Source: Nitrososphaerota archaeon (lineage in GTDB: Archaea; Thermoproteota; Nitrososphaeria; Nitrososphaerales; JAPUIC01). Taken from it: 46,979 bases of DNA. Positions 1 through 46,979 of this stretch are shown piece by piece (the stretch's first letter is position 1; each line of letters starts with the position of its first letter). Under the pieces are notes generated by a model. That model had not been told where the DNA came from, did no database searches, and saw only the letters and a list, made by a program, of their open reading frames with translations. The position numbers were made by a program, and so were the translations under genes. The stretch spans positions 1 through 46,979 of the forward strand of contig JAPUIC010000121.1 in assembly GCA_027297425.1 (NCBI GenBank), given 5' to 3'.

Positions 1-1
1 T

Positions 2-1801
2 CTATTCCTTTAATTCGACTTTGTCTAGGTAGTAGTACCTGCCGATCTCCTTCTGTTTCTTATCTAATTTGCTTCCCGGTTTGTTTACCCGAGGCCGACC
101 AGTATCTATATCTCGTCTATATGTTACACCAAGTTGCTTCAAGAAGATATCCATGCCCGTATTTTTTGATAGAGGATTCGATGCTAACCCTTCAACAGAT
201 GGGGTCCCTGAAAAAATCATTAGGGAATCTGATACAATGTCTATCAATTGAACATCATGATCTACAATCATCGCAGATCTCCCCCTCGATCTAACGAATT
301 TTTGGATTACCTTAGCCAACGAGATCCTATCTTCTACGTCTATGAAGGCGGAAGGTTCATCCAAAAAGTATACTTCAGCATCTGTAAGTAGACAAGCCGA
401 AACAGCAACCTTCTGAAGCTCACCACCGCTCAGAGATGCTACATTCTTATCGAACAACTTATTCAGAGAGAGTGGATTAACTATTTCAGATTGCACTAAT
501 CCCGATTCCAGACTTCCGCCAGAAGCAGCACTCAGTAAGCTCCGAACATCGCCCTCGTAGTCAGAAGAAAGGTATTGAGGCTTGTAGGAGATCTTTGCTT
601 TAATCTCAACTTCACCCTCGCTAGGCTTCTCTACACCACCCAGCATTTTGAGAAATGTAGTCTTTCCTATAGCATTTGCACCAAGTATTCCCATCACCTG
701 CCCTTGCTTTAGTTCTCCTCCGGTAACTTTAAGCGTGAAGTCCTTGTAGCGCTTCACAAGATTAGGATATCTGGCGACCACCGGTGTATCCATTTCTTCG
801 TCCAGAGGAGCATAGATCTCGAACTTTACAGGGTGATCTCTAAATCTAATATTTTCTCTAGGGAGGTAACCATCTAAGAGTACATTCAATCCAACTCTAG
901 AAGACATCGGACTTGAGACTACACCATAGGCGCCAGGCTCTCCGAAGAGGATCTGCACTGTGTCACTCACATAGTCCAAGAGTGTCAGGTCGTGCTCCAC
1001 TAAAAGGACAAACTTTCCCTCCGCTGCTAATTCAGTAATGACACCGGTTACTGAGAGGCGTTGATAAACATCATTATATGAAGATGGTTCATCGAAAAAA
1101 TAAAAGTCAGCGTCTTTGCAAGCCGCTGCAGCTACTGCGAGCCTCTGAAGCTCACCTCCACTCAAGTCGGACAACTTCTTGTGAATGCTCTCTTCCAGAT
1201 TCAATCGTGATACCAGATCCTCTCTATTCCCCCTTTCGTCTACCTCTTTGAGCATCGAAAGACCATCCCCTTTCCAAACTTGGGGGATTTGATACACAGC
1301 TTGAGGCTTTATCGAGATCCTCAGTTCACTTGCAGCTATCTTCTGGAAGTGTTCTCTAATCTCTGGGGTCTGGAATGTATCGATTATTTGATCCCAATCA
1401 GGCTGAGAATCCCAGTTGCCCAAATTTGGCTTGAGGTTACCCGCTAAGATATTGATAGCTGTACTCTTCCCTACACCATTCCTGCCAACTAGTCCTGCAA
1501 CAGTACCTCTCCTCAGTATCGGAAGGCGGTAGAGTCTGAACTCGTTAATGCCATATTGGTGAACCTTGTCGGTCCCAAGTTCCTTAGCTAGGTTAACAAT
1601 TGTAATAGCATCGAAGGGACATTTCTTTATGCAGATTCCGCAACCTGTGCAGAGTTCTTCACTGATTACAGCCTTGCCCTCATCTCCTAGAACTATACAC
1701 TCAGAATCCATCCGATTTACTGGGCAGAAGTTGATGCACTGTAACTGGCATTTTCGTGGCAAACACGCCTCTTTATCTAATGCAGCTATTCTGAGCGTCA
1801 A
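2..1801 (-). CDS. abce1: ABCE1 / RNase L inhibitor-type ribosome recycling ATPase
   Basis: 599-aa ORF. N-terminal double 4Fe-4S ferredoxin motifs (CLPRKCQLQCINFCPV, CTGCGICIKKCP). Two ABC cassettes follow: Walker A GRNGVGKST and GANAIGKTT, signatures LSGGELQR and LSGGELQK, Walker B FYFFDEPSS and VYFLDEPSA. Confidence 0.95.
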   Translation of the reverse strand: MTLRIAALDKEACLPRKCQLQCINFCPVNRMDSECIVLGDEGKAVISEELCTGCGICIKKCPFDAITIVNLAKELGTDKVHQYGINEFRLYRLPILRRGTVAGLVGRNGVGKSTAINILAGNLKPNLGNWDSQPDWDQIIDTFQTPEIREHFQKIAASELRISIKPQAVYQIPQVWKGDGLSMLKEVDERGNREDLVSRLNLEESIHKKLSDLSGGELQRLAVAAAACKDADFYFFDEPSSYNDVYQRLSVTGVITELAAEGKFVLLVEHDLTLLDYVSDTVQILFGEPGAYGVVSSPMSSRVGLNVLLDGYLPRENIRFRDHPVKFEIYAPLDEEMDTPVVARYPNLVKRYKDFTLKVTGGELKQGQVMGILGANAIGKTTFLKMLGGVEKPSEGEVEIKAKISYKPQYLSSDYEGDVRSLLSAASGGSLESGLVQSEIVNPLSLNKLFDKNVASLSGGELQKVAVSACLLTDAEVYFLDEPSAFIDVEDRISLAKVIQKFVRSRGRSAMIVDHDVQLIDIVSDSLMIFSGTPSVEGLASNPLSKNTGMDIFLKQLGVTYRRDIDTGRPRVNKPGSKLDKKQKEIGRYYYLDKVELKE

Positions 1802-1901
1802 GTTCTCTAGTCCTATAGAAAGATCGGTGAACTAATCTCAGCTACGATTAGATGGTATATCGTCAAAAACCGCTATCACATGAGGAAAGGATATCCCGAC
1901 T

Positions 1902-2375
1902 TTAATCTTTTGCTTTCATATGTCCTGGGATAGGACAATGGGGACAGATCTGCTGAGGCTTCCTAATCTTTTGCCAGTCGTACGTTTTTTGGATTTTAGA
2001 CCATACCTGAGCCTCCCCACGTATCCCTGAGATATGAAGATTCTCGTGCTCCAATATCAATGGGAGAAACGTGCATGAGTTACACATCGGCTTGACAAAA
2101 ATTAGTCCTGAGGAAAGGGAATGGACGATCATCATAACTCCAATACCACCTAGCAACCACAAAAGGAGTGGATATGCGTACCCGCCTATTAGCAAATAAA
2201 AAACCCTACCAATTATGAGTGAAGAAGGGACCAATGCTATGCCGACAAAGAGTTCTGTCTTTCCCTTCAGCATAGTAAAAGCCAATACCTTCTTCCTAAA
2301 TGATGCTAGGATAATGAAAGGTAAGATGGCATATATCAAAGGGCCCAGGACAATCTTAGTATGTTTTTTCATCAA
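1902..2375 (-). CDS. Hypothetical multi-pass membrane protein with C-terminal Cys-rich (CxxC...CxxC) tail
   Basis: 157-aa ORF with about 4 hydrophobic helices, then CNSC (residues ~98-101) and CPHCPIPGH near the C-terminus. No family recognised. Lies downstream of and co-oriented with the wHTH regulator. Confidence 0.4.
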   Translation of the reverse strand: MMKKHTKIVLGPLIYAILPFIILASFRKKVLAFTMLKGKTELFVGIALVPSSLIIGRVFYLLIGGYAYPLLLWLLGGIGVMMIVHSLSSGLIFVKPMCNSCTFLPLILEHENLHISGIRGEAQVWSKIQKTYDWQKIRKPQQICPHCPIPGHMKAKD

Positions 2376-2441
2376 TTCGAAGGCTTATCCTAGCCCAATA
2401 GATTATTTGTTAATAAATGTGAAAGATAAGATCTTTGTTAA

Positions 2442-3041
2442 TTAGCCCAAGATTTTTGATACAATCTTCTGCACTTCTTCTTGGCTGAGTCCGAAGTAGC
2501 CAGCAGCCTTTGTAAGATCATCTTCATTCCGACTATAGAGAAAAGCTCTGAGAAGGTATTCTTCTACTGGGGAACACTTCAATTTCCCTACGACATGGTC
2601 CTTGAAACACTCCAGTTCAGTCATCTCTTCAAAGATTCTGGACTCACGATTCCGTAGAAGTCTCAACCTTCGTTTCAGTTGATTCAACCCATCTTCGGTT
2701 TCGGCTAATATTCGGGAAGCATGTTTTTTTTCCTTCGGTATACGGTACGATCTCGGACTCTTCAGGGACATAAACAAGGATAATCTTTCATCTTCCCTTC
2801 CTGAAAAGAGATAGAGAGGCTTGTCAAGCTTATAATAAGCTCGGATGAGACTTTTAGACGATTTATCACGGTTCACAATCACTATCCTTACCAAGCCATC
2901 AGCCACCAGACTCTTTAGTTGTTTAGAGATGCCTTGGGTGGAGACACTAGTAATATCAGCAAGCTCCGATAAACACCGAGGCCTCGAGCTCAAGAGGTCT
3001 AGGATGTGAATCTTTGTCCTAGATGTTACGCTCGCTATCAA
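2442..3041 (-). CDS. Winged-helix (ArsR/Phr-like) transcriptional regulator with helical C-terminal half
   Basis: 199-aa ORF. N-terminal wHTH signature IHILDLLSSRPRCLSELADITSVSTQGISKQLKSLVADGLVR. C-terminal charged, coiled-coil-like region (LKRRLRLLRNRESRIFEEM). Divergent from hsp20-cdc48. Confidence 0.6.
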   Translation of the reverse strand: MIASVTSRTKIHILDLLSSRPRCLSELADITSVSTQGISKQLKSLVADGLVRIVIVNRDKSSKSLIRAYYKLDKPLYLFSGREDERLSLFMSLKSPRSYRIPKEKKHASRILAETEDGLNQLKRRLRLLRNRESRIFEEMTELECFKDHVVGKLKCSPVEEYLLRAFLYSRNEDDLTKAAGYFGLSQEEVQKIVSKILG

Positions 3042-3077
3042 CTAAAACTCCCTAGGATACACCAATGGAACATAAGC

Positions 3078-3085
3078 TTTATAAA
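3078..3085. promoter_or_regulatory. Palindromic TATA-like element TTTATAAA shared by the divergent regulator and hsp20 genes
   Basis: It is the only A/T box in the 75-bp intergenic region. Its centre is ~40 nt from the minus-strand start (3041) and ~36 nt from the plus-strand start (3117). Confidence 0.4.
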
Positions 3086-3116
3086 CACTTGGTTGCAAAC
3101 TAGTAGTTGAGAACCA

Positions 3117-3623
3117 TTGGCGTATTGGAATAGGATAAGAACTCAGGACATAATGGATACGTTAGATAGTATTATGGAGGAAATGGAACGGGACTTTGAG
3201 CTAGTATTACGAGGAGCTTTAGATTCCCAAGAAAAGTTTGAGAAGCCACTGTATTATGGATTTTCAGTTCAGATCGGTGATGATGGTCATCCAGTTATCC
3301 AGACATATGGCAACACTGGGCTGAGCGAAGAAGGGACTAGGGAACCTATCTATGAAGAGATTCTCGATCCTACCAAAGGCCAAACGCGATTAGTAATAGA
3401 ACTTCCCGGGATCGAGAAGGAAGATCTGGAATTAAACTGTACCGAAGACACGGCAAACATTAAGGCATCTAGAGGGGACCGAAAATACCTATCGACAATC
3501 AAATTAAAGGAGAAAATTGAACCGGGAACTGCTTCAGCCAAATATAGAAATGGCGTATTAGATGTCACTTTTAATCTAAAAGGCAAAGATATTAAGGGGC
3601 AAAGCAAGATCAAAATAAATTAG
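3117..3623 (+). CDS. hsp20: Small heat-shock protein (Hsp20 / alpha-crystallin domain)
   Basis: 168-aa ORF. Alpha-crystallin core RLVIELPGIEKEDLELNCTEDTANIKASRGDRKYLSTIKL...AKYRNGVLDVTFNL. The track start is TTG at 3117. An ATG at 3153 (MDTLDSIMEE) is an alternative start. Confidence 0.85.
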   Translation: MAYWNRIRTQDIMDTLDSIMEEMERDFELVLRGALDSQEKFEKPLYYGFSVQIGDDGHPVIQTYGNTGLSEEGTREPIYEEILDPTKGQTRLVIELPGIEKEDLELNCTEDTANIKASRGDRKYLSTIKLKEKIEPGTASAKYRNGVLDVTFNLKGKDIKGQSKIKIN

Positions 3624-3635
3624 GGTGGTAGAGAG

Positions 3636-5804
3636 ATGCCGAATCAACAATTAGTTCTGAAGGTGCTAGAGGCCTATACAAGAGATGTAGGTCGAGGAGT
3701 GGCAAGAATCGATTATGATGCGATGGACGGTCTAGAAGCATCTACGGGCGACATTATTGAGGTCAAAGGTAAGAGAAAGACTGTAGCGAAGTGTTTGCCA
3801 CTTTACCCCTCAGATGAAGGAAGAGGTGTAATTAGGATCGATGGGCTCATCCGAAATAACACAGGTATAGCTATAGGAGATTCTGTGACAGTTAAGAAGA
3901 TAAAGGCTCCTCTCGCAGAAAAGGTTGTAGTCGCGCCTCTAGAAGCGATCCCACCGATAGATGAGAGGTATCTTGCAGACGCCTTAGAAAGCGTTCCCGT
4001 TACAAAAGGTGATAATATAATGATACCTTACTTCGGGGGCAGGTTAACATTTCAAGTTTTATCAATTAGTCCGGCCGCTGACGCCGTACTTATTACTCAG
4101 AGAACAACATTTGCCATATCTGAGAAGGGAGAGGCTCTCCGTGGAGTGCCTCAAGTTACCTATGAAGATATTGGCGGTCTTAGGGAGGAGATCCAGAAGG
4201 TTCGGGAAATGATCGAGTTGCCTCTAAGGCACCCCGAGATCTTCGAGAAACTTGGTATAGAGGCGCCAAAAGGTGTACTTCTTTATGGTCCGCCGGGTAC
4301 TGGTAAGACCTTACTCGCCAAGGCCGTTGCTACAGAAAGCGCCGCACATTTCATCAGTATTAGTGGACCAGAAATAATGAGTAAATTCTATGGAGAATCA
4401 GAGGCGAGGCTAAGAGAGATCTTCAAAGAAGCGAAGGAGAAGTCGCCTAGTATAGTATTTATCGACGAAATCGACTCGATTGCTCCCAAGAGAGAGGAGG
4501 TCACGGGAGAGGTAGAACGAAGAGTTGTAAGCCAACTTCTCTCTTTGATGGACGGTCTTGAGGGTCGAGGTAAGGTTGTCGTGATTGCTGCGACCAACAG
4601 ACCCAACGCTATCGATCCTGCTCTACGTAGACCCGGTAGATTCGATAGAGAGATCGAAATTAAGGTACCCGATAAGAAGGGAAGAATGGAGGTTCTTCTT
4701 ATCCATACGAGACATATGCCGTTGACAGAAGACGTGGATCTAGACAAGATATCAGCGGTAACCCACGGTTTTGTTGGAGCAGACCTTGAGGGTCTTTGTA
4801 AGGAAGCAGCCATGAAGACCCTTCGCAGGCTCTTACCGGAGATGAAGTTGGAAGAGGAGAAGATAAGCCCAGAATCTCTAAACAAACTTGTGGTAACGGG
4901 GGAAGACTATGCTTATGCCATAAAGGATGTAACCCCATCCGCGATGCGGGAAGTTTACCTGGAAAGTCCTGATGTAAAGTGGTCACAAATAGGTGGTTTG
5001 GAGGATATCAAGAAACAGCTTCAAGAGGCGGTTGAGTGGCCTCTCAAATATCCAGATGTATACTCAGCCCTTGGATATAGTATGCCAAAGGGGATGTTAC
5101 TTCATGGACCATCAGGTGCTGGGAAGACTTTGATGGCAAAAGCTGTCGCTACCGAGAGTGAAGCTAACTTCATCAGTATAAGGGGGCCCGAGTTGTTATC
5201 TAAATGGGTAGGCGAATCAGAGAGAGGAGTTAGAGAAGTCTTTAGGAGGGCTAGACAGGCATCACCATGTATTATCTTCTTCGATGAGATCGATGCTTTG
5301 GCTCCAATTCGTGGTCTAGGAAACGATAGTATGGCCACTGAACGGGTAGTCAGTCAACTTCTTACTGAACTAGATGGTATGCAAGCTTTGTCAGGAGTAG
5401 TAGTTATAGCAGCAACAAACAGGATTGATATGATCGATCCTGCCCTACTGAGAGCAGGGAGATTTGATAAGATACTGTATATGCCACTACCGGATAAAGA
5501 TGCCAGGAAAGCTATCTTAGAAATTCATTTGCGAGACAAGAAATTAGTAGCTGACGTGGATGTTGGAAAACTTACAGAGATGACAGATGGGCTCAGCGGA
5601 GCAGACCTTGCATCAGTTGTGAATACTGCCATGTCCCTTGTTCTTCAGGAGCTGATAGAGAAGTACCCGAACCCGGACGATACCAAGAAGCATGCAGCTG
5701 AGGCATTGGTTGGGATGAAGTACTTTGAAGATGCCGTTAGGAAAGTCAAGACATCTAGGGACGGTAAGCCTGTTGACAAGCTAGCCGTACCATACTATAG
5801 ATAG
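3636..5804 (+). CDS. cdc48: CDC48/VCP/p97-type double AAA+ ATPase
   Basis: 722-aa ORF. CDC48 N-domain ([30 protein letters not shown]). D1 Walker A GPPGTGKT and Walker [11 protein letters not shown]2 Walker A GPSGAGKT and Walker [10 protein letters not shown]. Confidence 0.93.
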
Positions 5805-5984
5805 AAAAAAATATCAACTCTCTAATCTCCGGGAGGAGCAGAATAATATATGCCATATACCTGTTCTATCCTTCCCTTTAGAGAGTTTTGGGGTTAGAGA
5901 TAATCTCAAAGAGTATTACGAACGCCGAATTCTACGGAAACATCCAAAAGGAGACTGTAGCGTGGTAGTGTTAAGGGGTCTGGA

Positions 5985-7583
5985 TTGGTAATAATCGGAA
6001 GGGGTACCTGGATCGATCAGCTGGCTTCTAAGATCATAGAGAGGGAGAAGAATCTAGGTCGAGATCTCAAATTATTGCGTGTAGAAAGTGGTCTTGGCGC
6101 CTCCGGTATTCCTCATGTTGGGAGCCTGGGAGACGCAGTACGTGCCCATGGAATTAGGTTGGCGTTAAGTGACAATGGGTATCCATCTGAACTAATAGCT
6201 TTTTCAGATGACCTAGATGGGCTCCGAAAGGTACCTGCCGGCTTTCCAGATTGGCTCGAAGACCATATAGCTAAGCCGGTTTCGGCCATCCCCGATCCGT
6301 TTTCTTGTCACTCTTCTTACGGTGCACATATGAGCTCTATCTTGACGGATGCGCTCGACAGATGCGAGATTCCCTATACTTTCAAAAGTGGTACCGATAC
6401 ATATAGAGAAGGGATTCTAAATGAGCAGGTAGCCCGTATTTTGGAACATTCAAAGGAGATCGGTCAACAAATTGCTTTGATGTCCGGACAAAAAAAATAT
6501 GAGGATGTATTGCCATACTTTCCCATCTGTGAAGGGTGTGGTAGACTGTATGTCGCGGAGGCATATGAGTATAGGAGTGAGGAACGGAAAGTTCTATACA
6601 GATGTAAAGGGACCAAGATTCGCGATCGAAGCCTGAAGGGCTGTAATTATGAAGGAGAGATGAGCATAGCTGATGGGCGCGGTAAGTTGAGCTGGAAAGC
6701 GGAGTTCGCTGCAAGATGGTCCGCATTAGATATCAGGTTCGAAGCCTACGGAAAGGATATTGCCGATTCGGTCAGGATAAATGATTGGGTAGCGGATAAA
6801 ATTTTAGATCGTCCGCCTCCATCCCATGCAAAATATGAAATGTTTCTAGATAAATCGGGCAAGAAAATATCAAAATCAAAAGGAAATGTATTCACGCCTC
6901 AGTCTTGGTTAAGATATGGAACCAGGGAGTCATTACTTTTGCTCATGTTCAAAAGGATGGCTGGAACACGATCTCTTTCTCCTGTAGATATACCCGTCTA
7001 TATGGATGAATACGATGAGTTAGAGAACATATATTTTGGCAGATTAAAGGGAGTGGAATCTAATGAAATGAAATTAGCCAAATCTAGAGGGCTATACGAA
7101 TACATTAACTCACTAGACCCGCCAAAAGCTCCGAACGCTCATGTTCCGTATCAGATGCTAGTTCAGTTGACCTCTTATGCACCTAAAGACTCTGTTCTGG
7201 AGTATGTTGAAAAAAGACTTGTAGCCTATAAGACCATCTCAGAGCCTACTGAATCCCTAAAAAATAAGATCATTCTAGCATCATATTGGGCCAAAGACTT
7301 TACCGCCTTAGACTCCTCCAATAAAGTTAAGGTTAGTTCCGATGGAAGACGGGCACTGACTGCACTCGCTACCTTCTTACCAGGCCAGAGTGATCCGGAT
7401 GCAATTCAGACTGAAATTTTCGAGATAGCGAGAAGGAATGATCTGTTACCGAAAGAGTTCTTTAGCCTGCTCTACCTGTTGTTATTAGGTGCTGAACGTG
7501 GACCTCGCTTAGGACCTTATCTCATAGATATTGGGACTCAGAACGCTGTAAAGATGATTCGGAAGCAACTAGATAAGGCATAG
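5985..7583 (+). CDS. lysK: Class I lysyl-tRNA synthetase
   Basis: 532-aa ORF. HIGH-like motif SGIPHVGSLGD, KMSKS-like motif KISKSKGN, and overall archaeal class I LysRS layout. TTG start in the track. Confidence 0.85.
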   Translation: MVIIGRGTWIDQLASKIIEREKNLGRDLKLLRVESGLGASGIPHVGSLGDAVRAHGIRLALSDNGYPSELIAFSDDLDGLRKVPAGFPDWLEDHIAKPVSAIPDPFSCHSSYGAHMSSILTDALDRCEIPYTFKSGTDTYREGILNEQVARILEHSKEIGQQIALMSGQKKYEDVLPYFPICEGCGRLYVAEAYEYRSEERKVLYRCKGTKIRDRSLKGCNYEGEMSIADGRGKLSWKAEFAARWSALDIRFEAYGKDIADSVRINDWVADKILDRPPPSHAKYEMFLDKSGKKISKSKGNVFTPQSWLRYGTRESLLLLMFKRMAGTRSLSPVDIPVYMDEYDELENIYFGRLKGVESNEMKLAKSRGLYEYINSLDPPKAPNAHVPYQMLVQLTSYAPKDSVLEYVEKRLVAYKTISEPTESLKNKIILASYWAKDFTALDSSNKVKVSSDGRRALTALATFLPGQSDPDAIQTEIFEIARRNDLLPKEFFSLLYLLLLGAERGPRLGPYLIDIGTQNAVKMIRKQLDKA

Positions 7584-7591
7584 AAATAGTA

Positions 7592-7600
7592 TTATATTTA
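7592..7600 (+). promoter_or_regulatory. TATA-like box (TTATATTTA) upstream of tRNA-Arg
   Basis: Centred ~29 nt upstream of tRNA position 1 (7625). The same spacing recurs at the other three tRNA genes. Confidence 0.45.
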
Positions 7601-7624
7601 TGTGGCATACCGGAGCATTATCAG

Positions 7625-7752
7625 GGGCCCGTAGCCTAGACTGGACTCGACCCATCAAGGCTGGTTCAAAGACTGGATTAGGGCGTCGGGGGTAACTATC
7701 CCGCGCAAGCCTGCGAAGCCGGAGGTCGTGGGTTCAAATCCCACCGGGCCCG
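7625..7752 (+). tRNA. tRNA-Arg (anticodon GCG) interrupted by two introns (D-loop and anticodon stem 29/30)
   Basis: Acceptor GGGCCCG (7625-7631) pairs with CGGGCCC (7745-7751); discriminator G. D-stem GCCT/GGGC. T-arm GTGGG-TTCAAAT-CCCAC (7728-7744). Anticodon loop CTGCGAA (7711-7717) with 3' stem GCCGG. The 5' stem TCG+GC forms only if 7689-7708 (20 nt) is removed. A 32-nt insert (about 7646-7677, flanked by repeated GACTGGA) interrupts the D-loop. 76 + 52 = 128 nt. Confidence 0.8.
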
Positions 7753-8005
7753 CTTATATTCACGTCAGTATCAAGTCCAGGAATTAAAACAACCATACTA
7801 TGAGTTCAATCTAATCATGTTCAAAAATTAGCAGTTCTCATGTCCGTCAGGCTTACACAGCACGAGTCTCATATAGAAAGAGAATCCAGGCCATTCTTTG
7901 ACTGGACATGATTACTATTGCACTTGAAGTCGGGGCTCTCAAAAGTTTCATATATCTAATAATTGTTGAAACATGATTATCTCCAAAATCGCTGGTTAAT
8001 CAGAC

Positions 8006-8278
8006 ATGGAAAGCATTCAACAAAAGATAAAACAAAAAACACGAAGGTACCTATTGGTCTCTGTGGCAGTTGTAATACTAATACATGCTATGATATTCGT
8101 TAATGCGGTCATATTCCTTGTAGCAGGAGCGATGACGGTCTATCAATTCATGGCATTACATCTATCTGCTCAGGGTATTGCTTTTCTCAACTTGGCCCTA
8201 GGTCCTGGAGCCTATCGGAGACATCTGGAGAAGAGAGCACATAAGCTCGACGATGTGCTGGTTAACAGATATACATAG
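8006..8278 (+). CDS. Hypothetical small membrane protein
   Basis: 90-aa ORF with two hydrophobic helices. No recognisable motif. Confidence 0.3.
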   Translation: MESIQQKIKQKTRRYLLVSVAVVILIHAMIFVNAVIFLVAGAMTVYQFMALHLSAQGIAFLNLALGPGAYRRHLEKRAHKLDDVLVNRYT

Positions 8279-8287
8279 TTTTAGGGT

Positions 8288-8971
8288 CTACCTCATTATA
8301 CGTCGCACCAGATAGATTACGCTAACTGCAATAACCGGTATCATTGAAGCACTCATAATGAGACCAACTACTCCGTGCTGAGCCAGACTGTATGTTACGT
8401 ATATGGGACTTGCAACAGTTGATAGGTAGAAACCATACAGTGTCATAACCTTCCCTATAGCTATAAGGAGGATTACTAATCTAAATTTCGATAGGACCTT
8501 TGTTAGGGATAGTAGAATCCCGCCGATTAGAATGAAGGAGAAGTGCATCTGGAAATGGAGGGAGTTATTCAAGACGCCCATGGTAAAGTTCTCAGGTATA
8601 TGCCAGTAGACTAACACTATCGAGATTAATGCAATCCCGACAAATCCCTTGCTATTTACAGTGATGTTTAATCTAGAGAAAGTCGAGTATACTTTTGCAA
8701 GTAAGACCCCGCTTCTCTTTACTCGAAACCTATTGATGCTGCCGATAACGATCTTCTCTATGCCTGATGACGTTAATCCTCCGACGAGAATATATGCAAT
8801 ATGCTCAGGTAGCATATGAAATGCCAGGGACATTTCCTCCAGAAATTCGATGGTATTAGTCATGAGTATAACCGCCAGGAAGATTCCTAGGATAATTCGT
8901 ATTATTCCTGAAAGGAATCGGTGGTTATCGTTGATTCTCTGACCGAATACCAAGTTGAAAAGTACGACCAT
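8288..8971 (-). CDS. Multi-pass membrane protein downstream of coxA; possible oxidase assembly factor (CtaG-like, tentative)
   Basis: 227-aa ORF with ~6-7 TM helices and conserved-looking His pairs (FHMLPEHIAY, SLHFQMHFSF). Last gene of the co-oriented cox cluster. The family assignment is a guess from context. Confidence 0.35.
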   Translation of the reverse strand: MVVLFNLVFGQRINDNHRFLSGIIRIILGIFLAVILMTNTIEFLEEMSLAFHMLPEHIAYILVGGLTSSGIEKIVIGSINRFRVKRSGVLLAKVYSTFSRLNITVNSKGFVGIALISIVLVYWHIPENFTMGVLNNSLHFQMHFSFILIGGILLSLTKVLSKFRLVILLIAIGKVMTLYGFYLSTVASPIYVTYSLAQHGVVGLIMSASMIPVIAVSVIYLVRRIMR

Positions 8972-9095
8972 TATGCAGAATGACAGAGATGGCTACATTA
9001 TCCTTTACTGAAGCCCATTACCAAAGCCACTCTGAATAAACCCAAAAGCTAGTGCCTAGATACTCTTCTGTAAAATATAAATTTTAAGGGTCTAT

Positions 9096-10634
9096 CTAAT
9101 CATAATCACGAAGGCCGTACTTTGCAAGTTGCCACGGGTCATCCTCTGCTTTACGTCCTTTCAACCAACTATGTAGCATATTATACAAGAGTACTAGCTG
9201 AGAAATTGCTATTATTATTGCGCCAAAAGTCGCTATCTGATTGAGAGGCATCAGCTCAGGTAGATAATCCACAACTCTCCTCGGCATACCCTCTAGACCT
9301 AGAGCGGTAAACGTGAAGAAGGTTAGGTAGAGACCGATACTTGTCCCGATAAAGTGAAGTTTCGCGAGGCTTTGATTGTACATCTTCTTAGTCATATATG
9401 GGAAGTAGTAGTATAGGGCTGCAAAGACTGCTTGAGTCGACGCACCAAAGAGGATGAAGTGTAAATGTCCTACCACGAAGTAAGTGTCGTGCAGGGCATA
9501 ATCTATTGGAATGGAGGCTGTAAAAACACCAGTGACACCCGCCACTATGAATGTACCGACAAAGCTAATAGCAAATAACATAGGCACTTCTAGTTTTAGT
9601 CGTCCACCATACATGGTAGCAACCCAATTGAACACCTTAATCCCAGATGGGATCGCTATTGCCATCGTCATGAACATAAACGGAATTCTAGCAGAGATTG
9701 AAAGGCCAGAGGTAAACATATGGTGTGCCCAGACAGCAAATCCTAAAACACCTATGAGCACAAGAGACAGTACCATAGTATAATGGCCATATAGCGTCTT
9801 TCTAGCAAGCCTAGGAATAATCTCAGAAATTAACCCCATCCCTGGAAGGATCATAATGTAGACTGCAGGATGGGAGTAAAACCAGAATAGGTGTTGCCAG
9901 AGTATTGGATCTCCACCGGGGCCAGGCAAGAAAAATCCTGTACCAAAATTACGATCCAATAATAGCAGAGATAGAACAATAGCTAGAACCGGCGTTGCTG
10001 CTAGAACGAGAAAGGAAGTTACAACCATCGACCATACGAATATTGGCATGGTCTTTAGACTCATTCCTGGCTTTCTGAGTTTAAAGATTGTTGCTATAAA
10101 GTTGAAGGCACCTATTATAGAAGAAGTACCTACCAAGTGCATTGCGAGAATCCACATGTCAACGCCTATGCCAGGGTCGATTACTGACAAAGGTGCGTAA
10201 CCAGTCCAACCTATGCCAGGCCTACCCAACCAGAAGAGAGCACCGGCAATGGGTAGGATCCAGAAACCTAATGCATTCAACTTCGGGAAGTACATATCTT
10301 TGGCACCGATCATCGTGGGCAGAAGATAGTTGGCAAACCCTACAAATACAGGGATTATCCATAGAAAAATCATGGTCGACCCATGCAGGGTCAGTAGACT
10401 ATTGTATACTGCAGCTTCAATAATCTGCTCGCCAGGCCTTGCCAGTTCAGCTCTCAAGAATAGTGCGGATACGCCAGCAAGAAAGAAGAAGAAGAACGAA
10501 GTTACAATATACATTACACCTATGTCCTTGTGATGAGTCGTGGTAAGGATCCTTTTGAGGGAAAGATAGAAGGGAGGATGTTCCTTCTGCTCTTCCTTCG
10601 GAATTTCGGTTTTTTCGGACTCTGACATGTTCAA
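9096..10634 (-). CDS. coxA: Heme-copper oxidase subunit I
   Basis: 512-aa ORF. TTHHKDIGVMYI N-terminus, CuB/His-Tyr region WFYSHPAVYIMILPGMG, HHMF motif, heme ligand region GHLHFILFG. About 12 TM helices. Confidence 0.95.
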   Translation of the reverse strand: MNMSESEKTEIPKEEQKEHPPFYLSLKRILTTTHHKDIGVMYIVTSFFFFFLAGVSALFLRAELARPGEQIIEAAVYNSLLTLHGSTMIFLWIIPVFVGFANYLLPTMIGAKDMYFPKLNALGFWILPIAGALFWLGRPGIGWTGYAPLSVIDPGIGVDMWILAMHLVGTSSIIGAFNFIATIFKLRKPGMSLKTMPIFVWSMVVTSFLVLAATPVLAIVLSLLLLDRNFGTGFFLPGPGGDPILWQHLFWFYSHPAVYIMILPGMGLISEIIPRLARKTLYGHYTMVLSLVLIGVLGFAVWAHHMFTSGLSISARIPFMFMTMAIAIPSGIKVFNWVATMYGGRLKLEVPMLFAISFVGTFIVAGVTGVFTASIPIDYALHDTYFVVGHLHFILFGASTQAVFAALYYYFPYMTKKMYNQSLAKLHFIGTSIGLYLTFFTFTALGLEGMPRRVVDYLPELMPLNQIATFGAIIIAISQLVLLYNMLHSWLKGRKAEDDPWQLAKYGLRDYD

Positions 10635-10638
10635 ATTA

Positions 10639-11058
10639 CTACTCTGTAACGATCAATTTAGTGGTCATGAACGTATGTCCAGTTCCGCAAAGTTCGGCGC
10701 AAAGGATGTTATACTCTCCAGGCTTATCGACCCTGATCCATAATGTCTCAACATGACCAGGCACAGCGTCTTGCTTTATGGCCAACTCTCGTATGAAGAA
10801 GCTATGAATGACATCCTCAGCCCTAATTTCGAACAAGATAGTCTCACCAGTTTTTATTCGTATTTCGTTAGATATTGTTCCATCAGGCATTTCGAATGTC
10901 CAAAAAAATTGTCTGCCCGTGACTTTGATTATCCGGTCAATATCATCCGGTGGAGTATCTATCTCATATAGGGCAACTGTAGAAATCGCTGTAATGTAGG
11001 TTAATATTACGATAGCTCCTAATACGGTTAAGAGTTCTAACTTCTTAGCAGTATGCAT
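10639..11058 (-). CDS. coxB: Heme-copper oxidase subunit II (CuA cupredoxin domain, single N-terminal TM helix)
   Basis: 139-aa ORF. CuA ligand pattern DVIHSF ... CAELCGTGHTFM (H, C, C, H, M). Only one TM helix precedes the cupredoxin fold. Confidence 0.9.
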   Translation of the reverse strand: MHTAKKLELLTVLGAIVILTYITAISTVALYEIDTPPDDIDRIIKVTGRQFFWTFEMPDGTISNEIRIKTGETILFEIRAEDVIHSFFIRELAIKQDAVPGHVETLWIRVDKPGEYNILCAELCGTGHTFMTTKLIVTE

Positions 11059-11324
11059 CAGTTCTCAATCCCTCTATCTCTAAATGTTATAACGATCCAG
11101 AGCAACGTGCCCATAAAGATCGCACTAACCATCATTCCTAGAAGATAGGTAGTATTATAGATCGAAACGATGCGAGCTGTCTGGATCGACACGACCTCAA
11201 AACTGAAAGGTAGACCCATTACCATAAACAAAGCAAATAGAATTCCAATCACCAATAACAAGGATACATAGTCCCAAGTAGAAAGTTTCTTTTTGTATTC
11301 AGTCACTAACTCTACCTCACTCAT
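11058..11324 (-). CDS. Small two-TM membrane protein translationally coupled to coxB (possible extra oxidase subunit)
   Basis: 88-aa ORF with two hydrophobic helices. Its TGA shares one base with the coxB ATG (TGATG at 11056-11060). Sits between coxC and coxB. Confidence 0.5.
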   Translation of the reverse strand: MSEVELVTEYKKKLSTWDYVSLLLVIGILFALFMVMGLPFSFEVVSIQTARIVSIYNTTYLLGMMVSAIFMGTLLWIVITFRDRGIEN

Positions 11325-11358
11325 TTCTTAGCGCCTCATTCCTCATTTATTCCATCAT

Positions 11359-12147
11359 TTAAACTAGGAATAGTGAGGAGAAAACTAGAAGCCAGACCAC
11401 ATCTACGAAATGCCAGTAGATAGCAGCTGCCTCGACCGCACCATGTCGCTCCTTTGTAAAATGGCCAGCTACAGATCTGGAGAAGACTACGATCATAAAA
11501 GACACACCAATAAGGACATGTAGACCGTGGAGCCCAGTAAGAAGGAAGAATGTGCCCCTAAATACCTCTTGAAGTGACACACCGAACCTTAAGTATTCCG
11601 TTGCCTGACCTGTCAGAAATAAAATCCCCAAGATAACGGTAACTAAAAGGCCTATCCGTAGACCAGTTTGGCTTCCTCTCTTTATTGCTATAGTAGCTGA
11701 ATGCATAGTGACACTGCTGATCAATAAGACTATGGTATTCAACGCGGGTATAGTAATCTCTAATTCTGGCGCACCAATGGGAGGCCAAATAGGACTGGTA
11801 AGCCTAATGAAGTAGTATGTCGCAAAAGCACCACCAAAGAACAGAGCCTCACTCAAGAGAAAGATGTAGGTGACGAATTTGATATCTCCGTGACTCAGAT
11901 CTGGCCAGACATGCTTCTGAACGGGAGGTTTTAGCCGATATCTGCGGGTCTCATGAAAAGCCCAACCACCTACCGCTACTATAAAAATTGCAAATATTCC
12001 AATCCCTGGAATCAGGGAGGCGCCTCGTAGAATTATTATTATGCCAAGGGCAGCAAATACAGTCCCTAAACCTACTATCGCAGGCCATAGTTGGTAGGCT
12101 TCAAAACCCTCGTGGCTATCTGTTTGCCCAACTTTGGCATGACTCAT
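11359..12147 (-). CDS. coxC: Heme-copper oxidase subunit III
   Basis: 262-aa ORF. Typical subunit III C-terminal motifs FFLLTGLHGLHVLIGV and AIYWHFVDVVWLLVF. Confidence 0.9.
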   Translation of the reverse strand: MSHAKVGQTDSHEGFEAYQLWPAIVGLGTVFAALGIIIILRGASLIPGIGIFAIFIVAVGGWAFHETRRYRLKPPVQKHVWPDLSHGDIKFVTYIFLLSEALFFGGAFATYYFIRLTSPIWPPIGAPELEITIPALNTIVLLISSVTMHSATIAIKRGSQTGLRIGLLVTVILGILFLTGQATEYLRFGVSLQEVFRGTFFLLTGLHGLHVLIGVSFMIVVFSRSVAGHFTKERHGAVEAAAIYWHFVDVVWLLVFSSLFLV

Positions 12148-12414
12148 GATTGTCTGCCTAGAGGTTAATGAAATTGGATTTATTAACTTTCATCACTCTG
12201 TAGTTTGCATATAGAGACTATCTCAACTACCTAAACTTCGGTTCCTGAATATCGTTCCGCTGACCTCTTACGGAGCTCTTTCCGCCTCTCTGTCTACAGG
12301 ATCATGCTAGTAAGAAATGAACCGTATTGTGAGATATCGACAGTTCGACTCTTGCACTTATCCCTCTGTATCCCATCTTCAAGACGAGATGGAGGTACTC
12401 AGTTTTTCACAGAT

Positions 12415-12900
12415 TCATCTAATTGGCGCTCTAAGGAATACGGAAATGAGGGTTATTAGCAACATTAGGCCGATATTCAGCATGGAAAAAGCTCTACCCG
12501 TCTTTCTCAGGCGATGAAGCTCGTCTACCTTTCCTTCTCTTGCACACCTGACAATTTTCCGACCATAGATTAGGTTATTGTAATAAATGAAGAATACTAG
12601 GAGTGCGACTAAAAGCACCTTCGTTAGAAGGATTCTCGAGATTGGGTCAAAAATACTAATTCCGCCCAAATACCAGGATAGATTGTAGACACCCGTGCTA
12701 ATGAGAATTAATAGTGTCCAGTTGATGAGTCGTCCGTACCGTTTAGCCAACCGTCCGACCAAAAGTGTTCTGCTTGCCTCGTCCTCGGTTCCTTTAGAGA
12801 AGATAGGCATTACAACTGCCCAAAAGAATAGGGACCCCCCAACTAAGAAAATCGCAGATAAGAGATGCAACCAGAGAATTACTAATTCAAAAGTTGCCAT
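12415..12900 (-). CDS. Membrane protein, CopD-like (tentative)
   Basis: 161-aa ORF with 4 TM helices. The N-terminal helix LWLHLLSAIFLVGGSLFFWAVVMP resembles CopD-domain proteins. Upstream of and co-oriented with the cox cluster. Confidence 0.35.
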   Translation of the reverse strand: MATFELVILWLHLLSAIFLVGGSLFFWAVVMPIFSKGTEDEASRTLLVGRLAKRYGRLINWTLLILISTGVYNLSWYLGGISIFDPISRILLTKVLLVALLVFFIYYNNLIYGRKIVRCAREGKVDELHRLRKTGRAFSMLNIGLMLLITLISVFLRAPIR

Positions 12901-13147
12901 AATCAGCTGCCTCGAAAGACGTCCTTAAATTAACACTATTAGAATATTATCAATAATTCACAGATTCTATTGAACTTTCTATGTAACTATTGGATAATGA
13001 GGGTATAATCTCTACGATCAGAGGTAAGGTTAAATACGGGATAATCACTTTCTGGTGTACTACGAAGGAATTATGTTACTAGTTTACGATTACTGCTCCC
13101 CACGAATTGATCCATTTTCGATATAAGTGCAAATGAGTGTGGTTTGA

Positions 13148-13357
13148 GTGAAGTGTTATAATTGTACATCTACAGCCAAGATGGAATGCTCTGAGTGTGC
13201 TAGACCAGTTTGTCGATACCATTGTAATGTAATCTTTGATGAAGATACCAAAGCTTTCAAGAATCTCTGCGGATCTTGTTACGCCAAACTTCGGGCAACT
13301 ATCGGGCTATTTACAGAAGGGAATCGTCGAAGAAGATATACCTATAGACGACGTTAA
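13148..13357 (+). CDS. Small Cys-rich zinc-finger protein with poly-Arg tail
   Basis: 69-aa ORF with GTG start. Ligand spacing C3-x2-C6-x7-C14-x2-C17-x4-C22-x2-H25-C26 ... C41-x2-C44. C-terminal RRRRYTYRRR. Confidence 0.45.
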   Translation: MKCYNCTSTAKMECSECARPVCRYHCNVIFDEDTKAFKNLCGSCYAKLRATIGLFTEGNRRRRYTYRRR

Positions 13358-13468
13358 GCAAACCCTGTCTAATTAGCCGACATTAAAGCTCTCCAGAGAA
13401 TTCCGGAGAAGTTTTTTCCTTATCGGTTCTCGGGAGCGTATATATATCGGGATAGAGGGTCTGTTCTA

Positions 13469-14860
13469 ATGGCTCAGGATCTAGAAGCATATGATTCTAT
13501 AGTTATCGGCTCTGGTCAAGGAGGAAACCCACTATCGGGTGCTCTTGCGGGTAATGGAGAACATGTTGCCCTGGTTGAACTTGAACATATAGGAGGATGT
13601 TGCATCAATGAGGGTTGCACTCCCACAAAGACAATGGTCGCAAGTGCTAGAGTTGCTTATCTTGCAGGACGTGCAAGAGAATATGGACTATCTGGTGGAG
13701 TAATAGAAAAAGGGATCACGGGGGTAATAGACCGAAAGAGAAAGATGGTTACAGACTTCCGATTGGGAGGGACAAAGAGACTTGAGAGTGCCGGCGTGGA
13801 AATCATTATGGGAGAAGGGAGTTTCTTAGGTCCCAAGAAATTACGAATTAGTTTGACAGGTGGAGGAGAGCGCATTATCACTGGAAAAAAGATATTCATC
13901 GACACTGGTGCTCGACCACGGATTCCTGATATCCCCGGGTTAGAAGTGATCCCTTATCTTACGTCTACGACCATTATGGAGCTCGATACACTCCCCTCAC
14001 ACTTGCTAATACTTGGGGGAGGCTATGTCGGATTAGAATTTGGGCAAATGTTCAGACGGTTCGGTAGTAATGTCACAATAATCGAGCGAGGTAACCAGCT
14101 AATGGCGAGAGAAGATACCGACATATCAGATGAGATGATTAAGATCTTTAAAGAGGATGGAGTCCAAGTTCTTCTCCGAACCAGCCCCGTAAGGGTAGTG
14201 AAGGATTCTGATGGGACCATAAAATGTACAGTTGAGAATCCGGAAGGAGAGGAAGTTATCTCGTGCTCTCACATAATGGTAGCTGCGGGACGGATACCGA
14301 ATACTGACAGGCTCAATCTTGGTGCTGCAGGAGTATCATCTGACGCTCGGGGATATATCAAAGTGAACGACAAGCTTGAAACTGGGGTTCCTGGAATATA
14401 TGCTCTTGGGGATGTCAAAGGAGGTCCGGCGTTTACCCATATCTCATATGATGACTATCGGGTCTTACGGACCAACTTGATAGAAGGGGGCAGCTCTACT
14501 ACTGCTGGACGGCTAGTACCGTATACAGTATTCACGGACCCAGAGCTTGGGAGAATAGGGATGACTGAAAAGGAAGCCCGATCGAAAGAACGAAGAATTC
14601 TTGTCGCAAAAATCCCAATGAGTTATTCATCTAGGGCTTGGGAGGCTGGAGAAACACGTGGGGTAATGAAAGCAGTAGTAGATCAAGACACTAAGCAGAT
14701 CCTGGGATGTTCGATTTTGGGTACTCAGGGGGGGGAGTTAATGTCGATGTTGGAAATAGCAATGATCGGAAAGGTTCCATATACGGTTGTCAAAGAAGCT
14801 GTATTTGCGCATCCTACGTTAGGTGAATCATTGAACACCCTCTTCATGAGCCTCGATTAA
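13469..14860 (+). CDS. Class I FAD-dependent pyridine nucleotide-disulfide oxidoreductase (Lpd/MerA/GR family)
   Basis: 463-aa ORF. FAD fold VIGSGQGG, redox-active disulfide GGCCINEGCTPTK, second dinucleotide fold ILGGGYVGLEF, dimerisation-domain HPTLGE. No C-terminal Cys pair, so it is not a canonical MerA. Confidence 0.8.
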   Translation: MAQDLEAYDSIVIGSGQGGNPLSGALAGNGEHVALVELEHIGGCCINEGCTPTKTMVASARVAYLAGRAREYGLSGGVIEKGITGVIDRKRKMVTDFRLGGTKRLESAGVEIIMGEGSFLGPKKLRISLTGGGERIITGKKIFIDTGARPRIPDIPGLEVIPYLTSTTIMELDTLPSHLLILGGGYVGLEFGQMFRRFGSNVTIIERGNQLMAREDTDISDEMIKIFKEDGVQVLLRTSPVRVVKDSDGTIKCTVENPEGEEVISCSHIMVAAGRIPNTDRLNLGAAGVSSDARGYIKVNDKLETGVPGIYALGDVKGGPAFTHISYDDYRVLRTNLIEGGSSTTAGRLVPYTVFTDPELGRIGMTEKEARSKERRILVAKIPMSYSSRAWEAGETRGVMKAVVDQDTKQILGCSILGTQGGELMSMLEIAMIGKVPYTVVKEAVFAHPTLGESLNTLFMSLD

Positions 14861-14924
14861 AACGATCTCTCGCGAAATATTCATAATATGTAAATAAGAA
14901 TATCCGCCTTCCAAGATCTAAAGA

Positions 14925-16112
14925 TTGACAGGAACCGATCATATATTCAAGGATAGGGAGAAGATATCCCATAGATTCATTCCTCCAAACCTACCCCATA
15001 GGGAGGAGCAGATTAATTCTCTTAAGAGCCTCTTTTTCAAATCTTTAGAGAACCCATCAAATGCTCATCTTCAAGTAGCTCAAATTGTCGGAGAAGTAGG
15101 CTCCGGAAAAACTGTGACTAGTCTTCATTTTGGGAAGATGATTCAACTCGAGGCAGAAAAAAGAGGAGTCTCCCTAAAGCACATTTACTTGAATCCCAAG
15201 GTTCATGGCTCCTCACGAATCACGTTATATCGTTATCTTGTTCGAAACGCGGCGCCAGAAGTTTTTTCGCAAAGCCTCAGCGCTGAAGAGTTATTGACCG
15301 AGCTAGTAAGCTACCTTCAAGCTAATGATACATACATACTGATTACCTTTGACGAGGTCGACTATTATGTCAAACACTCCAAAGATTCAATCTACGATCT
15401 GACTCGGCTCAATGAAATTTCTCCGGGTAGACCAGTTGGAGTGATTGGAGTGATATTTGCGGCACGGAGTACTGATTTTCATGATAAACTTGATCGAGCA
15501 GAGTTGAGTACTCTTGGGAACTTTCCGATAATGTTTCCCAGTTACAATCCCGAGCAATTACACGATATACTCCAAGAAAGGGTGAAGGATGGGTTTCAGG
15601 ACGGAGTTATCACGAGTGATGTTCTAGAATATATTGCAGATATGGCTTCGGCGCCTCCCGTGAGTGGAGACGTGAGGTATGCATTATCTGTGTTATTTTA
15701 TGCGGGGAATCTTGCTTTAAGTACAGGTTCCGAGAGGATAACGATTGATATCGTAAGAAACGTAGCCAATGCTACACATCCCTCAATTACTGACGAAGAT
15801 ATACTAAACCTATCGAAGAAGGGACGAATCTCGTTACTAGCCTTGGTTAGGGCATTGAGGGACAGCCGATCTGCCTATAGCTCTCTGCGGGATGTGAGAT
15901 CTATATGCGGTATTATTTGTGAGGAATATGGGTTAAAGCCGTTCGATGATATTGAGGAGCATATTCAGGATCTTGCAGATAGAGACATAATCGATATAAA
16001 ATCTCTCACCAAAATTGGAATAAGTGGTGTACCTACAGATACACTGGCTCAATATTTGAATGGACTGAACGACAAAATTAAGAAAGAGTTGAAGGGTGCT
16101 AAAGAGATTTAG
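14925..16112 (+). CDS. cdc6: Orc1/Cdc6 replication initiator
   Basis: 395-aa ORF. FIPPNLPHREEQI N-terminal motif, Walker A GEVGSGKT, Walker B ITFDEVDY, C-terminal winged-helix region. TTG start in the track. Confidence 0.85.
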   Translation: MTGTDHIFKDREKISHRFIPPNLPHREEQINSLKSLFFKSLENPSNAHLQVAQIVGEVGSGKTVTSLHFGKMIQLEAEKRGVSLKHIYLNPKVHGSSRITLYRYLVRNAAPEVFSQSLSAEELLTELVSYLQANDTYILITFDEVDYYVKHSKDSIYDLTRLNEISPGRPVGVIGVIFAARSTDFHDKLDRAELSTLGNFPIMFPSYNPEQLHDILQERVKDGFQDGVITSDVLEYIADMASAPPVSGDVRYALSVLFYAGNLALSTGSERITIDIVRNVANATHPSITDEDILNLSKKGRISLLALVRALRDSRSAYSSLRDVRSICGIICEEYGLKPFDDIEEHIQDLADRDIIDIKSLTKIGISGVPTDTLAQYLNGLNDKIKKELKGAKEI

Positions 16113-16127
16113 GAGGGTTGGTGCCTA

Positions 16128-17786
16128 CTAGAAGAGGTATACCTGAGGCGTTTGCTCCCTACCATCCTTGCTGGGAGTTCCTTCGTGTTTCTTCAGTGTT
16201 TTTCGCATTGTTTTCCCGGTTACAGTTTTCGGAAGAGATTCGATAAATTCGATCTCTTTGGGTACCTTGTAGGGAGCAATATTATCACGAGTAAAATTCC
16301 TAGTCGATTCTGCTAGATCTTTCGAGGGAACAAAGCCATCTTTCAGAACGATGAAGGCCTTAACCCTCTCTCTCTGGTCCGGATCTGCCACCCCTATCAC
16401 TGCTGATTCTAGCACAGATTCATGCTCAGCAAGCACATCTTCAACTTCCTTCGGGCCTATAAGATATCCTCGGCTTTTAATTAGGTCGTCTGTTCTGGAA
16501 ATATACCAAAAAAATCCATCTTTGTCAACCTTAACAAAGTCCCAAGTCAAGTACCAATCTCCGACGATTCTGCTCTTCCATTCCTCCTCTTGTTTTATGT
16601 AACCAGAAGTTAAGGCAACCCAATCCTTCTCCAAGGCTAGGTATCCAGTTTCTTCAGGATCGCATAGAGATCCATCTTTCCTAACAACAGCTACGGGGCA
16701 GCCACTCAACGGTTTTCCAAGTGATCCTAACTTCAGAACGCCTTGTCTGGTACATACGAATACATGACTCTCAGTTTGACCCAAGCAATCATAAAGCTCA
16801 GTTCCGATGCGTCGCTTCCACTCGTTAAATAATCCTGGCTCGACAGTTTCTCCTGAACTAAAAGCCATCTTGAGAGTCGACCCTGGATTCCCGATTATAT
16901 CATCAGGTACCCGTAACAACCTCCGGTAGATGGTAGGATTTCCGAGTATGTGCGTGGCACCGTATTTTTCGAGGTAACTCCAGACCTTCTCGGGATCAAA
17001 CCGACCTTGATATATACAGCATGAACCTCCTGCATAGAGAGTCCACCAAAAGCAGTACCCCCACGGCCACATCCAGGTCATCTCTATAGGAGTGAACATT
17101 CTATCGCCCTGATTCATGTGCAAGACGAATTTGGTATTGGGGTCGCCGACACTTATCATCCAAGCGTGTGTATGAGGAACGCCTTTAGGAAATCCTGTAG
17201 TTCCAGATGTATAGAGAACAAAAGCACCATCTTTGTTGGTAGTTCGATAGGCATCCAGATCGTCGCGCTCATGCTCCATCAAATTATCTATTGATTCATA
17301 CCCTTCTTGCACCCCGTTGAGTGTGAGGATTTTCTTTAACCCCGATGTTCGGCTCTTAACCGCTTCTAGCTCCGGAAGAAGGTCGGGTGCCACAACTGCC
17401 ATCTTTGCCTCGCAGTTGTTCAAGATAAACTCGAGCTCTCTTTCCTTGAACAGTGTACTTGTCGGAACAGCGATCGCTCCCAACTTAATGATGGCCAAGT
17501 TAATCGCCAAATACATCGGATGATTTCCCATTCTTACGAGTGCTCTATCTCCGAAACCTAGTCCTTGCCTCTTCAGTACGTTTCCTATCCGATTCACAAT
17601 ACCTTGAAGCCTTGCGAAGGAAAAAGTCTCATCTTCATGGTATATGGCGACTAACTTATCGCCATCATCTCTATCAGCCCACCTATCCAACGCAAGCGAT
17701 GCCATATTGAAGGTATCAGGAAGGTTGACCTCATAGAATTGATCTATGAAATTTCTTGAATACCAGTCTATCAGCTTCTGGTTCAA
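16128..17786 (-). CDS. AMP-forming acyl-CoA synthetase / AMP-dependent ligase
   Basis: 552-aa ORF. AMP-binding motif LYTSGTTGFPKGVPHTH, plus GYLIGPKEVE and PKTVTGKTMRK C-terminal motifs. Substrate not inferable. TTG start. Confidence 0.85.
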   Translation of the reverse strand: MNQKLIDWYSRNFIDQFYEVNLPDTFNMASLALDRWADRDDGDKLVAIYHEDETFSFARLQGIVNRIGNVLKRQGLGFGDRALVRMGNHPMYLAINLAIIKLGAIAVPTSTLFKERELEFILNNCEAKMAVVAPDLLPELEAVKSRTSGLKKILTLNGVQEGYESIDNLMEHERDDLDAYRTTNKDGAFVLYTSGTTGFPKGVPHTHAWMISVGDPNTKFVLHMNQGDRMFTPIEMTWMWPWGYCFWWTLYAGGSCCIYQGRFDPEKVWSYLEKYGATHILGNPTIYRRLLRVPDDIIGNPGSTLKMAFSSGETVEPGLFNEWKRRIGTELYDCLGQTESHVFVCTRQGVLKLGSLGKPLSGCPVAVVRKDGSLCDPEETGYLALEKDWVALTSGYIKQEEEWKSRIVGDWYLTWDFVKVDKDGFFWYISRTDDLIKSRGYLIGPKEVEDVLAEHESVLESAVIGVADPDQRERVKAFIVLKDGFVPSKDLAESTRNFTRDNIAPYKVPKEIEFIESLPKTVTGKTMRKTLKKHEGTPSKDGREQTPQVYLF

Positions 17787-17837
17787 CCAAGGTTACCTCT
17801 CTAGGCACCTAGGTCTAATCCAAATCATTGTCCCGGG

Positions 17838-19613
17838 TTACATCAGCTGAGTACAAACGTCTACTAATGCCAAATTGCCCTTCTTAACGATTTCTAGCCC
17901 CTTTCTTAGAGCATCTCTAACTTCTGATGGATCCTCTACTGGACCTATGCCGAACGCCCCAAATCCTCGGGCAATAGTGGCGAAGTCTGGTGGTGGTGAA
18001 TCGATCGCATTTCCAATTACAGCAGTACTCGGATCTCTACCCCGGAATTTAGCTATGCTTTGGGAGTGCTGGTAGTCGTTGTTGTACGACCTATTGTTGT
18101 GCATGACTACAAAAATGGGAATTTTATGATGAGTGGCTGTCCAGATCGCAGAAGTAGTCATGAGGAGGTCTCCATCAGGCTGTAGATCTATGATTATCTT
18201 GCCATTCCCTCGGTTGGCCAACGCCACCCCAATTGAGGCACCTAACCCATAGCCTAGACCAGCCCCTCCGTTAGCTCCGAAGGATAAGTTTGGTCTATCA
18301 TATGCCCATAGTCTCTGCTCCCACCTTGTCCGCTGAGACAGACTTCCTGAAGCTACTACCCAGTCTTCGTCTTTTATTACCTCCCATAGTTCATGTGCAA
18401 GCCAAGCAGTGGAAATCGGTTTCATGTTACTTTCGCTTTTTGCCTGCTCTAACCATTTCGTCTTCATGTCGTCATGTTCGGCCTTAAGTCGCACGAATCG
18501 CTCTCGATAAACCGATTCTCTGGTTGGGTCCTTCTTGATAAGATCTCTACATAATGAAGTAAGGTATGGGATTGCAGTGCTAGTATCAGCCGCGATTGAT
18601 AGATCTACAGGTGGAAGTTTCTGGAAGTCAGTTATAGTACTCCGGGTATAGAGATCTCGTAAGCTGATCTGAATAACCTTCGCGTCGTCCCTAATCAATG
18701 GCTTAGTCTCGCGTGTTTGTCTGTCGCTAATCGATATAGCCCCATACAAATCGATGGTGTCTAATGCCAATATCAGATCGGCATCTTTTCTAAGTTCTGA
18801 ACCCGTAAGATCTAGAGGGTGAGTCTTCGGGAAACTCAGGCGGCTTCCTAAGTCAATCACAGGTGCAGAAAGAGTTTCAGCGAGTTCTACCAAACTATCG
18901 ACGGCATTCGGATTTCTACCAACAGCGTCTGCAAGGATTACTGGATGAGATGCATCCACTAATAGTCTAGCTGCCTTATTCATCGCCTCTAGATCTCCTT
19001 GAGCTGGAGCTGGGATTGGATATAGTTCAACTCTAGGAAGATTCATAGGTTCAGTCAGTTTTTGTTCTTGCAAATCTGCATCGAAGCATATGTATACGGG
19101 CCCTTTTGGTTCAATCATAGCGCTCCTATAACCCCTCATTATCGATTCTGGAAAGCTTGAGACACTAGCAGGTTGATCATCCCACTTGACGTATTCTCTG
19201 ACGAGATTCCCCTGCAGAAGACCGGTGTGTATCCAATCGATCCAAGGCCTTCTCTTAGTTATATCCATAGGACCGGTCCCGCCCATAACTAGGACTGGGA
19301 CCTTGTCGACAAAAGCGTTGAACATCGCCATTGATGCATGTAGCAACCCTACGGTATCATGAAGCATTACAGCCATAGGCTTTCCTTTAGCCTTGAAGTA
19401 TCCATGTGAGATGGCGACTGCGATCTCTTCGTGGCATACCTCTATCACTTCAGGATTGCTATTACCACCGTAATTTACAACTGAGTCTTGGAGGCCTCTG
19501 AATGTTGCTCCAGGGTTCAAAGCGACATATTCTATCCCATACGCTTTCAACATATCAACTACGATATCTGATCCGTATTCAGCCTTCGATACTACTGTTT
19601 TCTCTTGAGACAT
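17838..19613 (-). CDS. Thiamine-diphosphate-dependent enzyme (benzoylformate decarboxylase / acetolactate synthase-like superfamily)
   Basis: 591-aa ORF. N-terminal PYR domain (GIEYVALNPGATFRGL, catalytic-type Glu in CHEEIAV). C-terminal ThDP motif GDLLMT...x...NNRSYNN. Confidence 0.75.
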   Translation of the reverse strand: MSQEKTVVSKAEYGSDIVVDMLKAYGIEYVALNPGATFRGLQDSVVNYGGNSNPEVIEVCHEEIAVAISHGYFKAKGKPMAVMLHDTVGLLHASMAMFNAFVDKVPVLVMGGTGPMDITKRRPWIDWIHTGLLQGNLVREYVKWDDQPASVSSFPESIMRGYRSAMIEPKGPVYICFDADLQEQKLTEPMNLPRVELYPIPAPAQGDLEAMNKAARLLVDASHPVILADAVGRNPNAVDSLVELAETLSAPVIDLGSRLSFPKTHPLDLTGSELRKDADLILALDTIDLYGAISISDRQTRETKPLIRDDAKVIQISLRDLYTRSTITDFQKLPPVDLSIAADTSTAIPYLTSLCRDLIKKDPTRESVYRERFVRLKAEHDDMKTKWLEQAKSESNMKPISTAWLAHELWEVIKDEDWVVASGSLSQRTRWEQRLWAYDRPNLSFGANGGAGLGYGLGASIGVALANRGNGKIIIDLQPDGDLLMTTSAIWTATHHKIPIFVVMHNNRSYNNDYQHSQSIAKFRGRDPSTAVIGNAIDSPPPDFATIARGFGAFGIGPVEDPSEVRDALRKGLEIVKKGNLALVDVCTQLM

Positions 19614-19712
19614 GAATCAGTTCGAGTTAGAGTAACTAAAATACATTACCGAAACGAAAAAATTAATCTATCCAAGCATATTTCCCATAGTACCCTGGGT
19701 CGCTTAAGCATA

Positions 19713-20132
19713 ATGGCTGCAAAGAAAGCAAGAGTATTTGGAACTGTTATCGTAATGTTATCTGGGACATATAATATTACAACGACTGTTGGTGCATTAA
19801 TCATACTAACTCTCACCGAGGTTGACAGGCCTCCAACCCAGGATGCACTCGTTGCATTCGTTATGATTTCGCTATCCATAGCTATTATCTCGTTAGGTAC
19901 TGGGCTGTTTATGTTTGGAAACGAGAAGAAGAGCGTTCGTGTCGGTCAGCTTCACCTTCTAACAGTATATGGAATTCTCACGATCTCGATCAGTATTATC
20001 GGATTATCATTCCCGGGAACCATAATTATGATTCTTTCGGGTATCCCATTGATAATATTTGGAGTGCTTCTTATAACATCTGATATCCTGATGAAGGTCA
20101 CCAATAAAGATGATTTCGACAAGGATCCCTGA
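19713..20132 (+). CDS. Hypothetical membrane protein
   Basis: Internal ATG (MAAKKARVFG...) of track ORF 19605..20132. The upstream 36 codons overlap the ThDP-enzyme start and promoter. About 4 TM helices. Confidence 0.35.
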   Translation: MAAKKARVFGTVIVMLSGTYNITTTVGALIILTLTEVDRPPTQDALVAFVMISLSIAIISLGTGLFMFGNEKKSVRVGQLHLLTVYGILTISISIIGLSFPGTIIMILSGIPLIIFGVLLITSDILMKVTNKDDFDKDP

Positions 20133-21036
20133 CGACCTGCTCGACCTAAATCATACGCTGCTCTCCGGTCAGGCATTTGGATGGAATGAAATCAATGGAT
20201 TTTGGTATGGAGTTGCTTATGGCCAAGTATTAAAAATAAAGCAGGACGGAGATCGGTTACTGTGGGATGCTAGTGACGTAGACAATACTCACGATTTAAT
20301 CAGGAAATACTTCAAACTAGATGAAAATCTTCCGAAGCTCCTAGAAAGATTTGAGGATCTAGATTTTTTTATTCAGAGGGCTATGACGAGGTTTAGGGGC
20401 CTTAGGCTGCTAAATCAGCAACCCTGGGAATGCATTCTCTCGTTTCTATGTTCTAGTCACTCGAATATCAAATCAATCAACAATATGATAAATAATCTTT
20501 CTATGAAATTTGGAGAGAGAATAGAATTCGATGGGATGACGTTTCATACAATTCCTAGTCCTGAGGCTCTAAGCCAGGCCTCGGCGAATGATCTCCTGTC
20601 CTGTAAAGTTGGATATAGAGCTAACTACATAAAAAAAGTAGCCCACGAAGTATCTGAAGGTATCGTTGACATTAACGCTCTCATGGCTCTCGAGTATGAT
20701 GTTGCAAAATCTAGATTATTAACATCAGAAAATGGCCACAAAATCATGAAAGGGGTGGGCCCAAAGGTTGCGGATTGTATTCTCCTATTCTCTATGGAAA
20801 AGAACGAAGCATTCCCTTGCGATATATGGATCTCAAGGGTAGTTCTAGCGAATTATAATCATCTGCTAGATAACGATCTCCTAGCCAGTCTCTCCAGATC
20901 TATCGAGCGTAAGATACCACTGTCAGGTGGAACATACTTGAAGATAGGAGATGTCATGCGACGGTATTTTGGGCCTAATGCAGGTTACGCCCAGCAGTAC
21001 CTTTATGCACTCATACGTCAAGAGTCTGGTAGATAG
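20110..21036 (+). CDS. ogg: 8-oxoguanine DNA glycosylase / DNA lyase (Ogg1-type, HhH-GPD)
   Basis: 308-aa ORF. OGG N-domain LDLNHTLLSGQAFGWNE. HhH-GPD motif GVGPKVADCILLF followed by FPCDIW (catalytic Asp region). Confidence 0.75.
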   Translation: MISTRIPDDLLDLNHTLLSGQAFGWNEINGFWYGVAYGQVLKIKQDGDRLLWDASDVDNTHDLIRKYFKLDENLPKLLERFEDLDFFIQRAMTRFRGLRLLNQQPWECILSFLCSSHSNIKSINNMINNLSMKFGERIEFDGMTFHTIPSPEALSQASANDLLSCKVGYRANYIKKVAHEVSEGIVDINALMALEYDVAKSRLLTSENGHKIMKGVGPKVADCILLFSMEKNEAFPCDIWISRVVLANYNHLLDNDLLASLSRSIERKIPLSGGTYLKIGDVMRRYFGPNAGYAQQYLYALIRQESGR

Positions 21037-21056
21037 CTGACGGATTAATTATCCAC

Positions 21057-22913
21057 TCAGATAAATGAAGGGCGTTTAGAGAGGAGTAGTGGTAACGACG
21101 AGGGAGCAAAGGGCATTTTACCAGATAGCTTATGGCACTCAATTACAAGGTCTTCAGGTTTCATACTACTGATCTTCCCGGTTTCCCGGTCTCTTATCGA
21201 GAGTACCCCACCCTCTACTTCTCGGTCACCATATATTACGACAAATCGTATCCACTCTTTCTCCGCTTCCCTAACCTTCTTGTTAATACTCTCATTCCTA
21301 TCATCTACATCAGCTCTAATATTTTCCAACCCTAGATTCTCTGCTAGGTTAATAGCCGCTTGAAGATGTTTACTAGATACCGGTAATATTCTTAATTGAA
21401 TTGGTGAGACCCAGAAAGGCAAGGAGGGACGCTTCCCCTCATTTTGCATCCTCCGTGACTTCTCTAAGAGCGCATAAATGCACCTCTCGATTGCTCCACT
21501 AGGCGAGTTATGTAGAATTATAGGAGATATCTTCGCACCTTCTGGGTCGGTGTAAGTAATGCCATAGCGTTCTGCGTTTTCTACGTCGATCTGATCTGTA
21601 GATAGGGCCGATGCCTTATCGAGATTGTCGATGTAATTGAACTCCCACTTGAAGCTGAAGTAGAAGAACCGCTCAGGCCATATTTCCACAAGAGCGGGCT
21701 TACCCAAGCTCTTTACTAGTGAAATTAGGAAATCCTTATTGTTAGCATAGAACTCCTCCGTAAATCGCATAGCAAGCTCGTAGTCATTTTTATCTATCCC
21801 TATGTCATTCAGTACCTCTACAGATAGATTAAACCTAGTGAAGGCTTCAGTTTTAGCTTGGTTCATGTCGAGACAAAATGCATGACAATCGGGCATTGTG
21901 AAAGCCCGCAGTCTCCTAAGTCCAACAAGCTCTCCGCTCTTTTCTCTCCTGAAGCTATATCTCGTAAGCTCATACATCTTGAATGGTAGATGTTTATACG
22001 AAATTTGGCAATCCTTAGCAATAAGAAATTGTCCAAAACAAGCACTAAATCTGAGAAAAAGTTCCTTATCTTCCGATCTAACGATATACTGTCTTGCGGG
22101 GAATCTTTGGAGGTAGCTTTCTAAGCTTGGATGGTTGGGATCATACATTATGGGAGTTTCAACCTCAACAGCGCCGTATTCTATGACCTTTTGAGTTACA
22201 TATCTCTCCAGTAAGGATTTCATCAACCTGCCTTTCGGATAATAGCGAAGGTTTCCTTGATCAGATCCAGGTTCATAGTCTACTAGGGATAATCTCTTCA
22301 TTAACTCTACATGAGGAGGAACTTGAGATACAGTCCTAGATTTTTCCATTTCATATTTAACTAGTTTTTCAAGCAGCTTAGATGATGAGAAATCATACCC
22401 AGCAAGTGGCTTCAAGTCGCCGTCAGTTCCAAGAATACACCATCGAGAAGTCATCGAAACTTCTGCCTTCAGGGCTTTCGAAGTGTCAACGACATCGCTA
22501 GAAGTTCCAGAAATTACCTTAAACTGCTCAGCAAGAGGGTGACCCTTAACCTTGATGGTAAACGACTTTGTCCATCCAAATGGGCTTCTATGGACTTCGA
22601 ATCCTTTATTTCGGATATCGTTCTCTAATAACTTCAATAACTTGAGAGCGCTGCCTGGTGGTGCTAGGTCACGACTAAGATGAGAGTAAGGGTAAAGAAC
22701 AATCTTTTTTGTCTTCAGAGTATCTAGTGAAGAAGAGAGTTCTTCGGAGACTTGCGCCAATATCTTCTCCGAATCGCCTTTCTCTACGGTGATGAAGAAA
22801 ACTACATGATCGTCAAGTCGTACAGGACCTCCGGGAACGTCATCTGCTATTTCTACTTCTTTGGAGATCGGAGAGTATTCTAGGAAATCTGAATGTAACT
22901 GGAGGATTCTCAA
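21057..22913 (-). CDS. thrS: Threonyl-tRNA synthetase (archaeal type with N-terminal editing domain)
   Basis: 618-aa ORF. The archaeal-specific N-terminal domain starts MRILQLHSDFLEY. Class II core (FRREKSGELVGLRRLRAFTMPDCH) and C-terminal anticodon-binding domain. Confidence 0.9.
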   Translation of the reverse strand: MRILQLHSDFLEYSPISKEVEIADDVPGGPVRLDDHVVFFITVEKGDSEKILAQVSEELSSSLDTLKTKKIVLYPYSHLSRDLAPPGSALKLLKLLENDIRNKGFEVHRSPFGWTKSFTIKVKGHPLAEQFKVISGTSSDVVDTSKALKAEVSMTSRWCILGTDGDLKPLAGYDFSSSKLLEKLVKYEMEKSRTVSQVPPHVELMKRLSLVDYEPGSDQGNLRYYPKGRLMKSLLERYVTQKVIEYGAVEVETPIMYDPNHPSLESYLQRFPARQYIVRSEDKELFLRFSACFGQFLIAKDCQISYKHLPFKMYELTRYSFRREKSGELVGLRRLRAFTMPDCHAFCLDMNQAKTEAFTRFNLSVEVLNDIGIDKNDYELAMRFTEEFYANNKDFLISLVKSLGKPALVEIWPERFFYFSFKWEFNYIDNLDKASALSTDQIDVENAERYGITYTDPEGAKISPIILHNSPSGAIERCIYALLEKSRRMQNEGKRPSLPFWVSPIQLRILPVSSKHLQAAINLAENLGLENIRADVDDRNESINKKVREAEKEWIRFVVIYGDREVEGGVLSIRDRETGKISSMKPEDLVIECHKLSGKMPFAPSSLPLLLSKRPSFI

Positions 22914-23014
22914 TGATCTTCTCCTTCGAATTTCTTTCGCATCTCATGGTTAAAGGTTACTGCGTGAATTGGATCCTAGGTCGATTTAAAAAAGGCTATC
23001 GCCCAGAGATCGTT

Positions 23015-23452
23015 ATGATCCAGTACAGGTACATTATCGTGATTCTGTTCGTTGTAGTTAATGCACTTCTACTTGCCACCTTTATCAGTATTACAAGTCA
23101 ATCTAGATTCGTGAGTTCTGACTTCTCAGGGGCTGTACCTAGATCCTTTTTCCTAGAGATCATAGAAGATACACCGTTATCGACTGAACATGCAGGTTGG
23201 TCTTGTATTGTTATAACCAGCAACGGCCAATTGGTCCTCTCAGGAACGGGATCATCTTTGCATATATTGAGAATCGGGCCGCCGTATCAGATCGAGTGTA
23301 ATAAAACTACGGATATTGAAGGAAATATTTTTTTCTATCTTAAGCTCATGTTCATTCCGGATGGGGATGAGCTCCCTACCAGCAGATATCTAGGGAGCGC
23401 TAACATTAACGAAGATAATCCAATAGGTAGAATCTCATGGCCTACTAGATGA
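23015..23452 (+). CDS. Hypothetical protein with N-terminal signal-anchor helix
   Basis: Internal ATG (MIQYRYIIVILFVVVNALLLATF...) of track ORF 22913..23452. An A/T box GATTTAAAAAAGG lies ~25 nt upstream. No family recognised. Confidence 0.35.
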   Translation: MIQYRYIIVILFVVVNALLLATFISITSQSRFVSSDFSGAVPRSFFLEIIEDTPLSTEHAGWSCIVITSNGQLVLSGTGSSLHILRIGPPYQIECNKTTDIEGNIFFYLKLMFIPDGDELPTSRYLGSANINEDNPIGRISWPTR

Positions 23453-23539
23453 GATGGTTTTTCGGTTAACTCCAAACTAAGGACTGAGCGGTGTTCATTA
23501 CGATCCGAACTAACTAGCTGAGTCGCAGTTATAGGCGGA

Positions 23540-23920
23540 TTAAACACCGGTAGGCTTTCTTGATGATTTTTCTACAGACTTCTTTGGAAGTTTGGTAGTC
23601 TTGGGCGGGAGATTCCAGTCTTTTATCGCCTTAATATTGACATCATATTGAGTTCCTCGTCTAAGATCGACTGATACGCGTAGACGTCTAGCATCCGCCA
23701 CTGATACTCCAGCACGTTGCAATTCAGGTAACGAAAAGCCTCTGCCCTCTCGAAAACCGCTTGGTCTATTCACACGAGAGGAAGGTTTGGTTCTGTTCGG
23801 TATAATGGTGGCCTTGGCCTTTGAAGATATATTGCGCTTCTCCGTTTGAATCGTGCCCTTTTTTCCTGTACGGTCTTCTTTCTGTTTAGTCGTTTTCTTT
23901 TGTTCCGCCAAAGCCATCAA
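23540..23920 (-). CDS. rpl13e: Ribosomal protein eL13 (L13e)
   Basis: 126-aa basic ORF. Diagnostic GRGFSLPELQRAGVSVADARRLRVSVDLRR followed by NIKAIKDW. N-terminal Lys-rich extension; the start is uncertain. Confidence 0.75.
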   Translation of the reverse strand: MMALAEQKKTTKQKEDRTGKKGTIQTEKRNISSKAKATIIPNRTKPSSRVNRPSGFREGRGFSLPELQRAGVSVADARRLRVSVDLRRGTQYDVNIKAIKDWNLPPKTTKLPKKSVEKSSRKPTGV

Positions 23921-24092
23921 TCGTCTAGGGGTTGTAATTAAAAACTCTTCTAACTAGAAGGTAGTTTGTTTATAATGATGTCAGCTGTATATTAAGAGTA
24001 GAATAGATGGTGTATTGTTCTATTTACTTTCTAACCCCTTTTTGAACAGTATCCAAATAAAATGGATCAGAATGTCGTTAGGATAAGGACTA

Positions 24093-24101
24093 CATATATA
24101 G
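24093..24101 (+). promoter_or_regulatory. TATA-like box (CATATATAG) upstream of tRNA-Tyr
   Basis: Centred ~29 nt upstream of tRNA position 1 (24126). Confidence 0.45.
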
Positions 24102-24125
24102 ATGGATTTGCGGATACGTGATTAG

Positions 24126-24316
24126 CCCGCGGTAGCTCAGCTTGGTAGAGCTTCCGACCCATGAGGGGAAGATGCTGTAGAAGTTGGCCTGGGCTAACCT
24201 TGCCAGCCTATCAAGCTTACAGAAACCGGACTGTCGTCGGAGAGTTGTAGGCGTCCAAAGCCTCTACTCGGCGTATTCAAAAGGGGGGTTCCCCCATGAA
24301 ATTCCGACCCGCGGGA
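24126..24316 (+). tRNA. tRNA-Tyr (anticodon GUA), highly interrupted (best model: four introns)
   Basis: CCCGCGG-TA-GCTC-AGCTTGGTA-GAGC at 24126-24151. The 3' strand CCGCGGG plus A73 at 24309-24316 gives a C1-G72 acceptor stem. Anticodon loop CTGTAG(A) at 24175-24181. Stems TCCG+G/CCGGA and GTCGG/CCGAC and a TTCAAA+T T-loop assemble only after removing 24157-24173, 24181-24224, 24241-24275 and 24282-24302. Confidence 0.7.
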
Positions 24317-24422
24317 CATTTTCGCAATAATAAATCAGTTACTTCTACAATACCAATAGGAATATTGAGATTAAGTAAAAATCAGTGTTCAACTATAATA
24401 AAAGCATAAAGTTTTTGAATAG

Positions 24423-25256
24423 GTGGCTAGGTTTAGCCGTTTCGAGATACCTGCTTCTATGTCAACAATCCCCATGTTATTGGCCGGGGGCATAATAATC
24501 ATAATCCTAGCATATTTTGCTCTCAGGTTGAGAACCTTAAATGGTAAAGGTGCTATTGCTACAATCGTCATAGGTATGGCCGTCCTTATTGGCGGTAGCC
24601 CTAGTTGGTTTATTCTAGTCTTGACATTCTTCGTGTTGGCTGCGATTTTTACCAGATTTAGATATTCTATAAAAGCTCAGATTGGCTTTGCTCAAGACAA
24701 AGGTGGAGCCAGAGGTTGGCCGAACGTTGTTGCTAATGGTGGTATTGTTGGTATTCTGGGTATTCTTGAATTTATTTCCAGTGAACCGATCTTCGTCGCA
24801 GCGTTTCTTGGAGCAATGGCCACAGCTATGGCAGATACTATGGCTACAGAGCTAGGATTGCTTAGTAAAAAAGCTCCAAGATATGTGTTTAATCTACGTA
24901 AAACGGTAAGCCCTGGAACATCGGGTGGGATTACGTTAGTTGGAACTGTATCCTCGATTGCGTTTTCATCAATAATTGGGGGCGTGGCGTATTCTGTAGG
25001 GCTTTTACCCATTGGTATTGAACAGATCTTCTTGATCGCTGTCGTAGCCGGCGTACTTGGGACATTTGTTGACAGCATGCTCGGAGCCAGCATACAAGGA
25101 CTGTATCTATCAGAGGATAAGAAGGGATTTACTGAGATTCGACGGCCAGATTCGAAGCTTGTAAAGGGATTCAGATGGATCGATAATAATGTGGTAAATG
25201 TGATAGGAACTCTTGTAGGTGCTCTGACAGCTGCCAGTTTGTTTTTGATAGTGTAG
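24423..25256 (+). CDS. DUF92 / TMEM19 / VTE6-like integral membrane protein
   Basis: 277-aa ORF with ~7 TM helices. The conserved-looking segment QDKGGARGWPNVVANGG and the Gly-rich helices resemble the DUF92 family. GTG start in the track. Confidence 0.55.
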   Translation: MARFSRFEIPASMSTIPMLLAGGIIIIILAYFALRLRTLNGKGAIATIVIGMAVLIGGSPSWFILVLTFFVLAAIFTRFRYSIKAQIGFAQDKGGARGWPNVVANGGIVGILGILEFISSEPIFVAAFLGAMATAMADTMATELGLLSKKAPRYVFNLRKTVSPGTSGGITLVGTVSSIAFSSIIGGVAYSVGLLPIGIEQIFLIAVVAGVLGTFVDSMLGASIQGLYLSEDKKGFTEIRRPDSKLVKGFRWIDNNVVNVIGTLVGALTAASLFLIV

Positions 25257-25258
25257 CA

Positions 25259-26713
25259 TTAGTCTGGGAATAAGAACGTAGTATTCAAGATCCCCCGAAG
25301 CTCATCTAGATGAACCCTACTCTGTTTCATACTATCTCTGTCCCTAATCGTAACGGTATCATTCGCTAAGGTTTCAGTATCGATCGTGAGACATTTTGGA
25401 ACTCCGATTTCATCAGCCCTTCGGTACCGCCTACCTATTGACCCAGAACGGTCGTAAAATGCATTGAAGTCTTTCCTAATTTTTGACAAGACCTCTGCAG
25501 CCTTTTCTTCCATTCCATCCCTGTTTACTAGGGGGAACACACCAATTTGAATCGGGGCAAGGTAGGGCTTAAGCTCTAAAACATCTCGTTCCTCATGCTT
25601 TGTTAGAGAGTGTTCCAGTATTGCCCAGATACTCCTGTCTACACCCATAGATAGCTCAAAGATATGAGGAACTACCTGCGCCTCCCCATCCATGACTGAA
25701 TGTTCCCGTCCGCTAGTCTGTCCATGTCTGACAAGATCATAGTCAGTTCTATAGTTGCATGCTACTAATTCTGTCCAACCCATACTAGTCTCAACTTCAA
25801 AATCGAAGGCAAAAGAGGAGTAGAACGCTCGCTCAGCGTCTGACAGCAGTCTAAAACGCGCACGGGTCATATCTAGCCCGGTCTTTTCATAGAACGATTG
25901 CAAGAGAACCAAATAATAGGCTATCATTTGACTTGGTAGAATTCCTTTCTTTAAGAGCTCCGAGCACGACATATTTTGGCTCTTTTTGCCGTCCAGGCAA
26001 ACACGCAGACGATTCTTACTGATTCCATCATATTTCTGAAACACGTCACTTTGGTTCGGATTGAAGAAGATCTCAATTTCGCATTGGTAGAATTCCCTTA
26101 ATCTAATCATGCTTTGCCTAGGTGAAATTTCATTTCTAAAGCTCTTTCCGAACTGGGCAATAGCAACGGGTAATTTGCATCTCATCACTTTAAAAATCCG
26201 GAGAAAATCGACGAAGATACTCTGACACGTCTCCGACCTAAGGTACGCCTCCTCCTTGTCTCCACCTATCTCGACGCTCATCATCAGATTGAATTTTTTT
26301 GTACCCCCAAAATCTGCGCCACACTTTGAACAACGGATCAGATGTTTCTCTATCAGATCATCAAGTTCCTTTTCGCTGCTTCCTTCAGTCACCAACGTCC
26401 CAGTCTTCTCCGAAACTAGCCTATCTGCTCTAAAAATAGATCCGCACTTTTTGCATTTTACAATTGGATCAGTGAAACTATCCAGGTGCCCAGATGCACG
26501 GAAAACGTCCTTAGTCATTATTTGAGATCCATCTATCTCTAGCATACCATCCTTCCTGAGAAGTTCTCTTCGCCATACCTCCACAAACTTGTTCCTGAAA
26601 CCAACCCCCAAAGGACCATACTCCCAAAAGCCCGCTGGTCCAGAGTAGATTTCAGATGACGGGAAAAAGAAACCTTTCTCTAATGCTAATCGCATAATCC
26701 GATCGTAGGACAA
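25259..26713 (-). CDS. glyS: Glycyl-tRNA synthetase (archaeal/eukaryotic alpha2 type)
   Basis: 484-aa ORF. N-terminus LALEKGFFFPSSEIYSGPAGFWEYGPLG, class II core, C-terminal anticodon-binding domain (GRRYRRADEIGVPKCLTID). TTG start. Confidence 0.9.
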   Translation of the reverse strand: MSYDRIMRLALEKGFFFPSSEIYSGPAGFWEYGPLGVGFRNKFVEVWRRELLRKDGMLEIDGSQIMTKDVFRASGHLDSFTDPIVKCKKCGSIFRADRLVSEKTGTLVTEGSSEKELDDLIEKHLIRCSKCGADFGGTKKFNLMMSVEIGGDKEEAYLRSETCQSIFVDFLRIFKVMRCKLPVAIAQFGKSFRNEISPRQSMIRLREFYQCEIEIFFNPNQSDVFQKYDGISKNRLRVCLDGKKSQNMSCSELLKKGILPSQMIAYYLVLLQSFYEKTGLDMTRARFRLLSDAERAFYSSFAFDFEVETSMGWTELVACNYRTDYDLVRHGQTSGREHSVMDGEAQVVPHIFELSMGVDRSIWAILEHSLTKHEERDVLELKPYLAPIQIGVFPLVNRDGMEEKAAEVLSKIRKDFNAFYDRSGSIGRRYRRADEIGVPKCLTIDTETLANDTVTIRDRDSMKQSRVHLDELRGILNTTFLFPD

Positions 26714-26828
26714 ATCTCAAACTTCACCTTATCTTCTTTGATTTATCGTCTTCAGGCGGGAATGACTTCCCTATCGGTCATAATATCGATTTTCCTAAGG
26801 ATGGAATTATTAATAGATTGAGATATAG

Positions 26829-26834
26829 AAAAAA
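26829..26834 (-). terminator. Oligo-T tract (CTTTTTTC on the minus strand) downstream of rps30e
   Basis: Six A on the plus strand, 17 nt past the rps30e stop. Archaeal terminators are typically oligo-T runs. Confidence 0.3.
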
Positions 26835-26850
26835 GTTCAATTTTGGACGT

Positions 26851-27027
26851 TTACCGCCTACGCCTACCTTGCCAATTCTGGCCTGGCATCCTTTTGAGGG
26901 TTTCCCGTTTGACGAAGGTTCTTTTATACCTAAATTTCGGTATAGGCGAATGCCTCTCCTTTGCCGGTAGTTTGGGAGTTTGACCTCTTACTTTACCTGC
27001 TTTCGTAAGGCTTCCGTGAGTCGGCAT
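26851..27027 (-). CDS. rps30e: Ribosomal protein eS30 (S30e)
   Basis: Hand-translated and absent from the ORF track: [58 protein letters not shown] (58 aa). The [16 protein letters not shown] motif is diagnostic of eS30. A/T box GTTAATAAGG lies ~33 nt upstream. Confidence 0.8.
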
Positions 27028-27073
27028 ACTATCAAGATGGGCTTCCTACTATTCCCCTTATTAACCTTGACGT

Positions 27074-27895
27074 CTATAATGACGATATTCTACCACTCTT
27101 ATCCCGAGTCAAGAGACCGAGTTCATCCTCTACCTTGATAAGTTCATGTGAATCTAAAACGGGTCCATCCCTACATAAGATAAGATCACCGACACAACAA
27201 CTACCACATAGTCCGATTGCGCATTTCATTATCCGCTCTAGGCTTGCCTGAACCTCTATACCTCTAGCAATAGATAATTGCACAACCTTCTGCATCATAA
27301 ACTCTGGTCCACAAACGTATACCATGTCAATTTTTTTTTTGCCCATCAAGCTATTTAGGGTCTTAGGCGCTTGGCCCTTAACCCCGATACTACCATCATC
27401 AGTAGTTAGTATTAGCTCTCCCTTATCAAAATCCATTAACTTAGTAGCTTTCGCCAAAAAAGGAAGTTCGGATCTTGTTTTGGCCGCTAACAGCAGAGTA
27501 ACCTCGCGATCTTCGGACAAAAGTGCTTCAGCAAGCGGGATAAGAGGCGCTATTCCGGTCCCTCCTCCGACTAGGGCGGCCGACCTTCCTTTAAGTTGAA
27601 AGCCTCGACCGTATGGTCCTCTAACCCCGATGAGTTCACCAGTCCTCATCTTGTATAGACTGTTACTACCCTCGGCCCAAGGCTTTACCGTCACTGAAAC
27701 ACTCCCAGACTTGATATTAGAGAGACTTAACGGGAATTCATCTACCCCAGGAATCCAGAGCATGATAAACTGTCCAGCCGTAGCAGCTGAACATTCGTCA
27801 TCAGCGAATTCAAAGGTCTTCATTGTAGCGCTCTCATTCTGAACGCTCAGAATCTTGCATATTCTGGGCCTATTAACGCTTGTGAGCAATTCCAA
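27074..27895 (-). CDS. pyrK: Dihydroorotate dehydrogenase 1B electron-transfer subunit
   Basis: 273-aa ORF. FAD/NAD-binding ferredoxin-reductase fold (GGGTGIAPL) and C-terminal 2Fe-2S cluster CAIGLCGSCCVGDLILCRDGPV. Overlaps pyrD by 23 nt. Confidence 0.9.
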   Translation of the reverse strand: MELLTSVNRPRICKILSVQNESATMKTFEFADDECSAATAGQFIMLWIPGVDEFPLSLSNIKSGSVSVTVKPWAEGSNSLYKMRTGELIGVRGPYGRGFQLKGRSAALVGGGTGIAPLIPLAEALLSEDREVTLLLAAKTRSELPFLAKATKLMDFDKGELILTTDDGSIGVKGQAPKTLNSLMGKKKIDMVYVCGPEFMMQKVVQLSIARGIEVQASLERIMKCAIGLCGSCCVGDLILCRDGPVLDSHELIKVEDELGLLTRDKSGRISSL

Positions 27896-28784
27896 TGATA
27901 CCTTTTAGGTCGTCATGCCCTTTTTCTTCTAGATATTTTATTATTCCATCGACTATCTCTTGAAACAAAATCAAGTCTCTGCTAGCTATAGCTGTACCAA
28001 CTTGGACAGCAGTCGCCCCAACCATAAAAAATTCTATAGCGTCTTCCCATGTGGTTACGCCCCCACAACCAATTATAGGAATATTCAGGGATTTGTACAA
28101 TTCATACACACACCTAATCGCTACTGGTTTTAGAGCGGGTCCAGAAAGCCCTCCTACTCTATTATGTAGAATCGGTCTACCTATCTTTAGGTCTATCACC
28201 ATACCCTTCATGGTATTCACAGCGGTTATACCGTCCGCGCCAGCCTCTTCCGCGGCTTTGGCAATTTCGATAACGTCAGGAACCATGGGAGTTACCTTGA
28301 CAAAGAGTGGTTTTTTGGATTTTTGCTTAATTGCTGAAGTAAGTTCATATACAGATCTGGGGTCACTTCCGACTTCAACCCCAACATTGCTAACATGAGG
28401 ACATGAGAGGTTAAGCTCGTACGCCTGACAGGGAGTATCTTCAAAAGAGTCCACTATTTTGGCAAGCTCCTCAGGAGAACTCCCGAATACGCTTACTATT
28501 ATCGGCATGTCTAACCAGTCTGCTTCCCTTAACTCCTCGGAAAATGCTTCACATCCAGGATTTGGAAGGCCCATCGCGTTAAGATACCCTCCTTCTACTT
28601 CTACGAGGGTTGGAGCACTGTAACCATCGTTAGGTTCGAGACCGATAGACTTGGTAACAATGCCGCCAGCCCCAGACTTCTTGATTCTCATGAATGTCTT
28701 CGGAGAAATCCCCAATATACCAGAAGCTAAAAGAGTCGGGTTCTCAAGCTTTAGGCTCGAGATGGCAACAGAGATATCTACCAT
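27873..28784 (-). CDS. pyrD: Dihydroorotate dehydrogenase (class 1B catalytic subunit)
   Basis: 303-aa ORF. TIM-barrel DHOD motifs GLPNPG, ELNLSCPH, GLSGPALKP and IGCGGVTTWEDAIEF. Confidence 0.92.
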   Translation of the reverse strand: MVDISVAISSLKLENPTLLASGILGISPKTFMRIKKSGAGGIVTKSIGLEPNDGYSAPTLVEVEGGYLNAMGLPNPGCEAFSEELREADWLDMPIIVSVFGSSPEELAKIVDSFEDTPCQAYELNLSCPHVSNVGVEVGSDPRSVYELTSAIKQKSKKPLFVKVTPMVPDVIEIAKAAEEAGADGITAVNTMKGMVIDLKIGRPILHNRVGGLSGPALKPVAIRCVYELYKSLNIPIIGCGGVTTWEDAIEFFMVGATAVQVGTAIASRDLILFQEIVDGIIKYLEEKGHDDLKGIIGIAHKR

Positions 28785-28886
28785 TGCAAATCCAGCTCGA
28801 TAAAACCGTTCATCTCTTTAATAAATTCACTATAATCGAATTATGAGTCATACTTAATTAGGGCTTTCATTTTTCGTTCTCTAGAT

Positions 28887-29273
28887 TTGGGAAAATCCAA
28901 AGAGAACCTGAAAAAAAGGAAAATCACTGGTGGTAGGAAACGAGCTATGAGGAGTAGAAGAGCGTATGAAAAGAACTCTTACCCCATCGAGACCGTGGTC
29001 GGCGAATCCCAGAATAAAGTTAGAATGGTTAGAGGTGGCAATATCAAGATTGGAGCGAAATCGGCTCTATTTGTCAATGTTGCTGATCCCTCTTCAAAAA
29101 AAGTTACTAAACTCAAGATCGAATCTGTCACGTCCAATTCAGCGAGCCGGGATTATGAAAGAAGAAGGATAATAACCAAAGGAGCGATCCTCCAGACTGA
29201 GTTAGGGTCGGTCAAGGTTACTTCTAAGCCAGGCAGAGATGGTGAGATTAACGGTTTACTCCAAAATAAGTAA
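28887..29273 (+). CDS. rps8e: Ribosomal protein eS8 (S8e)
   Basis: 128-aa ORF. KRKITGGRKRAMRSRRAYE ... VRMVRGGNIKI ... ASRDYERRRIITKGAIL. TTG start. Confidence 0.85.
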   Translation: MGKSKENLKKRKITGGRKRAMRSRRAYEKNSYPIETVVGESQNKVRMVRGGNIKIGAKSALFVNVADPSSKKVTKLKIESVTSNSASRDYERRRIITKGAILQTELGSVKVTSKPGRDGEINGLLQNK

Positions 29274-29279
29274 TCTACA

Positions 29280-29588
29280 ATGAAGGAATATGGCAAACTC
29301 ATAATCTGGGTTGATTACTTTAACTCAGCTATAAAGAGATCAGAAGGTAGACGTGTTCCTCTTAGCTCTGCAGTGCGGGATCCGACGTTACAAGAGCTTG
29401 TGCACGCTACTAAGGGGATAGGCTATTCCCCCGAGCCTCAAGAAGGATACTATCCCAAACGTAGTAAGGTCAAGTCTGGCTACGTATCACTAACGAAAAA
29501 AGTAAGTAAGAGTATCACGGTTAAGAAGGTAGCGAACAGACTAGTACAAGTTAAGGGAGAAAAGAAACAGAGTAGTGGTAGGAGATAG
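29280..29588 (+). CDS. srp19: Signal recognition particle protein SRP19
   Basis: 102-aa ORF. IIWVDYFNSAIKRSEGRRVPLSSAVRDPTLQEL matches the SRP19 core motif (YF...RseGRRvp). Confidence 0.8.
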   Translation: MKEYGKLIIWVDYFNSAIKRSEGRRVPLSSAVRDPTLQELVHATKGIGYSPEPQEGYYPKRSKVKSGYVSLTKKVSKSITVKKVANRLVQVKGEKKQSSGRR

Positions 29589-29644
29589 AGTACATGTGCG
29601 AAACACTGATATGCGATAAATTAATCGGCGAAGAGGTTAACTGA

Positions 29645-30067
29645 GTGTCAACATCGCAATATAGACGGTTCACGGATGAGATCATGACTTTCTTAGGAAA
29701 AAAAGTCGCTGTTGAAACATCGGATAACCGCACGATTAAGGGAGTTCTTGTAGGGGTCAGTGAAAAAATGGATCTAATACTGAGTGAACCTGTAGGAGTA
29801 GATGAAGGTGTTATGAAAATGGTTCTAAATGGTGAATTTGTTAAGGAAATAAAGTTGTTAGAGAAGCCTTTTGACCTAAGAGCACTAAGTGATCGGTTGA
29901 CCAGAGTTTTTCCAGGGATGGTATCTCTAAGAGAAGATCTCCAGATAATCACGGTAATGGATAAGATAAGGGTATCAGAACAAGGCGTGACCGGTGAGGG
30001 ACTCGCTTTTGATAAGGTTAAGGGTGTCTTCGATGAATTTGTTAGAGAGAGCAAAGAGACGGATTAG
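29645..30067 (+). CDS. Sm-like (LSm) protein with C-terminal extension (SmAP3-like)
   Basis: 140-aa ORF with GTG start. Sm1/Sm2-like segment FLGKKVAVETSDNRTIKGVLVGVSEKMDLILSE ... MVLNGEFV, followed by ~70 extra residues. Confidence 0.55.
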   Translation: MSTSQYRRFTDEIMTFLGKKVAVETSDNRTIKGVLVGVSEKMDLILSEPVGVDEGVMKMVLNGEFVKEIKLLEKPFDLRALSDRLTRVFPGMVSLREDLQIITVMDKIRVSEQGVTGEGLAFDKVKGVFDEFVRESKETD

Positions 30068-30368
30068 AGTATTAGTGCAATAACTCGAAGTAGAAAAATA
30101 ATTCAGATTACTCGTCACACTAAAAGATTTATTATTACTGGCCCTGTTCGGGGTTATCCCGATACTGTATCGTGCGCTATCGACGGCCCTGAATGAAGAT
30201 ATGATTTACAGGGTCTACCCAGAGGCGCCACAAGTGGAGGGAGCCCCGGAAAAGAGGCCAGATGAGTGATTATCATATCGTGACTCTCGGCTGTTCAGAG
30301 ACGGGGTACACTTTATTTCGGATGAAGGTTTGCATATAGACTCCTGTCTTCTGTAACGTGAACGACAT

Positions 30369-30779
30369 ATGAGAAGAAAGATAACACCTAGAGTTCTAGA
30401 CAGCATTCAGAACTTCATTATGAAGTTAAGTCAAGAGTCCGAAGAGGGTGCATTAGTAGTTGTCGAAGGGCCGAAGGATGTACAAGCACTCCGTTCACTT
30501 GGCTTCATGGGTAAATACCATATGCTGTGCTGGAATGCAGGTCTCTCACGACTTCCAGCAGAGATGATACTACACACTAAGGTTATTCCGCTCTTAGATC
30601 TCGATAAAGAGGGTCGAGCTTTAACCAAAAAAATCATAGTTACAGCAGAAAAAATAGGAGTTAAGGTGGATCTGTTCTTCTGGAGACAGATAGTCCCGCT
30701 AACAAGGGGTTCTATAACCGAGATTCAAGAGCTGATAAGATTTAGTGATGATGCATTCCCCGTGACCATGACTGACTAA
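30369..30779 (+). CDS. Small Toprim-domain protein
   Basis: 136-aa ORF. Toprim Glu in ALVVVEGPKDVQALRSLGF and DxD-type acidic cluster IPLLDLDKEGRAL. Confidence 0.55.
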   Translation: MRRKITPRVLDSIQNFIMKLSQESEEGALVVVEGPKDVQALRSLGFMGKYHMLCWNAGLSRLPAEMILHTKVIPLLDLDKEGRALTKKIIVTAEKIGVKVDLFFWRQIVPLTRGSITEIQELIRFSDDAFPVTMTD

Positions 30780-30788
30780 CTAATTTAA

Positions 30789-31247
30789 TTAGATTAGGTC
30801 TTCGTCTAAAGAGATTATGCGGATGCTCTCAACGTTAAAATAACGTTTAGCCAACAACCTAGCCCGTTCAGCATTCCTACCGCTTCTACCAACGACCTCA
30901 CCCTTATGACGTTGGTCTACCAGTATCAATGCGGCCTTCGTCCCCCCAGGTTTTTCGGACATCCTGATCTCACTAATTTTACGAGTATTTAGAGCATTAA
31001 TGATGAAATCTTTAGGATCCTCAGCATACTCCACTACCTCAACTGGTTTTCCAAGTTGCTTCTCAGCACTTTTGATCGAAGACCCGCCCTTTCCTATTGC
31101 CAGACCCATATCGCCTTCATTCACAACAAAAATAATGCGATTCATCTTCTCATCTAGAATACAATCTCGGGCAGTAGCCCCGCTGATGCTCTGAAAGAGA
31201 GAAATTCGTCCTAATTCTTCGGAGGTGAGCTTGATTGTCTCAGGCAT
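30789..31247 (-). CDS. nusA: Archaeal NusA-like protein (two KH domains)
   Basis: 152-aa ORF. KH GXXG motifs AIGKGGSSIK and VVGRSGRNAE. Conserved position after rpl30e in the RNAP cluster. Confidence 0.85.
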   Translation of the reverse strand: MPETIKLTSEELGRISLFQSISGATARDCILDEKMNRIIFVVNEGDMGLAIGKGGSSIKSAEKQLGKPVEVVEYAEDPKDFIINALNTRKISEIRMSEKPGGTKAALILVDQRHKGEVVGRSGRNAERARLLAKRYFNVESIRIISLDEDLI

Positions 31248-31363
31248 GCAGTCTTGTTCACTAAGGATTTTTTTAATGTCTGCTTTGAGAGATTTAAGTT
31301 TATTCGAAGCACTGGAACTAGATTACAATTCGGATCTATCGGGTACTATCGTAGGGGAAGAGA

Positions 31364-31666
31364 TTATTGCTTAAGAAGTCCAATATTAGCGTCTCCTGAA
31401 CTCTTAATCGCTACAACAGATATCCTATGTTGTCTGCCACAGGTTTTACCAAGGGCCATAGAATTTCCTTCATAATATATTGTAGGGATTTTTTGGGAAT
31501 CTGCGTCTTCTAGGAGTCTCTTTCGAGGAGGCGCTTCGAGCGATGATGAATAAATAATTAGTAAAGAGTCTTTTATGGAATTCGAAACTTCTTTTAATCC
31601 AAGGACGCACTCTCCGGTCTTTAACGCTTTTCTCATTACAGTCTGAAGAATCTTCTGATCCACCAT
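31364..31666 (-). CDS. rpl30e: Ribosomal protein eL30 (L30e)
   Basis: 100-aa ORF. ALKTGECVLGLKEVSNSIKD ... IPTIYYEGNSMALGKTCG is typical of the L30e/L7Ae fold. Starts 1 nt after the rpoA stop. Confidence 0.85.
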   Translation of the reverse strand: MVDQKILQTVMRKALKTGECVLGLKEVSNSIKDSLLIIYSSSLEAPPRKRLLEDADSQKIPTIYYEGNSMALGKTCGRQHRISVVAIKSSGDANIGLLKQ

Positions 31667-31667
31667 T

Positions 31668-34600
31668 CTACTTCCCTCTCATGAAGACGTCGATCATCCC
31701 AGTACCGAGCGGGATCGGTAATCCTACTATTACGTTCTCAGTTACTCCTTTAAGGCCTTCATGCTCACCTTTTACTGCTGCATCGGCAATTGTAGGGACC
31801 GTAATCTCGAAGGCAGCTCGAGCTAGAACACTAGATTTGGTACCGGCGATACCGTGTCTGCCTATCGACTGCAGGTATCCTTTTGAAGTCATAAGATCCG
31901 CAACCAAGTAGATATGTCGGATATCAACTTCTAGGCCTTGTTCCTCAAGCGTGCCCATTAGTTCCTTAACCAAAGCAGTTCTTGCAGCCTCGATACCTAG
32001 CGTAGTGTTGATCTCATGTATGTTATTGGTGGTAGTCCTAGTGGTATCAACTCCCTCCACCTTGAATACCTTAGACAAACTGGAGCCGGAGGTATGAATC
32101 AACCACTCATCCTTTGGTTTGACAACGGTGACACGGGTGATTCCAGGAATGCCTTTCACTTTAGTATTCAACAGCTTATTCCTAAGGACAAACAATGATT
32201 GAATGTTAGCGTTCTCTACAGATACAGTAACACTCTTTCTATCCCTACCAATCTCAACTTTCTTCTTCGCGCCCGCGACGCCTTCAGCCACCATATCTAT
32301 ATCGCAATCCCTATCCTTCAATAGACTATCATTAAGAACGAGTTTTACCTTACCAGTGTAATCAATCGTACAAGAATCGAGGAGATCCGACGCTTTGGTG
32401 AATAGTATGCTCCTTGCTACCTTTAACGCTTTCTCATTGGAACTGCGACTTTCTTTATCTAGATAGACCTCCATAGATGGTTTAGATGGTATCTTTCTAG
32501 CATCTACCAATTCGATTAACCGTGGGAGACCCAATGTAACGTCCCTTTCTGCTACACCTGCAAAGTGGAATGTCCTAAGTGTCATCTGGGTACCTGGCTC
32601 ACCGATCGATTGCGCCGCGACTATTCCAGATGCTTCACCGGGCTCAACTGTCGCCTTCTTCAGTAAATCAACGGCTTTCTTGCATACACTGTTGAAATGC
32701 TCGCCACTAATGGGATTGCTCTTTAAAGAATCTCGTAGATCGCTTACAATTCTTGGATTCAGATTTCGCTCGTATTTCCTGAGTATAGATAATATCTCCT
32801 TCTCAGAGGACTTACCCTTCTTAAAGGTCAGTGCTTCAGTTTCGATGAGACGTTCGACGTTCACAGCTCGTCCATGGTCACTTTTAGCTGGATCCACTCC
32901 GTCTTCTCCATAGGTGAATTCCATGATGTTGCCATGAGGATCTCTTGCCGTCAGATCGTATTCGACTTTGATATGTTCTAAGGCATTTACCAGACGGCGC
33001 TGCATATATCCACTCTGCTGTGTTCTTACAGCGGTATCGACTAATCCTTCTCGTCCACCCATAGCGTGGAAGAAGAATTCTATTGGATCTAGTCCTTCTC
33101 GATAATTTGACTTTACGAATCCGCTTGCATCTGGCGATTGGTCCCCCGGCTGAAAATGAGGCAATGCCCGACTCTGATAGCCGTTATGAATTCTTCTACC
33201 TCTAACCGATTGTTGTCCTAGCGCTGCAGTCATCTGTCCGATGTTAAGACTCGATCCTCTGGCTCCAGTGCGTGCCATCACTACCCCGGCATTATCTAGT
33301 GGGAATGTCGTATCTGCAACCTTTCCGGCTCCATCTCTAGCTTTTGCGAGCTCTCGAATGGTGTAAAATTCTAGTGCCTCCTCAGGAGACATCCCTCTCG
33401 TCAATTGCAATGTCTTCTTCTTGTATTGACTATTTAGACCTCGTACTTCTTCATATGTATCAGCCAATAGACTCTCGATGTCTTCTTTTGCGGTCCCAGC
33501 CAAGGTAAGCTCATTATAACCATAAGTGAATCCACAAAAGCTCAAATATTCTTTCAGAAGGGAACAAATCGAGTTCAGGAATTTGCGGGCTTCATCAGGT
33601 CCATAGTCTATCGCAATTCTATGAAGGATACTATCTGGTTCCTCCGCACCGATTGCAGCTCTATCAATGACGCCACTAAGGAGTTGTCCATTCTTTATTA
33701 CAACGTCATTTTTGGGCGTTCCCTTCAAGCCCCTACCCCATTTTGATGCCATTACATAGTTGAAATCTTTGGGGAGGAATAGGGAAAATAGTTGCTTCCC
33801 ATCATAGAGAGATTTTTTCGAATCAGCTGGACTAGGTAGTGGACCAGAGTAACCACCTGCATATGCAAGCTTAGTGAAATCCTCTCTTGTTAAGGGGCTT
33901 TTGCCATTAGTCAACAGGTAAGCGGCTGTTAAAAATTCCCTAATGGCCCCAATAATAGGCCCTCCATATCTAGGAGAAATTAGCTGATCATGAACTTTCA
34001 TCAGCATTGCTGCTTCTGATCTGGCTTCTTCACTTTGTGGAATGTGGAGATTCATCTCATCTCCGTCGAAGTCGGCATTATATGGTGGACAGACAGCGGG
34101 ATGGAGACGGAATGTTCTGCAAGGAAGGACCCTGATGAAGTGTGCCATAACCGACATACGGTGAAGGGATGGTTGTCTGTTGAAGATTGCAATATCTTTA
34201 TCCACCAGATGCCTCTCGACGATAAATCCTGAGGCTAATGTATCTCGTATTATTTCTCGATCCGTAACGTAATCTAGCCTAATTTTTACCCCATCAGGTC
34301 TTATCACGTAGTTAGCGCCTGGATGTCCCTCCGGTCCGGTCATCACTAGTTCTTTCAAGAAATCAATGTTCCAAGGAGAAACTTTTTCAGGAATTGTTAG
34401 TTTCTTGGCCACCTCAAAGGGTATTCCAACTTCAGAGATATCGAGACAAGGATCTGGTGAAATAACTGTTCGGCTAGAAAAATCTACTCGTTTACCTGAG
34501 AGACTACCCCTAAACCTTCCCTCTTTTCCCTTGAGTCTTTGACTAATGGTCTTGAGAGGCCTGCCCGATCTATGGTGAGCCTGGGGAATTCCAGATACCT

Positions 34601-35453
34601 CATTGTCAAAGTAGGTCGTCACGTGATATTGTAGAAGGTCAACCAAATCCTGAACTATGAGTGGCGGCGTACCAGATTCCTTACTCTCCTTTACCCTTTG
34701 ATTAACTCTAAGGATATCAACGATCTTGTGCGTCAGATCATCTTCTGATCGTATTCCAGATTCTAGAGTGATAGATGGCCTTACACCGAGAGGAGGGACG
34801 GGTAGTACCTGCAGAATGAACCACTCTGGGCGAGTTGCTTTGAAATCATAACTCAGGAGTAAGAGATCATCATCGATCATCTTTTCTAATCTCTCTCTTA
34901 TCGCGATTGGGAGTAACCGGGTAGCTCCTCCCCCCTCAGTCACCTCATGGAAGATAGTTGATTTCGTAAATTCGATCTCATACTGCTGTTTTCCACAATG
35001 GGGACATATCTTGACCTTCTTCGCTTTTACATATATCTCCTTAGCCATCATCGGCATTAGACTAGGTGTAAAAGAGGTCTTGTTTTTCATCTGCTCCTGG
35101 AATTCCAATAATTCTGATGGGGTTAGCTTGATCCTGCCACAGCTTCTGCAAATAGAGACAAGTAGTTTATGTAAATCATCTACGAAAGCAACGTGAATAA
35201 CAGGTTCTGCAAGCTCCACATGTCCAAAATGGCCGGGGCATCGAACTGCAGTATTACCGCATGTCCCGCATTTCTGGCCCGGTTCGATAGTTCCTAGCCG
35301 GTAATCCATTAGCCCTCCCTGAACTGGCATTCCATCTTCATCGTATGTTTCAGGAGCAGTTATCTCGGTCACGGAGTATCGTCTTATATCGTTAGGAGAA
35401 AGTAGAGCGAAGTTAATGCCCCCAACTGTTTTTACGGTTTCTTCTACTATCAT
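31668..35453 (-). CDS. rpoA: DNA-directed RNA polymerase subunit A, unsplit (A' and A'' fused in one 1261-aa ORF)
   Basis: Zn motifs CGTCGNTAVRCPGHFGH. Catalytic NADFDGDEMNLH. The A''-type segment VEPGEASGIVAAQSIGEPGTQMTLRTFHFAGV continues in the same frame with no stop or restart. Confidence 0.95.
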   Translation of the reverse strand: MIVEETVKTVGGINFALLSPNDIRRYSVTEITAPETYDEDGMPVQGGLMDYRLGTIEPGQKCGTCGNTAVRCPGHFGHVELAEPVIHVAFVDDLHKLLVSICRSCGRIKLTPSELLEFQEQMKNKTSFTPSLMPMMAKEIYVKAKKVKICPHCGKQQYEIEFTKSTIFHEVTEGGGATRLLPIAIRERLEKMIDDDLLLLSYDFKATRPEWFILQVLPVPPLGVRPSITLESGIRSEDDLTHKIVDILRVNQRVKESKESGTPPLIVQDLVDLLQYHVTTYFDNEVSGIPQAHHRSGRPLKTISQRLKGKEGRFRGSLSGKRVDFSSRTVISPDPCLDISEVGIPFEVAKKLTIPEKVSPWNIDFLKELVMTGPEGHPGANYVIRPDGVKIRLDYVTDREIIRDTLASGFIVERHLVDKDIAIFNRQPSLHRMSVMAHFIRVLPCRTFRLHPAVCPPYNADFDGDEMNLHIPQSEEARSEAAMLMKVHDQLISPRYGGPIIGAIREFLTAAYLLTNGKSPLTREDFTKLAYAGGYSGPLPSPADSKKSLYDGKQLFSLFLPKDFNYVMASKWGRGLKGTPKNDVVIKNGQLLSGVIDRAAIGAEEPDSILHRIAIDYGPDEARKFLNSICSLLKEYLSFCGFTYGYNELTLAGTAKEDIESLLADTYEEVRGLNSQYKKKTLQLTRGMSPEEALEFYTIRELAKARDGAGKVADTTFPLDNAGVVMARTGARGSSLNIGQMTAALGQQSVRGRRIHNGYQSRALPHFQPGDQSPDASGFVKSNYREGLDPIEFFFHAMGGREGLVDTAVRTQQSGYMQRRLVNALEHIKVEYDLTARDPHGNIMEFTYGEDGVDPAKSDHGRAVNVERLIETEALTFKKGKSSEKEILSILRKYERNLNPRIVSDLRDSLKSNPISGEHFNSVCKKAVDLLKKATVEPGEASGIVAAQSIGEPGTQMTLRTFHFAGVAERDVTLGLPRLIELVDARKIPSKPSMEVYLDKESRSSNEKALKVARSILFTKASDLLDSCTIDYTGKVKLVLNDSLLKDRDCDIDMVAEGVAGAKKKVEIGRDRKSVTVSVENANIQSLFVLRNKLLNTKVKGIPGITRVTVVKPKDEWLIHTSGSSLSKVFKVEGVDTTRTTTNNIHEINTTLGIEAARTALVKELMGTLEEQGLEVDIRHIYLVADLMTSKGYLQSIGRHGIAGTKSSVLARAAFEITVPTIADAAVKGEHEGLKGVTENVIVGLPIPLGTGMIDVFMRGK

Positions 35454-35463
35454 GATAAGTACC

Positions 35464-38400
35464 CTAAACTTTATCCTTAACTACCACTCGTGGTGCGATA
35501 CCTAGACTCATCATTTCCTGAAGAAGTAACTTAAAGGCGTATGCCACTACTACGGTTGAAATCTTCGACGCATCGCCGTCTATTCTGCAAATATACTTAT
35601 GCTGTATCGAGTCATAATAAGCAATCAGCCCACACTTTTCACAAATGTGCACCTCGGTTTTGTCCGCTTCATCTAGAAGTCTATCTTTTAAGACCATAGA
35701 TGCACCATAGGCTATTAGACAGTCTCGTTCCATTTCACCAAATCTCAATCCGCCTCCTCTAGCCCTTCCTTCTGTGGGCTGTTTAGTGAGCATCTGTACT
35801 TGGCCACGGGCACGAGCATGCATCTTATCAGCAACCATATGATGTAGTTTCTGGTAATATACCACGCCAATGAAAATATCCACCGGGTACTTTTTACCTG
35901 TCTTGCCATCGTACATTATTTCTCTCCCAGTTGGTGAGAGACCTCGCTCTTTCAGAATATTTTCCAGCTGCTCAACCTTCTCACCCCTAAACGCAGTTCC
36001 ATCAACGGGCGTTCCCCGAAAAGCAGCTGCTTTGCCCGCGATAGATTCCAAGAACTGACCTACTGTCATTCTTGAAGGAAAAGCGTGAGGATTTATGATA
36101 ACATCAGGTATAATCCCGCTCTCAGTGTAGGGCATATCCTCTTGCTTGACGGTTAGGCCAACGATGCCTTTCTGACCATGGCGAGATGCAAATTTGTCCC
36201 CGATTTCAGGGATTCTCATATCACGGACCTTAACCTTGAAAGTCTTGCCTCCTTCGGTATTTTCGGTAAAGAACACCTCATCAACAGTGCCTGACTCATT
36301 AGGTCTTATGGCCATTGAGGTATCTCTCCTAAATGGGCCTTTAACCTCAAACTCTCGATATTCCTCCATGAATCTTGGAGGGCTAGTTCTGCCAATGACC
36401 ATATCGCCACCAGTTACTACAGCCTCACTCATCGTTATACCATCACCTTCCAAGAGTCTGTAATACTTCTCACCTCGATAACCTCGGATATTTGAATCAG
36501 GGGATGGAATAACAAACTCATCTTTCATTCCGCCTAAGTATTGTTTTGCCTGAGCTTCATAAATTCTATAGAAGAAAGATCTAGCAAACCCGCGTTCAAT
36601 GGCGGACTGGCTCATTATGATAGCGTCTTCTATGTTATAAGCCTCATGAGATAGCACAGCCACCACCGCGTTCTGACCATTAGGCCGATCTATGAGATTC
36701 AGCAGCGAAGTTGTCTTTGTATTAACTAGTCCTCGCTGAGGATATACTAGTAAGTGTTCTCGGGCATGTGTAGATAAGGGGAACATGGCTGTTGAAAAGC
36801 CGAGCGATTGTTTTGCCATAGCAGATTCATAGGTATTCCTTGGACTCTGATTATGCTCTGGAAACGGGATTACTGAAGCTGCAACCCCCAGCATAGATGC
36901 CGGAAATGGTTCCAAGTGAGTATGCGCCTTCTTCAGCCGGGCAGTATCTATACTGACAAAGCAATTTTCCTCTTCATTAGCATCTATGAACTCAATAATT
37001 CCCATCTGGACCAGATCCTTCCAAGATATTTCACGTCGATCGAGTTTGGAAAGAAGGTCTTCCGTCAGAAGGGACTTGCCATCTTCAACTATTATCAGTG
37101 GTCGAATAACTCGCCCTGAACTGGTTCCAACATAAACTCGGGTTACAGCTTTGCTTCCTTCTGGTATGTAGACACACACACTTGCGTCAGGACTAATCAT
37201 TCCCTGTCTTCGCTGACTTCGGAATCCCTGCGCTAGTTTATTCACATCGTCAGAGAAGCCAATAAATCTGCCGTCTACGAATACTCTTGCACCTTTCTTT
37301 ACTTCCTCCTCAGACTCCCAGATCAGCGAGACGCCTAACTCGATGAGAGTATTGATTACCTCACCTTGGGGCACATTTACCGAGATTAAAGCTGAGAGAG
37401 CCAGGTTTTTCACTAGACCACAGTTAGATCCTTCGGGGGTCTCATTCGGACAGATCCGACCCCAGTGGGTAGGGTGGAGATCTCTTGCTTCAAAGTTAGG
37501 CTGACTTCTACTTAGTGGCGACTGTATCCTTCGGAGATGACTTAGGATAGATAGATAGTTAATACGGTCGAGAAGTTGAGTAACACCTACTTTACCTCGC
37601 CCCCAGTTTCCGGTAGCGATAGAATTATTGATCTTATCAGTTATGATTCCAGGACGGATCGCCGGTATTACTACATTAATCCCCCTCTTATTCCCACTCC
37701 TTTCCAATTGATACTTTATGTCTCGTGTAAGATTCCTAAAAGCAGTCCTGAACAGATCGGCCACCATCTGACCAGCAAATTTGATGACCTTGTTTCCGTA
37801 ATGGTCCTTGTCATCAACCTTTACCCAACCGAGTTTAAGTTCTAGGACTTTACAAATCGCTTCTCCAATGAATGCTGCTTTATCCCTTCTGTCCAATATA
37901 GTCTTACCCAAGTGGGGGAGGAGTCCCCAATCTAAGAGGGATTCAGCTTTCCTTATTCTAAACTCATCAAGCATTCCATGAGCGACCCGGTTGCCAATAT
38001 ATGTCAGAGCGTCCTTCTGAGTCGGCGCTTCTAGAGCCTTATCGAAGGAAACGTCAAGTAAATCCTGAATCTCAGGAGTGTATGATACTAGATCGGCCAT
38101 TTCCTTATCAGATTCTATCCCCAAGGCTCTCAAGATTGTCACAAAGGGCAGTTCTACTGGAGAACTCGGGACTTTAACACTAATCGAACCGTCTTGTTTG
38201 AGAGTTATCTCAAGTTTTGACCGGTACCCAACAATTGAGGAGTATATTTTGGCCTTGTAGTTCTTCGTAACGCCGGCCTTTTCTACGTCAACCAGGACTC
38301 GGTTTGCCGAGAGATCCTCCAGCCCTATGATTACCCGTTCAGAACCGTTGATAATGAAGTAACCTCCGGGGTCTTGCGGATCTTCGCCCATCTGAATCAG

Positions 38401-38814
38401 TTCCTCTGGACTTTTTCCCCGTAAGGGACATAACCGAGACTTTACCATTACAGGAAGGTTGCCAAGATGAATACTTTGGTGAGCATCCCTGATGATACCT
38501 CCCTCTTCGATTTGCATTTCAACATAGATTGGAACTGAATAGGTGACATTGCGTAAGCGTGCTTCAAGAGGTAGCTCATAACTCAAAGAGCCATCGATCT
38601 CTACAACCTGTGGCCTCCCTAAGGCCAGCTTCCCAAATTTAATCTTGTAAGGAGTGGTGGGAGTTTCAATTTCAATACCACCGACTTCATCGACTATGCT
38701 CTGAAGGCCTTTTTCAATAAACTCATCATATGAATTGAGGTGTTGGCGAGCTATGCCTTCCCTTTGAAGGATATCTCTAAGTATAATCCATGAATTATCC
38801 AGTTTCATAGCCAT
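35464..38814 (-). CDS. rpoB: DNA-directed RNA polymerase subunit B (unsplit)
   Basis: 1116-aa ORF. GDKFASRHGQKG, GGLRFGEMERDC, and C-terminal Zn ribbon CEKCGLIAYYDSIQHKYIC. Confidence 0.95.
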   Translation of the reverse strand: MAMKLDNSWIILRDILQREGIARQHLNSYDEFIEKGLQSIVDEVGGIEIETPTTPYKIKFGKLALGRPQVVEIDGSLSYELPLEARLRNVTYSVPIYVEMQIEEGGIIRDAHQSIHLGNLPVMVKSRLCPLRGKSPEELIQMGEDPQDPGGYFIINGSERVIIGLEDLSANRVLVDVEKAGVTKNYKAKIYSSIVGYRSKLEITLKQDGSISVKVPSSPVELPFVTILRALGIESDKEMADLVSYTPEIQDLLDVSFDKALEAPTQKDALTYIGNRVAHGMLDEFRIRKAESLLDWGLLPHLGKTILDRRDKAAFIGEAICKVLELKLGWVKVDDKDHYGNKVIKFAGQMVADLFRTAFRNLTRDIKYQLERSGNKRGINVVIPAIRPGIITDKINNSIATGNWGRGKVGVTQLLDRINYLSILSHLRRIQSPLSRSQPNFEARDLHPTHWGRICPNETPEGSNCGLVKNLALSALISVNVPQGEVINTLIELGVSLIWESEEEVKKGARVFVDGRFIGFSDDVNKLAQGFRSQRRQGMISPDASVCVYIPEGSKAVTRVYVGTSSGRVIRPLIIVEDGKSLLTEDLLSKLDRREISWKDLVQMGIIEFIDANEEENCFVSIDTARLKKAHTHLEPFPASMLGVAASVIPFPEHNQSPRNTYESAMAKQSLGFSTAMFPLSTHAREHLLVYPQRGLVNTKTTSLLNLIDRPNGQNAVVAVLSHEAYNIEDAIIMSQSAIERGFARSFFYRIYEAQAKQYLGGMKDEFVIPSPDSNIRGYRGEKYYRLLEGDGITMSEAVVTGGDMVIGRTSPPRFMEEYREFEVKGPFRRDTSMAIRPNESGTVDEVFFTENTEGGKTFKVKVRDMRIPEIGDKFASRHGQKGIVGLTVKQEDMPYTESGIIPDVIINPHAFPSRMTVGQFLESIAGKAAAFRGTPVDGTAFRGEKVEQLENILKERGLSPTGREIMYDGKTGKKYPVDIFIGVVYYQKLHHMVADKMHARARGQVQMLTKQPTEGRARGGGLRFGEMERDCLIAYGASMVLKDRLLDEADKTEVHICEKCGLIAYYDSIQHKYICRIDGDASKISTVVVAYAFKLLLQEMMSLGIAPRVVVKDKV

Positions 38815-38820
38815 TTCAAC

Positions 38821-39111
38821 CTACGCCTCTACTACGTAACGGTAGTATCGAGCCTCCCCTGCAGTCTCACTTTTTCTGGTGATCCGAATCAAATCGCCCG
38901 GCTGGGCAGAAATAGATCTCATAACGGGATCGCTTGACGATATGAAAGGCATCTGCTCAGGTCTCGCATTATAGCTTGCCATTATCTCGTCGGCTTCGCT
39001 CTTCCCCAAAATCTCATGATGAGGGACAAAAAAATGTGTCATTGGCTCAAAGGACTCCTTGTCCTCTATCTCCTTATCTTTTTTAACAACTTTAGCACGA
39101 AGCTTGGGCAT
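38821..39111 (-). CDS. rpoH: RNA polymerase subunit H (Rpo5)
   Basis: 96-aa ORF. HFFVPHHEILGKSEADEIM ... DPVMRSISAQPGDLIRITRKSETAGEARYYRYVV. Internal Met-24 is an alternative start. Confidence 0.85.
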   Translation of the reverse strand: MPKLRAKVVKKDKEIEDKESFEPMTHFFVPHHEILGKSEADEIMASYNARPEQMPFISSSDPVMRSISAQPGDLIRITRKSETAGEARYYRYVVEA

Positions 39112-39206
39112 GGGTAAGCGCGAAAACTAGATATTTCAATTTTTATCTGTATTTAACCTTATCTTACAATTGTTTGATTAGATATATTCCCTGAAGTAGG
39201 CATCAG

Positions 39207-39216
39207 AAATTAATAT
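39207..39216 (+). promoter_or_regulatory. TATA-like box (AAATTAATAT) upstream of tRNA-Lys
   Basis: Centred ~29 nt upstream of tRNA position 1 (39241). Confidence 0.45.
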
Positions 39217-39240
39217 GGCTACTATCTGGAACATGACCGC

Positions 39241-39350
39241 GGGCCTGTAGCTCAGCTAGGTAGAGCATTGGGCTTTTATCGGATAGGAGGCCACCCAATT
39301 GTAGGGTAGGGGTCCCGGGTCCGAATAACTAGGAAATCCCGGCAGGCCCG
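39241..39350 (+). tRNA. tRNA-Lys (anticodon UUU) with an anticodon-loop intron and about 22 further inserted nt in the variable/T-loop region
   Basis: GGGCCTG-TA-GCTC-AGCTAGGTA-GAGC-A-TTGGG-CTTTTA at 39241-39278. The 3' anticodon stem CCCAA lies at 39294-39298, after a ~14-nt insert. T-stem CCGGG (39315-39319) pairs with CCCGG (39338-39342). Acceptor 3' strand CAGGCCC plus G73 at 39343-39350. 110 nt total against ~76 expected. Confidence 0.7.
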
Positions 39351-39371
39351 CTTATAGTACATCGGGCACAA

Positions 39372-40295
39372 TTAGTATACTGAGGTCAACCAATTGCGAT
39401 ATCGCTTCTCCTCTCCGTTGACCGCATTCATAAATGATTTTTTTAGGCTAGAAGTAACCTTTCCAACTGAACCCTTACCTATCTGTATATTATCAACTCC
39501 TAAGATTGGAGTTACCTCGGCAGCTGTACCAGTTAGGAAGGCTTCATCACAGTTGTATAGGTCTAGCCTTGAGACTGAGCTCTCTTTAACATCAATCCCA
39601 TTATCACGTGCCAGAGTAATTACGGTATCCCGAGTTACCCCTTCCAGGATAGAGCTACTAATGGAAGGAGTAAATAAATTGCCGTTCTTGACCAAGAATA
39701 TGTTTTCTCCGGTCCCTTCGCTAACGTATCCATTTCTATCAAGCAGGATCGCTTCATCGTAACCGTTATTTTGGGCCTCCATCTTAGCAACTGCGGAATT
39801 CAGGTAATTTCCAGTTGCCTTGACCGAAGGCGGAAGCGAATTTTCAGATATTCGTCTCCAAGACGATATGCATACCTTAACACCGTCCTTATCAAAGTAG
39901 GCTTGAAGTGGGAAAGCCGCTATGGCTAGTCGAATAGGATGATTCTTATAATTAAGACCAAAACCTCCATCGCCTACGAAGATTAATGGCCTGATGTATG
40001 CGCTCTTGTGTATCTCGTTCTTCCGAAGAACTTCGATGACTATATTGCAAAGCTCCTTAACAGAGTACTTTACGTTTAGATGGTATACTCTTCCTGATCG
40101 TATCATTCTTTCCATATGATCCTGTAGCCTAAAGATCATGAGACCCTTGTTCCCAGACGGATAAGCTCTGATTCCTTCGAATACACCGGTACCGTAATGG
40201 AGAGCATGAGTGAGGACATGAACCTTTGCCTCCTTCCAAGGGATCAATTCCCCATCCATCCAAATGTACCGGGCCAGTGGCCTGCTCATAATCAC
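39372..40295 (-). CDS. ilvE: Branched-chain amino acid aminotransferase (class IV)
   Basis: 307-aa ORF. YIWMDGELIPWKEAKVHVLTHALHYGTGVFEGIRAY N-terminus. Catalytic-Lys region SVKATGNYLNS. EGTGENIF motif. Confidence 0.9.
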   Translation of the reverse strand: MIMSRPLARYIWMDGELIPWKEAKVHVLTHALHYGTGVFEGIRAYPSGNKGLMIFRLQDHMERMIRSGRVYHLNVKYSVKELCNIVIEVLRKNEIHKSAYIRPLIFVGDGGFGLNYKNHPIRLAIAAFPLQAYFDKDGVKVCISSWRRISENSLPPSVKATGNYLNSAVAKMEAQNNGYDEAILLDRNGYVSEGTGENIFLVKNGNLFTPSISSSILEGVTRDTVITLARDNGIDVKESSVSRLDLYNCDEAFLTGTAAEVTPILGVDNIQIGKGSVGKVTSSLKKSFMNAVNGEEKRYRNWLTSVY

Positions 40296-40346
40296 GCTCG
40301 ATAAGTCACGGAGTTAATAAAATATATCCAACATATGGAGCGAAAG

Positions 40347-40353
40347 GTTTAAT
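40347..40353 (+). promoter_or_regulatory. TATA-like box (GTTTAAT, preceded by CGAAAGG) upstream of tRNA-Asp
   Basis: Centred ~32 nt upstream of tRNA position 1 (40382). Confidence 0.35.
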
Positions 40354-40381
40354 CCTTTCTCTAGGGAGCCGGGTGTTACAC

Positions 40382-40516
40382 GCCCTGGTAGTATAGAGGG
40401 GCTTGCTTCAAGCCGGTCCCATAAATTTCGGTCCAGTATGGGGCGCTGTCACCGCTTCGACCCGGGTTCGAATCCCGGCCAAAGGGTCTACGGATAGTAT
40501 ACCCTGCCGATGGGCG
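40382..40516 (+). tRNA. tRNA-Asp (anticodon GUC) with a D-loop intron and an intron in the 3' acceptor strand (68/69)
   Basis: GCCCTGG-TA-GTAT at 40382-40394. D-stem 3' strand GTAT at 40436-40439. Anticodon arm GGGCG-CTGTCAC-CGCTT at 40441-40457. T-arm CCGGG-TTCGAAT-CCCGG at 40462-40478. The 3' acceptor CCA (40479-40481) plus GGGC (40512-40515) is perfectly complementary to the 5' strand only if 40482-40511 is spliced out. Discriminator G73 at 40516. Confidence 0.75.
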
Positions 40517-40558
40517 CTTTAACTCGGGTCATAGCTGGAGCACACAGGGCTGCTTTGC

Positions 40559-41755
40559 CTAACCGCCTAGGCATCCACGGATGTTGTTCATGGCGGTTTC
40601 TATAATAGTGGGACTAGTAGCGAAGGAGATCCTGACGAATCCCTCTCCGTGGCTACCGAAGCCAGAACCAGGAGTCGTAACCACCTTTCCTTCTCTCACA
40701 AAGAATTCAGCCGCTTCTTCCGAACTCATACCCATCTCTCTTATGTCCAGAAAGCAATAGAATGTACCTATTGGCTTTACGGCAAGACTGACCTTTGGGA
40801 TCTCGTCTATAGCTCTAACAATTCTGTTTCTATTCGCATCATATTCTTGTTGCCAATCGCGTAGAAAATCGTGTGGTCCATTGAGAGCAGCTACTGCGGC
40901 TTTTTGGGCAACAGAGTTAGCGCATATGTTTATGGCGTGATGAACCTTCAAGAAGTTCGTCATAAAATTTCTATTGGCGACCGCATAACCTATCCTGAGA
41001 CCAGTCATAGAATACGTCTTAGAGAGGCTGTTTAGAGTTATTGTGTTGTCTTCCATACCAGGAAGAGAACCAATACTAGTATGTTCTGCACCGTCAAATA
41101 ATATCTTCTCATATGGTTCATCAGATATTACGACGAGATTATGCTTCAATACTACTTCAGAAATCGCCTTCAGGTTCTCTCTTGATAAAACACCGCCTAT
41201 AGGATTATTTGGCGTATGAATGAAGATCGCTCTCGACTTTGGAGTTATAGCTTTTTCAATTTCGTCTGGATTTAAAGAGAGTCCATCCTTCATGATGTAG
41301 GGAACGAGCACCGGTTTGGCGCCCATTAGTATAGTATGGGCGTAATAGGGTGGATAAAATGGGGAGGGGATCAATACCTCATCTCCGGGATTGAGTAGGG
41401 TCTTTAGCGCCACGTAGAGACCGGCTTGGGCGCCACAGGTGACAAATATCTCACTATTTGGATCCGCTTCGATCTTATTTTCTTTCTTCAACTTGTCAGC
41501 TATAGCTTCTCTGAGTTCCATGATGCCTGCCTCTGGAGTATACTTAGTGAAGCTCTCTAGGGACGCTTTGGAGGCAGCAGCCAATATATGTTCAGGAGTA
41601 TCAAATCTAGGAAGGCCAACGTTCAGGTAGAGGACCTTATCCTCGTAACCTAATTCTTTAACATAATCCACAATCTTATAGAAAGGAGATTTTGGTATAG
41701 ATGAAACGTATCTTGAGATTTCCATGGTCTTTGGTTCTTCACCAGCAGAATTCAT
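40559..41755 (-). CDS. Class I/II PLP-dependent aminotransferase (aspartate aminotransferase-like)
   Basis: 398-aa ORF. PLP-Lys motif LNSLSKTYSMTGLRIGY, plus HTPNNPIGG and GFVRISFA C-terminal motifs. Confidence 0.85.
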   Translation of the reverse strand: MNSAGEEPKTMEISRYVSSIPKSPFYKIVDYVKELGYEDKVLYLNVGLPRFDTPEHILAAASKASLESFTKYTPEAGIMELREAIADKLKKENKIEADPNSEIFVTCGAQAGLYVALKTLLNPGDEVLIPSPFYPPYYAHTILMGAKPVLVPYIMKDGLSLNPDEIEKAITPKSRAIFIHTPNNPIGGVLSRENLKAISEVVLKHNLVVISDEPYEKILFDGAEHTSIGSLPGMEDNTITLNSLSKTYSMTGLRIGYAVANRNFMTNFLKVHHAINICANSVAQKAAVAALNGPHDFLRDWQQEYDANRNRIVRAIDEIPKVSLAVKPIGTFYCFLDIREMGMSSEEAAEFFVREGKVVTTPGSGFGSHGEGFVRISFATSPTIIETAMNNIRGCLGG

Positions 41756-41868
41756 AAATTATACGAGTGCAGATAATTAATCTTTGGGTTAGTCTCAGCT
41801 AATTCCTATTCAACTTTAATTCTATTCGAATAAATTTCGCTAAACATCAGTGGCTCGTGCCCCGAGGC

Positions 41869-42495
41869 TTAGAAGTCGACACCCTTTCGAGCTGACATTC
41901 CCTTCTCAAACGGATGTTTGATGGATTTCATTTCGGTAACTAGGTCAGCAACGTCGATTACTTGTTGATCTACATTGTTCCCTGTCAGAACAAGCGTGAG
42001 CTTTCTGGGCTTAGAGCGGATTAGATCCAGCACCCCCTTAACCGAGATCAATTTCATTGATGTTGCATAATTAATCTCGTCCAGAATCAGAATATCATAT
42101 TTGCCGGAAAGCATCCTATCCTTGGCCTCTCTGAGCGCTTCTTCTGCTGCTCTCTGATGCTCAGACAACGGCTTGTTATCATCGATGATCCCGACAAACC
42201 CCTTTCCCAAAGAGATAATTGAAAAGTTAGGAGCCATCTTCTTAGCACCATCAAGCTCACCGTAAAACCACGAGCCCTTGATGAACTGTAGCATCAAGAC
42301 GTTTAGGTCATATCCTAGTGCACGTACCGCTAAACCAAGGGATGCAGTTGTCTTGCCCTTACCGTTGCCAGTATATACAATCACAAGCCCCCTACTTGCT
42401 GTTCCTCTATTGTCTAACTTAGAAGCCTCTGTCTTGGACAACATCCATAATGGATTACGTGCACATATTAGATGGTTTCGCCTCTGGGAAAGCAA
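41869..42495 (-). CDS. cobO: Cob(I)yrinic acid a,c-diamide / corrinoid adenosyltransferase (CobA/CobO/BtuR type)
   Basis: 208-aa ORF. P-loop YTGNGKGKTTASLG, LQFIKG, ILDEINYA, KHPFEKGMSARKGVDF. Met-18 is an alternative start. Confidence 0.85.
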   Translation of the reverse strand: MLSQRRNHLICARNPLWMLSKTEASKLDNRGTASRGLVIVYTGNGKGKTTASLGLAVRALGYDLNVLMLQFIKGSWFYGELDGAKKMAPNFSIISLGKGFVGIIDDNKPLSEHQRAAEEALREAKDRMLSGKYDILILDEINYATSMKLISVKGVLDLIRSKPRKLTLVLTGNNVDQQVIDVADLVTEMKSIKHPFEKGMSARKGVDF

Positions 42496-42677
42496 TAATG
42501 TTGTATTGGATATTCTTCTAGGTTGCTTAACGGGTCAGATTAAGAAGTACAAAAGATTCATCCTAAATCCATCTCCCTTACAACGAGCGGTATTGTAATC
42601 CGCAGGTGACCGAATGCTTCTGTCTGCTGTAAATAACTTTATAATCATTTTTCAAGATCTTTGGATATCCTAAACTA

Positions 42678-43385
42678 ATGAAAGCCGTAATTTTAGCTGG
42701 TGGGTTTGGTAAGAGACTTCGTCCTCTGACCGATGATAGACCGAAGCCACTAATTGAGTTGGATGGGGTCCCGATATTATCATTCCAGATCGAATGGTTA
42801 AAGAAATCAGGGTTAAACGAAATAATCCTCTGCATAGGATACCGAAAAGAAGCCATCATGGAGCTGATAGGAGATGGAAGCAGTTTTGGTATAAAGGTCG
42901 GGTATGCAATAGAAGAAGAGCCGCTCGGAACAGGTGGCGCTTTAAAAAATGCAGAGTCGTTACTCAAGAATGACACAGCTTTCTTAGTACTCAATGGTGA
43001 TATCATCACCGATATTGATCCATCTCCACTCCGCCAAAAAGTAGCCCGTGGAGCATTGTCAAGCATATCCGTTGTACCTTTAAGAAGTCCCTTCGGGATA
43101 GTGGATATCGAGAACAAACTCGTGAAGGGATTTGTGGAGAAACCTATCCTACGTGAATACTCTATAAATGCAGGTATCTATTGCTTCTCAAATGAGATAT
43201 TCAGCAGACTGCCCCAGAAGGGAAGTATCGAAACTGAAACGTTTCCAGCCCTCGCAGAAGAGAGTAAATTGGTAGCTGTAAGCTACCCTGAATCTGCCTG
43301 GATATCTATAGATTCTCACAAGGATATCGAAAAGGCAGTAGAAGAGTTTAGTGACGATATTCAGAATATAAAATCAAGATCATAG
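42678..43385 (+). CDS. Sugar-1-phosphate nucleotidyltransferase (NTP_transferase family)
   Basis: 235-aa ORF. N-terminal MKAVILAGGFGKRLRPLTDDRPKPLIEL and EEEPLGTGGAL motifs. Sugar specificity unknown. Confidence 0.8.
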   Translation: MKAVILAGGFGKRLRPLTDDRPKPLIELDGVPILSFQIEWLKKSGLNEIILCIGYRKEAIMELIGDGSSFGIKVGYAIEEEPLGTGGALKNAESLLKNDTAFLVLNGDIITDIDPSPLRQKVARGALSSISVVPLRSPFGIVDIENKLVKGFVEKPILREYSINAGIYCFSNEIFSRLPQKGSIETETFPALAEESKLVAVSYPESAWISIDSHKDIEKAVEEFSDDIQNIKSRS

Positions 43386-43421
43386 AGACAGTAGCGCAGT
43401 CATGATGCTGCGGAATATCAC

Positions 43422-43844
43422 CTAAGTACCTAGTTTCAATAAAGGACTGTCACAGATATGACATACACCCAGATCGAGATCTGGCTCAAACCTCTTATGT
43501 ACACCACAAAGAAGTCTGTTCCCCTTGATATACTGCATAGCTTCTGAGAACAATGCAACGGTAGTCCTTTGATCGTGACCACCACTAGCAAGGTTGGTTA
43601 CAATATCTGATGTTATCCTCTTTACTTCCTTAGCTTTCAGAGCATACTCTGCTCCAGTTCCCCTCAGGTTCCGAAGATAGTAACTGACTGCTGCCTGACT
43701 GACGTTCAATAAGTTACCTATTTCGCTCTGGCCCATATTATATTTCTCAAACAGCTCCTTAGCCACATGAGCCCTAAGAGCCGGGGCTACAGCCCTAACT
43801 GAAACCTCGTCTGGAAATATTTTCGGTGAAACTGATCGTTCCAC
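43422..43844 (-). CDS. HTH transcriptional regulator with C-terminal Cys/His cluster
   Basis: 140-aa ORF with GTG start. HTH segment MGQSEIGNLLNVSQAAVSYYLRNLRG. C-terminal LLCGVHKRF...GVCHICDS. Confidence 0.55.
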   Translation of the reverse strand: MERSVSPKIFPDEVSVRAVAPALRAHVAKELFEKYNMGQSEIGNLLNVSQAAVSYYLRNLRGTGAEYALKAKEVKRITSDIVTNLASGGHDQRTTVALFSEAMQYIKGNRLLCGVHKRFEPDLDLGVCHICDSPLLKLGT

Positions 43845-43865
43845 AATTCTGAGGGTTCTTTCCGT

Positions 43866-43875
43866 TATTTAAATA
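43866..43875. promoter_or_regulatory. Perfectly palindromic TATA-like element TATTTAAATA shared by divergent genes
   Basis: Centre is ~27 nt from the minus-strand start (43844) and ~29 nt from the plus-strand start (43899). This implies two near-leaderless divergent transcripts. Confidence 0.45.
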
Positions 43876-43898
43876 TAACAGAGACGTTCGAGAGGAGA

Positions 43899-44207
43899 AT
43901 GGTTATGCCAAAACTCGAAGAGTTAAGAAAAAAGCTTCTATTCAATACATCACTAGATGTCTGGATAGCTCTATGTGAGGATAACTCAATCGATTGGTTT
44001 GATCCCATTGTTTATGAAAAGTTCGTAGATTTCCTCCGAGAAAAAAAGGTAGCCCTTCTACAGGTGTCAGTGATGGATGAGGTTGACAGGAAGAAGGAAT
44101 TCATGCAGCAGGGATTCGAGGTTCTGGAGCGGACTCCTTCAAAGTTCAATTTACGGCTTGATGATATAGCAATGAAGGCTATTTTAGAGTTCAAGTTCCC
44201 GAAATAG
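43899..44207 (+). CDS. Hypothetical protein
   Basis: 102-aa ORF with no recognisable motif. Divergent from the HTH regulator. Confidence 0.35.
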   Translation: MVMPKLEELRKKLLFNTSLDVWIALCEDNSIDWFDPIVYEKFVDFLREKKVALLQVSVMDEVDRKKEFMQQGFEVLERTPSKFNLRLDDIAMKAILEFKFPK

Positions 44208-44214
44208 TATGGCA

Positions 44215-44511
44215 TTAGAGATAGCCAACTTTCTTTAGAAACTCTAGGATATGCTCTACTTGCGGATGTTTTGTATTTAACCTGTATTTTTTTGTCAAAC
44301 TATTCAGCTCTTCTACCCAACCAAGGCGCACCAGCTTCTCAAGGTCTGACTTGAGGTACGAATGTCGAATACCGGTCTTTCGTCCCAAAGCATAACGACT
44401 ATAGAGTTCCATCGGTGAAGAAGCAAGAGTGCCTACTATTCTGATCCTACCCTTACTACCAATTGCCTCTTCAATCTGTGTCCTGACCGCTTTCTTATCC
44501 AGATAGCTCAT
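44215..44511 (-). CDS. Small winged-helix DNA-binding protein, overlapping the priL stop
   Basis: 98-aa ORF. wHTH-like RYALGRKTGIRHSYLKSDLEKLVRLGWVEE. 4-nt overlap with priL (44508-44511). Confidence 0.45.
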   Translation of the reverse strand: MSYLDKKAVRTQIEEAIGSKGRIRIVGTLASSPMELYSRYALGRKTGIRHSYLKSDLEKLVRLGWVEELNSLTKKYRLNTKHPQVEHILEFLKKVGYL

Positions 44512-45560
44512 ATTTTGGCCTTCAACTGATTACTCTTGGTTACTTTATCCTTGCCTTTTGCACGCCTTCCGTATTGTATCGGGTTTCTAATACCAAAGCA
44601 GTTCTTGGGATCTCGAAAGCATAGATTGTTGGTTGCCAGCGTCTTACAAGATGGAGAATTATATTTCGTTCTACCGCCACGTAAACCGGCGAGATGCTCC
44701 ACTTGATACCTGCTAACCCGAGGGTTCCAGTCTGGAGCATTATGATACATGTCTATCACTTCGTCTACATTCTTTCCGATTTTTAACATGTAAGTCGCTA
44801 GGAACAATCTACCCATATGATGAAGGTTTTCTCCTTTAGATAGTATTTCGACGCAATGATTAATGCAGGGTGGATACCCAATAGAAGGTGCGCCGATGGT
44901 TTCCATGATAACGGGAGGGGGAGTTTCCTGGATTATTTCTTGAACTATGATAGATAGTTTTTCTGGAAGTTTAATCGGACCAATATTCTTCAACCGTTTC
45001 TCGATAATATCCCTGATCTCCTCGCGAACAAGTCTTACCACATCCGTTTTCCGCAGATAAACTCGACCTCCGGATACCACGTGGTTTATCAATTTCCATT
45101 CAGGTGTGTGGAAGTGCACGGATCTGATCAGAAAATCCTCTACATTCACTGTGTAGTCGAGTCCCTTATACCGGTCGCCCCCATCATATACTGGAAAGCT
45201 AAGAATAGAATCGAAGATTCGTTTAAGAACTTCTCTTGATTCTCTCTCCAGAAATCCCTCTACCTTTTTTGCTTCTGAGAGAGAATACCTACGCATAAGG
45301 TGATCTAGTCCTGAAGCTTTCACTAATGCCATCGAAAGCGGAAAAGAGAGTATCTCGACGTCCGGTTGATGATTCATACTAGAGATATTTCGCTTCCCGA
45401 AGGATTCTTCAACCCTTTCTCTAGCCCGGTCGACTACAGCTTTGAAGTCTGGCTTCTCCAAGTCCTGGAGACTAACATCTAGAGCCTTCACACGATCCCC
45501 GGCTTCTTGAACGAACGGGTACTTCGCTAGATCGTCGAGTCCAAACCCAGGTGAGTCCAT
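44508..45560 (-). CDS. priL: DNA primase large subunit PriL
   Basis: 350-aa ORF. Fe-S domain motifs YPPCINHC, HHMGRLFLATYMLKIG, VEHLAGLRGGRTKYNSPSCKTLATNNLCF. Confidence 0.8.
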   Translation of the reverse strand: MDSPGFGLDDLAKYPFVQEAGDRVKALDVSLQDLEKPDFKAVVDRARERVEESFGKRNISSMNHQPDVEILSFPLSMALVKASGLDHLMRRYSLSEAKKVEGFLERESREVLKRIFDSILSFPVYDGGDRYKGLDYTVNVEDFLIRSVHFHTPEWKLINHVVSGGRVYLRKTDVVRLVREEIRDIIEKRLKNIGPIKLPEKLSIIVQEIIQETPPPVIMETIGAPSIGYPPCINHCVEILSKGENLHHMGRLFLATYMLKIGKNVDEVIDMYHNAPDWNPRVSRYQVEHLAGLRGGRTKYNSPSCKTLATNNLCFRDPKNCFGIRNPIQYGRRAKGKDKVTKSNQLKAKI

Positions 45561-45770
45561 GATATTGATATTAAGCTACTTTTTGCATTTATTTTTTTCC
45601 ACTTATAGGAAATGAATTGGTTGATTCTCCAAATAAGTGATGAGGGAATTTTAGGAAGTGTATATCTGGTGTGAATACAAGATACGTATCAACTGGGATT
45701 CACGCTAAAGAACCAAGGAGAAAGAGTCTAGCTAGATTTATAGAGTCGGGTTATTTCGGTATAGGAGCTT

Positions 45771-45965
45771 ATGCCGAAAGAGGTCTTGGACATAGAGGAA
45801 TTTAGGAAGGTTATACCCTTTGCTACTGAATGTAGAGTGGTTCGCTCAGGCGAAACCGTGAAAGTAAAATTACGATTAAAGAGATTGCTTTATGTTTACA
45901 AGACCAATACTAAAGATGTAGATGAGCTGCTAAAGGAAATTAAGACGGATATAATAGAAATTTAG
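45771..45965 (+). CDS. rpl38e: Ribosomal protein eL38 (L38e), tentative
   Basis: 64-aa ORF. MPKEVLDIEEFRKV ... VKVKLRLKRLLYVYKTNTKDVDELLKEI parallels the eukaryotic eL38 pattern (MP..i.eik.F ... vKFKvRcsryLYTLvi.d.eKaekLkqsL). Confidence 0.55.
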   Translation: MPKEVLDIEEFRKVIPFATECRVVRSGETVKVKLRLKRLLYVYKTNTKDVDELLKEIKTDIIEI

Positions 45966-45966
45966 G

Positions 45967-46839
45967 CTATAATAAGAACGGAGTGAGAGCAACCAGGCCA
46001 AGAATCATAGGTAGTGGGAGGCCTGGTAGTGCTTTACCTCTTTTAAGAGCAATAAGAGTGAAGATAACACCAATATTAGTACCTAAGAGGACAATTAGGA
46101 ACGCCTCTATCCCCGAAATCATTAACCCGGCGGAAGGTAGTAAAGAGTAGAAGACTAAGTCGCCTATACCCATTTCCACACTTCCCACCTTTAGAGATAA
46201 TGGAGCAAGTATCCTAGCCTCAGGAAAAGCTAAAAGCGTCCTCAGAGGGCCCCTAGTCACAGCATAGATGTCGTAAATAGCGAAGATAAGTGGAAGGATC
46301 AAGATTGTAGGAAAAGTCAGAGTGAGGCTTAACATTACTGCAATCTCTGAAGATATTATCATTGAGGTAATCGAAGATGTAAATTTGAAGCGGGTGTTGT
46401 AAGCCCCGTAAGCACCTAGTGAAGCAACAGTAACCCCCATGATCAGTGCAACGATGATAGCGTAACCCATCAGTAAATCAGAGAGGAGAGCCTCGGCTAG
46501 GAAAGTTGTAAAAATAAGGGCGGCAAATGATAATACGCCTATCAGCATATTTCGCAGAAACGAGATCTGTTTTCTCTTCAGAAAGATGATTAAGATCATA
46601 GTCATACCAACTACACCGGTGAGGAAAAATAACGAATTGAAAATTGAAGCAGTAAATCCGCTCCCGAATGGCTCATATAATCCAACGTTAAGTGAAGAAG
46701 GCGTTCCTGAAAGTAGAATTAGCGTCATTACTTGGACGATAGTTATCGCTGTAAGAGGAAAAAAGAGAAGAGATCTTGAACTAATATCTTTCTTTGTAGA
46801 TCGCCCATCGGCTGGGTTCTTAGAAGTATTGTCTCCCAT
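45967..46839 (-). CDS. Presenilin / signal-peptide-peptidase-like GxGD intramembrane aspartyl protease
   Basis: 290-aa ORF with ~8-9 TM helices. YD motif FAIYDIYAV, GxGD motif MGIGDLVFYS, and a downstream PAL-like KALPGLPLP. Confidence 0.65.
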   Translation of the reverse strand: MGDNTSKNPADGRSTKKDISSRSLLFFPLTAITIVQVMTLILLSGTPSSLNVGLYEPFGSGFTASIFNSLFFLTGVVGMTMILIIFLKRKQISFLRNMLIGVLSFAALIFTTFLAEALLSDLLMGYAIIVALIMGVTVASLGAYGAYNTRFKFTSSITSMIISSEIAVMLSLTLTFPTILILPLIFAIYDIYAVTRGPLRTLLAFPEARILAPLSLKVGSVEMGIGDLVFYSLLPSAGLMISGIEAFLIVLLGTNIGVIFTLIALKRGKALPGLPLPMILGLVALTPFLL

Positions 46840-46889
46840 AACAAATTAACTTTGAAAAGATTAGGATGGTTAGCAGGTCGTCTCTGAAT

Positions 46890-46979
46890 TTACTTTACGA
46901 CGAAGGATTCCCCTGCTTTAGGAGCAACCGCATCAAACCCAAATTTGGTCTTAATTTCTTCAGAGAATTTTACACAGTT
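46890..46979 (-). CDS. 3' end of an unidentified CDS running off the window
   Basis: Hand-translated open frame to the window edge: ...NCVKFSEEIKTKFGFDAVAPKAGESFVVK, stop at 46890-46892. Too short to identify. Confidence 0.25.
   Translation of the reverse strand, partial: NCVKFSEEIKTKFGFDAVAPKAGESFVVK

Follow-up and report, generated by a model that had tools for sequence, protein, structure and literature searches.

The stretch of DNA analysed in this study (46,979 nucleotides, hereafter referred to as the window) looks like an ordinary archaeal chromosome by gene content. It encodes RLI/ABCE1, Cdc48, class I lysyl-tRNA synthetase, a heme-copper oxidase operon, and Cdc6/Orc1, together with threonyl- and glycyl-tRNA synthetases, RNA polymerase subunits, and the primase large subunit. 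The glycyl-tRNA synthetase is approximately 60% identical to the versions of Nitrososphaerales and Bathyarchaeia. The G+C content of the window is 42-46%, and a noticeably G+C-rich segment on its plus strand (24126-24316) is the gene for tRNA-Tyr(GUA). This gene consists of five exons (31+7+16+6+14 = 74 nt) that are separated by four introns, located at tRNA positions 30/31, 37/38, 53/54, and 59/60 and together accounting for 117 nt of the 191 nt (Table 1).

Layout of the tRNA-Tyr gene and its flanks

Re-reading of the sequence returned the letters and positions that an initial annotation of this DNA had given for the 5' end, the anticodon segment, and the 3' end of the gene. The 5' end reads CCCGCGG-TA-GCTC-AGCTTGGTA-GAGC (24126-24151) and the 3' end CCGCGGG-A (24309-24316), while the internal segments are CTGTAG (24175-24180), A-CCGGA-CTGTC-GTCGG (24225-24240), TTCAAA (24276-24281), and T-CCGAC (24303-24308). 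CCA is absent from the encoded 3' end. All exons are colinear, on one strand, and within 191 nt, for which reason a split (trans-spliced) or permuted tRNA was rejected. Group I and group II introns need a ribozyme core of hundreds of nucleotides; the introns found here are 17-44 nt long and Rfam yielded no intron match in the window, so that self-splicing introns of either group were rejected as well.

Upstream of the gene, a 31-nt block has the same letters in the window and in the loci L120, L121, and L123, while the surrounding flanks vary. Its box ATATATAG lies approximately 25-32 nt 5' of the tRNA start and, judging from position and composition, the block is likely an archaeal BRE/TATA promoter. 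A TTTT run three bases past the discriminator, of which the T-run is kept in the same three loci, likely functions as transcription stop. Together, the conserved upstream block and the T-run are consistent with a transcribed gene.

Table 1. Positions of the tRNA-Tyr(GUA) gene parts, its putative signals, and the other tRNA genes in the window
Feature	Position	Strand	Evidence
tRNA-Arg(GCG), one clear intron at 29/30 and a putative D-arm insertion	7625-7752		
Putative BRE/TATA promoter block GGATAAGGACTACATATATAGATGGATTTGC, with TATA-like A/T-rich box ATATATAG at 24094-24101	24081..24111	+	Conservation, position, composition
Exon 1, 31 nt: acceptor 5' strand, D-arm, position 26, anticodon-stem 27-30	24126..24156	+	Same letters in relatives; cloverleaf; combination search
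Intron 1, 17 nt, position 30/31	24157..24173	+	BHB core; absent or present at the exact junction in orthologues; intron helix covaries
Exon 2, 7 nt GCTGTAG: position 31 and anticodon-loop 32-37, anticodon GTA	24174..24180	+	Cloverleaf; combination search
Intron 2, 44 nt, canonical position 37/38	24181..24224	+	BHB core; in all orthologues examined; central helix 97% paired
D-loop antisense element CTATCAAGCT in intron 2, antisense to D-loop AGCTTGGTAG (24139-24148)	24208..24217	+	Pairing and covariation; minimum-free-energy fold
Exon 3, 16 nt: A38, anticodon-stem 3' strand CCGGA, variable loop CTGTC, T-stem 5' strand GTCGG	24225..24240	+	Cloverleaf; combination search
Intron 3, 35 nt, position 53/54	24241..24275	+	BHB core; orthologues lacking the intron; covarying intron helix
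Exon 4, 6-nt micro-exon TTCAAA: T-loop positions 54-59	24276..24281	+	Unchanged in 49/49 distinct four-intron genes
Intron 4, 21 nt, position 59/60	24282..24302	+	BHB core; orthologues lacking the intron; covarying intron helix; predicted pair probability 0.83
Exon 5, 14 nt: T60, T-stem 3' strand CCGAC, acceptor 3' strand CCGCGGG, discriminator A73	24303..24316	+	Cloverleaf; combination search
TTTT run, putative transcription stop	24319..24322	+	T-run kept in L120, L121, and L123
tRNA-Lys(UUU), three interruptions	39241-39350		
tRNA-Asp(GUC), two interruptions, one in the 3' acceptor strand	40382-40516		

Standard annotation tools largely overlook these genes. ARAGORN called no tRNA anywhere in the window (0/4 tRNA genes), and the run on 24050-24400 that had been proposed as a check of the unspliced gene likewise returned none, long-intron settings included. 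At gathering and E-value thresholds, Rfam gave no match on the unspliced tRNA-Tyr gene, and its tRNA model scored above threshold at one of the window's tRNA genes only (39241-39350).

Cloverleaf, splicing motifs, and folding

When the five exons are joined, ARAGORN calls the resulting 74-nt product as tRNA-Tyr(GTA) with a clean cloverleaf, in agreement with the five-exon model that had been drawn up from the letters beforehand. The spliced product carries the anticodon GUA, the first pair C1-G72, and the discriminator A73, of which C1-G72 and A73 constitute the archaeal tyrosine tRNA identity set. Only 4-7 of its 74 positions differ from the mature tRNA-Tyr of orthologues with fewer interruptions.

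In the bulge-helix-bulge (BHB) motif of archaeal introns, a 4-bp helix lies between two bulges of 3 nt each, and the RNA is cleaved behind the second nucleotide of a bulge. Candidate introns were enumerated within the 191 nt in a register in which each of the two splice sites follows the second base of a 3-nt bulge, i.e., the exon bases -6 to -3 pair 4/4 with the intron bases n-5 to n-2, under the second condition that the adjacent intron helix is at least 3 bp long, with a one-base offset allowed. The products of their removal were filtered for a 7-bp acceptor stem, a D-stem of at least 3 bp, a 5-bp anticodon stem with U33, a 5-bp T-stem with U55 and C56, and a total length of 72-78 nt. In this way, 41 BHB-compatible candidate introns were found, and every ordered combination of up to five of them was tested. 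The sole combination that gave a cloverleaf is formed by introns 1 to 4 at exactly the positions listed in Table 1, whereas no one-, two-, or three-intron combination of the 41 candidates did so.

All four introns have a 4/4 central helix, perfect or G·U-containing, between 3-nt bulges, and the proposed inspection of the junctions for BHB motifs thus came out positive at each intron. The motifs, in which arrows mark the splice sites, differ in their flanking helices: intron 1 has the central helix CTTC/GAAG, the bulges CG↓A and AT↓G, and the intron helix CCC/GGG; intron 2 has CTGT/ACAG, AG↓A and AA↓A, and an intron helix of only 2 bp; intron 3 has CGTC/GGCG, GG↓A and TA↓T, and the intron helices GAGT/ACTC and AGGC/GCCT; intron 4 has TTCA/TGAA, AA↓A and AT↓T, and the intron helix GGGGG/CCCCC, offset by one unpaired A. 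The motifs of introns 1 and 3 are relaxed, since their outer exon-side helix is weak or absent (2 bp and 0 bp, respectively). For introns 2 and 4, the outer helices are the anticodon stem and the T-stem, respectively, which become contiguous only once introns 1 and 3 are gone; where intron 3 is missing from a gene, intron 4 has an outer helix of 5 bp. U54 is shared between two motifs: in intron 3 it is the third base of the 3' bulge, and in intron 4 it opens the central helix. Because of this one-nucleotide overlap, the BHBs of introns 3 and 4 cannot co-form in strict geometry, and splicing may accordingly be ordered or recognition relaxed.

Thermodynamic support for all four BHBs was rejected as a line of evidence, as nearest-neighbour folding clearly favours intron 4 only. 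The predicted pair probability of the central helix is 0.83 for intron 4, 0.2-0.25 for intron 2 after removal of intron 1, and approximately 0 for introns 1 and 3, because the cloverleaf stems and a helix between the D-loop and intron 2 compete with the latter two. A structure containing all four BHB cores has an energy of -32 kcal/mol versus -79 kcal/mol for the minimum-free-energy fold of the precursor (z-score -3.0), in which the D-loop is paired with intron 2. BHB formation at introns 1 and 3 is therefore based on the comparative evidence given below rather than on folding energy and, presumably, on stabilisation by the enzyme.

Conservation of the introns and alternative explanations

A scan of a genome set (one genome per species) with a tRNA-Tyr 5' pattern yielded at least 119 loci, mostly labelled Nitrososphaeria, Bathyarchaeia, Caldarchaeum, or Brockarchaeota, with gene lengths from 85 to 208 nt among the genome-set matches listed. 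Parsing against the cloverleaf revealed the 37/38 intron alone in at least 33 genes, the 37/38 and a T-loop intron in at least 54, the 30/31 and 37/38 introns in at least 7-8, the 30/31, 37/38, and 59/60 introns in at least four, and all four introns in at least six genes (the window, L106, L016, L059, L114, and L065). Every intron is present or absent at the identical nucleotide across orthologues. Intron 1 is missing at the exact junction in L107, L006, L010, and L049, and is present with a 4/4 central helix in at least 18 parsed genome-set homologues, while intron 2 is found in every orthologue examined. In L104, L108, L085, and L117, intron 3 is missing and the T-stem continues directly into TTCAAA, and in L002, L029, and L083, intron 4 is missing and TTCAAAT is unbroken; depending on the orthologue, TTCAAA is contiguous with the T-stem on one side, on the other side, or on both. 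A 4/4 central helix occurs in 6/6 genes for intron 3 and in 10/12 genes for intron 4. In some homologues, the variable region holds a further intron site.

A metagenome scan, limited to genes that carry intron 1, covered at least 120 loci and added at least 45 four-intron genes, which brings the overall number to at least 54, of which at least 49 are distinct. These copies sit in genomes labelled Bathyarchaeia or Nitrososphaeria and in metagenomes. A five-intron tRNA-Tyr was absent from the matches listed; in the longest of these, at 230 and 273 nt, the length is due to three long introns. The positions 30/31, 37/38, 53/54, and 59/60 that had been assigned to the introns at first reading are thus upheld by the BHB register, the unique combination, and the junctions of the orthologues alike.

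The 49 distinct four-intron genes were used for an alignment of ungapped, fixed-length junction segments, in which the BHB pairing was predefined from motif geometry and splice sites. In this alignment, 95.5% of the cells are paired in the predefined register, a share that falls to 37-45% if the 3' partners are shifted by 1-3 columns. At twelve pairs both sides are altered, giving 109 cells with compensatory change, and none of 500 shuffles matched the observed pairing, the compensatory-cell count, or the covariation score. Pairing amounts to 97-100% in the central helices, and most compensatory changes fall in the intron helices of introns 1, 3, and 4, e.g., AU/GC at 22:22 and AU 33/GC 16. 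For intron 3, the central helix is 100% paired and the intron helix 99% paired, with three covarying pairs.

Close relatives were identified via the glycyl-tRNA synthetase of the window, which is 99%, 89%, and 87% identical to those of three independent JGI and ENA contigs from different samples; all other matches are at most approximately 62% identical and, where named, belong to Nitrososphaerales, Nitrosocaldus, or Bathyarchaeia. The three contigs carry the same four-intron gene and share the gene order glycyl-tRNA synthetase, DUF92 protein, tRNA-Tyr, and ribosomal protein L13e. In the genome collection, the neighbours of the tRNA-Tyr loci differ from those in the window, the sole glycyl-tRNA synthetase match there being 40% identical. 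Compared with the 87-89% relatives (L120 and L123) and with the metagenome contig L153, the window has 0/74 differences in the exons and 9-11/117 in the introns, and compared with the 99% relative it has 0/74 exon differences and one intron difference. For more distant four-intron genes, 2-5/74 exon differences stand against about 50/132 in the introns. At the level of sequence divergence, these comparisons show that the exons are under purifying selection.

A decaying tRNA-Tyr pseudogene that has accumulated insertions, with a working copy elsewhere in the genome, would agree with the failure of ARAGORN and Rfam to recognise the locus, with a folding energy that disfavours two of the four BHBs, and with a view that is limited to the window rather than extending to the remaining genome. 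Decay is, however, hard to reconcile with exons that are identical at 74/74 positions in relatives whose introns differ at 9-11 sites, or with insertions at identical nucleotides in 49 distinct genes in which BHB pairing is kept by compensatory changes. The promoter-like upstream block is conserved too, and each four-intron genome has one tRNA-Tyr 5'-pattern match among the matches listed, which makes a pseudogene very improbable. That an assembly or chimera artefact gave rise to a scrambled tRNA is scarcely credible: the window probably stems from a metagenome assembly, but gene and neighbourhood recur on the independent contigs mentioned above, and the architecture recurs in at least 45 further metagenome contigs and five reference genomes.

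There is also a very slim chance that the gene has fewer true introns or other boundaries, e.g., that 24241-24302 is one intron or that a T-loop insertion is retained in the mature RNA. The initial annotation had described the boundaries as ambiguous by 1-2 nt and the two T-loop introns as the least certain part, and intron 2 and exon 3 both begin with A, which formally allows a one-base slide. This slide, however, breaks the central helix (TGTA versus CAGA), and only the boundaries in Table 1 pass the combination search, in which three or fewer introns gave no solution under the BHB and cloverleaf constraints. As the letters show, removal of just one segment between the two strands of the T-stem yields loops like TGAAATT or AGAAATT, in which the conserved T54-T55-C56 is missing, and the exon TTCAAA is therefore required; its attachment to the T-stem on either or both sides in orthologues argues for the same junctions. 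Rather than being the weakest part, the T-loop introns are well supported comparatively, by their central helices and by covariation in both. With the exon/intron map established, along with the BHB cores, their conservation and covariation, and the purifying selection on the exons, 24126-24316 very probably represents a functional, cis-encoded four-intron tRNA-Tyr(GUA) gene of an uncultivated TACK-group archaeon.

Proposed maturation, parallels, and implications

For the four-intron gene, maturation would proceed from a single precursor of approximately 191 nt, transcribed from the TATA-type promoter. The archaeal splicing endonuclease EndA would cut the 3-nt BHB bulges at each of the eight junctions, an RtcB-type ligase would join the five exons (31, 7, 16, 6, and 14 nt) into the 74-nt tRNA, and CCA would be added after ligation. 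The EndA involved is presumably the broad-specificity (alpha-beta)2 form, one of two types that cut non-canonical introns and reported as typical of TACK archaea (PMC5829648). Neither an EndA nor an RtcB gene was found in the window (thirty ORFs scanned, the others read from synteny). Some order of splicing is suggested by the geometry, because the outer helices of introns 2 and 4 are complete only after introns 1 and 3 have left; intron 1 would then be removed before intron 2, and intron 3 before intron 4.

Intron 2 contains the element CTATCAAGCT, which is antisense to the D-loop AGCTTGGTAG. Across 72 diverse genes, the ten pairs between them are 93.7% paired versus 14-51% when slid, with compensatory changes at two to three pairs, such as 17:56 (CG 46, UA 18, UG 5) and 21:52 (UA 52, AU 6, CG 3), and the minimum-free-energy fold of the precursor likewise pairs 24208-24217 with the D-loop. 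Since this pairing excludes the D-stem, it would be confined to the precursor. A local hairpin (AGCCT/AGGCT) was rejected as the source of the conservation of this element, as it lacks covariation and, at one of its pairs, leaves 22 cells unpaired. Box C/D guides have box C (RUGAUGA) and box D (CUGA) flanking a 10-12-nt antisense element; 24181-24224 lacks CTGA and TGATGA even though an antisense element is present, and a box C/D guide in intron 2 was rejected. The best guess is that the element may act as a folding or processing guide. To our knowledge, no such cis-acting guide role has been described for any archaeal tRNA intron.

In Euryarchaeota, the 37/38 intron of tRNA-Trp contains a box C/D guide. 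In eukaryotes, the conserved tRNA-Tyr intron is needed for modification (PMC12168002). Both are cases of a 37/38 sequence acting on its own pre-tRNA, to which the covarying 9-10-nt antisense element of intron 2 may be likened; intron 2 differs in that it lacks box C/D, targets the D-loop instead of positions 34/39, and has no modification linked to it. The D-loop:intron pairing offers a testable hypothesis for the persistent retention of the 37/38 intron in tRNA-Tyr.

The four-intron gene follows the known BHB/EndA mechanism with one intron above the documented limit, at sites that are conserved in many uncultivated genomes. The initial annotation had given three introns as the maximum described for archaeal tRNA genes, which matches the literature: Fujishima and Kanai state "a maximum of three introns" (PMC4033280), and PMC8450103 agrees. 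Its view that four introns would be exceptional holds insofar as the published maximum is exceeded; it does not hold in the sense of a one-off, given at least 54 four-intron copies. A report of a four-intron archaeal tRNA was not found in the full-text literature searched, the coverage of which is incomplete, and an earlier report is possible.

The closest parallels are multi-intron tRNAs of Thermoproteales (Pyrobaculum, Thermofilum, and Caldivirga). As far as Sugahara et al. 2008 is represented in PMC8450103 and PMC4033280, these are likewise interrupted by short introns of the BHB or relaxed-BHB type, both at the canonical position and elsewhere, including neighbouring introns of which one must go before the next motif is complete, and need a broad-specificity EndA. 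According to the same accounts, however, they contain at most three introns, whereas the tRNA-Tyr of the window needs four, and its lineage is an uncultivated relative of Nitrososphaeria/Bathyarchaeia rather than a member of Thermoproteales, with four sites that are orthologous across many genomes instead of scattered. In the same phylogenetic neighbourhood are the Thaumarchaeota, for whose noncanonical tRNA introns tRNAscan-SE 2.0 provides a separate intron covariance model (PMC8450103), and the tRNA-Tyr genes of Nitrososphaeraceae in the genome set have the homologous 37/38 intron together with a T-loop intron; with these two introns, they lack the 30/31 and 53/54 introns seen in the window gene.

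Nuclear tRNAs of the red alga Cyanidioschyzon merolae likewise carry BHB introns, up to three per gene and including D- and T-loop sites, and their flanking introns were experimentally shown to leave before the 37/38 intron (PMC3728597), which parallels the order proposed for the window gene. The algal genes differ in being eukaryotic, in having three introns at most, and in that their introns are not homologous to those of the window gene. The split and tri-split tRNAs of Nanoarchaeum and Caldivirga also comprise several pieces with BHB-type junctions and EndA processing, but are trans-spliced (PMC4033280), whereas the window gene is predicted to be cis-spliced from one transcript.

With this gene, the documented ceiling for introns per archaeal tRNA gene would rise from three to four, and the four-intron layout is seen to be a conserved, selected architecture in widespread uncultivated archaea rather than a curiosity of one genome. 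Because ARAGORN and Rfam miss such genes, genomes of these lineages will seem to lack tRNA-Tyr and probably other tRNAs, and missed tRNAs distort completeness estimates and codon-usage inferences. The orthologue series with one to four introns at fixed sites provides a natural data set on the gain and loss of BHB introns, and ordered EndA splicing can be tested directly on the micro-exons of 6 and 7 nt, with their overlapping BHBs.

A more far-reaching interpretation can be put forward only tentatively and is rather doubtful as a whole. It holds that the four-intron gene is the sole working tRNA-Tyr and the most fragmented cis-spliced tRNA gene described, that its splicing is ordered, and that the antisense element is a cis-acting folding or processing guide that holds the D-loop and is conserved across assemblies labelled Nitrososphaeria, Bathyarchaeia, Caldarchaeum, and Brockarchaeota.

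As a separate observation, all four tRNA genes of the window are interrupted by introns or insertions (Table 1). With about eleven introns in total, these four suggest that the tRNA genes of the lineage are unusually fragmented.

Antisense pairing and additional intron sites in tRNA-Tyr

The canonical 37/38 intron of tRNA-Tyr(GUA) contains a conserved element that is antisense to the D-loop of its own tRNA, with 24208-24217 pairing with 24139-24148. In the alignment of 72 diverse tRNA-Tyr genes, this pairing is 93.7% paired and is accompanied by covariation, with the paired positions exchanging as CG/UA and UA/AU/CG across assemblies labelled Nitrososphaeria, Bathyarchaeia, Caldarchaeum, and Brockarchaeota. 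A competing local hairpin for the same intron element, which lacks covariation, was rejected. No box C/D was found in the 37/38 intron of the window's tRNA-Tyr.

On metagenome contigs, another class of tRNA-Tyr genes carries introns at 30/31 and 37/38 together with a variable-region intron of ~22 nt (located between ACCGGAG and TGTC), and is devoid of T-loop introns. Among the matches listed, this class comprises the homologous tRNA-Tyr loci L132, L160, L177, L184, L185, L187, L195, L197, L213, L217, L220, L230, and L238. A separate T-loop intron site is used by the Nitrososphaeraceae tRNA-Tyr genes and, counted with the variable-region site, brings the number of intron sites in the tRNA-Tyr family of these archaea to at least six.

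Other interrupted tRNA genes

Three insertions interrupt tRNA-Lys(UUU). The one at position 37/38 is ~14 nt long, whereas those in the variable region (10-12 nt) and the T-loop (11-13 nt) have ambiguous boundaries; freed of its insertion, the T-loop would read TCCGAAT or TCCAAAT. ARAGORN recognises tRNA-Asp only when both of its bulge-helix-bulge (BHB) introns are taken out. In addition to its intron at 29/30, tRNA-Arg(GCG) holds an insertion of 32-37 nt in the D-arm, with AGACTGGA as a direct repeat on either side. Excision at the best candidate BHB of this insertion (7632-7668) would remove the 5' strand of the D-stem.

Coordinates of tRNA genes, their BHB introns, and the oxidase operon
Feature	Position	Strand	Remarks
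tRNA-Arg(GCG)	7625-7752	+	directly downstream of class I lysyl-tRNA synthetase gene
tRNA-Arg(GCG) intron, 29/30	7689-7708	+	clear BHB, 20 nt
Heme-copper oxidase operon (COX1, COX2, COX3)	9096-12147	-	
tRNA-Lys(UUU)	39241-39350	+	sole Rfam tRNA match above threshold in window, 40.9 bits
tRNA-Asp(GUC)	40382-40516	+	two BHB introns, 30 nt each
tRNA-Asp(GUC) intron, D-loop	40402-40431	+	BHB, 30 nt
tRNA-Asp(GUC) intron, acceptor-stem 3' strand	40482-40511	+	BHB; central helix CGGC/GCCG, 5-bp intron helix

A weak snoRNA match and the oxidase operon

At 42158-42247 (-), Rfam gives a weak match to the C/D-box snoRNA family snoR1, with 24 bits where the gathering score is 49 (E = 0.84). The match falls within the ORF of the corrinoid adenosyltransferase and probably arose by chance. 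The heme-copper oxidase operon, with a CopD-like protein encoded nearby, suggests an aerobic lifestyle, which is more in keeping with a Nitrososphaeria-like organism than with a typical Bathyarchaeia-like one.
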